Shown here: in pieces, positions 1-64,000 of the stretch | Layout: the number at the start of each line of letters is the position of its first letter | How positions within the stretch are numbered: position 1 is the first letter of the stretch | Position numbers and translations under genes: made by a program | Source: Nanobdellota archaeon | GTDB taxonomy: Archaea > Aenigmatarchaeota > Aenigmatarchaeia > QMZP01 | Length of the DNA: 64,000 nucleotides | NCBI GenBank assembly: GCA_043814765.1 | Contig: JBDRJQ010000029.1 | Location: forward strand, 115,600 to 179,599 | Reading direction: 5' to 3' | The notes under the pieces: generated by a model | What the model saw: only the letters and a program-made list of their open reading frames with translations | Database searches by the model: none | What the model was told of the DNA's origin: nothing

Positions 1-491
1 ATATCATCTATGTTATGTGCTCCAGTGCATATAATTTTTCCTGAAGAGAAAAGTAAAAACGCAACTCTAGGCTCGCTTATCCTGTAAACCAAGCCTGGGA
101 ATTGTTCTGGTTCATATTCTGCGTTTTCCAGTGCAAATGCAATCTCTTCCAAATTTAATTTTGCATCTATTTTTGAAGAAGCTACTATGTTTTCAACCTG
201 AATGTGAAACTTTGTTGGCAGATCTATGCCAAGCTCTCTAACTGTATCAACAACTTTTGTCATGGCTTCCTTGGATTTGTCAATGCTTTTTGCACCTGTA
301 CAAACTATTTTTCCTGATGAGAATATCAGTGCTGCAGCACGCGGCTCTGTTGTTCTATAAACCAAGCCTGGGAATTGTTCTGGTTCATATTCTGCGTTTT
401 CCAGTTTTGATACTATTACATTTAGCGGTATGTCCTTGCCTAGTGAAACAAAGGCAACAACATTCTCCACTTTAACCTGAAATTCTGACAT
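1..491 (-). CDS. tbp: TATA-box-binding protein (3' end runs off the window)
   Basis: Not in the ORF track. Manual translation from ATG at 491 gives MSEFQVKVENVVAF...LENAEYEPEQFPGLVY...FSSGKIVCTGAK, followed by a second TBP repeat. GGAGG SD upstream. Confidence 0.97.
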   Translation of the reverse strand, partial: MSEFQVKVENVVAFVSLGKDIPLNVIVSKLENAEYEPEQFPGLVYRTTEPRAAALIFSSGKIVCTGAKSIDKSKEAMTKVVDTVRELGIDLPTKFHIQVENIVASSKIDAKLNLEEIAFALENAEYEPEQFPGLVYRISEPRVAFLLFSSGKIICTGAHNIDD

Positions 492-694
492 AAATAGGTT
501 TCCTCCCTCTCGAGTTTATCTCGCGATACCTTAAATGGCATACTTAATTATATAAACGTTAAAATATAAGTTTGTATGTTTTAAGGGATATTTTAACCAT
601 GTTTCAGGTTGTTTTTGTAAAAACTATTTAAGTAATCATTTGAAACCAGTATATAGCGCCTAATCATTTGATATGGTTGGGAGGAGCGTAAAAT

Positions 695-2500
695 ATGAAG
701 AATTTAAAGGTAATAATACCTGACACATCTATCATTATCCAGGGTATTTTGTCAGATTTGATAAAAAAAGGAGAGCTTAAAAACATAAGACTGGTTATTC
801 CTAGAGCTGTTGTTGATGAACTGCAAGCTCAAGCCTCTAGAGGCAAGGACATTGGTTTCGAGGGTCTTGAAGAGATAAAAAAGATTAGAGACCTTGCACC
901 AAAAAGAAACATAAAGCTTGAATTTTATGGTGATAGGCCAACGCTTGAAGAGATACAGCTAGCAAAGAAAGGTCGTATTGATGCAATAATCCGTGATGTT
1001 GCTGTAAAAGAGAACGGAACGTTGGTTACATCTGATTATGTGCAAGCGTTGGTTGGAGAAGCTGAAGGCGTGAGCGTAAAGCATATGCCACAGCCAAGAA
1101 AGACAACCACAGACATAGAAAAATTCTTTACAAAAGATACCCAATCTGTGCACTTAAAAGTAGGATTAGAACCGATGGCAAAAAGAGGTAATCCTGGCAG
1201 TGTGAAACTTGTTAAAATAAGTAAAAACATCATGAGTGAAAAGGAGCTTAAGGGCATTATAGATGAGATTATTCAGAGGGCAAGAACTGATGAAAACTCT
1301 TTTGTAGAGATAGGAAAACATGGAGCAATGGTAATACAAATGGGCAACTACAGAATATTAATAACTCGTCCCCCCTTCTCTGAAGCAACTGAAGTTACAG
1401 CAGTAAGGCCTATTGTAAAATTATCAATAGATGACTACGAACTGCATGATGAACTGAAAGCTAGAATTTCTAACAAATCACAAGGAGTGCTAATAGCAGG
1501 ACCGCCTGGTTCTGGCAAGAGCACATTCGCTGCAAGCATTGCAGAGTTTTTATCAGGAAAAGGTAAGATTGTAAAAACATTAGAACAGCCACGTGATCTG
1601 CAAGTCGGTCCAGAAATAACACAGTATGCACCACTTGAGGGTGATTGGGAAAAAGCAACTGATATATTGCTTCTAGTAAGGCCTGACTACACTATATTCG
1701 ATGAAATAAGAAAGACTAGGGAGTTCAGGCTATTCGGCGACATGCGTCTTGCTGGTGTTGGTATGATTGGGGTTGTTCACGCCAATGATCCGGTATCTGC
1801 AATACAGCGTTTCATAGGCAGATTAGAGCTCGGTATAATTCCCCACGTAATAAATACAGTAATCTTCATTGACGCAGGAAAAGTTCAGAAGGTTTATGAA
1901 CTAAGCTTCAATGTAAGAGTTCCGTCAGGAATGAAAGAGGCTGATCTAGCTAGACCAGTTGTTGATGTAAAAGATTTTGAGACAAAAGAGCTGGTTTATG
2001 AGATATACACTTTCGGTGAAGAGAGCGTTGTCATGTCTGTTAAAAACGACGAGTCTTCAATGTCTGGCATTAAAAAACTTGCAATGGACAGGGCTTATCA
2101 GGAGCTTAGAAAATGGGACAATAACGTAAAGATAGAGATTCTTGACGATAACAGAATCTGCGCACGGGTAGACAACGAAAAGATAGCAAGGATAATTGGT
2201 AAAAAGGGCAAAAACATCGAAGAGATAGAAAAGAAACTAGGAATCCATATCTCTGTCGAACCAAAAGAGGCAACGTTCAAAAACGAAGTGCAGTTCTACA
2301 CTGAAGAAATGGGAAAGCATTTTTACATAAAAGTTGATCCCAAATTATCTGGTAAGTCAGTAGATATATACGACAATGAAGCTTTCCTAATGACATCCCT
2401 AGTCGGCAAAAGCGGTAAAATAAGGATAAAGAAGAAATCAGATATAGGAAGAAATGTAATGCGTGCGATAACAAAAGGTGCATTGAAGATTTTGATGTAG
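695..2500 (+). CDS. PINc/VapC-family ATPase (PIN + P-loop ATPase + KH; PINA-type)
   Basis: N-terminal PIN (PDTS...DEL...IDAII), Walker A GPPGSGKS, DEIR, and a C-terminal KH motif IIGKKGKNI. Confidence 0.92.
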   Translation: MKNLKVIIPDTSIIIQGILSDLIKKGELKNIRLVIPRAVVDELQAQASRGKDIGFEGLEEIKKIRDLAPKRNIKLEFYGDRPTLEEIQLAKKGRIDAIIRDVAVKENGTLVTSDYVQALVGEAEGVSVKHMPQPRKTTTDIEKFFTKDTQSVHLKVGLEPMAKRGNPGSVKLVKISKNIMSEKELKGIIDEIIQRARTDENSFVEIGKHGAMVIQMGNYRILITRPPFSEATEVTAVRPIVKLSIDDYELHDELKARISNKSQGVLIAGPPGSGKSTFAASIAEFLSGKGKIVKTLEQPRDLQVGPEITQYAPLEGDWEKATDILLLVRPDYTIFDEIRKTREFRLFGDMRLAGVGMIGVVHANDPVSAIQRFIGRLELGIIPHVINTVIFIDAGKVQKVYELSFNVRVPSGMKEADLARPVVDVKDFETKELVYEIYTFGEESVVMSVKNDESSMSGIKKLAMDRAYQELRKWDNNVKIEILDDNRICARVDNEKIARIIGKKGKNIEEIEKKLGIHISVEPKEATFKNEVQFYTEEMGKHFYIKVDPKLSGKSVDIYDNEAFLMTSLVGKSGKIRIKKKSDIGRNVMRAITKGALKILM

Positions 2501-2536
2501 ACAAAGCAATTGAAGACCAATTATAAAAGAAAGTAA

Positions 2537-2989
2537 TCACTTTACCAAAAGTTTTGCTCTCTCATATTCGTATTTCCAATCCTTTGGTATAGTGCCTTCA
2601 CTTCTGTAGTACTTTACAAGGCGTCTTATTTTTGATTCAGTTAGCTCAAGGCCTCGTTTAGAAGTGTAATCTTTTTTGTTTTTGTCCATGTGCGCATGCA
2701 AACTTACTGCCTTTTTCATTAAACTGAACATGTCTTCAGGAAACTTGGAATAAACGTCGTTTTTCTTCATTATTTTAGCTATCTTAGTCTTTGTGAACAT
2801 ATTCACAGACGGTATTCCATAAGAATCTCTCAGCTCAATACCTATTTGTGATGAAGTATCGCCCTTTTTGGCTAGTTTGACTATAATTTCTTCTATCTCA
2901 GCTGGCTTGAGCTTTACCCAGCTAGCTGACCTTTTCATAGGCTTTGCTGAACCTGATTTTCCCTTCTTACGTGAATGCATTCGTGCCAT
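2537..2989 (-). CDS. rps15: 30S ribosomal protein uS15
   Basis: MARMHSRKKGKSGS...SQIGIELRDSYGIP...SKRGLELTESKIRRLVKYY. Start set at ATG 2989. Confidence 0.97.
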   Translation of the reverse strand: MARMHSRKKGKSGSAKPMKRSASWVKLKPAEIEEIIVKLAKKGDTSSQIGIELRDSYGIPSVNMFTKTKIAKIMKKNDVYSKFPEDMFSLMKKAVSLHAHMDKNKKDYTSKRGLELTESKIRRLVKYYRSEGTIPKDWKYEYERAKLLVK

Positions 2990-3095
2990 TTTCAATTCCT
3001 CGATTATTTTGGATTATTGATGCGATAACGACTATAAATTCTGCATAGTCATTGGTATATACACCATTTATTGGATAAACTATATAAAAAGGTTG

Positions 3096-4283
3096 CTATT
3101 TCAGCAACGTATCAACTATGTCAGGGTCTGCTTTGATTCTTTTTACTGTCTTGTTTATGCCTGTCACAGGTGTTTTAAGTCCATGACCAGTAATCAGACA
3201 AACCACCCTTGAATTGCGTTTAATGTTGGCTCTATGCTTCAAAATACCTGCTAAAGCAACAGCGCCCGCAGGCTCAGCGAACAGGCCCTCTCTCTGAGCA
3301 AGGACCTCCCTTACTCGCAGTATTTCGACGTCCTTCACGCTCTCTAAGAAGCCCTTTGACTCCCTCACTGACTGAAGGGCTCTTTTACCGTCTAGAGGAT
3401 TACCACATTCTATAGCCACTGCTATAGTAGAACCTCTCATTGGTTTGACATACTTCTCGTTTTCTTTAAACGCCCTTTCAACAGGGTTACAGCCAACTGC
3501 CTGAATGCCAACCATTTTTGGTAGTTTTCTAGTAAAACCAATTTTTTGGAATTCATTGAATGCTTTCCATGTGGAAGATATTAGAGTACCGTTTCCAATT
3601 GGACAAGCAACATAATCTGCATTGACTTGTTCAGCTATCTCAAAACCAATTGATTTTGTGCCTTCGCGCCTGAAAAGATAGTCTCCTGTTAAATAACCTT
3701 TATGTTCCATGAAAGCCTTCTCTACCATTTCTGCAGCCATGGCATAGCTGCCTTTTATTTGGAACACATCAGCACCGTATGACAAAATTTGTTCTACTTT
3801 AGTCTGTATTGCATCATGCGGCGTAAAAACATGGCACTTAAGATTACTGACAGCTGAATATGCGGCAACAGATGCCCCCATGTTACCGGTGGATGCACAA
3901 ATCACTCGATGCGCCTTTTTGTCCAATGCCCGGCCTATTTCCACAGAAGATCCCCTGTCTTTGAAAGATCCTGTAGGATTGGTTGCTTCATATTTGAAAT
4001 ACAACTGAAACTTCAGTTTCAGGTCCTCCTCTAAATTTTTTGATCTAATCAGGGGGGTTCCTCCTTCCTGTAAAGTTACCATTTTTTTAACAGGAAAAAA
4101 TTCTTTGTAACGTGCATGATTAAATGGTCTTTTTCTCATTTTTTTAAGAGATAAAAAACGTTTCATTTTATTGTAATCATAAACCACTTCCAGAGATCCG
4201 CCGCATCTGTCGCATCTAAAAGCAACAGTTTCCATTGTATATTCTCGGCCACAATCAAAGCAGAATATGTATTTCTCAAACAT
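3096..4283 (-). CDS. thrC: Threonine synthase (PLP-dependent)
   Basis: N-terminal CxxC...CxxC, NPTGSFKDRG with the PLP lysine, ASTGN, EPAGA, ITGHGLK. Confidence 0.9.
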   Translation of the reverse strand: MFEKYIFCFDCGREYTMETVAFRCDRCGGSLEVVYDYNKMKRFLSLKKMRKRPFNHARYKEFFPVKKMVTLQEGGTPLIRSKNLEEDLKLKFQLYFKYEATNPTGSFKDRGSSVEIGRALDKKAHRVICASTGNMGASVAAYSAVSNLKCHVFTPHDAIQTKVEQILSYGADVFQIKGSYAMAAEMVEKAFMEHKGYLTGDYLFRREGTKSIGFEIAEQVNADYVACPIGNGTLISSTWKAFNEFQKIGFTRKLPKMVGIQAVGCNPVERAFKENEKYVKPMRGSTIAVAIECGNPLDGKRALQSVRESKGFLESVKDVEILRVREVLAQREGLFAEPAGAVALAGILKHRANIKRNSRVVCLITGHGLKTPVTGINKTVKRIKADPDIVDTLLK

Positions 4284-4404
4284 ATAGTATATTTTATTTT
4301 TTGTCTAGATTAAGTTTTACTCCAAATCGACGAGTAACAAACCAATTCAGATAACTTTAAATAGGTTTGTCATTATTATAATAATCAATTCGGATGTATT
4401 AACC

Positions 4405-4494
4405 ATGTTAATAGATTGGGAAGAAGATAGTGATAGTGAAGAAGAGGAAGACTGGGAAGGAGATTCAGGTGACGAGGAAGATGAAGAGATATAG
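4405..4494 (+). CDS. Putative 29-aa hyper-acidic peptide
   Basis: MLIDWEEDSDSEEEEDWEGDSGDEEDEEI*. It fills the thrC-ribL gap, has strong codon patterning, and a TTTAAATA box lies about 45 nt upstream. Confidence 0.55.
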   Translation: MLIDWEEDSDSEEEEDWEGDSGDEEDEEI

Positions 4495-4495
4495 T

Positions 4496-4879
4496 TTATA
4501 TCGCTTCCTCTAAAAGCTTCCTTGTACTGTAATCTTTGTATTTCTTTTTCAGTTTAACTAGCCTTGTTTTTTTTCCAATTTTATTTCTGTCTATTTTTTG
4601 ATCATAGCCCAGCACTATAACACTGGGGTTTTCCTTTTTCACTATTTTAAACATGTCGTCTTTGTCACCAATTACAGCTTTGTCAACAAAGTCAAGAGCC
4701 TCTAAAACCTTTTTTCTGTCTTTCGCAGGAAACAAAAGATATTTTTTGTTTTTCAAAACTGTTTTGTCATGGGCTACCACAACAATTAAATAATTGCCAA
4801 AGGACTTGGCTTTTTTCAGAAACCATAAATGTCCAGGATGAACAACATTGAAAACTCCTCCGACAATAACTTTTTTCAT
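4496..4879 (-). CDS. ribL: Archaeal FAD synthase / cytidylyltransferase-family nucleotidyltransferase
   Basis: GGVFNVVHPGH (HxGH motif), LGYDQ, YSTRK. Confidence 0.8.
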   Translation of the reverse strand: MKKVIVGGVFNVVHPGHLWFLKKAKSFGNYLIVVVAHDKTVLKNKKYLLFPAKDRKKVLEALDFVDKAVIGDKDDMFKIVKKENPSVIVLGYDQKIDRNKIGKKTRLVKLKKKYKDYSTRKLLEEAI

Positions 4880-4883
4880 TCCA

Positions 4884-7800
4884 TCACGTCCTCTTCACAT
4901 TCAAAGTTTTCTGCGAACCTGTTCTATCGCTCTCCAATAATATCTGATGAAGTCCCTGGCCTATTATATCGTCTCCAACTATGTTTATTGCGGCATACTC
5001 CAATAAAATCTTTACAGGTATAAGGAAGCCGAGGCCGTAAGCAAAGCTAGGTGCTATGTAAGTCATGAAGCTCTTTGCTTCTAATTTGCCTGTTTGATCT
5101 TCTATCCTTTTCCAGTCGCCTTCTGTGAAAGCAACAAAGGCGCGCGAATTAGTTAAATCAAAACTCAAACCAATCATATGATTACCTGAAGTGTTTTCTG
5201 TGTACAGTTTTCTAAATATGTTTTCGTAATGAATTAACCCATTCATCTTGTTGTCAGCATATGATGAGATATAATAATGAGTCGGACTAGAATAATTGTT
5301 TTCTCCGCCGAGAGATCCCGCACTAACTTCGCCTGTTCCGGGTATGTAAACATTATTGGAAGTGTTGTTCAAATAGAGTTTTATATCTACCCTAAAATCA
5401 GAATAGCTCACGTTGAATACTGTGCTGTTCATGTTCTTTTGGTCTGAACTGTCATTGGCTACAACTTTTACAGTCCATCCTCCCGGAGACCAATCCTGCA
5501 GCATCGTAAGGTTGTACTCAAATATTCGACCATTCTCTATGTCTTCTACAGCTGTCATTTCAAGATTATTTACCTTAACAGCATTGTTTGGATCAGTTAC
5601 GTTTATTATGACTTTGTCAATATCAGTGTAGTTGTTATAGTCAGTCACATTCGCGCGTATGACAACAACTTCATCTGTCGTGAAGCTGGTCTTTTCAACA
5701 TAGGATGTGGAATATGTTTTTATCCAGATGACCCTGGTCTCTGTGTTATAAGTGAAATAAGAAACATTGGTTTCGTTTGCATCCAAATAATCGTCTGCAA
5801 TTATAAGCCAGTACCAAGTGCCGCCTGTTATGTTTGTTAGCGTGGTTGTGTTGGCTGTTCCATTATAATACAGGACAGCGTCTTCGTTGTAGTTTGATGT
5901 GTTGAATTCTGTATTGCTCATATACATGAGGAATGTAAAACCGTTGCATGCTATATTATCTATTCCTGCACAACCATTGCCGAAATCAGCGTCTGTGGAA
6001 TTGGTCCAGTTAAAGACTATTGTCAATCCAGCAGTGCCATTATCGTCATATGAAGACGCATTAGCAGGGTCTGTTAAAACAGGCAGGCTTGGCGCCCTGT
6101 TTTGTACAGTGAATTCTAGGTACTCTCCTTCCTGATATTTGCCATCCGGACTAGTAGCATACCATTTGAAGCAAAAGGTATCCTGATTGGTAAAATTGGA
6201 TTCATAAACAACAGTTGTATGATTGTATGTTGTGTTTGTAATGTAGCCTGTATAATTTGTCATCGAAGGACATGCTTTAATATTTTTAAGCCCGTACCAA
6301 ACAGAGTTGACAGGTCCTTCATCAATCCAAGCCATAAAGGTAGCATCATTATCGTTGTAAATAGTATCTGGAACGTAAGTGCTATTGGCTACAATCGGTG
6401 GCTGCGCGTCTATGACAAAGTAAATCTCATCATCGCTTCTGTCCCCGTAATCTGTGCCATCATGCGGCTCAATCTGCCAGTAATAAGTGGAATCATCAAA
6501 ATGCTTCCATGATATCTGGTATGTGTCTCCGGCACTTACACCAGACAGGTCATCGCCTGCCATAAGAGCAAGCGTTGTTGCATTGTTGCTTGTTGTGTTC
6601 GTTATCACTATGCCGCCACTGATATTTATTTTGTCGGTATATTTTAATGACATTGATAGTTGGTTGGTTTCCCAGTTTTTATCCAAATCTGTGATTGTAT
6701 CATCAGCGTCATTAACACTTTCTATGACACCTGTTTCTTGGTACCAGCCCCATGTCGAATCGTTGAGGTATGTTATGTTAAGCGCCTGGCCGGCTGACCC
6801 GTCAGGAGCCCTGTATATTGCCAGCTTGTATTTTATCGAATCGCCGTCCCTGTCTGTTGCGTTCTCCCACTCAAATAGTGTGGTATTAGCATTGATTTGT
6901 GTCCTGTTTCTTGGCAAAACCAGTGGTTTAGCATAAGAGAATTCTGTGCGAGCTACTTCAGATATTCTGAATTCGTCTATGCCAGCTGTTATTGCACTCC
7001 CATTGTTATAATCACTGCCAATATGTAGGTTAATAGGGTTGGCATTCATCCTTGCATTTATAGCTCTGGTCTGCTTCAGACTGCCATCAACATAGATTCT
7101 GAGAAGTCTTGTAGACTGGTCCCATGTGCATGCAACATGATGCCATGAATCAGCATTCCAGTCTCTTATATTAGCTGTTACAGTTCTGCTATTTCTGTTT
7201 GAACCGTATAATCTGCAGCTTAGCACTCCGTTGTTATTTTTCCATATAAGGATTCTGTTTCTGGTGCTCCAACTGCTACCAGTATAAGGTCTAGACGTAT
7301 CAAAAAAATATCTATTATTTCTGTCATTATTTCCATTCCATGATGGTTTAATCCACATCTCAACAGTGCCTGCATTGTAATCCAGATTGTCTCCATTGGT
7401 GTTGTCATAATAAAGCGCTGAAGAAATTTGAATTGAATTATACACCTTTCCAACAACATAATCATGCGGATCTATTGACATAGCACCCCTTTCTCCTTCC
7501 ATGCCATAGGGTAATAAAAAAGAAGTTCCTATAGTAGTATCATCAAAATGCACCAGCAACAGCGTATTCAAATCATTCTCCGGCTCGTACAAGCTTGGTT
7601 TTGAGTTGCCTATTGTGACATTCTTAAATGCCTCGCCGCAGTTGTTCTCTGCGTCGCAGGCACGCACATAACAGCTCCATGTCTCGCCCCTGTGCGCGAG
7701 CGCCGGCCTCAAAAATATATGCCTATTATCGCCGACAGCGACTGAAGTGAATGTTTCGCTCGAATATGTCGTCGTTCCGTTAATCCATTTCGCTGTTATG

Positions 7801-9605
7801 GTTGCAGGGTTGTTGTTTGCGTCAGTGTGATTAAATGTACAGTTGAATTGTGTTGACATAATACCAGAACTTGGTGTAATTCCTACAAATGGATACGGAA
7901 TCGCATCAGATGGAATTATCGGCCCCCAATCAGCGCCCGAACCAAACCATTTGCTTTGCCCACTGTTGTAAGGCCAGTCTCCTCCACTGTCAGCAAAGCC
8001 GTCCCCGTCAGAATCAATAATGTTCCATATATAGTAATCGTCGTAAAAATTACCCTCTGCCTGATAACCCATAGATTTGCCGGAATTTGTGGTATTGAAC
8101 ATGTTGTCATCAGCATTCGACCCGGAGTAGACATAATACATATCGGCGCTTTTGAAGTAGTTGCTGTAGAAGGCATTGTAATCCCCGCCCACCTGAAGCG
8201 TCGTGTTCGCTTCCTTGAATGTGCAGTTCTGTATGTTTGCGTAGCTCGCATTGGCTGTAGAGTGGCCAATGGCGTAGAGGTTAAAATCCCCTGAACCTAC
8301 ATAAACTACACCGTCTACTACTGCTGGTGAACCCATATATGAAATTATTGTGTAATTCCATTTTAGAGTTCCGTTGGTATATAATGCATAAAGTGTACTG
8401 TCAGGGGCAGTTGAACCGAAATATATTGCACCATCTACTACTGTTGCTTGAGATTGTATGTATACAGTTGTTGTGTAATTCCATTTTAAAGTACCATTTG
8501 TGTAGAAAGCATAAAGATTTTTATCGTTTGATCCGATGTAAATAATATCATCTGAAATGGTTGGTGCTGGGTATACTATAGCATCACCAGTACTGTAGTT
8601 CCATTTTAAAGTACCATTTGTGTAGAAAGCATAAAGATTGTTGTCATGTGAGCCTATATAGACAACTCCGTCTGATACTGCTGGTGATGAGAATATGGCG
8701 TTACCTACAGTATAGTTCCATTTTAAAGTTCCGTTGGTATAGATAGCATAAGTATTGTTGTCATATGAGCCTATATAGACAACTCCGTCTGATACTGCTG
8801 GTGATGATTCTACTATAGAGCCGCTTGTCAAATATTTCCATTTTAGTGTTCCATTAGTGTATATTGCATATATGTTGTCGTCATCTGAACCTACATAAAC
8901 TACACCATCTACTATTGCTGGGGATGATCTTACAGATCCTCCTGTTGTGTAATTCCATTTTAGAGTTCCGTTGGTATATAATGCATAAAGATTATAATCA
9001 TAAGAGCCCACATAAACTACACCATCTACTATTGCTGGGGATGAGACAATCTCAAATTCCGTCGTATAATTCCATTTTAGAGTTCCATTAGTCCAGATTG
9101 CGTATATGTTTTTATCATTTGACCCAACATAAACTACACCGTCTACTATTGCTGGGGATGATATTCCTATACCAGCACCTAGCGTGTAATTCCACATCAA
9201 AGTAACATTCCCGCTTGCCACACCTCCTGTTGTTCCAGTATGTTTTAAATTTTGGTGAAACATCGGCCATGAGTGATTCCCCTGCAAGACAAGGCTTTGG
9301 TTAAATTGGGTAACCGTGCAGTTGTACATGGTGAAATTGTTTGCGCCGACATTGACGCCTACAGCGAGCCTGCTGTTGCCTTTTATCCAGTAGCCGGCGC
9401 AGTCGAGGATGATGTTGTTTGCGACCACACGGAAGCAGCTTCCAAACTCGTCTGGAAATGTGACATTTGATGTGAGGATGTATTTCTCACTGGTTGTACT
9501 TAGAGTTGTGCATGTATTGATGTTGCTGGTGCCTGCAAATGCTGTTGGCGCAGCAGCTAAAACGACAAATATAATCAAAAATAACAAAATCGGCTTTCTG
9601 TGCAT
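4884..9605 (-). CDS. Giant secreted surface glycoprotein: beta-helix (NosD-like), PQQ/BamB-type beta-propeller, LamG/ConA domain and Ig-like domains
   Basis: Signal peptide, about 8 repeats of SSPAIVDGVVYVGS...YAxYTNGTLKWNY, LamG (GTVEMWIKP...WHHVACTW...IYVDG...IDEFRIS), many N-x-S/T sequons. Confidence 0.85.
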   Translation of the reverse strand: MHRKPILLFLIIFVVLAAAPTAFAGTSNINTCTTLSTTSEKYILTSNVTFPDEFGSCFRVVANNIILDCAGYWIKGNSRLAVGVNVGANNFTMYNCTVTQFNQSLVLQGNHSWPMFHQNLKHTGTTGGVASGNVTLMWNYTLGAGIGISSPAIVDGVVYVGSNDKNIYAIWTNGTLKWNYTTEFEIVSSPAIVDGVVYVGSYDYNLYALYTNGTLKWNYTTGGSVRSSPAIVDGVVYVGSDDDNIYAIYTNGTLKWKYLTSGSIVESSPAVSDGVVYIGSYDNNTYAIYTNGTLKWNYTVGNAIFSSPAVSDGVVYIGSHDNNLYAFYTNGTLKWNYSTGDAIVYPAPTISDDIIYIGSNDKNLYAFYTNGTLKWNYTTTVYIQSQATVVDGAIYFGSTAPDSTLYALYTNGTLKWNYTIISYMGSPAVVDGVVYVGSGDFNLYAIGHSTANASYANIQNCTFKEANTTLQVGGDYNAFYSNYFKSADMYYVYSGSNADDNMFNTTNSGKSMGYQAEGNFYDDYYIWNIIDSDGDGFADSGGDWPYNSGQSKWFGSGADWGPIIPSDAIPYPFVGITPSSGIMSTQFNCTFNHTDANNNPATITAKWINGTTTYSSETFTSVAVGDNRHIFLRPALAHRGETWSCYVRACDAENNCGEAFKNVTIGNSKPSLYEPENDLNTLLLVHFDDTTIGTSFLLPYGMEGERGAMSIDPHDYVVGKVYNSIQISSALYYDNTNGDNLDYNAGTVEMWIKPSWNGNNDRNNRYFFDTSRPYTGSSWSTRNRILIWKNNNGVLSCRLYGSNRNSRTVTANIRDWNADSWHHVACTWDQSTRLLRIYVDGSLKQTRAINARMNANPINLHIGSDYNNGSAITAGIDEFRISEVARTEFSYAKPLVLPRNRTQINANTTLFEWENATDRDGDSIKYKLAIYRAPDGSAGQALNITYLNDSTWGWYQETGVIESVNDADDTITDLDKNWETNQLSMSLKYTDKINISGGIVITNTTSNNATTLALMAGDDLSGVSAGDTYQISWKHFDDSTYYWQIEPHDGTDYGDRSDDEIYFVIDAQPPIVANSTYVPDTIYNDNDATFMAWIDEGPVNSVWYGLKNIKACPSMTNYTGYITNTTYNHTTVVYESNFTNQDTFCFKWYATSPDGKYQEGEYLEFTVQNRAPSLPVLTDPANASSYDDNGTAGLTIVFNWTNSTDADFGNGCAGIDNIACNGFTFLMYMSNTEFNTSNYNEDAVLYYNGTANTTTLTNITGGTWYWLIIADDYLDANETNVSYFTYNTETRVIWIKTYSTSYVEKTSFTTDEVVVIRANVTDYNNYTDIDKVIINVTDPNNAVKVNNLEMTAVEDIENGRIFEYNLTMLQDWSPGGWTVKVVANDSSDQKNMNSTVFNVSYSDFRVDIKLYLNNTSNNVYIPGTGEVSAGSLGGENNYSSPTHYYISSYADNKMNGLIHYENIFRKLYTENTSGNHMIGLSFDLTNSRAFVAFTEGDWKRIEDQTGKLEAKSFMTYIAPSFAYGLGFLIPVKILLEYAAINIVGDDIIGQGLHQILLESDRTGSQKTLNVKRT
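8270..9195 (-). repeat. Intragenic tandem repeats of about 117-123 bp (beta-propeller blades)
   Basis: Recurring ccatttta(g/a)agt(t/a)cc(g/a)tt and acataaactacacc(a/g)tctacta units, with near-identical copies at about 8480 and 8600. Confidence 0.9.
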
Positions 9606-9670
9606 ATATTATAATTGGTTTGTTAGTATAATTATTTGAATGTCTCTATAAATTGACAACAATAAACAGA

Positions 9671-9694
9671 ATGCTGGTGTTGGGACACCAGCAT
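9671..9694. terminator. Perfect hairpin downstream of the SBBP lipoprotein gene; likely terminator
   Basis: ATGCTGGTGT-TGGG-ACACCAGCAT, a 10-bp stem, followed on the minus strand by TCTGTTTATT. Confidence 0.6.
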
Positions 9695-9750
9695 ATAAAG
9701 TTTCAATTGGTTAACGGCTAACATTGGATGCCTAAGCTGTCTTTTGATTC

Positions 9751-12228
9751 TCACCAGTTACCATCAGGCGGGAACTTGGTTATGAAAGCATCCCAGCCGC
9801 CGTGAGATGAGCGTTCATCGACAGTTAGACCAGGATCGAAGTCAGATATGCCTGAAAATGCACCAACTATAAACACGTCCCCCAAGTTGTTAGATGATAT
9901 TCCATAGCCAAAATCCCAATTCGTGCCGCCCCATGTTCGCGCCCATATGAAAGTGCCTGAAGAATCGAACTTTGAGAGGAAAGAATCATATCCTCCAGTG
10001 GATGTATATTCACTGATTTCTGTGGTTGGGTCGAAGTCAGACGTACCTAAAAAGGCACCGGTGACGTAAATGCTATAATTGTTTATGGCAACTCTTCGCG
10101 GTTGATCGTCATCAGGACCGCCCCATGTTCGCGCCCATATGAAAGTGCCTGAAGAATCGAACTTTGAGAGGAAAGAATCATATCCTCCAGTGGATGTATG
10201 CTCATCGCTACCTGAGCTTGTATCGAAGTCTGCAGTTCCTTTAAATTGTCCTGTCACATAGATGCCTGATTTTTCTGAAGCGACCCCCCAACCACAATCT
10301 TCATCCAAGCCGCCCCATGTTCGCGCCCATTGGAAATTGCCATCTGAGTTGATGACTGTCAGATAGGCATCGGTGTCATTTGCTATGTGATCACTAGTGC
10401 CTGTGCCTGGATCAAAGTCAAGAGTACCCCGGAACTTACCTGTCATATATAAATTATTCTCATAAAAATCCATTGAAAATATGAAGTCAGCAGATTCATT
10501 TCCCCAAGTGCAAACCCATTGGAATTCACCTGATGAATTGAACTTGCTGAGAAACACGTCCTGAAATCCGTTAGCGGTTCGCTTGGTTTCTCCTGGACCT
10601 GGATCAAAGTCCACTGTTTTATTGAAATTGCCGCTAACATAGATCTCATCATAGTTTCCGATACTTACGCTTTCGCCGTAATCATCAAGTATTCCAAATC
10701 CCCCACTTCCCCAGGTTCTTGCCCAGAGGAAGTTACTGTTTTGGTCGAACTTGCTCAGGAAGACATCACGATCGCCATTTGAGGTGTGAAAATCCTCGCC
10801 ATTTGTTGGATCAAAGTCAACTGTCCCTTCGAACCATCCTGTGACATAGATGTTTCCTGAACTTTTGTCAACTATTATGTCACCAACACCCTCATATTCT
10901 GTCCCGCCCCATGTTTGCGTCCATTGGAAGTTTCCATCCAAATTGAACTTGGAAAAGAAACAGTCTCTTGCACCATTTGAGGAGTGCTCCTCAATCTCAG
11001 GACTTGGATCAAAATCGACTGTTCCTGAAAACTGACCACCAAGGTAAACATTGTTTTCAGTGTCAGTTGTAATCCTCCGACCATAATCATCACTGGTTCC
11101 GCCCCAAGTCCTTGCCCAACCGTTCTTGTGTCCAACTTCGATTGTGTGAACCTGCCAAGCATCCACAGCGCCAAAATGTGGGTCAAGTTGGGTATCAGTC
11201 ACTCTGACAAGTAGCGGATATTCGCCGATGGGGACGCCCATCTCATTGACAACTACGCCCTTGTAGATGGCACCGCTGTCAATCGATATTTCGCCGGAGA
11301 ATTCAATTTCAACCTCTCCATTAAACAGCTGGGGGGACTCAATTGTAACCTTGCCTATGCTCGAAAAACCCTGGTGGTCGCGCACCTCAATTTCTATGTA
11401 CGCTTCTGCACCAGCGCTGGTCTCCAGCCCGGCACCGACCTGCACCTGAATCTCATAAGATTCGCTGCAGTTCGCTTTTAGTGGGAAGTCAGTGACGGGA
11501 TTTGTCACCGGCTCTTTTGTGGGCGGAGCCCATGAAGCGTCCACAACATAGCCGAAGTGAATTGGTCCAGCCGGCTTGCGGATGTGCACGGTTCGCGTCT
11601 CGGTACTGCCAACCTGGAACATCCTGCGCTGGTTGTCCTTCCCATAACTTACAAAGGGATTCAGTGTCGCAGACAGGTCATTGGTTCCGCAATACTTGCC
11701 CGAGATATATCCAAGGCACGGTGGAGCTGTTGACGGAAATTGCGTCGGGTTGAACAGTCTTGTGTACCCATCCGCGTTGATGAGTCGTGGAAAATAATCT
11801 CCCCAAGCGATTCTGCAATCGCTCACAGGGAATTCATAATCTTCGTCTGTAATGAATATCCCGCGGACATCAAATCCAGTGTATTTGGTGAGACCAGGAA
11901 ACGGATGCATAATCTGAAGATCAAACACCCAATTATTCGGGTCGATGACCTGGAAGTTCTTGACCTTCAGGCAATTTCCACAGGGGTTGTTCTCAAGCCA
12001 TTGCAATGCATTGAAATGCATCTCTGCACTTCTGACAGGGACGATTTCTGCCTGGCCATCTTCTGAGATTTCTACATCCCAGTAGCCCCAGATGTATTTG
12101 TTGCTATCAACACAAATTGGAGCTGAAAGCTCCTTGCTCTGAGGGCTTGCAGGGTTCTCTAAGCCGCCGGAGCATGAAGCGATGATTAATGCGACCATCG
12201 CTGTAAGAATGAGGTATGTGGTTCTCAT
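9751..12228 (-). CDS. Lipoprotein with C-terminal SBBP-type beta-propeller repeats (bacterial-like)
   Basis: Lipobox IIAS-C, repeats of WARTWGG...YVTGxFxGTVDFDP...DxFLSKF, SD AAGGAGG, and visibly higher GC than the flanks. Confidence 0.8.
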   Translation of the reverse strand: MRTTYLILTAMVALIIASCSGGLENPASPQSKELSAPICVDSNKYIWGYWDVEISEDGQAEIVPVRSAEMHFNALQWLENNPCGNCLKVKNFQVIDPNNWVFDLQIMHPFPGLTKYTGFDVRGIFITDEDYEFPVSDCRIAWGDYFPRLINADGYTRLFNPTQFPSTAPPCLGYISGKYCGTNDLSATLNPFVSYGKDNQRRMFQVGSTETRTVHIRKPAGPIHFGYVVDASWAPPTKEPVTNPVTDFPLKANCSESYEIQVQVGAGLETSAGAEAYIEIEVRDHQGFSSIGKVTIESPQLFNGEVEIEFSGEISIDSGAIYKGVVVNEMGVPIGEYPLLVRVTDTQLDPHFGAVDAWQVHTIEVGHKNGWARTWGGTSDDYGRRITTDTENNVYLGGQFSGTVDFDPSPEIEEHSSNGARDCFFSKFNLDGNFQWTQTWGGTEYEGVGDIIVDKSSGNIYVTGWFEGTVDFDPTNGEDFHTSNGDRDVFLSKFDQNSNFLWARTWGSGGFGILDDYGESVSIGNYDEIYVSGNFNKTVDFDPGPGETKRTANGFQDVFLSKFNSSGEFQWVCTWGNESADFIFSMDFYENNLYMTGKFRGTLDFDPGTGTSDHIANDTDAYLTVINSDGNFQWARTWGGLDEDCGWGVASEKSGIYVTGQFKGTADFDTSSGSDEHTSTGGYDSFLSKFDSSGTFIWARTWGGPDDDQPRRVAINNYSIYVTGAFLGTSDFDPTTEISEYTSTGGYDSFLSKFDSSGTFIWARTWGGTNWDFGYGISSNNLGDVFIVGAFSGISDFDPGLTVDERSSHGGWDAFITKFPPDGNW
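9926..10199. repeat. Exact 82-bp direct repeat (9926-10007 and 10118-10199)
   Basis: The two copies are identical, 192 bp (64 codons) apart, and encode TSTGGYDSFLSKFDSSGTFIWARTWGG. Confidence 0.93.
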
Positions 12229-12440
12229 TGAGAACCTCCTTAGAACCGGTTACAAGCCGGTTGTATTTTCTATAGAAACAACTATTCATTCTCCAATTGG
12301 CCCGAATTCTCTAGGTTAGCCATGCAAACTGTTAGTCTTGCGTGGAATGTTGAACGGATAGATTGTGTAAGCATAAAATATCTATTAAATAATTAACAAG
12401 AGGTTTAAATACTTTTGTTACTTATTGAGAACAAATAGAC

Positions 12441-13118
12441 TTACAGCTTGATAAAATACCAGAAGTCAGTATAAGTGTATTTTTTCATTTGCTTTTGTGT
12501 CGGATTCTCATTGCAAACAGCAGCGATCTGCCATAGGAATGTGCCTTGCATGAGGATTTTGTTGTAGATAAATGGAGTCATCTGGAAGCTCTGTTTGTCT
12601 CCCATGGGTATGTACATCATGCCAGGCACGATTGCAAACGCGCCTCCCACAAAGGCAATATAATTCTTTGCGCCGTCAACCTTTGTCCAGGTGAATTTTG
12701 TTGTGGGCCCGACCACAGCAAAATTCTCAGGTGTTAGAAGAGTAGGTTTGGTTTGCTTAGTTATCTTCCACTGACTACTGCATTCGACATTATCAGGATA
12801 ATTGCAGACATACCATTTGTATTCGCCATCAGGCTGTATTTCTAGGAAGCTTGAAGGTAGGAATAATGAAGTTTTTTCCTTTGGCAGGAATATGTTTGTC
12901 ATAAAAGGCTCTCCGTCGTGAAGCATGTTCAGATAAACACCCTTTTCTGTGCCAGTGCCTAGCAGCCACTGCAGGGTTATGCTGTCGCATATTTTATAAG
13001 AATAGTCATGTTTAGGCGAAATCAGTTGGGGAGCGTTAGCTTTGTAGGCATCTACAGGTATGACTACAAGTAAAAAAATTATTCCCATGATTATTGACCA
13101 CGCGAAGATATTTTTCAT
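12441..13118 (-). CDS. Secreted hypothetical protein with two Ig/FN3-like repeats
   Basis: Signal peptide from MKNIFAW, two units of P.L..P....W.....Y.W. A CTTAAATA box just upstream suggests a leaderless start. Confidence 0.65.
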   Translation of the reverse strand: MKNIFAWSIIMGIIFLLVVIPVDAYKANAPQLISPKHDYSYKICDSITLQWLLGTGTEKGVYLNMLHDGEPFMTNIFLPKEKTSLFLPSSFLEIQPDGEYKWYVCNYPDNVECSSQWKITKQTKPTLLTPENFAVVGPTTKFTWTKVDGAKNYIAFVGGAFAIVPGMMYIPMGDKQSFQMTPFIYNKILMQGTFLWQIAAVCNENPTQKQMKKYTYTDFWYFIKL

Positions 13119-13192
13119 ATGCATGCTCTTTCGGTATTTAAGCGCCAATATCTATTGAAAATTAGTGCAATGTTTTATAAGTTTTCATCCGC

Positions 13193-14152
13193 TTATCTGC
13201 GTTTCTTTTCCTTTTCTTCCTCTTCTCTTACGCGCTCTTCGACTTCATCCTTGATGCCCAGAGTTTCAACCATTTCCTTGTATCTGTTTCTGATTGTAAC
13301 TTCTGTTACGCCGATTGTGTCAGCGACTTCCCTTTGAGTCTTTTTCTCGCCTTCAAGAACTGCTGCTATGTAAAGAGCTGCGGCAGCAACGCCTATTGGT
13401 CCCTTGCCAGAAGTAACATCAGACTTTGCAGCCCTGTCCAAGACTTCTACAGATTTCACTTGAACCTTTTCTGAAAGATTAAGCAATGAACCGAAACGAG
13501 GGACATAATCCTGTGCTTTTGCAGGCAATATTCTTATGCTCAATTTTCTTGCTATGTACCTGTATGTCTTTCCGATATCTCTTTTATCAATGTTGGAAGC
13601 TTTTGATATCTCGTCCAGAGTTCTTGGAGCGCCCTCTTCACGGCATGTTGTGTAAAGAAGTGCTGCTATAATCGATTCTGTTGATCTGCCACGAACAAGC
13701 CCTTTGTTGACTGCCTGCTGGTATAATTTTGCGACTTTCTCGTGGACAGCTTTTGAAAGATGCAAAAATGAAATAAGTCTTTGTAATTCGGAAAACGCAA
13801 ATGATAAGTTTCTGTCCTTGGATTTAATTAGCCTCTTGTGCCATTTTGTTAAACGATAGTATTGGGCTCTCTTTTTTGAGGTTACTTTAAACAACTCGCC
13901 ACGACCCTTGCCGATTTCTGTGGTTATTCCCTGATCGTGTTTTGTGGGTGTCAAGACAGCGCCTGTTCTAACACGCCTTGATCTCTGATCATCATCAAAA
14001 GCGCGCCACTCCTGTGTCGTGTCTATCATAGATTCGCTTATGACTACCCCGCATACAGAACATGTCATCTCCCCTCTTGCATGGTCATAGGTTATATTCT
14101 TTGATCCGCATTCAGGGCATCTTTGAACTTCTTTCTGAGTTGCTTTTGTCAT
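13193..14152 (-). CDS. tfb: Transcription initiation factor IIB
   Basis: Zn ribbon CPECGS...CSVCG, EWRAF, cyclin repeats (RGRS, GKGP, TQREVA...VTEVTIRNRYKE). GGAGGA SD before ATG 14152. Confidence 0.97.
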   Translation of the reverse strand: MTKATQKEVQRCPECGSKNITYDHARGEMTCSVCGVVISESMIDTTQEWRAFDDDQRSRRVRTGAVLTPTKHDQGITTEIGKGRGELFKVTSKKRAQYYRLTKWHKRLIKSKDRNLSFAFSELQRLISFLHLSKAVHEKVAKLYQQAVNKGLVRGRSTESIIAALLYTTCREEGAPRTLDEISKASNIDKRDIGKTYRYIARKLSIRILPAKAQDYVPRFGSLLNLSEKVQVKSVEVLDRAAKSDVTSGKGPIGVAAAALYIAAVLEGEKKTQREVADTIGVTEVTIRNRYKEMVETLGIKDEVEERVREEEEKEKKRR

Positions 14153-14369
14153 TAAATCCTCCGATAAATTATTAAAATGTTTTACCATCCTATTGATTTT
14201 GTAAAAGGGGTAATAAGTAATGAGTAAGCCCATTTATAAAGTTAACGGTTGCTTTAAAAGCAACTATTTGCTTTTTTTGGAAACAGCAAGCTTTAAAAAT
14301 CACAGAAGAATATTATTTATTAAGCTATGCTATATAATTTAATATGTTTATTCAGCAAGGGTTTTCGTC

Positions 14370-17300
14370 ATGAATAGTTTATCTGGTACGGTAAGAGTTA
14401 GTGTTGCTGTAATAAGTATTTTTCTTTTTATTGCCCTCGGATTTTTGCTAATAAACATGGTGTCTGCGGATTACGGTGACGGCACCAATACAACATTCCA
14501 CTTTAATGCAACGTATTCTGCTAACGAAACCGGTTATAACATAACCAAGTACAACATCTCGGAAACCATGCAGGTGGTTATATACAACGACGATGATGCT
14601 GCCAACAGCGATCCGGCAACGATAAACACAATAAACGTTTCAGTGGAAAGCATAACTACCGGATGCAACATTAATTTGTATCTTTATGAAACTGGTGTCG
14701 ATACCGGTTACTTCGCAACGAACATAACTTTCAGTACGGCGTCAGGAAGCTGCAGCGCAGCTTCGAGAATACTTGAGGTTATTGAAGACGGAGAAGAGAA
14801 CGTTACCATAGTTTATCTTGATACCAACATGACGGGTTACAATTCAAGCAGTCTTGCTTTCAGAAACACTACGATAGTAAGCGATCAGTGGATAAAGGCA
14901 AATTATAGTGTAATGAATTTTTCAACAATAGCACCAGGAAGCAGTCTTGTAAAGAACATTGTTTTCAACAACAGCGATCCTGATACTGAAAGCGGCCTTA
15001 CAGAAGCATTTACTCTTTACAAGGAATATGAGAAAAAATATAGCGGGGTTAACGACACTAAATATCTTTATTTCATGCTAACAAATAGGACTGATTATAT
15101 TGTTTGGAATGTTACAAGCAACTCTACTGTACCAACTTTCTCTGTTAGATTGTATAACAGTAATGGTGTTCAAGTCAGTTATGGATTAAACAAAACGTAC
15201 GATATAACAATGACTGGAAATTCTTCAGAAGTATGGTATCTGAAAGTTATTAACAATAATACAGCAGCAACTTCTGGTGTAAACATCACTGTTGGCGTCT
15301 ATCTAAATACAACTGATTTCTTGAGCACTAATTTTGTTAGCGGTGCTACAAATTTCACCAATTCAAACACGACCATTAAGATGAATATGACTATACCTGC
15401 TTTGAGAGTGTATGGCGGGTTCCTAAACGGTACAATAAAATACTACAATGATAATTTCACTGTTAATGTTCCTATGATTGTTAAAATTTCTGCAGCAGAG
15501 ATGTGGACAGAAACAAACACTCTTTCACCGCTGTCAGTATGGCCTAACGGCACATATGTGTACAAAGTTAACAAATTTACTGATTCTAAAACTGATAACC
15601 TGAGAACAATAAAAATTTACATAAACAACACAGGCACTCTTGATTTGACAAATGTTTGGGTTAATGTGACAGGAAACTTCACCAACACCAGTAAATACAT
15701 AAACATAACATTAATCAACAGTGCACAGAGCAACGGAAACATTACTGAAATAGGCGATTATAACTATATTGCTCTCGGTACAGTACCATCGAATAACAAT
15801 TCTTACATCACTCTGACTTTCAACATATCAAATATAGCTAAGGGAGACTATGATACCATCTTATTGTTCAGTTCTGATAACGGACAGCCATTCACAGACT
15901 CTAACATGACACTAAGGCTTAACGTAACAGATGCCTTAACTGTGGTAGTCAATAACATAAACACATATAACTGGGACAATATATCGTCAACAAGTGATCC
16001 CGCTACAACAAGGTTCAGTGGCAATGTTACAGTAGAGATGACAGTAAAATACACAGACGGAACACCAGTAACAACTTTTGATAAAACTAATTTGACTATT
16101 TTTGATGATTACACAGGTGTTTATGTCTCAATGGCAAGCACTTCAATAGGCTCGTTTGTTCATTCCGGTAGTGGGATCTACAAGTTCAACATCACTGCAC
16201 CTGCAAGAACTGCTGGTCACGCACAGCATGGCAATCACAATCTAATACTGCAGTTAAAAGATGATTACGTGAACAATGGAAACGCAACTACAACTTATAA
16301 TATGACAGCACCCGACCCATACACTTCAATGTCTGTAAGTGATAGCAGCTTGAATCTTGCTGTTGTGGAAACAGCTGTTCTGACTGTTACATTTGGAAAC
16401 AGTGGCACTGAATCAGCATATAACATGACTGTTTCGGTAGCTAACAACGGTACTGGTGTGACTTTGGATAAAACAGTATGCAGGATGAGTGTAAACTTGA
16501 ATTCAACACTGAGCATAGGAGCCGGTGAAACCAATACTACTGTTTGTAAAATAACGCTCACTCCCACAGCAGTTGGCGATTATAACATATCAGTAAGCAC
16601 AGTTGGTGCAAGAGACGCATACGGCAATGATTATAATACCACGAACAGACCATTCCAGATTGTGCATGTAACACAGGCTTCTTCTAGTAGCGAAGAAGCG
16701 GAAGAAGGCGGTGAAGGCGGTGGAAGCAGTACACCTGCGCCTTCTCTTTTAATAACAGACTATCCTTCTTCCATGGAAATCCTTTTAGGAGAGAGTTATA
16801 CAACCACTGTTACAGTAAATAACACAGGCGAAGTAGCAGGCAAGGTTAAATTAAGCGTTGAATTGGCTGGCATAGAAACTGACATCACGCCAACAGAAAC
16901 AACAATATCTTCTGGCGACAGTAAAACATTCGAGGTTGAGATAACTGTACCGGATACCTTTGATATAGGCAATCATGCAACGAAATTTAAGGCATATGTA
17001 TCGCTTGATACGAGTATTTATGATACAGCAGACTTTACGCTCACAGTATTGCCAACAGAAGAGAAGAAACAGGAAATAAACCAGTCATATTATAATTATG
17101 AATATCAATTAAATGGTTTGATTGATGATTTTAATGACCTTGTTGCGCAAGGAAAATTATCACAAGAAAACATAACTCATATTGAAAACCTAATAAACCA
17201 GAGTGGAGGTTTGCTAGATAATATATTAGCCGCAATAATCACAGAAAACTATATAACAGCAAACGATTTAATGAATGATCTAAATGCAACACTCAATAAC

Positions 17301-17798
17301 ATAGCATCTGCTCTTGAGCAATTTGAAGAGGAGGAACAGACGTTTGCACCAATATGGATGTGGGTTATAATAGGATTGATAATGGCTGGCGGAGCAGGCT
17401 TCCTGATATACATGCTAATGCCTCCATCAAAAGGTTATGATATAAAATACGGATACAACTCACCGAAGAAAGAAACAATAATGTTCAGATTGAAGAACTT
17501 GAAGAACAAGTTAACTCGAATGCCTGGCAGAAAGATTGATGGCGGATTAATATCTAGTGCTAAGCATACAAAAATATTAAAGAAACTGGATGATAAAAAG
17601 GACAAATCCAAAGCAAAATATGTTTCTGGTTATGAAAAGGCTGCTCCAACTGATTATAGTTTCGAACCGCCATCCGGATTAAAAGCAAACTTAATAAGTA
17701 CATTGAACAAGATAAAAGGTAAAGGTGCTCAACAGGGTGGGTTGTATGAGTTCGTCAGTAAAAAACCAAAGGTAGACACCAAGAAAAAGAAGAATTAG
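14370..17798 (+). CDS. Large membrane-anchored surface glycoprotein (S-layer-like; CARDB/Ig-like domains)
   Basis: Signal peptide, very many N-x-S/T sequons, Gly/Glu linker, Ig-like TVTVNNTGE motif, C-terminal TM helix and a basic cytoplasmic tail. Confidence 0.8.
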   Translation: MNSLSGTVRVSVAVISIFLFIALGFLLINMVSADYGDGTNTTFHFNATYSANETGYNITKYNISETMQVVIYNDDDAANSDPATINTINVSVESITTGCNINLYLYETGVDTGYFATNITFSTASGSCSAASRILEVIEDGEENVTIVYLDTNMTGYNSSSLAFRNTTIVSDQWIKANYSVMNFSTIAPGSSLVKNIVFNNSDPDTESGLTEAFTLYKEYEKKYSGVNDTKYLYFMLTNRTDYIVWNVTSNSTVPTFSVRLYNSNGVQVSYGLNKTYDITMTGNSSEVWYLKVINNNTAATSGVNITVGVYLNTTDFLSTNFVSGATNFTNSNTTIKMNMTIPALRVYGGFLNGTIKYYNDNFTVNVPMIVKISAAEMWTETNTLSPLSVWPNGTYVYKVNKFTDSKTDNLRTIKIYINNTGTLDLTNVWVNVTGNFTNTSKYINITLINSAQSNGNITEIGDYNYIALGTVPSNNNSYITLTFNISNIAKGDYDTILLFSSDNGQPFTDSNMTLRLNVTDALTVVVNNINTYNWDNISSTSDPATTRFSGNVTVEMTVKYTDGTPVTTFDKTNLTIFDDYTGVYVSMASTSIGSFVHSGSGIYKFNITAPARTAGHAQHGNHNLILQLKDDYVNNGNATTTYNMTAPDPYTSMSVSDSSLNLAVVETAVLTVTFGNSGTESAYNMTVSVANNGTGVTLDKTVCRMSVNLNSTLSIGAGETNTTVCKITLTPTAVGDYNISVSTVGARDAYGNDYNTTNRPFQIVHVTQASSSSEEAEEGGEGGGSSTPAPSLLITDYPSSMEILLGESYTTTVTVNNTGEVAGKVKLSVELAGIETDITPTETTISSGDSKTFEVEITVPDTFDIGNHATKFKAYVSLDTSIYDTADFTLTVLPTEEKKQEINQSYYNYEYQLNGLIDDFNDLVAQGKLSQENITHIENLINQSGGLLDNILAAIITENYITANDLMNDLNATLNNIASALEQFEEEEQTFAPIWMWVIIGLIMAGGAGFLIYMLMPPSKGYDIKYGYNSPKKETIMFRLKNLKNKLTRMPGRKIDGGLISSAKHTKILKKLDDKKDKSKAKYVSGYEKAAPTDYSFEPPSGLKANLISTLNKIKGKGAQQGGLYEFVSKKPKVDTKKKKN

Positions 17799-17841
17799 AA
17801 AGTAATAAAAGCATTTAAAGTTTATTCTGTTTTCTATTTTA

Positions 17842-18270
17842 ATGCAAAGAAATGTTTATGAATTTTCTCAAAGCAGGGAATTAGAAGAGCTTGTGGATTC
17901 GATTCCAGCGGAATGGAACTATTTTGATATCTCCTTATATGTGAGGGAGAATATGCGAGCTGTGACAGACATGATGATAGGAGATATCTTTCCATCTAAG
18001 ATAAAAATTATAAACGGGTTATATAATCACTTACATTATGATTTTGATGAAATAACCAGCCTTGTAAAAAAGGCGCTTAGGTTTGGTTATCACGGAAGTG
18101 TTTCAATTGGTAAATATCATGATGCGCATGAAATTGCATGCTTCAATCTGGAACTTTCTTTTGAAAATCAGCTATGCGTATATTATGATGAAGAATGGGG
18201 AGGCACCTTCGAAGATATTAGGCCCATAATAAAAAGGGCAAAATCTCTTGGGCTGGAAACATGCGAATAA
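17842..18270 (+). CDS. Hypothetical protein
   Basis: 142-aa ORF with a TTTAAAG box about 25 nt upstream. No recognisable motif. Confidence 0.6.
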   Translation: MQRNVYEFSQSRELEELVDSIPAEWNYFDISLYVRENMRAVTDMMIGDIFPSKIKIINGLYNHLHYDFDEITSLVKKALRFGYHGSVSIGKYHDAHEIACFNLELSFENQLCVYYDEEWGGTFEDIRPIIKRAKSLGLETCE

Positions 18271-18290
18271 TAAAAAATTAGAAGATAAGA

Positions 18291-20102
18291 TTATCTTCTA
18301 ATTATACTTTCTATAATCCTTGCATATGCTGGACGGGTTATCAGAATGCCAACTAACACACCTACAATGGTTGTGATTGCGAAGCCCCTTACCAGTCCTA
18401 TACCAAAGATCATTAGTGGAACCATTGCTGCTATCGTTGTTGCCGCTGCACCAAAGATTATAAAGAAGGCTCTCTTGATTTTATCTTTCATATCATAAAT
18501 CATCTCATCTTCTTCATCCTTTTTACGGCTGGATAGAGTTTCGTCTGCTATGATTATCTGGTGATCTACTCCTGTACCTATTGCTGCTATGATACCTCCT
18601 ATTGCAGGAAGATCTATGGTCCAAGACATCATGCCTAATAGCGGAATAAGCAAAACACCAATCCATCCATATATGTCTATTGTTTGTTTCTTCCACCAGG
18701 CCATTAAGACTATTGATATGTTAACCAGCATAACTATGCTCCATATGTAAGCATCGTTTGCTGCAGCAATGCCAATTATAATAACAACTTCTGAAAATCC
18801 TATTAAAACCATAGGCAGGGATATTTTAATTCTCCTGTATCTGACAAATGTTATAACTACAACAACTATTCCTCCAAACAGTGCAGCTATCATTGCTGAT
18901 TGGAAGAAATCCTCTCCCAGTGTTGGTGATATTATATCCACAGATTCTGTTACAAGTGTGGTTGGAAGCGCTCCTGATCTTAGTATTGTTTGCATTCTTA
19001 GTTTTTCGTATGTGGCCTCATCCAATGTTTCCCTGCTTCCTTGTATCTGTGGAGTATTGTATATTCTGCCTGCCAAATCAGAGCCTATGTTAAGCTCTGA
19101 AACAAGCTGATTATCTAAATATAAAAATATCTGTGAATCTATGTACTCCTCTCCTGATTGAAGATCTATGTGTTTTGGAATTGCTGTTGTAACATCTGAA
19201 AATCTTTGAGCTCCGTTCTGAGATACTAAAATAACAAAGTAGAAACTGAATCCATTTTCAATCGGTCTTACTCCAGATCTCTGTGGATCCGAGTAAACTA
19301 GTTCTATATCTTTACTGGTATAAGTTGTTGCAAGTAATATTAACTGTTCTTTTGATGCATTAAGATACTGGAAGTCTATATCCTTGAGTTTAAATGTACC
19401 AAGCGGCTCAACAACCTCTTCTACACCGTCTATCTTTACAGAATTATCTGAAAGGACGGATACTGGATATTTTTCTTCACCTAGCTGTATGGTTCCTTTT
19501 TTATCAGTTAGCAATATTGGTTTAGAGACCCTTGCTTCAAAACTTCCTTGCCTGGATAAAAGATCATCTACAACATCCTTACTGACTCCGGCTGCCTCTA
19601 TCTGAAGAAAATAATTGCCCTCCAACCCTCTTATGCTGAAAAATCTCATCTCTTTTAAACCGTATATGTTAGCTCTTGTTTGCAGAGTAGCAATAACCTG
19701 GTCTATCATATCCTTTGTTGCATTTTCCTTTGGTTTGAGTATTATCCTTGTACCGCCTTTGATATCCAAACCAAACTCAAGATTGGTCTTATCTATATCG
19801 CTAACATCTATGCCAAGATTATCACTTATGTTAAACGTGTAAGACTTTCCATTGGCAGTAAGGTCAACTGAGTCTGGTATGTCTCCTATTACTTTTTGCC
19901 AATCAGCCAAATCCTTTATGTTCTGACCATTGATTTGCTTAATTACCATTCCCTGTTCAAGAATATCATGAGCTGGAGAGTCTGGTGATATATAATTTAT
20001 TTCCACGCCGTCTCTTCCATACGGGTAAGCTTTTAATCCTATTGCTAAAAGAGAGCCGAGAACGCACACTACAAGCACTATAATACGCCAGTATTTCAGC
20101 AT
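18291..20102 (-). CDS. secD: Protein translocase subunit SecD (with N-terminal PDZ-like segment)
   Basis: GLDIKGGT, LRSGALP, ISPTLG, IGTGVD, RGFAITTIVGV. Adjacent to secF. Confidence 0.93.
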   Translation of the reverse strand: MLKYWRIIVLVVCVLGSLLAIGLKAYPYGRDGVEINYISPDSPAHDILEQGMVIKQINGQNIKDLADWQKVIGDIPDSVDLTANGKSYTFNISDNLGIDVSDIDKTNLEFGLDIKGGTRIILKPKENATKDMIDQVIATLQTRANIYGLKEMRFFSIRGLEGNYFLQIEAAGVSKDVVDDLLSRQGSFEARVSKPILLTDKKGTIQLGEEKYPVSVLSDNSVKIDGVEEVVEPLGTFKLKDIDFQYLNASKEQLILLATTYTSKDIELVYSDPQRSGVRPIENGFSFYFVILVSQNGAQRFSDVTTAIPKHIDLQSGEEYIDSQIFLYLDNQLVSELNIGSDLAGRIYNTPQIQGSRETLDEATYEKLRMQTILRSGALPTTLVTESVDIISPTLGEDFFQSAMIAALFGGIVVVVITFVRYRRIKISLPMVLIGFSEVVIIIGIAAANDAYIWSIVMLVNISIVLMAWWKKQTIDIYGWIGVLLIPLLGMMSWTIDLPAIGGIIAAIGTGVDHQIIIADETLSSRKKDEEDEMIYDMKDKIKRAFFIIFGAAATTIAAMVPLMIFGIGLVRGFAITTIVGVLVGILITRPAYARIIESIIRR

Positions 20103-20104
20103 AA

Positions 20105-20956
20105 TTAAGCATTGACCCCCTTTCTTTCAACATACCATCTCAAAATTACACTGTTCTGCAACCACGTGTTTACAATGTCAATAACTAAGCCTATAAACAA
20201 AACCATTGCTATCTCTGTTAAAATTGGAGACACATTGAACAATATTATAACAACTAGCACCCCAAGTGTTGTGATTGTCATTGTGAGGCCAGTCTTCATG
20301 GCATTTTTCAGTTTTTCTATGAGTTCTCCGCCTGTTTTTAACAGCCTCGTAGTAAGCATGATGTCTGTATCAACAGAATATCCTATAAGCATCAGAAGTG
20401 CGGCCATTCCCGCCAAAGACAGCTCTATACCGAAAACCTGCATCAATGCCAGTGTAATAACAATATCAGATAGCGCGGCCAGTATAACTGCGATAGATGG
20501 TACACCTGTTTTGAATATAGCAAAAACAATTATTCCCATCATAACAAACGCTATTATTATTGCTAACTGCATCTGCTGCCAAAACGCTTCGCTAAGGGCA
20601 GGACCTATAGTAGCAATAGAAAACCCGGTTACGGAATAGGAATTTTTTATTTGGTTTAGCATTGCTTCAGAATCTACGTTCTCATCAGCTTCAACCAGTA
20701 TCTTATAGCCAGAAAAACTTCTTATCTCTCTAACTGATAGTTGTCCAAAATTTGATGATAACTCGGACTCTAGTGTGTCTATATCAATAGGAGCCTCAAT
20801 GGATACTGTTAATAATGTTCCTCCTTTGAGTTCAATAGATCTGGCAAACCATTCACCTGTTTGAAAATAACCGCCAACCAATATTATTACAGATACCGCT
20901 AGAAGCATTATAGGAACTGCAATAAACGGCTTGTAGTTTTTGAAAAAGATATTCAT
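20105..20956 (-). CDS. secF: Protein translocase subunit SecF
   Basis: SIELKGGT, IGPAL, ALLMLIGYSVDTDIMLT. Confidence 0.95.
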   Translation of the reverse strand: MNIFFKNYKPFIAVPIMLLAVSVIILVGGYFQTGEWFARSIELKGGTLLTVSIEAPIDIDTLESELSSNFGQLSVREIRSFSGYKILVEADENVDSEAMLNQIKNSYSVTGFSIATIGPALSEAFWQQMQLAIIIAFVMMGIIVFAIFKTGVPSIAVILAALSDIVITLALMQVFGIELSLAGMAALLMLIGYSVDTDIMLTTRLLKTGGELIEKLKNAMKTGLTMTITTLGVLVVIILFNVSPILTEIAMVLFIGLVIDIVNTWLQNSVILRWYVERKGVNA

Positions 20957-21031
20957 TTGGTATCGCCTTCTTTAATACAATATTATCAAGATGGTATAAA
21001 TGATTTAAATACGCTATGCTTATTCCTCTCT

Positions 21032-22078
21032 ATGCACGATGTAATTATTATTGGAGCAGGGCCAGCAGGGCTGTATACAGCCAAACTCTGCAAAGAAGCA
21101 GGAGTCAAGATTCTAGTGCTGGAGGAGCATGATAAAATAGGCGAACCAGACCATTGTTCAGGTTTAATATCAACAAACCTAAGGGATTTCATTGAGATAA
21201 AGAGTTCTTGGTTGGATCATGAGGTAAAAAGAGCCATAATCTATTCCGGAAGCGGTAAAAGTGTTGAGCTGAAAAAGCCTTCTACAGCTGCGTACGTTAT
21301 AAATCGCGCAAAATTTGATAAGCATCTTGCTGAAGGGCTAGAAGACGCTATAATGTTAAACACTCATGTAACAGGCATTGAAGTAAATAAGGATTTTGTT
21401 GAAGTAAAGACCAATAGAGAAAACTACAAATCTAAGATGATTATTGGAAGTGATGGCAGGAATTCTGTGGTAGCAAAACATTTTGGCACAAAACCGGCTG
21501 AATTGATTAAAGGTATAATCGCTATAACTAAAGAAAAAAACAGTGAAGATTCTGTTAAACTATGGTTTGATAAGAAAAATGCTGAAGATGGGTTTTTGTG
21601 GAAAATACCGCGCAAGGAAACCACTGAATACGGTATGATGGCATCTTCTGCTGATTTTGATAAGCTTGAAAAATTCTTTAAAATCAATTCGAGTTATGAC
21701 AAGAAAGGAGCGTTAATACCAATAGGGCCAGCAAAAACGTTTTTTGAAAGAGCACTTCTGATTGGGGATTCTGCTGGACATGTTAAGCCATGGAGCGGTG
21801 GTGGGGTTGTTTATGGTTTCACTTGTGCAAAAATAGCGATTAGTGTAATAAAAGAAGCTCTTAAGAAAAATGACTTCTCTGAAAAAGCCTTGAAAAGATA
21901 TGAGAATGAATGGAAAGAAGCCATAGGTAAAAACATAACAGCTGGTTTGATGTTCAGGGAGTTCTATAAAGACGCAAGCGAAAAGGACATAGAAAGTTTT
22001 TTTGAGTTTGTGCAAAAACTAGGAGATGTAAACAGTCTGAATATGGATTTTCCAATGCTAAGCGCTATAGAATTTTAA
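21032..22078 (+). CDS. Geranylgeranyl reductase family protein (candidate digeranylgeranylglycerophospholipid reductase)
   Basis: GAGPAG FAD fold, PDHC (PxxC) motif, FLWKIP, IGDSAGHVKPWSGGGV. Start set at ATG 21032. Confidence 0.85.
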   Translation: MHDVIIIGAGPAGLYTAKLCKEAGVKILVLEEHDKIGEPDHCSGLISTNLRDFIEIKSSWLDHEVKRAIIYSGSGKSVELKKPSTAAYVINRAKFDKHLAEGLEDAIMLNTHVTGIEVNKDFVEVKTNRENYKSKMIIGSDGRNSVVAKHFGTKPAELIKGIIAITKEKNSEDSVKLWFDKKNAEDGFLWKIPRKETTEYGMMASSADFDKLEKFFKINSSYDKKGALIPIGPAKTFFERALLIGDSAGHVKPWSGGGVVYGFTCAKIAISVIKEALKKNDFSEKALKRYENEWKEAIGKNITAGLMFREFYKDASEKDIESFFEFVQKLGDVNSLNMDFPMLSAIEF

Positions 22079-22479
22079 TCAACTATCGCAAACTTGAATC
22101 CGTAGTGTATCAAGCCGTCATTGTTGTCTTCTGTTATCTTTCTGAAAACTGATTTGACTCGTTTTCCTATTTTCACGTTTTCTATGTCACCGACAACTTG
22201 CCCTGATATGCTTGAGCCCTCGTCTAGTTTTATTATAGCCACTGCATAAGGAGCGTATTTTTCAAATCCATCCGGAGCAACTCTGATGACAGTGTAAGAA
22301 AATATCTCACCGTTTCCGCTAAATTTAAACTTTTCTGGTTTACCCTTTCGTCTGCAATAAGGACAGAGTATAACAGGCGGGAAAAATACACTGTTGCATG
22401 TAGTGCATTTTGTACCTGACATGCTGTATTTAGCATCCCTTAATCTCCAAAATAATGGAACAGATGATTTATATGGCAT
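22075..22479 (-). CDS. DUF35 Zn-ribbon/OB-fold scaffold protein of the thiolase-HMGS complex
   Basis: CTTC...FPP...CPYC plus an OB fold ending YGFKF. Third gene of the HMGS-thiolase operon. Confidence 0.92.
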   Translation of the reverse strand: MPYKSSVPLFWRLRDAKYSMSGTKCTTCNSVFFPPVILCPYCRRKGKPEKFKFSGNGEIFSYTVIRVAPDGFEKYAPYAVAIIKLDEGSSISGQVVGDIENVKIGKRVKSVFRKITEDNNDGLIHYGFKFAIVD

Positions 22480-22483
22480 GATA

Positions 22484-23644
22484 TCAAATCTCCTTGTCGA
22501 GTATATGTACTACAGCTGTTGCTCCACTGCCCCCAACATTCAAAGCTAAACCGGTTTTTGCGCCCTTAACCTGCAGCGGACCGTACTGCCCTCTAAGTTG
22601 TTTCATTATATCTATTATTTGTCTAATTCCAGTTGCGCCAACTGGGTGCCCTATAGACTTAAGACCGCCAGCAGTGTTGATTGGTTTTTCTCCGTTTATT
22701 GCTATTTTACCATTTTCAACAAACATTCCTCCCTTACCCTTTTCACAAAAACCAAGGTCTTCTATTGATATAATTTCGTTTATTGAAAAACAATCATGAA
22801 CTTCTACAACATCTATATTTTTTGCTTCAAGACCAGCTTCTTGGTATGCTTGTTTTGCAGCATATTTTGTAGCCAGCATTTCTGTCAGACTCTTTCTGTT
22901 ATGCAGAGCCAGTGTATCTGATGCTTGTCCAGAACCTTTAATCCAAATTGGATTCTCAAAACGTTTTGCAATCTCTTCTGATGCCAGAACAACAGCAGCC
23001 GCTCCATCAGTTATTGGCGAACAATCAAGCAACCTAAGAGGATCAGCAATCAATGGTGATTTCAAGACCTTTTCCACTGTTATTTCATAAGTATATTGAG
23101 CATTTGGATTAAGAGCTCCATTTTTGTGGTTATTCACGCTAACCATTGCCATCTGTTCTCTTGTGGTTCCAAACTCTTTCATATGCCTCTGGGCCATGAG
23201 CGCATAGAGCCCTGTAAAGGTTAAACCAACACTGCTTTCCCATTCCTGGTCACCCGCGCCCATAAGCGTAGACAAAGCTGCTGTTCCTTTTACATCTGTC
23301 ATTTTTTCTGCGCCAGCAGCTATAACAATATCATACTTGCCACTCTGTATTGAGAGCAGTGCTTGCCTAAATGCCAATGCGCCTGATGCACAGGCTGCTT
23401 CTACTCTCGTTGAAGGTATGGGTATAAGGCCTGATTCGTCTGCAGCAAGAGCTGCAAGATGTTCTTGACCTATGAAATGCCCAGAAGACATATTGCCCAC
23501 AAACATGGCTTGGATGTCTTTTCCCTCTACTTTTGCATCTTCCAGTGCCAATATGCCAGCTTCTGTGGAGAGCTGTCTGAGCGACTTACTCCAATGCTCA
23601 TCAAACTTTGTGTATCCTCCACCAATAACAGCAACTTTTCTCAT
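22484..23644 (-). CDS. Acetoacetyl-CoA thiolase (archaeal type)
   Basis: EAACASG, EVHDCF, GHPVGATG, NVGGSG. Confidence 0.93.
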   Translation of the reverse strand: MRKVAVIGGGYTKFDEHWSKSLRQLSTEAGILALEDAKVEGKDIQAMFVGNMSSGHFIGQEHLAALAADESGLIPIPSTRVEAACASGALAFRQALLSIQSGKYDIVIAAGAEKMTDVKGTAALSTLMGAGDQEWESSVGLTFTGLYALMAQRHMKEFGTTREQMAMVSVNNHKNGALNPNAQYTYEITVEKVLKSPLIADPLRLLDCSPITDGAAAVVLASEEIAKRFENPIWIKGSGQASDTLALHNRKSLTEMLATKYAAKQAYQEAGLEAKNIDVVEVHDCFSINEIISIEDLGFCEKGKGGMFVENGKIAINGEKPINTAGGLKSIGHPVGATGIRQIIDIMKQLRGQYGPLQVKGAKTGLALNVGGSGATAVVHILDKEI

Positions 23645-23654
23645 ATCAAATTTC

Positions 23655-24692
23655 CTAGAGTTTTAATTTTCCTCTTAGTTTTGCATAGGTTCCGTAATCT
23701 ATATTGTGTTTGTTTTTAAGATAGTACTCTGTTTTAGGAGCATTATCTCTTCTCTCTAATATTTTATCTGTAACCATGAATGAAAACGAATCCGAACCTG
23801 CCCCAGAACCGTATGAAGTAACAAGAATTCTGCTTCCTGGTTTTGCTACATCCAAAACAGTAGACAATCCAACAGGACTAGCTCCTGAATAACAATTGCC
23901 CATTCTTTTAACAACAAGTCCTTGCTCAAGCTTTTCTAAAGGAAATCCTAAATCTTTGCAAACAGTTGTTGGGAATTTACCATTAGGCATGTGAAACACA
24001 ACATAATCGAAATCATCCTGTTTTAATGAAAGCTTTTCCAAAAGGCCTTTTGTTGCAGATATTACATGATTAAAATAAGCTGGTTTTCCGGTAAACCTTG
24101 CACCGTGTTCAGGATATTGTTGGCCTTCTCTGCGCCAGAAATCGCTTGTATCACTGGTGTAAGAATACATGCCTTCAATTTTAGCTGCAGGATCTTTGCC
24201 TATAATAAACGCGGCTCCTCCTGCTGCTGCAGTATATTCCAGAGCATCTCCTGGCTTTCCTTGAGCAGTATCTGCTCCTATGGCAATACCATACTCTATT
24301 TCGCCTGCTTTTACAAGACCGTAACAGCACTGAATTGCTGCTGTTCCTGCCTTGCAGGCGAATTCAAAATCAGCCATCATAAGGTTGGTTGAAAGTCCGA
24401 GTGTTTGAGCAACAACTGTTCCGCTAGGCTTAACAGCGTAAGGATGGCTCTCAGACCCTATATATAATGCACCAATCTTAGCTGGATCGATGCCTGCGCG
24501 CAGTAGCGCATTGCGTGCGGCTTCTACGCTTATTGTTATGGTGTCCTCGTCCATAGCAGGCACGCTCTTTTCATCTACGAGCAGACCTTTTCTTAGTGCC
24601 TGAGCGTCCTGTCCCCATACCTTTGCTATTTCATCTATAGTTATCCTGTATCTGGGAACGTATGCACCATAACCTACAATACCAATATCCAT
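23655..24692 (-). CDS. Hydroxymethylglutaryl-CoA synthase
   Basis: [42 protein letters not shown]. Confidence 0.95.
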
Positions 24693-24763
24693 ACTCAATT
24701 ACCTGTCCACTCCATTAAAAACGATTTAGATACACATTATTGAACATAAACCTTTTAAATTAA

Positions 24764-24857
24764 ACCTTTTAGAGCTTTCGCTTCTACAAAAGGTCTTGTC
24801 TCTTCTCACATGAAATGACGAGGGACAATCTCCAATTCTATGCACTGTAAGATTGGA
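24764..24857. ncRNA. Candidate structured RNA (three adjacent hairpins), family unknown
   Basis: ACCTTTT..AAAAGGT, TTGTCTCTT..GAGGGACAA and TCCAAT..ATTGGA stems packed end to end in an intergenic gap. Confidence 0.35.
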
Positions 24858-24947
24858 TTTAATCCAAAACTATTTAAACCTTGAAAACATGCTTCGACAA
24901 TCATAATTGAGGTATTTAAATTTATTAACCAACTACAAAGAGATATC

Positions 24948-26021
24948 ATGGAACGCATACGAATATCAAAGCCCTTTATGGGAGAAGAGGAAATAAACGC
25001 TATTAGGAATGTTCTTTTATCAGGAAATTTGGTGCAGGGTGAAAAGGTAAGAGAGTTTGAAGAAGCTGTTTCAAATTACATTGGTGTAGAGCATGCCATA
25101 GCAACATCTTCAGGCACAACAGCTCTGCATCTTGCAGTAGAATCTTTGGGCATAGGCCCAGAGGATGAAGTTATAACAACACCGTTTACGTTTATAGCAA
25201 GTACTAATTGTATACTCTACAATAATGCAAAACCTGTTTTTGTTGATATTGATCCGAAAACTTTCAATATTGATCCTGGAAAAATAGAGGAAAAAATAAC
25301 AGATAAAACCAAGGCCGTTCTAATTGTTCATCTGTATGGTCAGCCATGTGAAATGGAAAGGATAAAGGAAATATGCAACAAACACAATCTTAAATTAATA
25401 GAAGACTGCGCGCAGGCAATTGGTGCAGAATATAAAAATCAAAAGGTTGGAACTTTTGGCGACGTGTCTGCTCTTTCCTTTTACGCAACCAAAAACATAA
25501 CAACAGGTGAAGGAGGAATGCTTTTAACAAACAGCGTTTCGCTTGCAGAGCCTTCAAGGCTCAGAAGACAGCACGGTCAGAAAAGAATATACGAATATGA
25601 GATTCTTGGTTATAATTACAGAATGACTGACATGCAGGCTGCTATTGGAATCGAACAGATGAAAAAAATAGAAAGATTAAACAGCAAACGAATTGAAAAC
25701 GCAAACAGTATGTCTAGGCTTCTATCTGATACTGAAGGCATTGTACTTCCTTCAGTAACAAATGATACAAAACATGTTTTTCATCAATATACAATTCGTG
25801 TTCTCAACAACAAGAGAGACGGCCTAAAAGAATATCTGAATGGTAAAAATATTGAAGCCATGGTTTACTATCCGCAAACAATTTATCAAAAAGGCACTGA
25901 AAACTGCCCTGAAGCAGAAAGAGCAGCAAAAGAAGTTTTATCCTTGCCCATACATCCTTTTTTGAAGAGAGATGATATTGAAACAATAACTGAAGAAATT
26001 AAAAATGGTTTGAAATTATAA
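24948..26021 (+). CDS. DegT/DnrJ/EryC1/StrS aminotransferase (WbpE-like)
   Basis: SSGTTALH, EDCAQAIG, SFYATKNITTGEGG, GYNYRM. Confidence 0.92.
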   Translation: MERIRISKPFMGEEEINAIRNVLLSGNLVQGEKVREFEEAVSNYIGVEHAIATSSGTTALHLAVESLGIGPEDEVITTPFTFIASTNCILYNNAKPVFVDIDPKTFNIDPGKIEEKITDKTKAVLIVHLYGQPCEMERIKEICNKHNLKLIEDCAQAIGAEYKNQKVGTFGDVSALSFYATKNITTGEGGMLLTNSVSLAEPSRLRRQHGQKRIYEYEILGYNYRMTDMQAAIGIEQMKKIERLNSKRIENANSMSRLLSDTEGIVLPSVTNDTKHVFHQYTIRVLNNKRDGLKEYLNGKNIEAMVYYPQTIYQKGTENCPEAERAAKEVLSLPIHPFLKRDDIETITEEIKNGLKL

Positions 26022-26026
26022 CGGTG

Positions 26027-26548
26027 TTATTTATTACAGTCATCGCATAACATTGCTTCTGTTTTTTCCATCTTCTTTCCGCACTTGCAAACATATCCCA
26101 TTATTTTTGCTGGATTGCCATAAACTAAAGCGTGTGATGGAACATCTTTGGTTACAACAGAAGACGCGCCTATCATTGCATATTCTCCGATTGTAATTCC
26201 TGGTATAAGTGTTGAGTTGGCACCGACAGAAGCGCCTTTCTTAATATAAGTTCTGCCGCCTTTCCTGTTATCGTTCCATACGAACGCTCTTGGATAAGGG
26301 TCATTTGTTACAATTACTCCAGGCCCCAACTGCGTGTCATCCTCTAGCTCTGCGTTGTAAACACAAACATTGTTTTGTATCTTAACATTTGAACCGACAA
26401 CAACATCCGGATCAATGTATACGTTTTTCCCTATAATGCAATTAGAGCCTATTTTAGCGCCGTCTCTAACATGTGCATGATGCCAGATTTTTGTGCCTTC
26501 GCCTATACTTTTTGACTCTACAATAGCTGTCGGATGTATTGTTATCAT
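26027..26548 (-). CDS. Hexapeptide-repeat N-acetyltransferase (WbpD-like)
   Basis: IGEGTKIWH, VKIQNNV, TNDPYPR, GNPAK, C-terminal CKCG. Confidence 0.9.
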   Translation of the reverse strand: MITIHPTAIVESKSIGEGTKIWHHAHVRDGAKIGSNCIIGKNVYIDPDVVVGSNVKIQNNVCVYNAELEDDTQLGPGVIVTNDPYPRAFVWNDNRKGGRTYIKKGASVGANSTLIPGITIGEYAMIGASSVVTKDVPSHALVYGNPAKIMGYVCKCGKKMEKTEAMLCDDCNK

Positions 26549-27525
26549 AAATCAACCTCTCTGTCATTGCACATTTTTGTTGCCTTTAAAGCTATATCAA
26601 GAGCTGTGAGACCGTCCTCCCCTGTTACTAGCGGTGTTTTATCATTTTTTATGCAATCCAAAAAATGCTCTATTTCCAGTTTAAGAGGTTCCTCGCCCTC
26701 TAGTGTTATTTTCATTACCTGTGGTTTGGCGAATTCAACAACATCATGGAAATCGTCTATGTTTTTCTTCAGTTTGGTCTTGTATATGATAAGTTCCTGT
26801 GTAATGTAATTAGCTTCTGCATAACCGTTTGTTCCTGTTACAGCTATGTTTCGTATTTTTACAGGTGTTATCCAGTTAGCCTGTATCAAAACATTGGTTT
26901 TTCCAAACTTCATGAATATGTCTGCATAATCTTCTCTCTTATCAATTAGCGCTCTACCCCCGCTCGCATAAATATCATCGGGTTTCTTGTTTAGAAGGTA
27001 ACTGGCTATGTCAATATCATGAACTGCAAGATCTATGATAACATTGGCGTCTGATATCTGTGGCGGGAAAACACCAACCCTTTTTGCTATTATGCTTGTA
27101 ATATCCCCAAGCTCCTTTCTGTCCATAATCTCCTTTAGTTTCTGTATAACTGGATTGAATCTCTCTATATGGCCAACTAAAAGTTTTACGTTCTTGCTCT
27201 TGGCTGCTTCTATCATAACTTTAGCATCTTCTATGTTTCTTGCAATTGGCTTTTCAACAAGCACGTGTTTTCCTTTTTCTACACAGTGAAGACAAACTTC
27301 TTTATGCAGCCTTGTCGGAACAGCTATAGAAACAGCGTCTATATCCTCATTGTCCAGCATCTCTTTGTAATCATTATAGAATTTGCAACCAAGTTTTTCT
27401 GCAATCTCTCTTCCTTTCTTTTCGTCAATGTCAGAAATAGCAACCAATTCACTATCAAGTTCTGAATAAACCCTTGCATGGTGTTTGCCAATATTTCCTA
27501 TTCCTATAACAGCAGCTTTTATCAT
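26545..27525 (-). CDS. Gfo/Idh/MocA oxidoreductase (WbpB-like UDP-GlcNAcA 3-dehydrogenase)
   Basis: GIGNIG, EKP, GHIERFNP, DLAVHDID. Confidence 0.88.
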   Translation of the reverse strand: MIKAAVIGIGNIGKHHARVYSELDSELVAISDIDEKKGREIAEKLGCKFYNDYKEMLDNEDIDAVSIAVPTRLHKEVCLHCVEKGKHVLVEKPIARNIEDAKVMIEAAKSKNVKLLVGHIERFNPVIQKLKEIMDRKELGDITSIIAKRVGVFPPQISDANVIIDLAVHDIDIASYLLNKKPDDIYASGGRALIDKREDYADIFMKFGKTNVLIQANWITPVKIRNIAVTGTNGYAEANYITQELIIYKTKLKKNIDDFHDVVEFAKPQVMKITLEGEEPLKLEIEHFLDCIKNDKTPLVTGEDGLTALDIALKATKMCNDREVDL

Positions 27526-27540
27526 ATTTTCTCCGCACAA

Positions 27541-28146
27541 CTATTTGAATATGAATCTATGAATTTTGTAAGCTTCACCAAACTCAACATTCATCTGTTT
27601 TCCGCGCACCTTTGCTAGTGATTTTATTGCTTCTGGATCATAGTAGTATCTTCTGTATTGTGTTTTGTAGTGCTTCAACACCTCAAGTTTTTTATCAAAT
27701 TCCTCTGGCGTGAGAGCAACTATCAGATTAGGCGTAAAATGTTCGACGCTTTTAATGTCTTCATACATGAGAACAGAGGCGTTTCTAAACACCCTTAAGC
27801 ACTCTTCTGACACTATTCTGTGGTCTTGATGAAGGGTATTGATATCATGAGTGACAACAATGTCAGGGTTGAAGTTTTCTTTTTCTTCCTCTAAAACGCG
27901 TCGTATTTCACTAGCTTTTTCAGGAAGTTTTGTGTTTGGAAAGTCGAGAAGTTTTGGATCCTTTATGCCAAGAGCAGACATTGCATCATAAAACTCCTTG
28001 CTTACTCCGTCATTGCCTTCTTGCTCTTCGCAGTTTGAGAATACGAGAACTCTGCAGTTATCCCTTTTTAACATTTTCATGATTAATCCTGAGGCCCCCA
28101 TTTCTATATCATCTACGTGAGCGCCAACAAAGAGTATGTTCTTCAT
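27541..28146 (-). CDS. PIG-L/LmbE-family N-acetylsugar deacetylase
   Basis: GAHVDDIE and HQDH motifs. Confidence 0.88.
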   Translation of the reverse strand: MKNILFVGAHVDDIEMGASGLIMKMLKRDNCRVLVFSNCEEQEGNDGVSKEFYDAMSALGIKDPKLLDFPNTKLPEKASEIRRVLEEEKENFNPDIVVTHDINTLHQDHRIVSEECLRVFRNASVLMYEDIKSVEHFTPNLIVALTPEEFDKKLEVLKHYKTQYRRYYYDPEAIKSLAKVRGKQMNVEFGEAYKIHRFIFK

Positions 28147-28240
28147 ATAATATCACTTCTATATCATGTCTATTGCTAAAACTTATAAATGCTTAATTTA
28201 AGTGTTTTTATATTTTAATCAAATACTATTGAATGATTTT

Positions 28241-29320
28241 ATGGAAAAACTAAAGATTCTCACGACTGGAGGAGGAGCGCCTGGAGCTAGAGGAATATTC
28301 AAAAGCTTCAGAATGGGTGCTAAAGAAGAGGGTCGGGAACTTGAAATAATAACATCTGACGCAGATGATCAGTCTTATGGGTTTCATCTAGCAGACAAGC
28401 ACTATGTCATACCATCTGGCAAGTCTCCTGATTTTATTGAAAAACTACTGGAAATATGCGAAAAGGAAAGGCCTCAATTATTATATTCTTGGGTAACACC
28501 TGAACTAGTTCCTTTGGCTGAAAACAAAAATAGATTTGAAGCTTTAGGGACAAGGGTTGTTCTCTCAGATGTAGAAGCTATAAGAACTGCTCAGAACAAG
28601 AGACTGTGCTATGAAACTATACGTGAATTTGGTTACGCTCCTGAATTTAGGTTTACAAACACCATCGAAGGCATAGAAAAAGCGGCAATAGAACTGGGTT
28701 ATCCTAGCAAGCCTGTTTGCTACAAGCCTGAAGTGGCTCATGGCATGCGTGGTTTCAGGATAATGAAGCCAGGAACCAACAGAGCAGAAATGTTGTTTAA
28801 TGAAAAACCGATGAGTGTATTTACAACTCTAGAAGAGACAAAGGAGATTCTAAAAGATTATGAATTACCAAACATGCTGGTTATGGAATATCTCAGCGGT
28901 GCAAACGAAAAGGAATACAGTCTGGATATGCTTCTAGATGATAAGGGTCCTGTTGTTACAATACCTCGCGTTAGAACAAAAACAAAACAAGGCATATCGT
29001 ATATAGCTGACGTAGAAAAGAATGAGGAATTAATTGAAGCTGCAGAAAAAATCGCCAAAAAGATTGGACTCAAATACAGTATAAACATGCAATTCCGTTT
29101 TTCTGGAGAAGGTAAACCAAAACTAATAGAAATTAATCCACGGCTTTCAGGAACTATTATAGCATGTGTGGGTGCAGGTGCAAACCTGCCATGGCTCTCT
29201 GCAAAAATAGCATTAGGCGAACCTGTACAAAAACCGGAAGTTCGTTGGGGAACAACAATGAAGCGTTTCTGGGAAGAGATTTACACAGACGGGAATGAGA
29301 AGTGGTTTCTAGGGATTTAA
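28241..29320 (+). CDS. ATP-grasp family protein (carbamoyl-phosphate-synthase-like)
   Basis: KP..AHGMRGF, MEYL, EYSLD, IEINPR. Confidence 0.85.
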   Translation: MEKLKILTTGGGAPGARGIFKSFRMGAKEEGRELEIITSDADDQSYGFHLADKHYVIPSGKSPDFIEKLLEICEKERPQLLYSWVTPELVPLAENKNRFEALGTRVVLSDVEAIRTAQNKRLCYETIREFGYAPEFRFTNTIEGIEKAAIELGYPSKPVCYKPEVAHGMRGFRIMKPGTNRAEMLFNEKPMSVFTTLEETKEILKDYELPNMLVMEYLSGANEKEYSLDMLLDDKGPVVTIPRVRTKTKQGISYIADVEKNEELIEAAEKIAKKIGLKYSINMQFRFSGEGKPKLIEINPRLSGTIIACVGAGANLPWLSAKIALGEPVQKPEVRWGTTMKRFWEEIYTDGNEKWFLGI

Positions 29321-29955
29321 ATCTCATCAACATTATGTGCGTCATAACCCTTGAAGATAGTAGCGCCTTGTAACTTTGCGACAGCTATGAAGTCTTCTGG
29401 TGTCTGGTAGCGGACACTGTTTTCGATGAGAACATTGTTTTTTGCTGCGAGGGCCATTATAGATTTTAATTCATCTACGGAAAGGTGCATTGTGTCTGAT
29501 GGTATCATGAAACCAGTAGGCATGATCTTTGCTGGAATGAAATGTGGATGCGCCCACGCATCTACGTTTGGGTTTTGAAGCATGTTCATCACAGCTTTTA
29601 GATAATCAGCATGTGTTTGTATGGGTCTATGGAAAGCAGCAAAAACTACTTCGCATTTTTTCAGAACTTCTTCGGAAATGTCAAGTGTTCCTTTTTCATC
29701 TAGAACACCTGCTTCGCACCCAGCTATGATTTTTATATCAAATTTGTCTCTTGCTTTGGATATGTCTGCTAGGAAATTATCAAAATTATATGTCAGTTCT
29801 TTTCTCACATGTTCTGTAAAGGCTATTGAACTGAATCCTTTATCCTGCGCCTTCTGGCAGAATTCAAAGACAGAGTTTTTGCCGTCAGTGTAATTTGTGT
29901 GAACATGCCATAGTCCTGTTTCAAGATGCTCTTTATATCTTTCCCATTTCTTCAT
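29317..29955 (-). CDS. PHP-domain phosphoesterase
   Basis: HVHTNYTDG, TEH, AHP, DAH. Confidence 0.88.
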   Translation of the reverse strand: MKKWERYKEHLETGLWHVHTNYTDGKNSVFEFCQKAQDKGFSSIAFTEHVRKELTYNFDNFLADISKARDKFDIKIIAGCEAGVLDEKGTLDISEEVLKKCEVVFAAFHRPIQTHADYLKAVMNMLQNPNVDAWAHPHFIPAKIMPTGFMIPSDTMHLSVDELKSIMALAAKNNVLIENSVRYQTPEDFIAVAKLQGATIFKGYDAHNVDEI

Positions 29956-29990
29956 GTTAGATTTTTAACTATTCCTTATTAATATGTAAC

Positions 29991-30512
29991 ATGCAAACCA
30001 TTGAATGCATACGTGGCAGGCGGAGTGTAAGGAGATATAAAGAAGAGAAAATATCAAAAGGTGATATAATTGAAATTTTGGACGCCGCTGCGCAGGCGCC
30101 GTCATCAGGCAATGTTCAGGATTGGGAATTCATTGTTGTGCAAAAACCAGAAACCAAACTTCAACTTCAAGAAACTGCCATGTTTGGGCAAAAATTTATA
30201 TCAACTGCATCTGCGATAATAGTCGTTTGCAGTAATTTGGATCGAATGATCATCAGATATGGTGAGCGGGGAAAGAGTCTTTATTCCATACAAAACACTG
30301 CAGCTGCTGCACAGAACCTTATGCTGGCTGCGTGGGACAAGGGATTCGGTACATGCTGGGTTGGTGCATTTAACGAGCAGAAAGTTAAAGATATATTAAT
30401 ATTGCCAACAAACGTAAGACCAGTTGCAATGATAACTTTAGGTTATCCAGGAGAAACACCAGATAAAAAGACAGTGGTTGAATTGAACAAAGTTGTTCAC
30501 TGGGAGAGATAG
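29991..30512 (+). CDS. Nitroreductase family protein
   Basis: RRSVRRY, APSSGNVQDW, NLMLAA...GTCW. Confidence 0.92.
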   Translation: MQTIECIRGRRSVRRYKEEKISKGDIIEILDAAAQAPSSGNVQDWEFIVVQKPETKLQLQETAMFGQKFISTASAIIVVCSNLDRMIIRYGERGKSLYSIQNTAAAAQNLMLAAWDKGFGTCWVGAFNEQKVKDILILPTNVRPVAMITLGYPGETPDKKTVVELNKVVHWER

Positions 30513-30514
30513 GA

Positions 30515-30955
30515 ATGATGAAAGAAAGAATTGGTGCAATCATAGTAGGTTTGATTATGCTATTCTCTGTTATGGGGTTTGCGTTGAGTAGTAGCGTAGT
30601 AAATAACCCAGAACCAGAGCAAGGGATTGAACCTATTATAAAGGGTGAATTGACATCAAGTGATGTTTTGTTCATTCTCCAGAATGGAAAAACCATATAC
30701 AGGTATTATTATGCTAATGATCAAAAAAGTCTTGATGATAAGATAACGCTTGAGATTTTTGTAAACAGTATAAAGGATTATGTTGTACTAAATGAAATAG
30801 AATCCAATGAAACTAGTTTGGAAATTGTTGCCGTTGTTAACCAGGAGGGTAAAATAATATCATATAACGGAGAAATTAACAACCAGGATCTTTTCTTAAA
30901 GCTATGCGAAGTCGCTGCCATGAAACCAAAAGAGTGCTTCATGTACGACATCTGA
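30515..30955 (+). CDS. Hypothetical exported/membrane-anchored protein
   Basis: N-terminal hydrophobic helix, C-terminal C...P.EC, translationally coupled to the nitroreductase. Confidence 0.7.
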   Translation: MMKERIGAIIVGLIMLFSVMGFALSSSVVNNPEPEQGIEPIIKGELTSSDVLFILQNGKTIYRYYYANDQKSLDDKITLEIFVNSIKDYVVLNEIESNETSLEIVAVVNQEGKIISYNGEINNQDLFLKLCEVAAMKPKECFMYDI

Positions 30956-30986
30956 TTTATAAATAATAACAGTGTTATATTTTATT

Positions 30987-31208
30987 ATGAAAATTTATAG
31001 ACTAGGTAGTATAGCGTCTGATTTGAGTTTTTGCGGATTCGGAGCGCATCGCGTATTGGGTACATATAATAATCTTGACATTGTTGAAGAAACTAGTCCA
31101 ACTAACACTGATATAGGATACAGACCTGGATATCCTCCAAAAGAAGGTTCACAGAAAAGGAGGCCGTTTGAGATGAATCCTCCGCTCGTAATAGACGTTT
31201 ACATCTAA
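30987..31208 (+). CDS. Small hypothetical protein
   Basis: ATG about 25 nt after a TTTATAAA box. Fills the gap before alaS. Confidence 0.45.
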   Translation: MKIYRLGSIASDLSFCGFGAHRVLGTYNNLDIVEETSPTNTDIGYRPGYPPKEGSQKRRPFEMNPPLVIDVYI

Positions 31209-34135
31209 ATTTTATAATCAGGCAATACTTTCAGTAGCTTAGCTAATTCTGCTTTGCCCTGTGCAAATTCCCTTGTTCCGCCTGCTGAACCGCCTGCTCT
31301 TGCGCATATGTCATTCAGTATTTTGCTGGAGTCTTTTGTTTTACTCATTGCTATTATATCTCCTATTTGGTTTGATAGCACCACAGTAGATGACGGATTA
31401 ATTGTAATTATTTTGTTTGCTATTTCTATCAGTTCTTTTCTGTCGCCTGATATTATTTCAAAAATATTACCTTTAACAGCTTTCTCTAACAAGGCTTTTG
31501 CTTTATCTTCAGCCATATCCTTAATTTCTTTTTCATGGTGTTTTTTCTGCTCTTTCCATAGATTGAAAACTAGTTCAGAAGCCTCTTTCAAGTTTTCTGG
31601 TTTTGTTTTAAAGACCTCCTCGAAGAAGGTTTCTTCTTCTAAATTCATCGGGTTTTTATTGATTTGTTTCCTCGTGTTGTTGAGAGTATCATGGGTTTTT
31701 TTGATTTCGTCAACAAATCTTTCAATTGTGTTGCTTAGTTGATGCGATTCAACAGAAAAAACAGCTGATGCTTTCTGAATTTCTATGGAAGCCTTTTCAG
31801 GAGTTTTATCAAGAACAGATCTTATTGAATGAACAGCTGTTTTTAACGAGTCTAATTTTGATAACGTGTTCAGAACCTCATTCATTATTTTTTCTTGTTC
31901 TTCTAAAAATTTTATAGCCTCTTCTCCACAAGTGAATTCTAGACGATTCACTCCGTCTTGGATTCTTTCGTGTCGAGTTATTTTTATCAAACCTATTTCT
32001 TTTGTGTTGGATACATGTGTTCCTCCGCATGCCTCAACATCCAAATCGCCAACACTGACAACTCTTATAGTTTTTCCAGGTGAAGCTCCTCCCTGATAGA
32101 GAACAAATCCATAATTTTGCTCTGCTTTGCTTCGTGGCATTGTTTGAACATCAACCTTAAGCTGTTCCTTTACCGATTCGTTTGCCTTCTTTTCAATCAG
32201 TTCTATTTCCTTTTCTGTGAACGGAAGATAATGAGTTAAATCTATTCTTGATCTTTCTATGCCTTTTTTTGCTCCAGCCTGCCATACATGCGAGCCTATT
32301 ATTTTTCTGGCTGCACCGGCAACAATATGAGTTGCACTGTGCATCTTCATTAATTTGTAGCGATTTTCCCAGTTCAAAACGCCATGAACTTTCTCGCCAT
32401 CCTTTATTGTTTCTTTGGATTTGTGAAGTGTAATATCTCCTAATTTTTGCGTGTCTAAAATCTCTATTTCTTTCTTTCCTGTGATTAGTTTGCCTTTATC
32501 GCCAGGCTGGCCTCCTCCTTCAGAATAAAATAACGTCTTATTCAAAGCTATCCAATACCCGTCTCTGTCTTTAAAGGTCTTCATCACCTCTGCATCAAAT
32601 TCTTTTTTATATGAATCCTGATAGTAAAGTCGTTCTGTGGGCAAAAGTTTTTCTGTATTGAATTTGAATTGCTCTTCTTTTTCTTCTTTCATATGCTTTG
32701 ATGTTATGGATATATAGAAATCCTCTGGCACTGTGAAATCTATATTTTTTGTTTTAGCAACTTTCTCAACTAGTTCCGGTGTTATGCCGTTTGAAATATA
32801 GAGCTGCGTTAAATATTCTTGATCAATTTTTTTATTTTTCTCAAGCTCTTTTTCTATTAAAAATCCTGCTCTTTTCATTGTGCTTGAGTATTTTGTTTTT
32901 TCTATATCCAGAATCTTCATTAATGGTTCTAGTCCTTCTCCAATTTCTGGAAACATTCCTTTCAAGTGTTTGACATGTTTCGCTGCTATGTCTCCCATAT
33001 CAAAATCGAAAGCATATTCGTTTATGAATGACATTGCGCGTCGCAGTATAACTCTTAGATTGTACCCGCCACCAACGTTTGATGGAATACCTCCATCAGA
33101 TACGGCAAACAACAATGTTTTTGTATGGTCTGCTATAGCATAGAGTGCCTGTATAGGCTCAATAACATGAGTTAAGTCTTTTACTGATATTCCGAGTTTT
33201 TTTGCAATGTTTTCCTTGGCTTTCTTTATGTTGTTTACCTCATCATAATTCAACCCGCCAGCAATCGTTGAGTATTTGTTAAAAAGTTCGTTGTCATGAA
33301 ACCCTGTTTCTTTTTTCATCCATTTTATTACAGAATCAAAAACAACATCATAAGTTGAAGCAGTGCCATTTGAAAACCATACCAACCTTTCATGCCCCCA
33401 ACCAACATCTATAACCTTTTGCGGCAAACTCTTGTAACTGTTTCCATGTTTAGTGAATTGTGAAAAAACAGAATTAACCAACTCCAAGCCTCTTGACATT
33501 GTTTCTAGAGAAGGGCCAAACTGCGAAAAATCCGTCATAGCCCAAACATCTTCTATATAAGTTATCTCTTTTTCAGGTATTCCCATTTCTTTTGTAAGAA
33601 AATTAAAGTTCAATTCTATGCATTTATCTTTCCAATAATTACCAAAAGAGTGCTGGCCTGACATTATAAATGATGTGTGATGTCTGCCTGTTACACCAAC
33701 ATTTGGTATGTCATTGAATCTCAAGCACATTTGAGGTATTATTAAAGGGTCTGCAGGATATTCCATCACAACGTTACCATTTTCGATTCGTTGAAAATCC
33801 TGTATCGAAGCCATTGTAAAGAACAAGTCAGGACGCCACCTGTCAATTACAGGATACCTTTCTATTGATTTATGCCCATTCTTTTTGAAGAAGTTCTCAA
33901 AGAGCTTCCATGTTTCAACATAATCCCATTTTCCTTTTGTTATAGGATTTCCTATAAAACTATAGCTCTCACAAGAAGAGTCTCCGCATGTTTTTCTGTT
34001 TGCATCAAGAGTCCAGAAAAATTTACCACAGGAGCAGGATTTACGAACAAACCCTTTCTCTTTAAATGTTTCTACTTGGTACTGATTTTTCCAGTCATCA
34101 GAAAACTTCTTTTTCAGCGATTCCTTGGTGAACAT
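31205..34135 (-). CDS. alaS: Alanine--tRNA ligase (archaeal type)
   Basis: RWRPDLFFTMASIQDFQ, NVGVTGRH, DVGWGHER, editing HSATH...CGGTH, C-terminal GGSAGG. Confidence 0.97.
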   Translation of the reverse strand: MFTKESLKKKFSDDWKNQYQVETFKEKGFVRKSCSCGKFFWTLDANRKTCGDSSCESYSFIGNPITKGKWDYVETWKLFENFFKKNGHKSIERYPVIDRWRPDLFFTMASIQDFQRIENGNVVMEYPADPLIIPQMCLRFNDIPNVGVTGRHHTSFIMSGQHSFGNYWKDKCIELNFNFLTKEMGIPEKEITYIEDVWAMTDFSQFGPSLETMSRGLELVNSVFSQFTKHGNSYKSLPQKVIDVGWGHERLVWFSNGTASTYDVVFDSVIKWMKKETGFHDNELFNKYSTIAGGLNYDEVNNIKKAKENIAKKLGISVKDLTHVIEPIQALYAIADHTKTLLFAVSDGGIPSNVGGGYNLRVILRRAMSFINEYAFDFDMGDIAAKHVKHLKGMFPEIGEGLEPLMKILDIEKTKYSSTMKRAGFLIEKELEKNKKIDQEYLTQLYISNGITPELVEKVAKTKNIDFTVPEDFYISITSKHMKEEKEEQFKFNTEKLLPTERLYYQDSYKKEFDAEVMKTFKDRDGYWIALNKTLFYSEGGGQPGDKGKLITGKKEIEILDTQKLGDITLHKSKETIKDGEKVHGVLNWENRYKLMKMHSATHIVAGAARKIIGSHVWQAGAKKGIERSRIDLTHYLPFTEKEIELIEKKANESVKEQLKVDVQTMPRSKAEQNYGFVLYQGGASPGKTIRVVSVGDLDVEACGGTHVSNTKEIGLIKITRHERIQDGVNRLEFTCGEEAIKFLEEQEKIMNEVLNTLSKLDSLKTAVHSIRSVLDKTPEKASIEIQKASAVFSVESHQLSNTIERFVDEIKKTHDTLNNTRKQINKNPMNLEEETFFEEVFKTKPENLKEASELVFNLWKEQKKHHEKEIKDMAEDKAKALLEKAVKGNIFEIISGDRKELIEIANKIITINPSSTVVLSNQIGDIIAMSKTKDSSKILNDICARAGGSAGGTREFAQGKAELAKLLKVLPDYKI

Positions 34136-34232
34136 AAGTATACATTAGTCGTATTAGATTTAAGTTTTGAAGCATGCTTTTTGCATCTAAAACTAGGCAA
34201 ATGTTCGGAACCTCGATAAAAATAAAGGAGGT

Positions 34233-34523
34233 TTATCCGAACAAGCTGCTTAGTCCTGCTGCTGCTTCTTCAGCCCTTTCTTCAGCCTTTTCCTCTTTCT
34301 TCTCTTCCTTTGCTTCTGTTACTGGTGCTGCTGCAGGAGCTGCTGCCATAGCTGTTTGCTTTATTGCCTCGTCTATGTTGACATCTGCTAAGCTACTAAC
34401 TAAAGCTTTTATTTGTCCTGCTTCTACCTTTTCACCAGCTGCTTCCATAACCTTTTTCACACTGGCTTCGTCAACCTTTTTTCCTGCACTGTGCAACAGA
34501 AGTGCTGCGTATATCAACTGCAT
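34233..34523 (-). CDS. rpl12: 50S ribosomal stalk protein P1/L12
   Basis: [11 protein letters not shown]...[19 protein letters not shown] before ATG 34523. Confidence 0.96.
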
Positions 34524-34533
34524 AATGTTCCTC

Positions 34534-35463
34534 CTATTTTTTATCTTTTTTCTCTTCTTTAGATTCTTCTTTATTATCATCAGTTTTTGATTCTTCCTCG
34601 GATTTAGTTTCTTCTTTCAGTTCTTCCTTAGATGCATCCAACTTTACCTTGGATTTAACAGTTTCTGCATGTGCTTTGGCTTTGCTTAAAGTTTTACCAA
34701 TGGTTTCTTTTGTTGGTATGTTAGCTTCATCTGCGAGAGAAACTGCTTCGCTGTGAGCTTTTGAAAGCAAAAATGGTAAGTTATCCTTTGTTATATATCC
34801 TATGCTCATTGAAAGATTGAACGCTTCTGAATGCGCTTTTTGTATATCCTCTAAGTATTTCTCAGAAGGTATGAACAAAACATCCTTTTTGTAAATTATT
34901 CCCTTTTCCCATACAACTAAAAGATTAAGACCAATCTCCATTGGCTCTATGCCAAGTTTTGTGAGCATGTCTGCAAGAGACTTGTTTATTTCTTCTCCTG
35001 CCTTTACTACAAGAGTATCTTTTTTTACTGCTATTTTTTCTCCTTCAACTGTTGCTGGTATTTTGAGTCTCTGTAATTCTCCTATAACAGGCCCTGGTGC
35101 AAGGCTTGTTGGACCAGCTTTTATAACAATATCTTCAGGCGCAATGTCTCCTCCCTTCGCAGCGGCCTTTGTTTTTGATTTAGCAATCACCTTAGCCAAT
35201 CTGAATGGATCTGATTTTGTAAACAGTAAAGCAGACTCACCTTCAACAAACTCCTCCATTTCAGTCATCTTTTTCTCTTTTAATGCAAGAATTATAATAC
35301 GCTTTTTAACCATTTTTATGACTGCCTCATCTCGAAGCTTTTTTCTAATTTCATATAATTGTTTTGCAGGCAGTTTGTGCATGTTGAGTATTCCTACAAC
35401 TGGATATTCACTAAACATTTCTTCAGTCTTCTTCAACATCTCTTTCTTTTTTATCGAAACCAT
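34534..35463 (-). CDS. rpl10: 50S ribosomal protein uL10 (P0)
   Basis: [33 protein letters not shown]. Lies between rpl1 and rpl12. Confidence 0.95.
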
Positions 35464-35470
35464 ATTTCAC

Positions 35471-36169
35471 CTATTGAATGAGTATCTTGCCTGGCTTGCC
35501 CATTGTCAGTTTAATGTAAACGGCTTTTATGTTGTTGGCTCCTTTCGGAAGTTTGCCTTTTACAAAATTAGTTACAGCCTCGGCGTTTGTTGCTGTTTTT
35601 TCATCCTCCATTTCTTCATTCCCTAAAGAAACATGAATTACTGGTGTATCTCTCAGTGTGAGTCTTACGTTTTTTCCTAGTGCATTAATAAATGCGTCAA
35701 TTTTAACGTTCGGTGGTACTGGTCTTGTAACCTTTCCTCTAGGACCTAGTATAGCACCAAAATTCTTTCCTATTATAGGCATGAGAGAAACTTCTCCCAA
35801 GAATGTATCATAATCATTTGCTATCTTTTTTATTTTTTTCTTATTTCCTGCCATCTTCTCTATTTCATTTTTCGTTATAACAAGATCGACATGATCCTTG
35901 CCATCTTTAGCAAGAACATCTGCAAAAAGAACAATCTTAGCTTTTTTATTACTGGCTTCTGGCAGAGGAAATTCAACATTAAACCTGTTTTCAGGTTTTT
36001 TTAGATCTAATCCTTTCATTGCTATAGAAAGATCCCATGATTGAGTAAATTTTCTAGGCTTAGAGGTAGATTTAATCTCTTTAATTTTTTCAAGAAATTG
36101 AGCTTTTAATGTCTGTGCCTTTTCCTTTGTTTTTATTATCTTCTCTTCTTTTGCCTCTTTTTCAGCCAT
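35471..36169 (-). CDS. rpl1: 50S ribosomal protein uL1
   Basis: RKFTQSWDL, DLKKPENR, LGPRGK, KLTMG. Confidence 0.96.
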   Translation of the reverse strand: MAEKEAKEEKIIKTKEKAQTLKAQFLEKIKEIKSTSKPRKFTQSWDLSIAMKGLDLKKPENRFNVEFPLPEASNKKAKIVLFADVLAKDGKDHVDLVITKNEIEKMAGNKKKIKKIANDYDTFLGEVSLMPIIGKNFGAILGPRGKVTRPVPPNVKIDAFINALGKNVRLTLRDTPVIHVSLGNEEMEDEKTATNAEAVTNFVKGKLPKGANNIKAVYIKLTMGKPGKILIQ

Positions 36170-36172
36170 CGT

Positions 36173-36200
36173 ATCCTCCTACCGAAGTAGTATAACGGAT
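36173..36200 (-). promoter_or_regulatory. Candidate uL1-binding leader element overlapping the rpl1 SD
   Basis: Minus strand reads AUCC-GUUAUA-CUAC-UUCG-GUAG-GA-GGAU: two stems, an asymmetric internal loop and a cUUCGg tetraloop. It contains GGAGGA. Confidence 0.65.
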
Positions 36201-36248
36201 GTATAACCTCTTTTATGCTGTAGTATATTTAAAGTTTTCGGATTAAAT

Positions 36249-36746
36249 CTAACCGCTCATGGCTTTTTTAAGCTTCTCTTTGAGCTCTTTTTCCTCTTTT
36301 GTTGTCATCTTAGACTGTTTTGCCTGAGCCATTATCTGCTGTTCTTGTATCCTTCCCCAGTTATCAACAATTGAATTCTGTATTTGATTTAATTTGTTTT
36401 CCAGCTGTATCATTTTCTTTGCCATTCTCTCAAGATTGTCGTTTGTTTTCTTCTTTATCTCTTCTATGTCATTGTTTTTGCCGTCTTTATCTATGCCAGG
36501 CCCGTATGTTCTGTCAACAAATGCTGAAATCTCATGAAGTTTTTTATCCACGTTATCCTGTTTCATATGTATTCTTCTGTATTTTTCATCTTCTGCAATC
36601 TTTTGAATTCCTAGTATTATCACTATCAGTCCCATGAAAAGTCCCATCAAGAAAGTGTCAAATCTGCTTATCAGAATCAAAATAACTCCTAGAACAATGA
36701 AAATTATCCAAAACAATAAATTCCAGTTACCGTAGTGTCTATCCAT
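36249..36746 (-). CDS. Hypothetical membrane protein with coiled-coil tail
   Basis: Two TM helices followed by a charged coiled coil. Start set at MDRHYG. Confidence 0.7.
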   Translation of the reverse strand: MDRHYGNWNLLFWIIFIVLGVILILISRFDTFLMGLFMGLIVIILGIQKIAEDEKYRRIHMKQDNVDKKLHEISAFVDRTYGPGIDKDGKNNDIEEIKKKTNDNLERMAKKMIQLENKLNQIQNSIVDNWGRIQEQQIMAQAKQSKMTTKEEKELKEKLKKAMSG

Positions 36747-36783
36747 ATAGTAAGAGTAAAAAACTAAACAATTTAAGCCTATG

Positions 36784-37365
36784 TTATTTTTCTTTCCCAG
36801 ACTTCTTTTCTTCCTTTTTACCTTCTTTAGGAGATTCGCTCTCTTTTGCTTCTTCTGGAGCTTTGCCTTCAAGTGATTCTCCTTCCTTTGCTGCTGCTTC
36901 GGCTTCCTTAGCTGCTTTTGCTTCTGCTACAGCCTTCTTTTCCTCTTCAGTAATAGCTCCCTCTCCTATTGTGATTCCCATGCTTCTGCATGTTCCTTTA
37001 ACCTGGCTAACAAAAGCCGGATCATCAGAACCAAATTTTATTCTTGCTATCTTTTTTGCTTGTTCCTTTGTAAGATCCCCCACCCTTTCCTTTCCTGTTT
37101 CACCAGAACCTTTCTCTATTCCAAGCTCTTTCTTTATTAATCCTGATATTGGAGGTGTACCAACCTCTATTTCAAATTCTTTAGTACTAGTATCGACGAT
37201 AACCTTAACTGGTATTTTCATGCCTGCCATGTCTTTTGTTTTATTGTTTATTGCATCCACTATTGCTTTTATGTTTGCACCTATTGGTCCAAGAGCCGGA
37301 CCTAGAGGTGGACCTGCAGATGCCTTTCCCCCATCAATCAAACACGCTACCACTTGTTTGGCCAT
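36784..37365 (-). CDS. rpl11: 50S ribosomal protein uL11 (charged C-terminal extension)
   Basis: GGKASAGPPLGPALGP, GMKIPVKV, GTCRSMGI. Confidence 0.96.
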   Translation of the reverse strand: MAKQVVACLIDGGKASAGPPLGPALGPIGANIKAIVDAINNKTKDMAGMKIPVKVIVDTSTKEFEIEVGTPPISGLIKKELGIEKGSGETGKERVGDLTKEQAKKIARIKFGSDDPAFVSQVKGTCRSMGITIGEGAITEEEKKAVAEAKAAKEAEAAAKEGESLEGKAPEEAKESESPKEGKKEEKKSGKEK

Positions 37366-37885
37366 CTTCATCTCCTTTTGCTGTTTTTTCTGCTGTCTCG
37401 CTAGTTTCTCTAATAGTCTCGCTTGGTTTCTCTTCTGTAGTTTCTTGTAATGCTTTCTTTATAATCTTTACGAATTCTGTTGATACTGTTACTGGTATTG
37501 GGATGGAAGCTTCTAATAGTTCTATTGTAACTTCTTCCTTTACTTTGTCTATTCTTGTTATTTTCCCCCTTTCTCCTTTGAATGGGCCACCTATAATCTC
37601 TACAACATCTCCCATAGAAATAGTAATTCTAGTCTTCTTTGCCTCAAGGAAATGCTGTATTTCTTCTAATTTTACAGGTTTCTCTATTATACCTCTAGCA
37701 TGCATTAATCCCTGCGTAGCTTTATGGACGTTTCCGGGAGCAGCTTCTATGAAAACATAACCCTTTATCTCTGCCGGATGAAAAACAGATTTCACATCAA
37801 GATTTGTGTTCTCGATTTTTTTTATTAATATGTCTATTACGATGTCTTCTCTTCCTGAAGTTGTTCTTATTGTATATATTGCCAT
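37334..37885 (-). CDS. spt5: Transcription elongation factor Spt5/NusG
   Basis: RTTSGRE, KGYVFIE, KOW motif GDVVEIIGGPFKGERGKI. Confidence 0.95.
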   Translation of the reverse strand: MAIYTIRTTSGREDIVIDILIKKIENTNLDVKSVFHPAEIKGYVFIEAAPGNVHKATQGLMHARGIIEKPVKLEEIQHFLEAKKTRITISMGDVVEIIGGPFKGERGKITRIDKVKEEVTIELLEASIPIPVTVSTEFVKIIKKALQETTEEKPSETIRETSETAEKTAKGDEDGQTSGSVFD

Positions 37886-37908
37886 ATTAGAACCGCCCAA
37901 TTTAACTT

Positions 37909-38082
37909 CTATAAAGCAGGTAAAAGAATCACAAATATTAGGAATATCGCAAATCCTATAACGCCAATTAATCCTATACCTAGCGCAGATACCTTGCCCG
38001 AATTGATAAATTCATCTTTGGTTGGTTTTCTTGCTATCTGCATTACTCTTATATAATGTCTTAAAGTGTCTTTTAGTGACAT
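37909..38082 (-). CDS. secE: Protein translocase SecE/Sec61-gamma
   Basis: Not in the ORF track. Manual translation gives 57 aa, MSLKDTLRHYIRVMQIARKPTKDEF...GIGLIGVIGFAIF..., in the canonical position upstream of spt5. Confidence 0.93.
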   Translation of the reverse strand: MSLKDTLRHYIRVMQIARKPTKDEFINSGKVSALGIGLIGVIGFAIFLIFVILLPAL

Positions 38083-38185
38083 AATATCAATCTTGATTTA
38101 TATATTAATTATAATTTGTTAATATATTGCACTCTATGGCATATTTATAAAGATTTGCTTTAGGTTTAAAATAGACATTATTGAT

Positions 38186-39181
38186 ATGATATCAGAAATC
38201 GAAGATGTATTAAGAGAATGGGGTCCTCATATAGAGAAAGAAATAGAAAAGGCTATACCAAAGGATGGAATTTTTGGAGTAAACAATGTTGTTTGGTACC
38301 ATATAGGCACCGGAGGAAAGAGAATTAGACCGGTTTTAGCTGTAATGACTGGAAAGGTGTTAGGGTGTGACATAAATAAGGTATTGCCTTATGCAGCAGC
38401 ATGTGAAGTACTGCATAATTGGTTATTGGTTCATGATGATATAGAGGATGGTGATACTCACCGAAGAGGAAAACCAACTGTTTGGAAAGAGTTTGGAATT
38501 GACCATGCAATAAATGCAGGAGATTACATGTCACAAAAGGTTTACGAGCTTATTCTAAGAAGCCGTGATATAGGAGTGGATGAAACAACAACGATAAAAT
38601 TATTAGATGAGATGATAAAAACAGCCATAAAAACAGCAGAAGGGCAGGCAATGGAATTTGAATTGAGGAAAAATAACAACCCAACAGAAAAAGAATATTT
38701 GGATATGATCACACACAAAACAGCATATTACCTAACTGCTCCGATGGTCGGAGCGGCTGTAATATCAAACTCTCCACAAGAAACAATTGATAAAATAAGA
38801 GAATTTGGAATGAAACTGGGACCTGCATTTCAGATATCAGATGATTTACTGGATTTAACTATAGGAAAGGGGAGAGAAGATATAGGTTCTGATATTTGTG
38901 AAGGAAAGAGAAGCATGATGGTTGTCCACTGTGCACAGAACTGCTCTGAAGAGGAAAGAAAAAAACTTTTCAACACTCTTAACAAACCAAGAGAACAGAC
39001 AACTAAAGAAGATGTTTTGTGGGTAAAGGATCTTTTTGAAAAACATGGGTCAATGGATTATTCAAGAGAACTCGCGGAGAAATACATGAAAGACTCAAAA
39101 GATACTGTTTCTGATCTTCCAAAGGAATTAAAAAAACTTCTGGAAAATTTTGCCGAATACGTAATCAAGAGAGAACGTTAG
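38186..39181 (+). CDS. Polyprenyl diphosphate synthase (GGPP synthase-like)
   Basis: GGKRIRP, HDDIEDGDTHRRG, EGQ, KTA, FQISDDLLD. Confidence 0.93.
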   Translation: MISEIEDVLREWGPHIEKEIEKAIPKDGIFGVNNVVWYHIGTGGKRIRPVLAVMTGKVLGCDINKVLPYAAACEVLHNWLLVHDDIEDGDTHRRGKPTVWKEFGIDHAINAGDYMSQKVYELILRSRDIGVDETTTIKLLDEMIKTAIKTAEGQAMEFELRKNNNPTEKEYLDMITHKTAYYLTAPMVGAAVISNSPQETIDKIREFGMKLGPAFQISDDLLDLTIGKGREDIGSDICEGKRSMMVVHCAQNCSEEERKKLFNTLNKPREQTTKEDVLWVKDLFEKHGSMDYSRELAEKYMKDSKDTVSDLPKELKKLLENFAEYVIKRER

Positions 39182-39241
39182 CTTTTTAAGCAAGAAATGC
39201 ATTTCTATTCAGTAGTATCATTGTTTAACGTATTTCCTTGG

Positions 39242-39270
39242 TTGTAAAACCCTGTACATAACATCATAAT
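39242..39270 (+). promoter_or_regulatory. Sigma70-like bacterial promoter candidate
   Basis: TTGTAA-N17-CATAAT about 100 nt upstream of the lipoprotein gene, whose SD is AAGGAG. Confidence 0.4.
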
Positions 39271-39371
39271 TATGTGCGGTTATCATAGAAGACTTAATGC
39301 TTTACCTAAGTTTAATTCTGGTGTGATTAACACCTTTCACATACAAACAAATTCTGAAAGGAGTCATATCA

Positions 39372-41843
39372 ATGACAACTCTACGAACATTGCTCTTGCT
39401 TCTCGTTGCACTATTCATCATTGGTTGTGGTGGTGGCGGGGGCGAGAATCCTGTTACTCCTCCACCCGACGGAAAAACATGTATTGGTGTTGACCTGCCA
39501 GTAGATGCAAACGATTCTACAGTGTTTTTCGGTTCCGGGTCAGCGCCGTTAGGACCGAACGGGTCTTTAAGAGCCAAGCTGAATTCCAACTGCACCCAGG
39601 CTGTTTTTGTTTTCAAGGGCGGAAACCTGCTAGGTGCTGCGACTGTCCTGGATACAGCCAACCGTGACACCATAACAATAACTCCGAAAGCGACTGCAGA
39701 AACATTTGTTCTTCTCGCTCCACATAACTATAAGGGAACGATTGAGAGGAACAAGAGCGCGATGAATATTATACGCTCGTTATCTACGATATCGGATTTC
39801 GAGTCTGCAATCAGAACCAATCTGGAAAACACAGGCACGATTTATGGCGGTAGCGAGCCGAATAATTTATTCAGAGACGAGTTTTCGAATGTTCTTACTG
39901 AGCTGTTTTCCAATGAACAGTTCAGGCAGGCAGCTTGGAACATCATTCCAAACAATTTAAGCGGTCTTCAAATCCGGGATGCTGATGAAACCGCTGAATT
40001 AAATGATTTTGAGGCAATCAACAGCAGGAGAAGATACGTCGATGTCTATGACGGGGATTCTCTTCTTGTTAGTGTGAAATCAATGGGCTTCAGCAGCCTT
40101 TACCAAACAGTTAAAGAATCATTTGATGTTGATGTCGCAGGCAGGGAGAACATCACTCTCACGTCATATGGTCCTGGAGTTGGCAATATTCCGGAACTCG
40201 GCACAGAGGAAATTAACAGGCTGGTAACTCCGACGCTTAAGTCAGCGGTTTTTGATGTTGCTCTGCCAACTGTCAGTATCGTGTTTGGCCTCAGTGGAAT
40301 GGGCAGTGAAAATGCAGCAATTGAGATTGTCACTCGGATGTTGGCAGATGGTGTTTTCATTAATTCTGTGGTTCAAGGTATTTATGAAGAGGATTATTTC
40401 AATGTCACTGTCAGCATTGTTTTCAAGACTGTGGATATCCTAATAACAGACGCCCTGGAGAACGGAGTTAACAGCATCTTAATCAGGTATCTGGGAACTG
40501 AAACCGCCTTGACTGTGTTTGAATGGGTATTATTGCCTATTAAGGTAATTTCAATGACTCTGAAGGCGATTGATTTGGCTTTGGCTGTTGTGGCCTATAC
40601 AACCAGCAATGCAGTAGATGAATTCTATCTTGCTGATACAACCCCAACTGACACCGACCCGCCTGTGTGGGATTCAACCGTCGGCATTACCAATGCGATA
40701 TCTGGTGATGGAAAGGTAACAGTATACTGGGGAACTGCGACAGATGCACAAAATCCCCCTACTCGATATCTGATCTATAAAGATAGTGACAATCATCCTT
40801 GGGATCAAACGCCTGCTGTTAAGCATGATATCAATCCGCATATATTCAGCGGCCTCGCCAACGGCCAAGAGTATTTTTTCGGTGTAAGGTGCCAGGATGC
40901 TGTAAATAATGTTGACACAAACACTATTGTCATGTCAGCGACACCAGAAGCTGGAAGCGGTGTGCCTGATAATCCTGTGATTGTTGGCTCGGTTGATACC
41001 GATTACGCTTGGGATATTGATGTTTTGGGCAACTATGTGTATATTGCTGAACGAAGTTTTGGTTTGAAGGTTATTGATATAACAGATAAAACCAATCCCA
41101 TCATCGTAGGTTCGGTTGACACAGACAATGCCTGGGATGTCGATGTTTCGGGTAACTATGCGTATGTTGCTGATAAGGGTGAAGGTTTGAGGATTATTGA
41201 CGTAACTAACAAATCCAATCCTGTTATTGTTGCGTCGGTTGGTGATTCTGTTGCTGAGGGAGTTGATGTTTTAGGTAATTATGCGTATGTCTCTGGTAGT
41301 TCGTTAGAAATAATTGATGTAACTAACAAAACCAGTCCTGTTGTTGTAAGTATGCTTGGTGTTGGAATAAATGGGAACAACATTAGAATAGTAGGTAATT
41401 ATGCGTATGTTACAGATGCTGGAAATGGTTTGAAGGTTATTGATGTATCAGATAAATCCAACCCTACGGTTGTCGGTTCAGTTGATACAGACGATGCCTG
41501 GGATGTTGATGTTTCGGGTAATTATGCGTATGTTGGTGATCAAGTAGCTGGCCTAAAAGTTATTGATATATCAAATAAAACCAACCCTACGGTTGTCGGT
41601 TCAGTTGATGATATATACGCATTAGGTGTTATCGTTTCTGGTGATTACGTGTATGCTGCATGCACAATTAGTGCCGGATGGTTGGGATATGGATTTCAGA
41701 TAGTAAACGTAAGTAGTAAATCAAACCCCTCGATGTTTGAACACGCAGATGTAACAGAATGGGCCTGGGATGTTGCTGTCTCAAACAACTATGCATATGT
41801 TGCTGATGATGAAGCTGGTTTAACAATATTTAAACTTTGGTAA
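39372..41843 (+). CDS. Lipoprotein with FN3-like domain and LVIVD-repeat beta-propeller (bacterial-like)
   Basis: Lipobox FIIG-C followed by GGGGG, FN3-like DTDPPVW...VTVYW...GLANGQEYFFGVR, about 7 repeats of GNYAYVAD..GLKVIDVS. Confidence 0.82.
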   Translation: MTTLRTLLLLLVALFIIGCGGGGGENPVTPPPDGKTCIGVDLPVDANDSTVFFGSGSAPLGPNGSLRAKLNSNCTQAVFVFKGGNLLGAATVLDTANRDTITITPKATAETFVLLAPHNYKGTIERNKSAMNIIRSLSTISDFESAIRTNLENTGTIYGGSEPNNLFRDEFSNVLTELFSNEQFRQAAWNIIPNNLSGLQIRDADETAELNDFEAINSRRRYVDVYDGDSLLVSVKSMGFSSLYQTVKESFDVDVAGRENITLTSYGPGVGNIPELGTEEINRLVTPTLKSAVFDVALPTVSIVFGLSGMGSENAAIEIVTRMLADGVFINSVVQGIYEEDYFNVTVSIVFKTVDILITDALENGVNSILIRYLGTETALTVFEWVLLPIKVISMTLKAIDLALAVVAYTTSNAVDEFYLADTTPTDTDPPVWDSTVGITNAISGDGKVTVYWGTATDAQNPPTRYLIYKDSDNHPWDQTPAVKHDINPHIFSGLANGQEYFFGVRCQDAVNNVDTNTIVMSATPEAGSGVPDNPVIVGSVDTDYAWDIDVLGNYVYIAERSFGLKVIDITDKTNPIIVGSVDTDNAWDVDVSGNYAYVADKGEGLRIIDVTNKSNPVIVASVGDSVAEGVDVLGNYAYVSGSSLEIIDVTNKTSPVVVSMLGVGINGNNIRIVGNYAYVTDAGNGLKVIDVSDKSNPTVVGSVDTDDAWDVDVSGNYAYVGDQVAGLKVIDISNKTNPTVVGSVDDIYALGVIVSGDYVYAACTISAGWLGYGFQIVNVSSKSNPSMFEHADVTEWAWDVAVSNNYAYVADDEAGLTIFKLW

Positions 41844-41869
41844 GGTTCTTTTTCATAATATAAAAAACT

Positions 41870-41899
41870 GACTCACACCGGGTGCGGGTCGTTCTTTTA
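41870..41899 (+). terminator. Intrinsic (bacterial-type) terminator candidate
   Basis: Imperfect GC-rich hairpin GACTCACACC/GGTGCGGGTC followed by GTTCTTTT, directly after the lipoprotein gene. Confidence 0.45.
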
Positions 41900-41997
41900 T
41901 TACTGTCAACTAGTGGGGATATAATACATGAATAAAACAGATTTAAGCCATCACAACAAAATTAAAATGTTAGTGTAATAGATATGAGGCTGGAGAA

Positions 41998-42711
41998 ATG
42001 AAAAAAATTCATTCTAAGATAATTCCTGCGAAAAGAATTGAAACAGGCATTCCTGGTCTTGATTCTTTAATGGGTGGTGGATTTCTTCCAGGATCAGTTA
42101 ATCTGATATCAGGTGAAACAGGCACTGGTAAAACTATTTTATGTTCACAGTTTCTTTGGCATGGCCTTCAGAAAGGTGAAACTGGCATATTTGTTTCTTT
42201 GGAAGAAGAGCCTGAAGACATAAAAGAAGATGTATCGCAATTCGGATGGGACTTCGATGCTTTTATCAAAAAAGGTATGTTCAATATATTCTATCATGAT
42301 CCTTCACAGGCAAGCAACATCACGTCAAAGATAATAAACGAAATTGGATCACTCAATGCAAAACGCGTTGTCATAGATTCTACTGCAACTATTGGTCTGG
42401 CAATAGAAAATCCCTCGCAGATACGTAAACGCTTGCTGAGCATTGTAAACACTCTCAAAAAGTCTGGCTGTACATCAATAGTTACCTCAGAAATCAACGA
42501 AGGTAAAAAAGGCCTTTCTCGCTTTGGTGTAGAAGAGTTTGTTGTTGATGGGGTTATAATCCTTAGCTATACAAGCATAGCCCAAGAAGGGTTTGGTAGC
42601 ATAGAGGTTAGAAAAATGAGGAGAACTGCCCACCAACACGGTATGTACCCCACAAAAATAGGAAAGGATGGGCTACAAGTAGGAAAAGAGAGTATAATGT
42701 TGATGAAATAG
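41998..42711 (+). CDS. Single-domain KaiC/RAD55-family ATPase
   Basis: TGIPGLD, Walker A GETGTGKT, SLEE, VVIDS, KMR. Confidence 0.92.
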   Translation: MKKIHSKIIPAKRIETGIPGLDSLMGGGFLPGSVNLISGETGTGKTILCSQFLWHGLQKGETGIFVSLEEEPEDIKEDVSQFGWDFDAFIKKGMFNIFYHDPSQASNITSKIINEIGSLNAKRVVIDSTATIGLAIENPSQIRKRLLSIVNTLKKSGCTSIVTSEINEGKKGLSRFGVEEFVVDGVIILSYTSIAQEGFGSIEVRKMRRTAHQHGMYPTKIGKDGLQVGKESIMLMK

Positions 42712-42721
42712 GTGATGCTCA

Positions 42722-43387
42722 ATGGTAATGGGTCTTTTAGCAAAACTCTTAGTTACTCGCCAAGTTAAGATGGAAGGCGGTGAAATTTTACTGAAAGACA
42801 GACCCATGAACCTTCTTCCTGCTTTTTTTGTTAGCGAATTAATGCAATATTTTATAGAAAAAGACAAACTGGATGAACTGTATTTTTTGTCATGGTACTG
42901 GGGTTATGTTTTGGTGTGGCAGGTAAAAAAGATGTTCAATCTCAAAAAACCAGAAGATGTTTATTCTCTCGGTATGGATTTGGGGCAGGCAATGGGAATT
43001 GGTTTGTATAAAACTCATGACTATTATCCTGGAAGATATACTCATTTTAAGATACCAAACAACCCCTATCTGAAGTACATAAAAGGAAGGAAGTATAAAA
43101 GCCCCATAGACTTCTTTATATCTGGTTCCATGGGCGGGGGAGGATGTCTAGTCCACAGCGCCGTATGTCAAAACATAGAAATAAAATGCAGGGCTATTGG
43201 AAACAGTGTATGCGAATTTGTTACAGGCACAGAAAAAGAGTTAAAAGACAGGGGTTTATGGAAAGAAACTGTAAAGAGGTATAATTTAAAAAAATACTAT
43301 CCTTTACAAAAAGAGATATTTAACATATATAATGATAAAACAGAAGCTCAACTATTAGCAAAGGTTATGAAAAAAATCAGTACTTAA
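42722..43387 (+). CDS. V4R (4-vinyl reductase) domain protein
   Basis: C-terminal E-x-x-C-x3-G-x3-C-x-F (EIKCRAIGNSVCEF). Coupled to the KaiC gene with a GGTGA SD. Confidence 0.75.
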   Translation: MVMGLLAKLLVTRQVKMEGGEILLKDRPMNLLPAFFVSELMQYFIEKDKLDELYFLSWYWGYVLVWQVKKMFNLKKPEDVYSLGMDLGQAMGIGLYKTHDYYPGRYTHFKIPNNPYLKYIKGRKYKSPIDFFISGSMGGGGCLVHSAVCQNIEIKCRAIGNSVCEFVTGTEKELKDRGLWKETVKRYNLKKYYPLQKEIFNIYNDKTEAQLLAKVMKKIST

Positions 43388-44252
43388 TCCTTTCAAGTCT
43401 TTTATTGATTTCCTGTTTTTCATTTTCTATCATTTTCTTAAAATTATCTGCCAAATGGGTTTGTTCGTCTAAATTTATTTGTTTGCTATCAGCAACTACC
43501 CTTTCTGTTATTGTTCTAAGTATTTCAATGGGATTTCCCTTCTCTATAGACAATGTAACGCCTGTCTCTGTTTCAGCTATTCTATCGCGCTCTATGTCGT
43601 CTATATCCTTTTTTATCAGATTAAGTGTTCTGAAATGCCTGCCCAACACAAGCATTCTGCTAACATCGCTTGGGCTTAAAGAAATTTCCAGTAAAGGTAG
43701 TTCCACAAAAATATCCATGTCTAGACTTCTACAGGCATAAACCTCTGTAATAAGATCTATTATTTTTTCAGGGTTGTTCTCATTTTTTATCATGTTCTTA
43801 TAGACTTGTTCTCCGATGGCTATTGATATTATTTTGTTAAAATAGTTTTCAACGCTTTTTCTTTGAGTTTCATCTGATAGTTTAGATGTAAAAACTGCCA
43901 GTATCCTTATAATTTCTACAATATACGCTGCGTTTGTGTTTTTGTCTAAATTTTCATCAAGTATATCGTCCAGTATGTTTATTATCGAATCAACAGAGAG
44001 TGACAGCTCTACTGCTTCTTGTGGGTACATATCACCCATAACCTGGCCCATGAACAATGTTCTTGTGTATTTTTTTCCAGAAACCCAGTTGTTTATAATT
44101 CCTTCCATTGACTGCTCTACTATAGACATAAACACTTCTGTGTTACCGTCTTTCATTTTTATATCGTTTTGTATTATTTCCATTAATGATTTCTTTGTCT
44201 GTAAAAGAGTTTCTCTGTACCTACTAGCAATAGCATCTATGTGATTAAGCAT
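43377..44252 (-). CDS. Divergent class I isoprenoid synthase fold protein (prenyltransferase or terpene-synthase-like)
   Basis: All-helical, with GKKYTR (GKRxR-like), LDDILD (DDxxD), GEQ, and a degenerate second motif LIKKDIDDIERD. Confidence 0.65.
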   Translation of the reverse strand: MLNHIDAIASRYRETLLQTKKSLMEIIQNDIKMKDGNTEVFMSIVEQSMEGIINNWVSGKKYTRTLFMGQVMGDMYPQEAVELSLSVDSIINILDDILDENLDKNTNAAYIVEIIRILAVFTSKLSDETQRKSVENYFNKIISIAIGEQVYKNMIKNENNPEKIIDLITEVYACRSLDMDIFVELPLLEISLSPSDVSRMLVLGRHFRTLNLIKKDIDDIERDRIAETETGVTLSIEKGNPIEILRTITERVVADSKQINLDEQTHLADNFKKMIENEKQEINKRLERIKY

Positions 44253-44301
44253 AGTTATGCGTTGTTTCCTCTATTTAAATTTGTTGTTTTAACAGATTAT
44301 T

Positions 44302-45375
44302 ATGGGAAAGATAACGTTTGATCAACTCAAGCCGAACTATAATGTAGTTATAGTCGGGGCAGGAGCAGCCGGATTAATGGCTGCCATTACACTATCAAGA
44401 GATTTTAGAGTTCTGGTGATCGAATGCAGATCGCTTCCAAGACAAAAAGCATGCAGCGGAATAATAGTTACGCAAGGATTTGAAATATTCGAAAAATTAA
44501 AACCTCCTCCATACGTTTACAGGGAACCAAAAAACATCAACATTACTTATCTCGATTGGGACAACAACAAGGATGTTGCAACTAAGAAGAATTTCTTAAA
44601 CACAGACAGGAAAACTTTTGATGGGTGGTTGTTTGAACACGCATCTGAATTTGAAAACATTGATATCTGCGACAAAACCAGACTTTTAGATTTCTATTCA
44701 GCAGAAGACAATAAAATAGTCACAATTTTGAGATCAGAAAGGGATGAAGTTAAATCATTGGCGACAAGGTATGTTATAGGAGCCGACGGCGCAATGTCAA
44801 CTATAAGAAAAAGACTGTACAACAAAGAAATTCCTTACTACATAGCTATCCAAGAAACTATAAAATCAAAAATGCTTGATAGAGCTTATTTTATCTTTGA
44901 CAAAGAAATTACAGACTACTATTGTTGGTTAATACCAAAAGATGGTAAGGTTGAAATAGGAGCTGCTATGGAACCTTACAACGCTAAAGAGAAGTTCGAA
45001 AGATTCAAATGCAAAGTTGAAAAGGAGTTTGGAATTGCAGGAAGAGGTTTTTTGGAGTCAGGTATAATACTGCGTCCACGCAATATTAATGATATTTTCT
45101 TGGGAGAGAAAAACATTCTGCTAGCAGGCGAAGCTGCTGGGTTAATAACTCCTAGCGGGGCTGAAGGAATTAGCAATGCACTTAGAAGCGGAGAATTCGC
45201 CGCGCAAGTAATAAATGACTTGCCTGAAAACGCCTTGCTAAATTACGCAGAAAAATGCAGGGATCTTCTAAAAAGATTCCAGAAGAAATTCATAAAAGCA
45301 GATATAATCAAAATACCTGAACATAGATTGGAGTATTTTAGTGAAAACAATAAAAACCCTTTGGTTAAAAAATAG
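44302..45375 (+). CDS. FAD-dependent oxidoreductase, geranylgeranyl reductase/CbrA-like
   Basis: GAGAAG, KACSG, YIAIQE, FDKEITDYYCWLIPK, GEAAGLITPSGAEGIS. Confidence 0.85.
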   Translation: MGKITFDQLKPNYNVVIVGAGAAGLMAAITLSRDFRVLVIECRSLPRQKACSGIIVTQGFEIFEKLKPPPYVYREPKNINITYLDWDNNKDVATKKNFLNTDRKTFDGWLFEHASEFENIDICDKTRLLDFYSAEDNKIVTILRSERDEVKSLATRYVIGADGAMSTIRKRLYNKEIPYYIAIQETIKSKMLDRAYFIFDKEITDYYCWLIPKDGKVEIGAAMEPYNAKEKFERFKCKVEKEFGIAGRGFLESGIILRPRNINDIFLGEKNILLAGEAAGLITPSGAEGISNALRSGEFAAQVINDLPENALLNYAEKCRDLLKRFQKKFIKADIIKIPEHRLEYFSENNKNPLVKK

Positions 45376-45377
45376 GT

Positions 45378-45629
45378 ATGAGCGGCTACAAACTGAAAAT
45401 AGGACTTCCACTGGTATCGTTTTTATTGTTATGGATAATGCTAGCTCTCGGTATAACAACTGTTTATTTCACTGTTCTTCTTGGCGTTATTTTGTTCGTC
45501 TCAGGAATTCTTTTTTCTGTTCTGCTGTACGAAGCCATGCCACAGGTTTTTATTGAAACCGGCGTTGCTTTCATAGTATTAGGTGCACTGCTAATAGTTT
45601 TACCGTTTGCGCCAGAATTGTTTTTATAA
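45378..45629 (+). CDS. Small membrane protein (3 predicted TM segments)
   Basis: 83 aa, almost entirely hydrophobic, starting 2 nt after the reductase stop. Confidence 0.65.
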   Translation: MSGYKLKIGLPLVSFLLLWIMLALGITTVYFTVLLGVILFVSGILFSVLLYEAMPQVFIETGVAFIVLGALLIVLPFAPELFL

Positions 45630-45651
45630 AAATGAAAGACCATTATATAAT

Positions 45652-46179
45652 ATGGTAAAAATTAAAGACATAATGAAAAAATATGTTATAACAATTGATC
45701 CAGAACTCACACTAGGCGACGCTGCAAAGATAATGACCAACAACAGAATTGGTTCTGTTGTAGTTACTAAAAGCGGAAAGCCAGTTGGCATAGTAACTAA
45801 CGAGGACATTGTTAAAGTAGTAGCAATGGGCAAAGCACCAAAAAACATAAAGATATCAGACATAAAACCTGCTAGAAAACTTATAACAGCAGACCCTGAA
45901 GATGACATGCTAAAAGTAACACGCATGATGATACAGAAGAGCATTAAAAGGGTTCCTATTTTAAAAAATGGAAGACTTCAGGGAATAGTATCAGATAAAG
46001 AGATTCTTCTAGTATCACCAGAGCTCATAAACATACTATCCGAGAGACTGAAAAACAGAGTGGATCGTGTTGCTAAACCAAATGAAACCATATCAGGTAT
46101 ATGTGAAAAATGCGAAGGTTATTCTGAAGAACTAAAAAATATAGCTGGAAGATGGTTTTGTGAAAGTTGTAGAATTTAA
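45652..46179 (+). CDS. CBS-pair protein with C-terminal Zn ribbon
   Basis: Two CBS domains and GICEKC...FCESC. Confidence 0.9.
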   Translation: MVKIKDIMKKYVITIDPELTLGDAAKIMTNNRIGSVVVTKSGKPVGIVTNEDIVKVVAMGKAPKNIKISDIKPARKLITADPEDDMLKVTRMMIQKSIKRVPILKNGRLQGIVSDKEILLVSPELINILSERLKNRVDRVAKPNETISGICEKCEGYSEELKNIAGRWFCESCRI

Positions 46180-46181
46180 TT

Positions 46182-47051
46182 CTAGTAAGTATACTCGTTA
46201 ATAACTGTTCCTACAGAATCTGATAGTGTAGCAGTATCTCCGCCATTGTTCCATATGTTTGCTCCACCGTTCCAATATAAGTCTGTTGCTGTATCTTCTA
46301 TAACAGTATCTACTGCAACGTTATGTACCTTTATGCTTGCTCCGGAAAGCAGTGTAAATGCAGGGAAAATATAATCGTGGTTTGCAGCGTCAACCAACGT
46401 CCAGCCCATCATGTCAACATCGTCACCGTTGTTAATTATTTCAACCCATTCAGGAGCATCCCATTGTATGCTAATTATTTCAACAATAATTTCAGTCTCT
46501 TCTACAGGCGGCTCCTTTTCTGGTTCTTCTTCAGGAGGTTCTATAGGTGGCTCTTCTTCAGGTGCAATGCAGTCTTCAGGACAAGATTCGTAGGTTTCGT
46601 CCTCATCACAAGTTCCGTCACTGCAACATGTATCCATTTCTACATGTTTACATTCTTTAGTTCTCTTTTCACAGATATCTGACGTGCAAGGATTTTCGTC
46701 GTCGCAATTGGTTCCGCAAACACATTCTGCCATAGCAAGTTCTAGATGAGCGCACTCAAACCCTGTTTCTTCGCTGCAATAATCTCTAGTGCAGAGATTA
46801 CCATCATCACAGGAATCAGGACAAGTTGTTGGTTCTTCCAAAATTACCTTTTCTATGCTTTCTTCAGCGTTTTCTGATGTTTCTTCTGCATTCAACGTCG
46901 CTGTGTTCAATTCGTCTATTAGCTCTTCAGGAAGATCCTGTGAAACAATTCTAGACGATTCTGTTATATCAACAAAACAACCAGAATAAGTGATACTGAA
47001 CACAGAAACAACTAAAACGATAATTATCAATAATATATATGACAGCTTCAT
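46182..47051 (-). CDS. Exported protein with Cys-rich repeats and a lamin-tail domain
   Basis: Signal anchor, two CDDxNxCTxDxC repeats, lamin-tail motifs EWVEI.N...GWTL.D...IWNNGGDTATL. Confidence 0.82.
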   Translation of the reverse strand: MKLSYILLIIIVLVVSVFSITYSGCFVDITESSRIVSQDLPEELIDELNTATLNAEETSENAEESIEKVILEEPTTCPDSCDDGNLCTRDYCSEETGFECAHLELAMAECVCGTNCDDENPCTSDICEKRTKECKHVEMDTCCSDGTCDEDETYESCPEDCIAPEEEPPIEPPEEEPEKEPPVEETEIIVEIISIQWDAPEWVEIINNGDDVDMMGWTLVDAANHDYIFPAFTLLSGASIKVHNVAVDTVIEDTATDLYWNGGANIWNNGGDTATLSDSVGTVINEYTY

Positions 47052-47124
47052 AAAAAGCAAATTAGAGAAAAATAATTTAAATCGACATAAAACACATTAC
47101 ATTTAGTTTACTTATGTCGTACAT

Positions 47125-47247
47125 GGGCCCGTAGCTCAGTTGGATAGAGCACTTGCCTCCTAACAACCCTTTGGAAAAGGTTTGATTCAAAACCTAAAAA
47201 CATGAGGGGAAAGCAAGGGGTCGTGCGTTCGAATCGCACCGGGTCCG
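47125..47247 (+). tRNA. tRNA-Arg(CCT) with a 49-nt intron at 37/38 (47163-47211); CCA not encoded
   Basis: Acceptor GGGCCCG/CGGGTCC+G, D arm GCTC..GAGC, anticodon stem CTTGC/GCAAG, T arm GTGCG TTCGAAT CGCAC, BHB central helix CTCC:GGGG. Confidence 0.93.
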
Positions 47248-47313
47248 CTAAAACAATAAACTTATAATGTTTAAAACAAAATAAACTGTATCAAATTGGC
47301 ATGTTGGATTTTT

Positions 47314-48075
47314 ATGACAAGAATTATATGCGTCGCTTCTGGGAAGGGTGGTGTAGGAAAAACCACGGTTGTAGCTAATATTGCGACTGCGCTTACAGAA
47401 CTTGAACAATCTGTTGTTGTAATAGACAGCAACATGCACACTTCTAATCTAGGTTTGCATTTAGGAATACCGCTTTACCCAATAACGCTTCAAGATGTTT
47501 TGAAAGGCAAGGCAAAAATAAGAGATGCTCTTTACCACCATCCAAACGGATTCCGCGTTATACCGGCTGACATTTCGTTAGCAAAGAGGATGACTGTAAA
47601 ACCAAAACAGCTGATGAGTGTTATTTACAAACTAATAGGAGATGCTGATTTCATAATAATAGATGCTATGGCGGGTCTTGGTCAAGAAGCATTATCAGCA
47701 ATAGAGGTTGCAGACGAAATGATAACAGTAACGAATCCTGAGCTTCCGGCTCTTACAGACGCTTTCAAACTGAACAAGGTTGCAGAAGAAGTTGATACAT
47801 ATAACATTGGTGTTGTTGTAAACAGGGTAAAAAGAGAAGCACATGAATTCTCAAGGGAGGGCGTAAAAGAATTTTTGAATCTTCCTATTATTGGAACTGT
47901 TCATGAAGACAGCAATGTTAGAAAAGCCATAGGAAACAAGGAGCCTGTTGTTAGTTACAGGCCTGGCAGTAGATCCTCAAGAGAATTCAGAGCCATAGCA
48001 GAGACTCTTATAACAGGAGAGTACCAGAGACCTCGTTACAATTTTAAACAGAAAATGTCCAACTGGTTTAAGTAA
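47314..48075 (+). CDS. minD: MinD/ParA-family ATPase
   Basis: SGKGGVGKTT, VTNPE, VVVNRV, C-terminal amphipathic helix. Confidence 0.88.
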   Translation: MTRIICVASGKGGVGKTTVVANIATALTELEQSVVVIDSNMHTSNLGLHLGIPLYPITLQDVLKGKAKIRDALYHHPNGFRVIPADISLAKRMTVKPKQLMSVIYKLIGDADFIIIDAMAGLGQEALSAIEVADEMITVTNPELPALTDAFKLNKVAEEVDTYNIGVVVNRVKREAHEFSREGVKEFLNLPIIGTVHEDSNVRKAIGNKEPVVSYRPGSRSSREFRAIAETLITGEYQRPRYNFKQKMSNWFK

Positions 48076-49707
48076 TTATTTTTTCAAAGAACTAAAAACT
48101 ATATCCAGATCTAATTCTAATGCTGTTATAGGTGTTTTAAGATCAAAATTCTCAAGAACACTTGGATTAATTTCACCAAAATATCCTATTTTTTTGCTTC
48201 CTAAAGAAACAGTTCCTGATCTTCCTTTAATGAAGAAAGGGCTGTCTTGGTTGTTTAATGTTATTCTAATACCAAGATTCAAAGCAATACTGTTAACTAG
48301 TGATATTATTTCTGATAGGTTAGCATTAGCATGTGAAATAACAGCGCAGAGTTTTCTGCTGTTTCTTGTTTTTGTTTCTAAGCTGTTATCAAGAACCACT
48401 GCATCACCAACCTCGAAGATTTTTTGCGGATATCCCCTGTGTTTGTTTAAAGCCAGATTTTCCATAAGAGTTGATAAAAGGGATGTTCTGCAGATGCTAT
48501 ATTCGCTAGATATAGGATTCTTTATTTCTGCAAAGTCTTTTGGAGGAGTATTCATTTTTTTAAAATGTCTCTCTTCAGAAGTTAGCGTGAAGTTAATAAC
48601 TTCCTGCATGCCCAGACCCACCATTAACAACTTAACTTTATCAGAAAACTCTTCAAGAGGATGCTGACTACCTATGAAAGGAAGCATTGGAAATTCTGTT
48701 ATGAAATTATTATAACCATAAGCTATTGCAATATCTTCAACGACATCTATAGGATGCAGTATATCTGATCTGTAAGCTGGTATTGACAATTTTCTATTTT
48801 TTATATCAAATCCATAGTTCATTCTCTCTAACAGCTCTTTGATTTTATTGTTGTCTTCGTTTAATCCCAGAGTACTTCTAGCATAATCTAAATCAAAATT
48901 TATTATTTTTGGTTTAAGGTTTGGTGTTGTCTTTTTATCAACATTTACACCTTCTATTGTTCCGCCTCTGTCTGCAAGAGCTGTAACAAGAATGTTCAAG
49001 GAGTCATTTACTCTCTTTTCATCTGTTCCTGTTATGTCAATGAATATGTCTTTTGTTCCTTCTTTCACCTGTGTAATTGCTGCATTGGTTATTGGCGGAA
49101 ATGAAACAGCTTTGCCTTTCTTATCAACTATTAAAGGATATTTTTCATGACCAGATATTATATGACCATACTCTTTTCCTTTAGGATGGTTTTGCAGTAT
49201 TTCTTCCATTGTCATCTCTTTTGAGTACCCTAAAGGCACAAACTTTGTTTTTGGATCAACATCCTTGTAAGTAAAATTTGGCTTTACGTCAGTGATATCA
49301 TGAACTCCTATGGAAGATTTTTCTCTGTCTCTTCCTATTGTTTTGTCAACAAGTTCTTCTAGCTGCATAAATGATTTTATGAATTCGTCTGTGAAGTTCA
49401 GTCCTTTAACAACCGCACAAACTATATACGGTCTAACTTCTGATTTTGATTTAAGTTCTATTTTTGGTTTGGCGACAATGTAATTAGGCAATCCTTTTGT
49501 TTTCAATAACCATGATTTAATTTGTCGTGCTATGCCCTCAATGGAGAACATGTCTGGTCTGTCAGGCGTTACTTCAGCCTTTATTTCGTCTAATCCAATT
49601 TCTTCTACTTCAACCTTGTTCAAAAAAAGAACCTCTTCTAGTTCTTCGTCTGCCATATCTCCAACCATTCTCTTAAGGTCTGTTTTATCCAAAGTTATTG
49701 TGGGCAC
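48076..49707 (-). CDS. pheT: Phenylalanine--tRNA ligase beta subunit
   Basis: DRPDMFSIEGIAR, YRSDILHPIDVVEDIAIAYGY, GEINP. Confidence 0.96.
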   Translation of the reverse strand: MPTITLDKTDLKRMVGDMADEELEEVLFLNKVEVEEIGLDEIKAEVTPDRPDMFSIEGIARQIKSWLLKTKGLPNYIVAKPKIELKSKSEVRPYIVCAVVKGLNFTDEFIKSFMQLEELVDKTIGRDREKSSIGVHDITDVKPNFTYKDVDPKTKFVPLGYSKEMTMEEILQNHPKGKEYGHIISGHEKYPLIVDKKGKAVSFPPITNAAITQVKEGTKDIFIDITGTDEKRVNDSLNILVTALADRGGTIEGVNVDKKTTPNLKPKIINFDLDYARSTLGLNEDNNKIKELLERMNYGFDIKNRKLSIPAYRSDILHPIDVVEDIAIAYGYNNFITEFPMLPFIGSQHPLEEFSDKVKLLMVGLGMQEVINFTLTSEERHFKKMNTPPKDFAEIKNPISSEYSICRTSLLSTLMENLALNKHRGYPQKIFEVGDAVVLDNSLETKTRNSRKLCAVISHANANLSEIISLVNSIALNLGIRITLNNQDSPFFIKGRSGTVSLGSKKIGYFGEINPSVLENFDLKTPITALELDLDIVFSSLKK

Positions 49708-51170
49708 TATATCACCTTGCTCGTTCTGAGTAATTCTAGATCAGAACTGAACAGCTGTCTTATATCATTTATGCCTAGGTTTATCATCGCTAATCTGTCT
49801 ATGCCAAGTCCCCACGCGAGTACTGGGCATTCAACTCCTAATGGTTTTGTTACCTCTGGTCTGAACATTCCAGCGCCGCCAAGCTCTATCCAACCTAGTT
49901 TTGGATGATTTCCGAACATTTCAACACTAGGTTCTGTGAAAGGGAAGTATCCTGGTTTGAATCTTACTTTATCTATGCCAACCATTGATGCAAATTTTTC
50001 AAGGTAGCCTAACAGGTGTTTAAAGGTCAGCTTTTCTGCTATAACAATACCTTCACAATGATTAAATTCTATGAGATGCTTTGCATCCAAAACATCTGGT
50101 CTGAAGTTTCTGCTTATAGTGAAGAATTTTTCCGGTGGTTTTATGCCAGACGCCAATGTTCTTGCAGAAACTGCTGTTGTCTGTGACCTCAAAACAAGAT
50201 CTGTTGCCTTGTTTTTGTTCCAGTTGCCCCAACCACTTGAGCCTGTTATCCAGCCATTTTTGTGAACCATTTCTACTCTTTTAGTTACTCTTTCATTGTT
50301 CAGGACTCCTTTTGATGGGGTTTTCATTTCATAAATATCATGTATGCCTCTAGCTGGATGATCCTGAGGCATGAACAATGCATCGAAATTCCAGAAAGCC
50401 AATTCAACAAACGGTCCTCTCATTTCCTGAAATCCAAGTGTTATCAGTTTTTTCTTCATGTCATTTAAGAAAACAGTGTATGGGTGCAGTTTTGCAGGAT
50501 ATATTTTAGGTACAGGTGTATTAACATCATACGCTCTGAAATTTTTCTTTTTCCAATCACCTGTTTTAATGTCATCCATTGTTAAAAGGTTCGTCTCGTC
50601 TCCTGTATCAGAAACATAGGGGAGTATTTCTTTTCCCTTTTTTGTGAGTTCATAGGTTTTTGTTTTAATTTCCTTAATTTTTGCCAGTTTTCTTTTTTCC
50701 AAGTCTTTGAAATCAGAGTCTTTGCCTTCACCTGTCTTCATTACTTTTTCTATACTCGTTTCTTCTCCAAGAGCTTTTTTACCTTCTTGTGTAATATGAA
50801 GTTTGCCTTTAGTGAATATCACCCATCCCATCCTCTTTGCCCACGCTAGTGCTATATTAAAATTAGGTATGCTTTTCAGCTCTGTGATTGCAATTGGTTT
50901 TTTATAAATCTTTTCCAAGAGCTTCTTTTCCGGCAGTCCTTCTTTAAGGTATTTTTTACCTTCTGCTGTTAGCTCAAGTTTTTTCTTTACGCTCTGCTCG
51001 TGTTTTGTTAGCCCCTTAACCTCTGTCCAATGAGCTGTTTTATGCAGTGATTTTTCAGCTAATTTTGATTCTTTGGCTATTGTTTTCACATCAGCTTTTG
51101 AAAGTTTTTTCAGTACCAGAAGTATTTTCTTTTCATGTGGATGGAGTTTTTTAACCAATTCTTTTGACAT
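49707..51170 (-). CDS. pheS: Phenylalanine--tRNA ligase alpha subunit
   Basis: WNFDALFMPQDHPAR, YFPFTEPS, WGLGIDRL. Confidence 0.97.
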   Translation of the reverse strand: MSKELVKKLHPHEKKILLVLKKLSKADVKTIAKESKLAEKSLHKTAHWTEVKGLTKHEQSVKKKLELTAEGKKYLKEGLPEKKLLEKIYKKPIAITELKSIPNFNIALAWAKRMGWVIFTKGKLHITQEGKKALGEETSIEKVMKTGEGKDSDFKDLEKRKLAKIKEIKTKTYELTKKGKEILPYVSDTGDETNLLTMDDIKTGDWKKKNFRAYDVNTPVPKIYPAKLHPYTVFLNDMKKKLITLGFQEMRGPFVELAFWNFDALFMPQDHPARGIHDIYEMKTPSKGVLNNERVTKRVEMVHKNGWITGSSGWGNWNKNKATDLVLRSQTTAVSARTLASGIKPPEKFFTISRNFRPDVLDAKHLIEFNHCEGIVIAEKLTFKHLLGYLEKFASMVGIDKVRFKPGYFPFTEPSVEMFGNHPKLGWIELGGAGMFRPEVTKPLGVECPVLAWGLGIDRLAMINLGINDIRQLFSSDLELLRTSKVI

Positions 51171-51271
51171 TGACTGCACCTGTTTTTCTATATACTATTT
51201 TAAATTGGTTTATGATGATATATTATTATACGATTTAGACCAAAACTAATTTATTTTAGATCGTTTATAGT

Positions 51272-52255
51272 ATGTTAAACATGAATTGGAGAAATTTTAT
51301 CTATAACAGTATAATGGCCAGTCTGCCAAAAAACATAGTGCAGTTTTTTGTTGGGTTTATACTATTTGCAATGATATTTAATCAAGCTGATTTTGCTCTA
51401 ATGCTTATGGGTTTAGCTGGTTTCGTTCTCTCATATTCATCAATCTACTTACTAAACGACATAAAAGACGTTGAAGAAGACAAGCAAGACCCAATGAAAA
51501 TACAATGGAAAATGATAGCAAACGGAACCCTGAGTGCTAGAAAAGCCATCTACCTGTATATTTTGCTAATAGTTTCTGGTTTATTTGTCTCTCTTATGGT
51601 TAGTGTTTGGTTCGCTGTGATAATGGTTTTACTGATTATAATAAACTTGATATACTCCATGTTTAAGCTGAAGAAGTGGATGCCTATTGCATCAATATTC
51701 TTATTGGCCATGCAGTTCCTGAAATTTTCTTCTGGTTGGTTTGTAATGACATCATCTCTTTCGTTATTCCCGTTCTGGTTGGTGATGACGCTTGCACTGG
51801 CCTACACAGCTATTTTCGTTGGTTACAAAGCAAAGTTTAAACGAGAACAAATGAAAAAACAAAAGAAACTTTTTGTCGTGCTGGCCTTGCTATTATTAGC
51901 CTCATTTGTACTCTCAATCATCGTTCATAGCTTCCCTTTAAGCATGTTAATGTTACTTGGTTTGTGCATAGTGTGGATTATCTTTTCAAGAATAGTTAAG
52001 ATAAAGCACTATACAAGAAAAACAATGCTGCTATTCTACATATCAATTCTGCCAATGATAGTATTGTCTTTCCTTGTGCTGGCTATACCCATTACAGCAG
52101 AAATAAATGAAAATATTAACAATTTGATAGATGGTTATAAAGATTCTATTTCAGAAGCTGTTCCGTGGTTAACAGGACCTATAAAGAGTATAGGAATTCC
52201 ATTCACAAGATTTAGTGATTTGAATGAAATCTTAGATTTTAGCCATCTTTCTTAG
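51272..52255 (+). CDS. UbiA-family prenyltransferase-like membrane protein
   Basis: Multi-TM protein with YLLNDIKDVEED (NDxxDxxxD). The second Asp-rich motif is not evident. Confidence 0.7.
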   Translation: MLNMNWRNFIYNSIMASLPKNIVQFFVGFILFAMIFNQADFALMLMGLAGFVLSYSSIYLLNDIKDVEEDKQDPMKIQWKMIANGTLSARKAIYLYILLIVSGLFVSLMVSVWFAVIMVLLIIINLIYSMFKLKKWMPIASIFLLAMQFLKFSSGWFVMTSSLSLFPFWLVMTLALAYTAIFVGYKAKFKREQMKKQKKLFVVLALLLLASFVLSIIVHSFPLSMLMLLGLCIVWIIFSRIVKIKHYTRKTMLLFYISILPMIVLSFLVLAIPITAEINENINNLIDGYKDSISEAVPWLTGPIKSIGIPFTRFSDLNEILDFSHLS

Positions 52256-52924
52256 TTTTCTTTTCAGTTTTTTCTTAAACTTTGTCATTCCTAGCATCAC
52301 ATTATATATTATACTGGCTTTTTTTGTTTTCATCACAACATTTCCTGATTTTATTGCTTCCAAAACACTCTTTTCATTAAATTTAGAAAATACAGTATTA
52401 GTTGTGTTGCCTATTTCTTTGTGATGATGACTGTCACTACCAACCACCATTGGTATTTTATTTTTTTCTGCAAAAAATTTAGCTTTTTCATTGAACTTGT
52501 CAAACCTTACATGAGAATTAAAAACTTCTATAGCATCGATGTATGGAATTATCTCTTCTAATCGCTCTCCAGCACCATGCCTTAACTTATCAAACGGATG
52601 AGGGGTTACTATAAAGCCTCCTTTCTCTTTTGCTAATTTGCATGTTTCTATGAGGTCTTTCTTGTTTGGAAGTGTTTCTTCAAGTCCATAAATTATAATT
52701 TCCCCATCATTTGTCCTAATCTCCTGTCCCAGTAAAACAATTATGTCTTCAGGAGCCATTTTCTTAACTTCTTTTGCTCCCTCAACAGTATCATGATCTG
52801 TTATTCCAAGAACGTTTACGCCCATCTCTTTTGCTCTCTTTATTATTTTGTTTGGATGGGTGTTTGAATCGCTAGAGTGATGTGTGTGTATATGCAAGTC
52901 CATTACGAGCTTTCTTTCTGTCAT
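52232..52924 (-). CDS. PHP-domain protein
   Basis: DLHIHT, ITDHD, PHP, GSDSH. Confidence 0.88.
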   Translation of the reverse strand: MTERKLVMDLHIHTHHSSDSNTHPNKIIKRAKEMGVNVLGITDHDTVEGAKEVKKMAPEDIIVLLGQEIRTNDGEIIIYGLEETLPNKKDLIETCKLAKEKGGFIVTPHPFDKLRHGAGERLEEIIPYIDAIEVFNSHVRFDKFNEKAKFFAEKNKIPMVVGSDSHHHKEIGNTTNTVFSKFNEKSVLEAIKSGNVVMKTKKASIIYNVMLGMTKFKKKLKRKLRKMAKI

Positions 52925-52958
52925 AATCCTTTTTAAACATTTCCAGTATAAAAGGGTT

Positions 52959-53621
52959 ATGGAAAATTTGAAGGGCAAGTGTGAAGTTCTTTCCTGGGAA
53001 CGCTTTCATGAAGCTTCAGTGAAGCTTGGCGATATTATAAAAAAATCAGAATTTCAACCAGACATAATTATAGGCCTTGCTAGAGGTGGTTGGGTGCCTG
53101 CAAGGAACATTTGCGATTTTCTTGGAGTAAAGGACTTGATATCAATAAAAATGGAGCATTGGGGAGACACTGCATCAAAGGATGGCGAAGCTGTAATGAA
53201 ATATCCTGTAAAAGTTGATCTTACAGACAAGAATGTTTTAATTGTTGATGACGTCACAGACAGCGGTGAAAGTCTTCATGTTTCAAAGGAGTATGTTAAA
53301 ACGCTAAACCCAGCAAAAGTTAAAACAGCAACAGTTTGGTGTTTTGATACAACACCAAAAGAAAAATTATCCGATTTTTATGTTGAAATACTTCCATGGA
53401 GGTGGATAATATTTCCATGGAACTACACGGAAGATGTTATCAATCTCATGAAGAAAATGGTTGTACATTATGAAAAGATGCATCATGATGATATTCATAA
53501 AGGAATGCATGCTCATTTTGATATAAAATTAGACAAAGACGTCGTTAGTGAAATGCTAAAAGAAGCAGAGCGCAGAAACAAACTGAAAAAACATGATGAC
53601 GAATACTGGAGAAAGATTTAA
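52959..53621 (+). CDS. Purine-type phosphoribosyltransferase
   Basis: ARGG, VLIVDDVTDSGES PRPP-binding loop, WIIFPW. Confidence 0.9.
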   Translation: MENLKGKCEVLSWERFHEASVKLGDIIKKSEFQPDIIIGLARGGWVPARNICDFLGVKDLISIKMEHWGDTASKDGEAVMKYPVKVDLTDKNVLIVDDVTDSGESLHVSKEYVKTLNPAKVKTATVWCFDTTPKEKLSDFYVEILPWRWIIFPWNYTEDVINLMKKMVVHYEKMHHDDIHKGMHAHFDIKLDKDVVSEMLKEAERRNKLKKHDDEYWRKI

Positions 53622-53644
53622 GATAAGTTGACATAATACTTATT

Positions 53645-55144
53645 ATGAAACTTGATGATCTTCTTGATGTTGCAAAACGAAGGGGTTTCTTCTGGCAAAG
53701 TGCGGCTATACATGGCGCAATGTCTGGATTTTATGATTATGCGCACTTAGGCACGGCACTAAAACACAGATGGGAAAATGAATGGAGAAAATTCTTCTTG
53801 TCTTTAAATGATAACTTCTGGGAGATAGAGCCAAGTGTAATTTTGCCTGAGAATGTTTTCAAGGCATCTGGACATCTTGATTCTTTCGTGGACCCAATTG
53901 CAAAATGCGGCAAGTGTGATTACACTGAAAGAGCAGACCATCTCCTGGAAAGAGAACTTAAAGACGACACGTTTGAAGGACTTTCCACAGAAGACATGAT
54001 GAAGATTATAGAGAAACACAAACTACTTTGTCCAAAATGTAAAGGAAATTTCAAAGAAGTTGGCGAACTAAACATGATGTTTCCGTTAACAGTTGGAACT
54101 GGCTCTGATGCTAGAACAGCATATCTGACTCCTGAAACTGCTCAGGGTGTTTATGTTAATTTCAAGCAGGAGTTTGAAACGTTGAGAAGAAAAATTCCTA
54201 TGGGGCTTGCTGTGATTGGTAAAGCATACAGAAATGAAATTTCACCAAGAAATGCTATAATAAGAATGAGGGAATTCAAACAAGCAGAATTGCAGATTTT
54301 TTTTGATCCTATAGATATGGACAAGCACGACGACTTTGGATCTGTTTCAAATTACAAACTAAGAGTGTTTCCAGTGAAAAACAGGAAAACTAAAAAAGTA
54401 AAGGAAGTTGCGTGTAAGGATATGAAGCTTCCAAAATTCTATGTATACCACATGGCTATGATGCAAAAATTTTATCTGGATGTCATGAAAGTGCCTAAAG
54501 ATAAATTTAGGTTCAAGGAGCTCTCTGATGAGGAAAAAGCCTTCTACAACAAATATCACTGGGACGCAGAAGTAAAACTTGACAGTCTTAGTGGTTTCAA
54601 AGAACTTGCAGGATGCCATTACAGAACTGACCATGATCTCAAAGGACATGAAAAAATCTCTGGAGAAAAGATGATGGTAAACGTGGATGGAAGAGTGTTT
54701 ATTCCCCATGTTTTAGAGCTTAGCTTCGGTGTGGATAGAAACGTGTATGCAATAATGGAATTAGCGTACAAAAGGGACAAAGAGCGGCTCTATTTCAGTT
54801 TCCCAAGGAAAATTTGTCCGTTTGATGTTGGTGTATTCCCCTTGGTGAACAAAGATAAAATACCCCAGAAAGCTAAGTTGGTTCAGGAGACCCTCAAGTC
54901 TGCAGGGTTTAAGACGTTCTACGATAGTTCTGGCTCCATAGGTCGGCGCTACAGACGCATAGACGAGGTAGGAATTTCTGCGGGAATCACAGTAGATTAT
55001 GACAGTCTCAAAAAGAATGATGTTACGCTTAGAGATAGAGATTCCATGAAGCAAATAAGAGTGAAGATAAAGGATTTGCCTTTGGTTTTGAATAGTTTTG
55101 TAAATGGATCTAAACTAGAAAAATTAGGCAAATTAATTAAATAA
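53645..55144 (+). CDS. glyS: Glycine--tRNA ligase (alpha2 type)
   Basis: KRRGFF, PETAQG, RNEISPR...REFKQAE, ELSFGVDR, SIGRRYRR. Confidence 0.97.
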   Translation: MKLDDLLDVAKRRGFFWQSAAIHGAMSGFYDYAHLGTALKHRWENEWRKFFLSLNDNFWEIEPSVILPENVFKASGHLDSFVDPIAKCGKCDYTERADHLLERELKDDTFEGLSTEDMMKIIEKHKLLCPKCKGNFKEVGELNMMFPLTVGTGSDARTAYLTPETAQGVYVNFKQEFETLRRKIPMGLAVIGKAYRNEISPRNAIIRMREFKQAELQIFFDPIDMDKHDDFGSVSNYKLRVFPVKNRKTKKVKEVACKDMKLPKFYVYHMAMMQKFYLDVMKVPKDKFRFKELSDEEKAFYNKYHWDAEVKLDSLSGFKELAGCHYRTDHDLKGHEKISGEKMMVNVDGRVFIPHVLELSFGVDRNVYAIMELAYKRDKERLYFSFPRKICPFDVGVFPLVNKDKIPQKAKLVQETLKSAGFKTFYDSSGSIGRRYRRIDEVGISAGITVDYDSLKKNDVTLRDRDSMKQIRVKIKDLPLVLNSFVNGSKLEKLGKLIK

Positions 55145-55164
55145 TTGATCCGCCAAGAAATCTG

Positions 55165-55247
55165 TGCTGCGCCCAGAACTAATGCTACTAAAATAGGTAT
55201 GTTAAAACTATTGCTGCGCCCAGAACTAATGCTACTAAAATAGGTAT
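55165..55247. repeat. Exact 36-bp direct repeat (55165-55200 and 55212-55247)
   Basis: TGCTGCGCCCAGAACTAATGCTACTAAAATAGGTAT occurs twice, 11 bp apart, spanning the Yip1 stop codon. Confidence 0.93.
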
Positions 55248-55754
55248 TAAGATTGCAACCACAACGGTGAGTGCTGCCTTGTCGCCTTTCATTCCATGAA
55301 GTGCTTTCAAGCCAAGGAACTGCAGGAACAATGACCATATACCGAATACCATGCCAATTATTGGCAGTCCACCGAAAACATTAGGCGTCTGTGCATAAAA
55401 TACTGTTTTAATGGTTTGTTTTAATCCTTTCTTAGCTCCAAACAGGTATGCAAACAAATGTATCCACAAACCGCCTAGTAATGAAAAGATTATTGATCCC
55501 ACATAACTCCAAACGAATATGAATACAGGATTATATAATAATTCCATTCCTGGTGTTTTATATACTTCTGGTACTGAAAAAAGTGGTGTTATTGTGAATG
55601 ACCACACAGCGGCCAATATTGATGATATAAAGAACAGTATAAGAGCATACTTGAAAGCATCTCCAAGAGTAGTGTTTTTTTCCTTTGCGAATGTTTTTGT
55701 TGGTTCGACTAAAAACCCTTTAAACTTTTTAAAGAAATCCTTGCAGATTTTCAT
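55188..55754 (-). CDS. Yip1-domain membrane protein
   Basis: FLVEPTKTF, about 5 TM helices, YAQTP, GLKALHG. Confidence 0.82.
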   Translation of the reverse strand: MKICKDFFKKFKGFLVEPTKTFAKEKNTTLGDAFKYALILFFISSILAAVWSFTITPLFSVPEVYKTPGMELLYNPVFIFVWSYVGSIIFSLLGGLWIHLFAYLFGAKKGLKQTIKTVFYAQTPNVFGGLPIIGMVFGIWSLFLQFLGLKALHGMKGDKAALTVVVAILIPILVALVLGAAIVLTYLF

Positions 55755-55783
55755 GATTATAGTTTGGTTTGGTTGTTTAAATA

Positions 55784-56110
55784 TTATTTAGATTTCTTCA
55801 ATTTTAGTATGGCTTCGGCCATATCGCCTGTTTCTTTTATGGCTTTTTTGGCATCCTCTTCGCTCACGCCTGCTTGTTCCATTATCATTTCAATATCTTC
55901 TTTGGAAAACTTCTCTCTAGAGCGTTCTGACACATCACCCGATACCTGAAACGTGTCCTGTCCCATCATGTTTACACGAGCAACCTGCGGATTAGAAATA
56001 ACTATATCATTGTTGCTGGTTTTTATTATAACTTCTTCTGCATCAATAGGTTCTGATTGTATGCCCATTCTTTTGGCCATCTTCTCTAACTGTTTAGGAT
56101 TTATCTTCAT
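55784..56110 (-). CDS. nac: Nascent polypeptide-associated complex protein
   Basis: NPKQLEKMAKRMGI, NAC barrel, UBA domain EDIEMIMEQAGV...GDMAEAILKL. Confidence 0.95.
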   Translation of the reverse strand: MKINPKQLEKMAKRMGIQSEPIDAEEVIIKTSNNDIVISNPQVARVNMMGQDTFQVSGDVSERSREKFSKEDIEMIMEQAGVSEEDAKKAIKETGDMAEAILKLKKSK

Positions 56111-56231
56111 AAAATCTCCTTATAGTTTTGTATTTATGAAACTATGCTTTCCATTCTATATTATCTTTACTCGAAGTGCTTTTATGTGTTATCAACTATA
56201 ATATTATTGGACGCATACAACATATTGTGTT

Positions 56232-58910
56232 ATGGTGTTTTCTATGTTAGAGTTTCAGTTACTAGATGTAGACTATGTAATCGTGAACGAAAAACCAATA
56301 ATAAGAATGTTTGGTAAAACTGCTTCTGGTGAAAGCGTGTGCGGTTTTCATGAAGGGTTTTCTCCATATTTCTACACAGAAGGAGAAGAGGCTAAAAATC
56401 TTCTAAAAAAAGAACCCGTGGTTGTGAGCATAAAGGAGGTTGAAAGGATACCTGTTAATGGTTATATGGACAAGAAGAAAGTTTTGAAGGTTGTTCTTCA
56501 AAACCCATCAAAAACCCCTGAGATAAGAGAAAGGCTGCACGCAGCTGGCATAAAAACATATGAAGCAGACATACTGTTTAAGTATAGATTCATGGCTGAT
56601 AACAATATTGCTGGTCATGACTGGATTAAAGTTATTGAAGGCAACATGACTAACACTAGTACTGTTAACACTCGCCTAAAGATTGATATAAAAAAGTTTA
56701 AGGTTTTTAAAAAAGAGGAGGATACTCCGTTAAAATATCTGGCTTTTGATATAGAATGCGTTCCTATACGATCAGGAACGATGCCCGAAGCAAAAAAGGA
56801 TCCTGTTATAATGATATCTCTTGTTTTTAGTAGTCCATATAAAGGTAAAAACGCCATGGTGCTAAGCAACCGTTTAGGGAACGGAGCAACTTATTTTGAA
56901 ACAGAAAAAGAAATGCTTAAGGAGTTTTTGAGCATAGTAGATACTTTTGATCCTGATATACTAACAGGTTATAATCTAAATGATTTTGATATACCATATA
57001 TGTTGGAAAGGATGAGAGTTCATCATATAAAACCGTTGTTTGGAAGGTGCAATCAAAAACCAACAATGGCCAGAAAAATAATGAGCAGACATAAGATATC
57101 AGTTGTCGGTCGAATTATAGTGGATAGTTTTGAATTGATAAAAAAGGATTTTTCTCTAACCAGATACGGGCTTGATTTTGTTGCCAACGCCTTGTTAGGT
57201 GAAAAAAAAGAGGATGTTAAAAAATCAGAAATAGAGAAGCTCTGGAAAGGTTCGCAACAAGATTTTGATAGATTAGTGAAATACTCTGAAAAGGATTCTA
57301 TTCTAGCTCTAAATCTTGTATTAAAACTGAATCTTATTGATAAATACCTGGCTCTTGCAAGAGTATCGGGGGTTTTATTGCAAGATTCCCTTAACAGTGG
57401 AGAAACGGTTCGCATAGAAAATTTTTTGCTGCGTGAGTTCAACAAACAGGGGTTTATTTACTCACAAAAACCAAACCAAACAGAAGTTGATAAAAGAGAA
57501 CAACAAAGAAGAGTTGAACTGAAAGGTGGGTTTGTTATAGAACCTGTGAAAGATCTTCATTCTTCTGTTTTTGTTTTGGATTTTAAATCAATGTATCCGT
57601 CTATAATAATATCTTTCAATATATGCCCAACAACTATTCTTCCTGATAACATCGAGATGAAAAACGCTATCAAAACCATTACAGGCAGCAGATTTGTTCC
57701 ACCAGAGGTGAGAAAGGGTATACTACCAAAAATTCTCGAAGAGCTTATGGTAAAGAGGCAGGTTGCTAAAAAGAAAATGAGTTCTGCTACTGATAAAGAA
57801 AAAAAGAGGGTGTTATTTGCAAAACAATGGGCACTGAAAATAATGGCAAATGCTATTTATGGTCATACTGGTTATCCTAGAGCTAAGATATACAATCTTG
57901 ATATAGCGAATACTATAACAGCGTGCGGAAGAGATACTATACACAAAACACAGGAGATTATAGAAAATAAATACAAACTTCAGGTTGTTTATGGTGACAC
58001 AGATTCTGTTATGGTTAAAGTCGATACCGAAGATATGGAAGAAATAAAGAGGATAGGAAATCAGATATCAGATGATATAACTAAAACTCTGCCTGGCGTT
58101 ATTGAATTAGAGTTCGAAAAGATATTCAAACGTTTTCTTCCCCTTGCTAAAAAACGTTATATGGCATGGAAATTTGAGCTTATCAATGGTGAATGGAAGG
58201 ATAAATTAGAGATGAAAGGCATAGAAACTGTTAGAAGAGATTGGTGCATGCTGGTTTCAGAAACAACCGGTACTATAATAGAAATAATATTGAAGAGGGC
58301 TGACATAAAGGAAGCAGTTGATTATTTTAGAAACACTGTTCAAGAATTGGTTAAAGGTAATGTGGATATAAGCAAACTCATAATAACAAAAACCATGACC
58401 AGACAGCCTGAAAATTATGAAGGTATTCAACCACATATAGAACTTGTTAAAAAAATACGCGCAAGAAATCCTGCAGAATCTCCTGGTATTGGTGATAGGG
58501 TTGGTTATGTTATAGTAAAGGGTATCGGACTGCTATCAAAAAGGGCTGAGGACCCTGATTACATTAAAGAGAAGGGCCTTCAGATAGATTCTCAATATTA
58601 TATAGAAAATCAATTGCTTCCGCCACTTGAAAGAATTTTTAATGTTTTAAGAGTCTCAAAATCAGAATTGTTTGGAAGGGGCAAACAAACATCTCTTTTT
58701 GATATAGCAAAATTTAATGGAAACGATTTTGTTAAAATAAAACCGCCCAAACAGCTACAAGAAATTAGTTTAGATTTGGTTGATGGCTTCATATGTAAAA
58801 TATGCAACAAGTCGTATGAAATACCTCCTCTTATAGGCACGTGTACGTGCGGGGGTGAGGTTTTATTATCTTCACCGCAAGGGCCTGTTGGGAGAGCTAT
58901 TGTCGGTTAA
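56232..58910 (+). CDS. polB: Family B DNA polymerase with PIP box and C-terminal C4 zinc finger
   Basis: Exo I FDIE, Exo II GYN..FD, DFKSMYPSII, KIMANAIYG, YGDTDS, KKRY, QTSLF, then CKIC-x12-CTCG. Confidence 0.96.
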   Translation: MVFSMLEFQLLDVDYVIVNEKPIIRMFGKTASGESVCGFHEGFSPYFYTEGEEAKNLLKKEPVVVSIKEVERIPVNGYMDKKKVLKVVLQNPSKTPEIRERLHAAGIKTYEADILFKYRFMADNNIAGHDWIKVIEGNMTNTSTVNTRLKIDIKKFKVFKKEEDTPLKYLAFDIECVPIRSGTMPEAKKDPVIMISLVFSSPYKGKNAMVLSNRLGNGATYFETEKEMLKEFLSIVDTFDPDILTGYNLNDFDIPYMLERMRVHHIKPLFGRCNQKPTMARKIMSRHKISVVGRIIVDSFELIKKDFSLTRYGLDFVANALLGEKKEDVKKSEIEKLWKGSQQDFDRLVKYSEKDSILALNLVLKLNLIDKYLALARVSGVLLQDSLNSGETVRIENFLLREFNKQGFIYSQKPNQTEVDKREQQRRVELKGGFVIEPVKDLHSSVFVLDFKSMYPSIIISFNICPTTILPDNIEMKNAIKTITGSRFVPPEVRKGILPKILEELMVKRQVAKKKMSSATDKEKKRVLFAKQWALKIMANAIYGHTGYPRAKIYNLDIANTITACGRDTIHKTQEIIENKYKLQVVYGDTDSVMVKVDTEDMEEIKRIGNQISDDITKTLPGVIELEFEKIFKRFLPLAKKRYMAWKFELINGEWKDKLEMKGIETVRRDWCMLVSETTGTIIEIILKRADIKEAVDYFRNTVQELVKGNVDISKLIITKTMTRQPENYEGIQPHIELVKKIRARNPAESPGIGDRVGYVIVKGIGLLSKRAEDPDYIKEKGLQIDSQYYIENQLLPPLERIFNVLRVSKSELFGRGKQTSLFDIAKFNGNDFVKIKPPKQLQEISLDLVDGFICKICNKSYEIPPLIGTCTCGGEVLLSSPQGPVGRAIVG

Positions 58911-60129
58911 GATAATTTCTTATTCTGCCAACACCTTCTAAAATATTCTCTTCTGAAGTTGCATATGAAAATCTTATAAATTCGTTTTCTTCGTTCGGTC
59001 CCTTGGAACCAAAATGTTCTCTTGCTAGAACAGAGACTCCTGCTTCGTAAAGAAGTTTTTTTCGTAAATCTGATGCATCTTCAAAGGGATTTCCTTCTCC
59101 ACACAGCTCTGTCACATCAGGAAAAACATAAAAAGCTCCATCAGGCTCTGGACAAAATATTCCGTCAATTTTATTAAGCTCGCTCACTATCAAATCTCTT
59201 CTTTTTCTAAATTTGTCAACCATACTATAAACGCATGACTGATCGCCTTTCATCGCAGCAATCCCTGCTTTTTGTATAAAACCAGGAACACATGCAGACG
59301 TGTTAACCATCCACTCAGAAATAGCATCTGTGTATTTGGGTGATGCAACACCAAAACCAAATCTCCAACCGGTCATAGCATACGCCTTTGAGTGACAGTC
59401 TACTAGTATCGTTCTTTCTAGCATGCCAGAAAACTGTAAAACTGATTCAAAACCATCTCTGTAAATAATTCTACTATAAACTTCATCAGACATAACCAAG
59501 GAATTGTGTTTTTGTGATAACCCTGCTATTTCCTCAAGATCATCTTTTTCAATAATCTCTCCAGTTGGGTTATGTGGTGAGTTTAATATTATCATCCTAG
59601 TTTTGTTGTTTATTCTTTTTTTCAGTTCTTCAACACTGTTGTAAGGAATTCCTCTTCCTTCTGCTGCGTTAATTGCTGATATGTAAATGGGGTAACCAGG
59701 ATTAGGGTAAAGAACTTCTTCTCCCTTACCAATAGTTGAAAAAATTCCAAAAAATATTACAGGTTTGCCTCCGGGGGTAATCACAACATTTTCAGGTCCT
59801 ATATCACCATCAACCTTCCTATATTTTGGTATAAACTCTGCGACAGCCTCTCGACATTCCATAATACCATGGGAGGGAGTATATCCAGTATCACCGTTGT
59901 ATAAAGATTCAATCGCAGCATCTATGATGTGTTCAGGTGTATTAAAATCTGGTTGTCCTATATGCATTTCTATTATGTCTTTGCCTTGTAATTTAAGCTT
60001 TTCAACTTCTCTACTAACTTCAAAAGCAGTTTCTCCACCAAGCCTGTGCATTATAGGAGCTAGTGTGTTTTTGTTGTTTGCGTTAAAAACTTTTTCAGTT
60101 TTTTTATAATCAAGTTTTTTAACCTCCAT
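58897..60129 (-). CDS. Class I/II PLP-dependent aminotransferase (aspartate aminotransferase-like)
   Basis: IGQPDF, NSPHNPTG, SDEVY, SKAYAMTGWR, IRFSYA. Confidence 0.92.
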   Translation of the reverse strand: MEVKKLDYKKTEKVFNANNKNTLAPIMHRLGGETAFEVSREVEKLKLQGKDIIEMHIGQPDFNTPEHIIDAAIESLYNGDTGYTPSHGIMECREAVAEFIPKYRKVDGDIGPENVVITPGGKPVIFFGIFSTIGKGEEVLYPNPGYPIYISAINAAEGRGIPYNSVEELKKRINNKTRMIILNSPHNPTGEIIEKDDLEEIAGLSQKHNSLVMSDEVYSRIIYRDGFESVLQFSGMLERTILVDCHSKAYAMTGWRFGFGVASPKYTDAISEWMVNTSACVPGFIQKAGIAAMKGDQSCVYSMVDKFRKRRDLIVSELNKIDGIFCPEPDGAFYVFPDVTELCGEGNPFEDASDLRKKLLYEAGVSVLAREHFGSKGPNEENEFIRFSYATSEENILEGVGRIRNYLNRQ

Positions 60130-60249
60130 ATATAACGGAATATCTGTGTATTTTATATTATTTTCACATATTCATTATATTCACATACCATCAACACTAT
60201 GAAATATATTCAATTTGTGAGCAAATCCACATTAACTTGACAATTTCAC

Positions 60250-60344
60250 ACCCCTTCATTTCATGTGGAGACTATTTTATGTGTATTTCACGTTTAAACT
60301 GGTTCCATGTGAAATAAGGGGGTTTCCATATGAAACAGTGGGGT
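60250..60344. promoter_or_regulatory. ORB-like origin recognition boxes (candidate oriC)
   Basis: CTCCACATGAAATGAAGGGGT (minus, 60250-60270), TTCCATGTGAAATAAGGGGGT (60303-60323) and TTCCATATGAAACAGTGGGGT (60324-60344), inside an AT-rich 320-bp intergenic region. Confidence 0.8.
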
Positions 60345-60448
60345 GAGCTCAAAAAATCCCTAAAAGTTGCCTTTTTCACATCTTTCACAAAGTGTTCATA
60401 AACAAGGATTTCTCGGTAACATCACGCGATATTATGGTAATATGAACT

Positions 60449-61675
60449 TCATAGGCCTAGTAGTGATGATATTATATAACTATACCCAGAAAAATACAAT
60501 ATTGTTGGTAATATAAGGAATCCCATGAGATGGGTTCTCTTTATTCCAATTATAATCGTGAATAGCCCTATGAATGTTCCTGTTATAGCTATTAACACTC
60601 CGATAGGGCCTGTGAAGATTAAAACCAATAACACAAGCCCTGTTATTATTGCTAAAGTAAGTTTGTTATAGTTTATGTTTACCATTCTCTTAACTAAAAA
60701 TTTACCTATCTTAAGTGTTATTATAACAGAAATGAAACATGTTGTAGCCGCAACCACCATGAGCACAATCATATCATTGATTATAAGAGTATCTGTTATT
60801 TGTGAAATTGTCCACACAGCACCTGAACGCGTTTTTCCAATTGTGTAAAATACTACCAGTGTGAATATTATGTTTGCTGTGTTTATACCACCTAACGCAA
60901 TAAGGAAATCCTTTATTTCTGTTTTAAGTGTCTGCGCTGCAATAATACCTGCCTGTGCAGCTCCTATTCCTGGTAATAATCCTGCTAGCATACCAGCTAG
61001 CCAACCAGTGACAATTCCTTTACCCCCCCCCCCAGTGACATTCACAACATCAGTCTGTGGAGGTATCGTTGTTTTATTGTAAAAACTAACAACTAGTGTG
61101 CTAAAAGCGAAAAGTCCTGTGAAGGCGGGAAATAATGAAAAACTTGAAGGAAAGGAGTTGATGGTTATCAAACCAAAAACACCAACTAAAAGAAATGCTA
61201 AAAGCGCATAGATTTTATCTTTACCGGTTTCTGTAAAAATCATCCATGCAACAATTATCAGGAGTATAACATGAATAGAACTGTATATGAAATCATATAT
61301 GAAAGGTATAAGATATAGAAGAAGTGGCAGCGTTAATATTGTTAGCAAAACAACGCCAAACCCGCCAAGAGTTGTTAAAAACAACGCTTCATATCCTCTT
61401 CCCTCCATAAGAAATTTATGCCCTGGTAAAACCGAGAGTGCTGAATCTGGTTCAGGTGCTCCAAAGAGTATTGAGGGTAAAAAATCAGTGAACGTGTTTG
61501 AAACTGCAAGAGATACAATAAAAACCAAAACAGGCAGCAAACCAAAACTTAAAAGAACCGTAGATAGTGAAAGAGATATTATGAAAACTGTGTTTGGATG
61601 CACTCCTGGAATTAACCCCGTAATGACTCCAACACCTATTCCTAGGAGCATAAACCCTATCAACAACAAGAACAT
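60449..61675 (-). CDS. TctA-family (tripartite tricarboxylate transporter permease / DUF112) membrane protein
   Basis: TGLIPGVHPN, PSILFGAP, LPGH...GRG, GLLPGIG, GKTRSG. Confidence 0.85.
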   Translation of the reverse strand: MFLLLIGFMLLGIGVGVITGLIPGVHPNTVFIISLSLSTVLLSFGLLPVLVFIVSLAVSNTFTDFLPSILFGAPEPDSALSVLPGHKFLMEGRGYEALFLTTLGGFGVVLLTILTLPLLLYLIPFIYDFIYSSIHVILLIIVAWMIFTETGKDKIYALLAFLLVGVFGLITINSFPSSFSLFPAFTGLFAFSTLVVSFYNKTTIPPQTDVVNVTGGGGKGIVTGWLAGMLAGLLPGIGAAQAGIIAAQTLKTEIKDFLIALGGINTANIIFTLVVFYTIGKTRSGAVWTISQITDTLIINDMIVLMVVAATTCFISVIITLKIGKFLVKRMVNINYNKLTLAIITGLVLLVLIFTGPIGVLIAITGTFIGLFTIIIGIKRTHLMGFLILPTILYFSGYSYIISSLLGL

Positions 61676-61698
61676 AATTTGGTTTTGATAGTAAACAA

Positions 61699-62613
61699 TT
61701 AATTCATGAACTCTACTTTTTTGGTTGATAGATCAATATTAGCTGATCTGTTTCCTGTAGAAACTATAGTAACGCCTTTGTAATTTTTAACATATTCTTC
61801 TTCACCAACTAGCCAAAGAATGTCTGGTATCGGGTCAATTATGAATATATCTTCGTCGTATTTAATTTCATTTCTACTTGGAGAAAGATGTCTCTTCTTA
61901 AGAAATTCCACGGCAACGTCCTGCATAATTGGCTTTTCTGGCTTGAAAACTAAAATAACAATTTCGCTACTATTCCTTTTTATTTTGATTTTAGCTGGAA
62001 CTACTACTGATTTTGTTGTAGAGTTTATAGATATGCTCCAGTCATCCTTGTTTTTTAATAATGATATTTCTGTGTCTACTATGTTTGGTTTATGTGTTAG
62101 TGGTATATCAGGATATACTACTTCCTTTACTAAAAACTTTCCTTCTCTAGATGTGCCAATAATGCATATAACATCGCCTATCAACAAATCGTTGTTAGTA
62201 ATAATCTCTAAACTGCCTGTTTGATCTTCCATAATAAAACCATTCTGTGTTCTTTCCTTAATCATTCCTATTATGTTTGAGGTTGATGTCAATTCTTTTG
62301 CTTTGTTTATTGAAACTGCATTCAATTTCCTAATTAAAAGGTCTCTAATTCCGCTGTATTTTTTATTATAGTAGTTGATGAAGTCTTTTGGTTCCATTTT
62401 GGTTTTTTTATTAAAGGGTTTTATGTCAAAAATAATAGCGGTATCTTCTTTCTCTATGTTGGTTTCTGGTTGCTTTTTAATAGAATGCTCTGATTTGTTT
62501 TTATGGGTTTCAAGCATTTTCAAATAATTAGACTCGTTTATATTTTCAAGCTCTTTTGGCTGCAAAAGAACCCCATTTTCCATAAATATTTTAACTATTT
62601 CTTTCTTTTCCAA
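61699..62613 (-). CDS. Degenerate PolD small-subunit (DP1) homolog lacking the phosphoesterase active site
   Basis: OB fold (IIGMI...EDQTG), YPDIP, C-terminal LKKRHLSP...IPDI...YKGVTIVSTG. No SDxHxG, GD, GNHD or GHxH motifs. Directly downstream of cdc6; TTG start with an AGGTGA SD. Confidence 0.75.
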   Translation of the reverse strand: MEKKEIVKIFMENGVLLQPKELENINESNYLKMLETHKNKSEHSIKKQPETNIEKEDTAIIFDIKPFNKKTKMEPKDFINYYNKKYSGIRDLLIRKLNAVSINKAKELTSTSNIIGMIKERTQNGFIMEDQTGSLEIITNNDLLIGDVICIIGTSREGKFLVKEVVYPDIPLTHKPNIVDTEISLLKNKDDWSISINSTTKSVVVPAKIKIKRNSSEIVILVFKPEKPIMQDVAVEFLKKRHLSPSRNEIKYDEDIFIIDPIPDILWLVGEEEYVKNYKGVTIVSTGNRSANIDLSTKKVEFMN

Positions 62614-62636
62614 ATAATCACCTAATCGCTAAATCA

Positions 62637-63839
62637 TCACAACCGCATTGAAAAGTTACTGTTTAATGTTTGCCTTATTTTTTTCATGGTTGCTTCGGGA
62701 AGCTGCATGTTTATTTCTCGCGTTCTGCCATATCTACCTTTTGAAATTACTCTCGCGTTTATAACACCCAGCATATCGAGTTCTCCTATAAGATCTGTTA
62801 TTCTTCTTTGTGTTAATTCCTTTAAACCGGCTTCAGGAACAATCTTCTCATAAATAGAAAAAATATCCCCTGTTTGTATGTTTTTTTGACCAGAATCCAT
62901 TAAATTTATGATTGATGCGAGAACAGCTTGACTTTGTTTTGGTTGGGTTTTTACTATCTCTACTATTCTGTCTGAATCTAGTTTGTGTTCGGCTTTATCA
63001 ACATCTTCTATTTTTACTTGGTTTGCATTTCTTCTTTCAGATATTTCCACTGCCATTCTTAGTAAGTCTAGCGCTCTTCTAGCATCACCGTGTTCTTGTG
63101 CAGCAAGAGCAGAGCACTTTTCTATAACGCCAGGCCCTATAGCTCCTGATTTAAATGCAAGATTAGCCCGCTGTATTAAAATGTCCTGCAGTTGTGACGC
63201 ATTATATGGCGGGAAAATTATTTCCTCTTCAGATAATGAAGAACGAACACGAGGGTCCATGGTATCTGTAAAGGATATATCATTAGAAATTCCTATAATT
63301 GATAGTTGTGTGTTCACTAGTTCCTGATTTATCCTCGTAAGATTGTAAAGTATATCATCACCTGTCTTTTTCACTAACGTGTCTATTTCATCAAGAACCA
63401 GTATAACGTTTTGTTTTTTTGAGTCTATTAATTCAAAAAACCTCCTATATACTTGATCTGTTGGAAGTCCTGTAGAAGGAATTTCCTCACCAAGGTTTCT
63501 TATAAGCTCAGCAAAGAGCCTATACTCAGTATCAGAAACCTTTTTCATTTTACAATTAACAAAAAGTACACAAACATTGTCAGATGTTTTTTTTAGTTCG
63601 TTCATTATATTTTTTGTAACCAAGGTTTTACCTGTTCCTGTTTTGCCATAAATGAAAACATTTGATATTCTTCCTCCTCTGGCGCTTGGAGCAACTATAC
63701 TAGCCAAGTGTTTTATTTGTTCATCTCTATGAGGAACTGTCTCAGGGGTATATCTAAAGCTAAGAACATCCCTATCCTTAAATATAATATCACCGCCTTC
63801 AAATCCAGAAAGCATGTCCTTCAGTGTTTTTTGAACCAT
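62637..63839 (-). CDS. cdc6: Orc1/Cdc6 replication initiator
   Basis: HRDEQI, GKTGTGKT, VLDEID, RVRSSL, HGDARRALDLLR, winged helix SKGRYGRT. Confidence 0.97.
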   Translation of the reverse strand: MVQKTLKDMLSGFEGGDIIFKDRDVLSFRYTPETVPHRDEQIKHLASIVAPSARGGRISNVFIYGKTGTGKTLVTKNIMNELKKTSDNVCVLFVNCKMKKVSDTEYRLFAELIRNLGEEIPSTGLPTDQVYRRFFELIDSKKQNVILVLDEIDTLVKKTGDDILYNLTRINQELVNTQLSIIGISNDISFTDTMDPRVRSSLSEEEIIFPPYNASQLQDILIQRANLAFKSGAIGPGVIEKCSALAAQEHGDARRALDLLRMAVEISERRNANQVKIEDVDKAEHKLDSDRIVEIVKTQPKQSQAVLASIINLMDSGQKNIQTGDIFSIYEKIVPEAGLKELTQRRITDLIGELDMLGVINARVISKGRYGRTREINMQLPEATMKKIRQTLNSNFSMRL

Positions 63840-63873
63840 AACAAATTACCCGCTAAATTAATATTCACACAAT

Positions 63874-63998
63874 CTCTATATGAAATCAAGGTTTAAATTG
63901 TTTGTTGAAATTTCATATAGAGTTCAAATACCTAGTACACCTTATTTTCATATGGAAATGATTTGTTCTCAAAAATAAAAATATCGTTTCATATGGAA
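63874..63998. promoter_or_regulatory. Second cluster of ORB/mini-ORB-like boxes upstream of cdc6
   Basis: CTCTATATGAAATCAAGG (plus, 63874), CTCTATATGAAAT (minus, about 63910-63922), TTCCATATGAAAATAAGGTG (minus, about 63938-63957), TTCCATATGAAAC (minus, about 63986-63998). Confidence 0.75.
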
Positions 63999-64000
63999 TT

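Follow-up and report, generated by a model that had tools for sequence, protein, structure and literature searches.

A zinc-finger-tailed family-B DNA polymerase and a nuclease-dead DP1 as a probable two-subunit replicase in Aenigmatarchaeota

Introduction

In a 64,000-nucleotide stretch of DNA from an archaeal genome (hereafter the window), a gene encoding a family-B DNA polymerase (PolB) that ends in a zinc finger lies close to a gene encoding a 304-amino-acid protein related to DP1, the small subunit of archaeal DNA polymerase D (PolD), and both are near an orc1/cdc6 initiator gene. The locus raises the question of whether the two proteins form a two-subunit replicase of eukaryote-like architecture, as an earlier reading of the sequence alone (the sequence-only reading) had proposed, and what of PolD such an enzyme would have kept. 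That reading also regarded the pairing with a dead DP1 as possibly novel, but here it was overtaken by the literature, as the pair is already known for the phylum. Kazlauskas et al. 2020 (PMC7544198) describe a group of PolBs with a DP2-like zinc motif, B6-aenigma1, report Aenigmarchaeota without DP2 and with an inactivated DP1, and propose a eukaryote-like replacement. According to a 2025 study (PMC12680538), AlphaFold3 (AF3) and yeast two-hybrid (Y2H) results indicate that an aenigmatarchaeotal DP1 binds a PolB with a DP2-derived tail, and not canonical PolBs. We analysed the pair in its own genome (859 kb, 88% complete, 39 contigs) and in a survey of 201 genomes of the class, with the own genome included in all totals.

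Results

The PolB tail is a homologue of the DP2 Zn-III finger

The PolB gene (56232..58910, plus strand) is an open reading frame of 892 aa; the public gene call has 888 aa and starts at M5 of this frame. Membership in family B is evident from the Pfam matches DNA_pol_B (E=2e-113) and DNA_pol_B_exo1 (E=3e-39). The polymerase and 3'-5' exonuclease motifs, readable in the translation, are intact, and we take them to be Exo I-III and motifs A-C (FDIE, NxxDFD, YSEKD, DFKSMYPS, KIMANAIYG and YGDTDS). As the sequence-only reading had located it, the protein runs on past a PIP-like box (QTSLFDIA, aa 819-826; 58686..58709, plus strand) into the finger. The box is therefore internal, its Q819 is invariant in 27/27 aligned PolBs, and by its sequence it could bind PCNA. 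The linker that follows (58710..58787, plus strand) differs in both length and sequence among PolB tails and is predicted to be disordered (pLDDT <50 at tail residues 28-45). The finger itself (F853-L879; 58788..58868, plus strand) has the pattern C-x2-C-x12-C-x-C, formed by C855, C858, C871 and C873, all four of which are invariant in the 27 aligned PolBs, and its docking loop comprises aa 862-869. Behind it there is a short C-terminal strand (aa 880-892; 58869..58907, plus strand); beta strands are predicted for it, and across PolB tails only about 13-25 residues follow the finger, so that there is no helical bundle at this place. A helical bundle aids the binding of DP1 or B-subunits in PolD and in eukaryotes, and we counted its absence from the PolB tail against the pairing.

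The resemblance of the cysteine pattern to the C-terminal zinc finger of DP2, the large subunit of PolD, was borne out by the sequence comparisons. In a search of the PDB with the single PolB tail, three DP2 chains are the top three matches (E=0.016-0.054). With a profile built from eight tails, three DP2 entries are matched at E=7e-9, 6e-7 and 6e-7, and the next matches are HypA fingers at about 1e-3. Alignment of 27 PolB tails to four DP2s of the same class by hhalign gives a probability of 96.9% (E=2e-10) over 36 columns. Conversely, a 1105-aa DP2 used as a query against the whole genome matches only with its residues 1023-1062, weakly (E=0.06), and to the PolB tail. Given the single-sequence, profile and hhalign matches, the similarity is above chance, and at the level of sequence the tail, with its single C-terminal C4 metal motif closest to DP2 Zn-III, is a homologue of that finger. 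The profile check had been proposed for eukaryotic C-terminal domains (CTDs) too, and that half failed. The tail is similar to DP2 Zn-III only, which corrects the proposed resemblance: the eukaryotic CysA and CysB domains show no similarity to the tail profile at E<=10 in the PDB profile search.

The docking loop differs from that of DP2 in one respect. In DP2 it has a basic pair (KxRRxP), which corresponds to R1131/R1132 of P. abyssi DP2 (PMC6355029), and this pair is replaced by E-I in the PolB studied here, so the interface must differ in detail from that of PolD, a point that weighs against the pairing. Among the relatives, R is found at the first position of the pair in 10/27 and R or K at the second in 20/27.

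The 304-aa protein is a folded, catalytically dead DP1

The DP1-like gene (61699..62613, minus strand) encodes a minimised, nuclease-dead PolD small subunit, equivalent to a B-subunit. Pfam finds no match in this protein, neither PF04042 nor Metallophos nor any other, and its public records carry the name 'hypothetical protein'. The NCBIfam DP1 model NF003118 matches it with E=1e-24, covering only profile positions 4-222 of 481, and T. kodakarensis DP1 is matched in the PDB (E=1e-4; residues 232-294 against its residues 433-500). Its AF2 model is confident (pLDDT 92.2). The top nine Foldseek matches of this model are P. abyssi DP1, and VIA aligns 239 residues to 5ihe_A (P. abyssi DP1 190-614) with Z 18.7 and an rmsd of 3.2. 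Eukaryotic B-subunits are matched as well, with Z 14-17 in VIA (p50, p59/Dpb2, p70 and Pol31) and Foldseek E-values of 1e-8 to 1e-5.

The DP1N domain, the OB fold and the phosphoesterase fold are all represented. An N-terminal helical domain (aa 1-43; 62485..62613, minus strand) resembles DP1N, with helices at 3-12, 19-23 and 30-43 and, behind them, a linker that is disordered (aa 43-54, pLDDT <50). Intact DP1s align to this domain with their own N-termini, and the NF003118 match begins at profile position 4. Since DP1N binds Gins51C (PMC9023282), and a GINS gene is found in this genome, the domain may by analogy bind GINS. The OB fold (aa 98-168; 62110..62322, minus strand), assigned from structural matches to OB domains, contains E129 and D130, which are invariant in 38/38 sequences. 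The remainder (aa 169-304; 61702..62109, minus strand) is a remnant of the phosphoesterase domain (PDE), from which about 180 residues are missing. This was established by alignment with three intact DP1s of one family of the class (f11), in which all five phosphoesterase motifs are present; we take these to be the calcineurin-type motifs DxH, GDxxD, GNHD, H and GHxH. The 304-aa protein has lost motifs I-III by deletion and carries substitutions in motifs IV and V. The protein is thus a folded, conserved and catalytically dead DP1; the sequence-only reading had likewise called it catalytically dead. An active proofreading exonuclease of the DP1 type is not what it looks like, as all five motifs are absent from it in this alignment.

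The genes lie beside cdc6 and ORB-like repeats

Immediately upstream of the DP1-like gene is orc1/cdc6 (62637..63839, minus strand), which matches NCBIfam NF001625 above its cut-off (E=3e-153), as well as Pfam Cdc6_C and Cdc6_lid. The DP1-like gene begins 23 nt past the cdc6 stop codon and lies 2.8 kb from that of PolB, in accordance with the proximity (about 3 kb) first noticed. The two ORB clusters said to flank this region were also found again. One, upstream of cdc6 (63875..63997), has four exact copies of TTTCATATRGA and is cut by the end of the contig. The other (60259..60335), with three copies, two of them followed by G-runs, sits in a 320-nt gap between an aminotransferase gene and a TctA gene. 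Allowing at most one mismatch, there are 19 occurrences of this motif in the window, compared to 5.8 expected, and none of 100 shuffled sequences reaches 19. Copies of it are also present directly upstream of cdc6 in 10 related loci. The PolB and DP1-like genes are convergent here, with two genes and the second ORB-like cluster in between.

PolD and the tailed PolB have complementary distributions

No second, intact set of PolD subunits was found in the genome. There is no match to PF03833, and hence no DP2 found as a partner for DP1, although in an assembly that is 88% complete and in 39 contigs this does not prove absence; PF04042 likewise has no match in the genome, and an intact DP1 used as a query finds only the 304-aa remnant. 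DP2 is also without a match in the other genomes of the same order (0/37). A second, canonical PolB of 806 aa is encoded on another contig. Judged by its intact motifs, this enzyme is apparently active, and it has a PIP-like C-terminal end.

Across the class, the survey recovered the co-occurrence that was looked for. The PolB-tail query matches 189/201 genomes (weakly in family f11), and the DP1-like protein is found in 176/201 with a single query, with 5/5 re-tested misses recovered by a profile; in most matches across these 176 genomes the frame is uninterrupted, at about 290-400 aa. DP2 is present in 17/201, and 16/17 genomes of family f11 carry it. In 5/5 genomes of this family the match to the tail query is divided: the thumb portion of the query falls on a PolB of 762-773 aa, and the finger portion falls on DP2 in 4/5. 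DP2 and a long DP1 are therefore confined to essentially one family, and nearly all others have a PolB with the finger tail, together with a short gene of the DP1-like kind. The distribution of the tailed PolB and its DP1-like protein is complementary to that of PolD throughout the class.

Gene order points the same way. In loci fetched from other families, the DP1-like gene is followed by PolB on one strand in 7/7, with cdc6 upstream in 6/7 (the seventh begins at a contig end), so the usual arrangement among DP2-less members of the class is a cdc6-DP1-PolB operon. In the order studied here, cdc6 is directly followed by the DP1-like gene in 11/11 loci, and in 28/37 other genomes PolB and the DP1-like gene are convergent and 1.5-5.1 kb apart. 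The two genes are not co-transcribed in this order, which we also counted against the pairing.

A PolB/DP1-like complex is confidently predicted

The complex model suggested by the sequence-only reading was calculated for PolB and the DP1-like protein, using alignments built in this analysis. It reaches an ipSAE of 0.80 (0.80, 0.77 and 0.80 in separate runs), against 0.01 for the best of three controls; the benchmark for this mark is that 116/157 solved complexes and 2/215 mismatched pairs reach it. At least 76% of contacts are common to the runs, and the partner's pLDDT is at least 64. On the PolB side, the predicted interface is formed by residues 862-869, 876-879 and 887-892, and it includes the invariant L867 of PolB and the invariant E129/D130 of the DP1-like protein. 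DP1-DP2 and B-subunit complexes have been solved, and the method may owe this pass to having memorised them. In this organism, the model suggests that PolB and the DP1-like protein bind each other.

Discussion

We consider it quite probable that the pair constitutes an aenigmatarchaeotal two-subunit replicase of family B. The proposed heterodimer is supported by the homology of the tail, the dead DP1, the lack of DP2 matches in the genome, the distribution and linkage of the genes and the predicted complex. In the scheme that we propose, the ancestral large subunit DP2 would have been lost, except that its Zn-III was kept as a DP1-docking module of about 40 residues, which a flexible linker joins to PolB downstream of the PIP-like box. 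DP1 would have been retained as a 304-aa scaffold in which the DP1N helices and the OB fold remain and the phosphoesterase core is gutted, with no catalytic motifs. The C-terminal strand and the loop of the finger (aa 862-869) would dock at the junction of OB fold and phosphoesterase, as DP2 Zn-III does on DP1, and proofreading would come from PolB's own exonuclease. The DP1N-like domain and GINS might tether PolB to the CMG helicase, and the tailed PolB would presumably serve as the main replicase.

The last point is where a different reading has some force. The pair could bind as predicted and yet be specialised (for the lagging strand, initiation-proximal synthesis or repair), with the canonical 806-aa PolB replicating the chromosome; that enzyme has intact motifs and a PIP-like end, and many archaea have several PolBs (PMC7544198). 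We regard this as unlikely, though not negligible, since the tailed PolB is the one that occurs in 189/201 genomes in a pattern complementary to DP2, which is the essential replicase where present (PMC6355029), and that stands in the place of DP2 in the operon with cdc6 and DP1 near the origin in 6/7 loci of other families.

Less probable by far is that the DP1-like protein acts independently of PolB, for example as an origin or CMG adaptor made together with Cdc6, and that the finger contacts DNA or another protein. The gene arrangement of this order, with the DP1-like gene directly after cdc6 and PolB on the opposite strand, would suit this idea, as would the loss of the RR pair, the contact of DP2 Zn-III with the nascent duplex and its position in PolD, next to the minor groove (PMC6355029). 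It is opposed by a strong, reproducible complex prediction with clean controls, by invariant residues on both faces of that interface, by the co-occurrence of the genes and their operon elsewhere in the class, and by the Y2H interaction published for Aenigmatarchaeota (PMC12680538). That the 304-aa frame is a decaying, functionless relic of DP1 can practically be dismissed: the loss of every catalytic motif with about 180 phosphoesterase residues, its invisibility to Pfam and its public name would fit decay, but uninterrupted frames in most of the matches in 176/201 genomes, the gene's presence in 5/5 re-tested misses, the confident fold and several invariant or nearly invariant residues in common with active DP1s do not.

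The two-subunit replicase so favoured shows no essential difference from the B6-aenigma1 polymerase and 'Aenigma' DP1 as described in PMC7544198, which also have a single C-terminal zinc motif nearest DP2 Zn-III, no DP2 found and a DP1 that is kept but inactive; PMC12680538 names this system 'Aenigmatarchaeota PolB with degenerate DP2-CTD plus DP1', and its Y2H and AF3 results for Aenigmatarchaeota agree with the binding predicted here. Assignment of our PolB to this system is suggested by the homology of its tail to those of aenigmarchaeal PolBs: its named relatives are Aenigm(at)archaeota, whose tails are 44-63% identical to its own. For the DP1-like protein, the nearest Atlas clusters belong to Cand. 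Aenigmatarchaeota, and the closest record with a name reads 'Nanoarchaeota archaeon'. These relatives indirectly place the organism in Aenigmatarchaeota. Four features that we did not find in the main texts of the two papers are the operon of cdc6, DP1 and PolB, the size of the deletion in DP1, the disappearance of the RR pair from this sublineage and the convergent split arrangement of this order. The synteny of the operon and the minimal nature of the interface are possibly unpublished.

Beyond this, we tentatively suggest, as an idea that may well prove wrong, that this order has the most reduced interface known between a catalytic subunit and a B-subunit, and that the DP2 catalytic body was swapped in situ for a PolB. 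If so, the interface would consist of a zinc ribbon of about 40 residues without the RR pair, on a scaffold of about 235 residues made of the OB fold and half a phosphoesterase. The main texts of PMC7544198 and PMC12680538 do not appear to contain this stepwise picture. Traces of such a swap at the origin may be preserved in the class-wide operon and in one sister family, where DP2 is still present and PolB has no tail.

With PolD (P. abyssi 6HMS/6T8H, T. kodakarensis 6KNB) the pair has in common the homologous Zn-III finger, the DP1 fold with its OB and phosphoesterase sandwich and DP1N-like N-terminus, and the origin-proximal linkage of cdc6 and DP1, which in Pyrococcus is presumably a cdc6-DP1-DP2 operon. 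Unlike in PolD, the catalytic subunit is of family B rather than a two-barrel DP2, DP1 is about 180 residues shorter and without nuclease motifs, there is no DP2 helical bundle, and the docking loop has E-I in place of the RR pair. The docking site predicted here, the OB/PDE junction, is that of PolD, where the groove between OB and PDE receives Zn-III and a Zn-III peptide of 20 aa has nanomolar affinity for DP1 (PMC6355029). As in eukaryotic Pol alpha, delta, epsilon and zeta, a family-B subunit is combined with an inactivated DP1-type partner, and a PCNA-type motif precedes a metal-binding tail. However, eukaryotic CTDs have CysA and CysB flanking a helical bundle, in contrast to the one C4 motif found here, which is preceded by a disordered linker and followed by about 13 residues, with neither CysA nor bundle; they show no sequence similarity to the PolB tail at E<=10, and eukaryotic B-subunits are far larger than the 304-aa equivalent. 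In the fusion of PolB3 with a full DP2 CTD in Baldrarchaeia, DP2 is likewise reported to be lacking, with DP1 kept and bound in Y2H (PMC12680538). The aenigmatarchaeotal CTD is shorter than that of the fusion and has another predicted structure (legend to Extended Data Fig. 6 of the same paper), and in the PolB studied here it consists of the finger alone.

Gene linkage of PolB and the DP1-like protein

At the end of the window, a PolB gene of 892 aa (56232-58910, plus strand) is followed on the minus strand by genes encoding a class I/II aminotransferase (58897-60129), a TctA-family membrane protein (60449-61675), a DP1-like protein of 304 aa (61699-62613) and orc1/cdc6 (62637-63839), with a gap of 320 nt between the aminotransferase and TctA-family genes. 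PolB and the DP1-like ORF are convergent, with a 2.8-kb gap, and the window end, 161 nt beyond orc1/cdc6, is also the contig end. A sequence-only reading had interpreted the pair, a PolB with a PolD-type finger and a dead DP1 at an origin, as a possible eukaryote-like two-subunit replicase, and had correctly placed the DP1 remnant directly downstream of cdc6.

In seven of seven loci, drawn from seven genomes and six other families of the class, the DP1-like gene (300-362 aa) is followed by a tailed PolB gene, i.e. one whose product ends in the zinc finger (878-908 aa), on the same strand and tightly packed. The cdc6 gene is directly upstream in six of these loci; the seventh starts at a contig end. 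In the window's own order, the DP1-like gene comes directly after cdc6 (11/11 loci), and PolB is on the opposite strand, in convergent orientation at a distance of 1.5-5.1 kb, in 28 of the 37 other genomes. Of the remaining nine, two carry both genes on one strand, separated by 4.8 and 6.5 kb, five have them on different contigs, one lacks both matches and one lacks the tail match. The linkage puts PolB in the position of DP2 in the cdc6-DP1-DP2 origin operon of Pyrococcus.

The PolB tail resembles the Zn-III finger of DP2

The window PolB has full-length DNA_pol_B and exonuclease domains (Pfam), and its catalytic motifs are visible in the translation. Past the thumb there is a PIP-like box (Q819, nt 58686), which a variable linker separates from a finger, C855-x2-C858-x12-C871-x-C873 (nt 58788-58868); 13 residues remain after it. 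The positions previously reported for box and finger were exact, and the proposed likeness of the tail to a zinc finger of DP2, the large PolD subunit, is borne out by profile comparisons. With the single tail sequence as query, the top three PDB matches were three DP2 entries (E 0.016-0.054); on P. abyssi DP2, the alignment covers residues 1121-1156. An eight-tail profile matched DP2 entries at E=7e-9, 6e-7 and 6e-7, the next matches being unrelated HypA fingers (~1e-3), and hhalign of 27 tails against four same-class DP2s gave 96.9% probability (E=2e-10, 36 columns, PolB 851-886 against DP2 1022-1058 of 1105). When whole DP2 was searched against the window's genome, the sole match, a weak one (E=0.06), aligned DP2 1023-1062 with the PolB tail.

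All 27 tailed PolBs compared carry the four Cys, L867 and G869. Modelled alone (mean pLDDT 60.2, too low for fold comparison), the tail forms a finger of short beta strands (pLDDT 74-80) after a disordered linker. DP2 extends ~47 residues further past the finger, and the helical bundle that follows the finger is absent in PolB. Judged by its sequence, the PolB tail is the Zn-III finger of DP2, which docks on the small PolD subunit DP1. No CTD of eukaryotic Pol alpha, delta or epsilon appeared at E<=10 in the PDB profile search with the tail, and the CysB link that had also been suggested is therefore unsupported at this level.

A search for related loci with PolB as query yielded two matches only, both of them distant PolBs from Micrarchaeota (28-30% identity). 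Tailed PolB frames reach 1300-1800 aa in several relatives (e.g. on the contigs G173:C16, G191:C41, G079:C2 and G195:C34), and intein Pfam domains are present in the public protein record P0042. Inteins seem to be common in the tailed PolB lineage; the window PolB has none.

The DP1-like protein is a minimised, dead DP1

Pfam gave no match to the 304-aa protein. NCBIfam DP1 models align with its N-terminal and OB portion over profile positions 4-222 of 481 (E=1e-24), and its sole PDB sequence match, T. kodakarensis DP1, takes in the OB fold and the final portion of the phosphoesterase domain. For the AlphaFold2 model (pLDDT 92.2, from a 38-sequence alignment), the best nine Foldseek matches are P. 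abyssi DP1, and B-subunits of Pol delta, epsilon, alpha and zeta rank after these nine. VIA-align superposes 239 residues on DP1 190-614 (Z 18.7, rmsd 3.2) and gives Z 14-17 against the B-subunits. In an alignment with intact same-class DP1s (485-494 aa) as reference, motifs I-III are lost within a ~180-residue deletion, and the motif IV histidine and the GHxH of motif V are substituted. E129, D130, P168 and R241 are common to all 38 sequences, active DP1s included. The protein is a minimised, catalytically dead DP1, as the sequence-only reading had held.

We also built a tree of DP1 and DP1-like proteins, which includes one sequence only from outside the class and gives no direction of evolution. 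The public record P0017, labelled 'Candidatus Hodarchaeales archaeon', is a DP1-like protein of 283 aa. Its sister in the tree is the DP1-like protein of locus L031, from a family f17 genome of the class (support 99/86, inside a 100/100 clade). P0017 could come from a mis-binned contig or reflect a transfer; passages of PMC12680538 describe the mirror problem, Asgard contigs inside aenigmarchaeal bins.

A predicted complex of PolB and the DP1-like protein

Modelling of the complex, proposed along with the original claim, took residues 70-304 of the DP1-like protein and residues 800-892 of PolB as input, with an alignment of our own for each. The prediction scored 0.80 (0.80, 0.77 and 0.80 in the runs) versus 0.01 for the best of three controls; that mark is met by 116 of 157 solved complexes and by 2 of 215 mismatched pairs. 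The runs had at least 76% of their contacts in common, and partner pLDDT was at least 64. The confident predicted interface comprises PolB 844-853, 862-869, 876-879 and 887-892 and DP1-like 70-86, 117-120, 129-133, 145-146 and 247-251, ranges that would place the docking loop and C-terminal strand of PolB on the OB/phosphoesterase junction, including the invariant E129 and D130. Because related complexes have been solved, the pass may reflect memory of them.

The predicted docking agrees with the PolD structure, in which, according to sections of PMC6355029, the Zn-III loop lies in the acidic OB/PDE groove; the same sections report nanomolar affinity of a 20-residue Zn-III peptide for DP1. The RR pair of DP2, however, is E-I in the window PolB; 10 of 27 relatives retain R at the first position, and 20 of 27 have R or K at the second. 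In such a complex, polymerase and proofreading activities would come from PolB, its PIP-like box would bind PCNA, and its finger would anchor the DP1-like protein as a scaffold, whose DP1N-like helices (aa 1-43) would contact the C-terminal domain of Gins51. T. kodakarensis DP1 binds this Gins51 domain, a parallel to yeast Dpb2-Psf1 (described in parts of PMC9023282), and the window's genome carries a GINS gene (G000:C27:19680-19988).

PolD and tailed PolB alternate within the class

In the 39 contigs of the window's genome (859 kb, 88% complete), neither the DP2 N-domain nor the Pfam family of DP1 and B-subunits has a match, and an intact DP1 query matched the remnant alone. A second PolB on another contig (G000:C37:41774-42961, fetched as locus L002:346-2766) is canonical, with 806 aa, intact exonuclease and polymerase motifs, a PIP-like C-terminal end and no zinc finger.

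We then consider co-occurrence, for which a survey had been suggested, in 201 genomes of the class, the window's genome included; kin are not independent, so the results are counts and not statistics. DP2 was found in 17/201 genomes, namely in 16 of the 17 genomes of family f11 and in one genome of family f19, and in none of the 37 other genomes of the window's order. The tail query matched 189/201 genomes and the single DP1-like query 176/201; a profile recovered the DP1-like protein in five of five re-examined genomes that the single query had missed. Within the window's order, DP1-like frames measure ~290-330 aa, compared with 340-400 aa for most of the other families and 478-525 aa for f11. 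Outside f11, the tail alignment spans the finger in frames of ~880-930 aa and some longer ones, which presumably hold inteins. Matches in f11 are weak only, and in 5/5 re-examined f11 genomes the tail query splits: its residues 6-56 fall on a PolB of 762-773 aa and, in 4/5, residues 78-114 fall on the DP2 frame. From these counts we conclude that one and the same class uses two alternatives: PolD together with a long DP1, or a tailed PolB together with a short one.

The lone DP2 match outside f11 (G182:C64:998-1843, locus L015) is on a contig of ~3 kb from a family f19 genome that also carries a tailed PolB, and may represent contamination or rare retention. In two f11 genomes, the segment that matches the end of the 773-aa canonical PolB (G093:C9:6189-6335 and G087:C48:24192-24338) has one in-frame TAG.

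Relation to the published system

Parts of Kazlauskas et al. 2020 (PMC7544198) report that most Aenigmarchaeota are without DP2; they set up an 'Aenigma' group of inactive DP1s and propose the aenigmarchaeal PolB as a DP2 replacement. Passages of PMC12680538 (2025) describe Baldrarchaeia and Aenigmatarchaeota that lack DP2 and keep DP1, as well as AlphaFold3 and yeast two-hybrid results in which DP1 binds a PolB-DP2CTD fusion but not canonical PolBs; they call the aenigmatarchaeotal CTD shorter and 'degenerate'. The named relatives of the window's PolB and DP1-like protein are Aenigm(at)archaeota, and the pair is therefore an instance of this published PolB/DP1 system. The reading as a eukaryote-like heterodimer of PolB and an inactive DP1 is supported, with binding in the window organism predicted by modelling, and the pairing loses its supposed novelty, being already in print in these sections of the 2020 and 2025 papers.

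The main text of PMC7544198, supplements apart, has no wording on operons, neighbouring or adjacent genes or synteny, and that of PMC12680538, likewise without supplements, mentions an operon once, for RFC genes only, and has no gene-neighbourhood wording. The cdc6-DP1-PolB operon may be undocumented so far, as may the f11 'before' state, in which DP2 and PolB each match part of the tail query, the size of the DP1 deletion and, for the own order, the RR-pair loss. These details refine a known story and open no new one.

In this pair, Archaea have an extant analogue of the eukaryotic design, in which an inactivated DP1-type B-subunit holds a family-B polymerase; the pair therefore bears on the origin of Pol alpha, delta and epsilon from parts of PolB and PolD. 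This significance has already been drawn, from comparative genomics in 2020 (PMC7544198) and from two-hybrid assays in 2025 (PMC12680538). The window contributes one more well-resolved example, the class-wide count of the alternation between PolD and the PolB tail, and the operon synteny. The very small predicted interface could make the pair a convenient target for structural work.

Origin motifs and minor observations

The DP1 remnant had been described as flanked by two clusters of origin recognition boxes (ORBs), and we recovered both with a motif search derived from the cdc6 upstream sequence; a general repeat search of the window found no ORB families. The motif, TTTCATATRGA, which we take to resemble the canonical ORB core, has 19 matches in the window at <=1 mismatch versus 5.8 expected, and 0/100 shuffles reach 19. 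Four exact copies form an ORB-like cluster upstream of cdc6 (63875-63997), and a cluster of three copies, two of them followed by G-runs, lies at 60259-60335. Ten related loci have a slightly looser motif immediately upstream of cdc6. Cumulative GC skew tracks gene strand and was not used for origin calling.

Far from cdc6, the ORB-like motif occurs with one mismatch, as TTTCATATGGG, at 9942-9952 and 10134-10144, on the same strand and 192 nt apart; these copies may belong to a further site with an origin-like or regulatory role, or be due to chance. Finally, a Yip1-domain gene (55188-55754, minus strand) has at its 3′ end a direct repeat of 36 nt with identical copies (55165-55200 and 55212-55247, spacing 47), which doubles the codons of the last transmembrane stretch.
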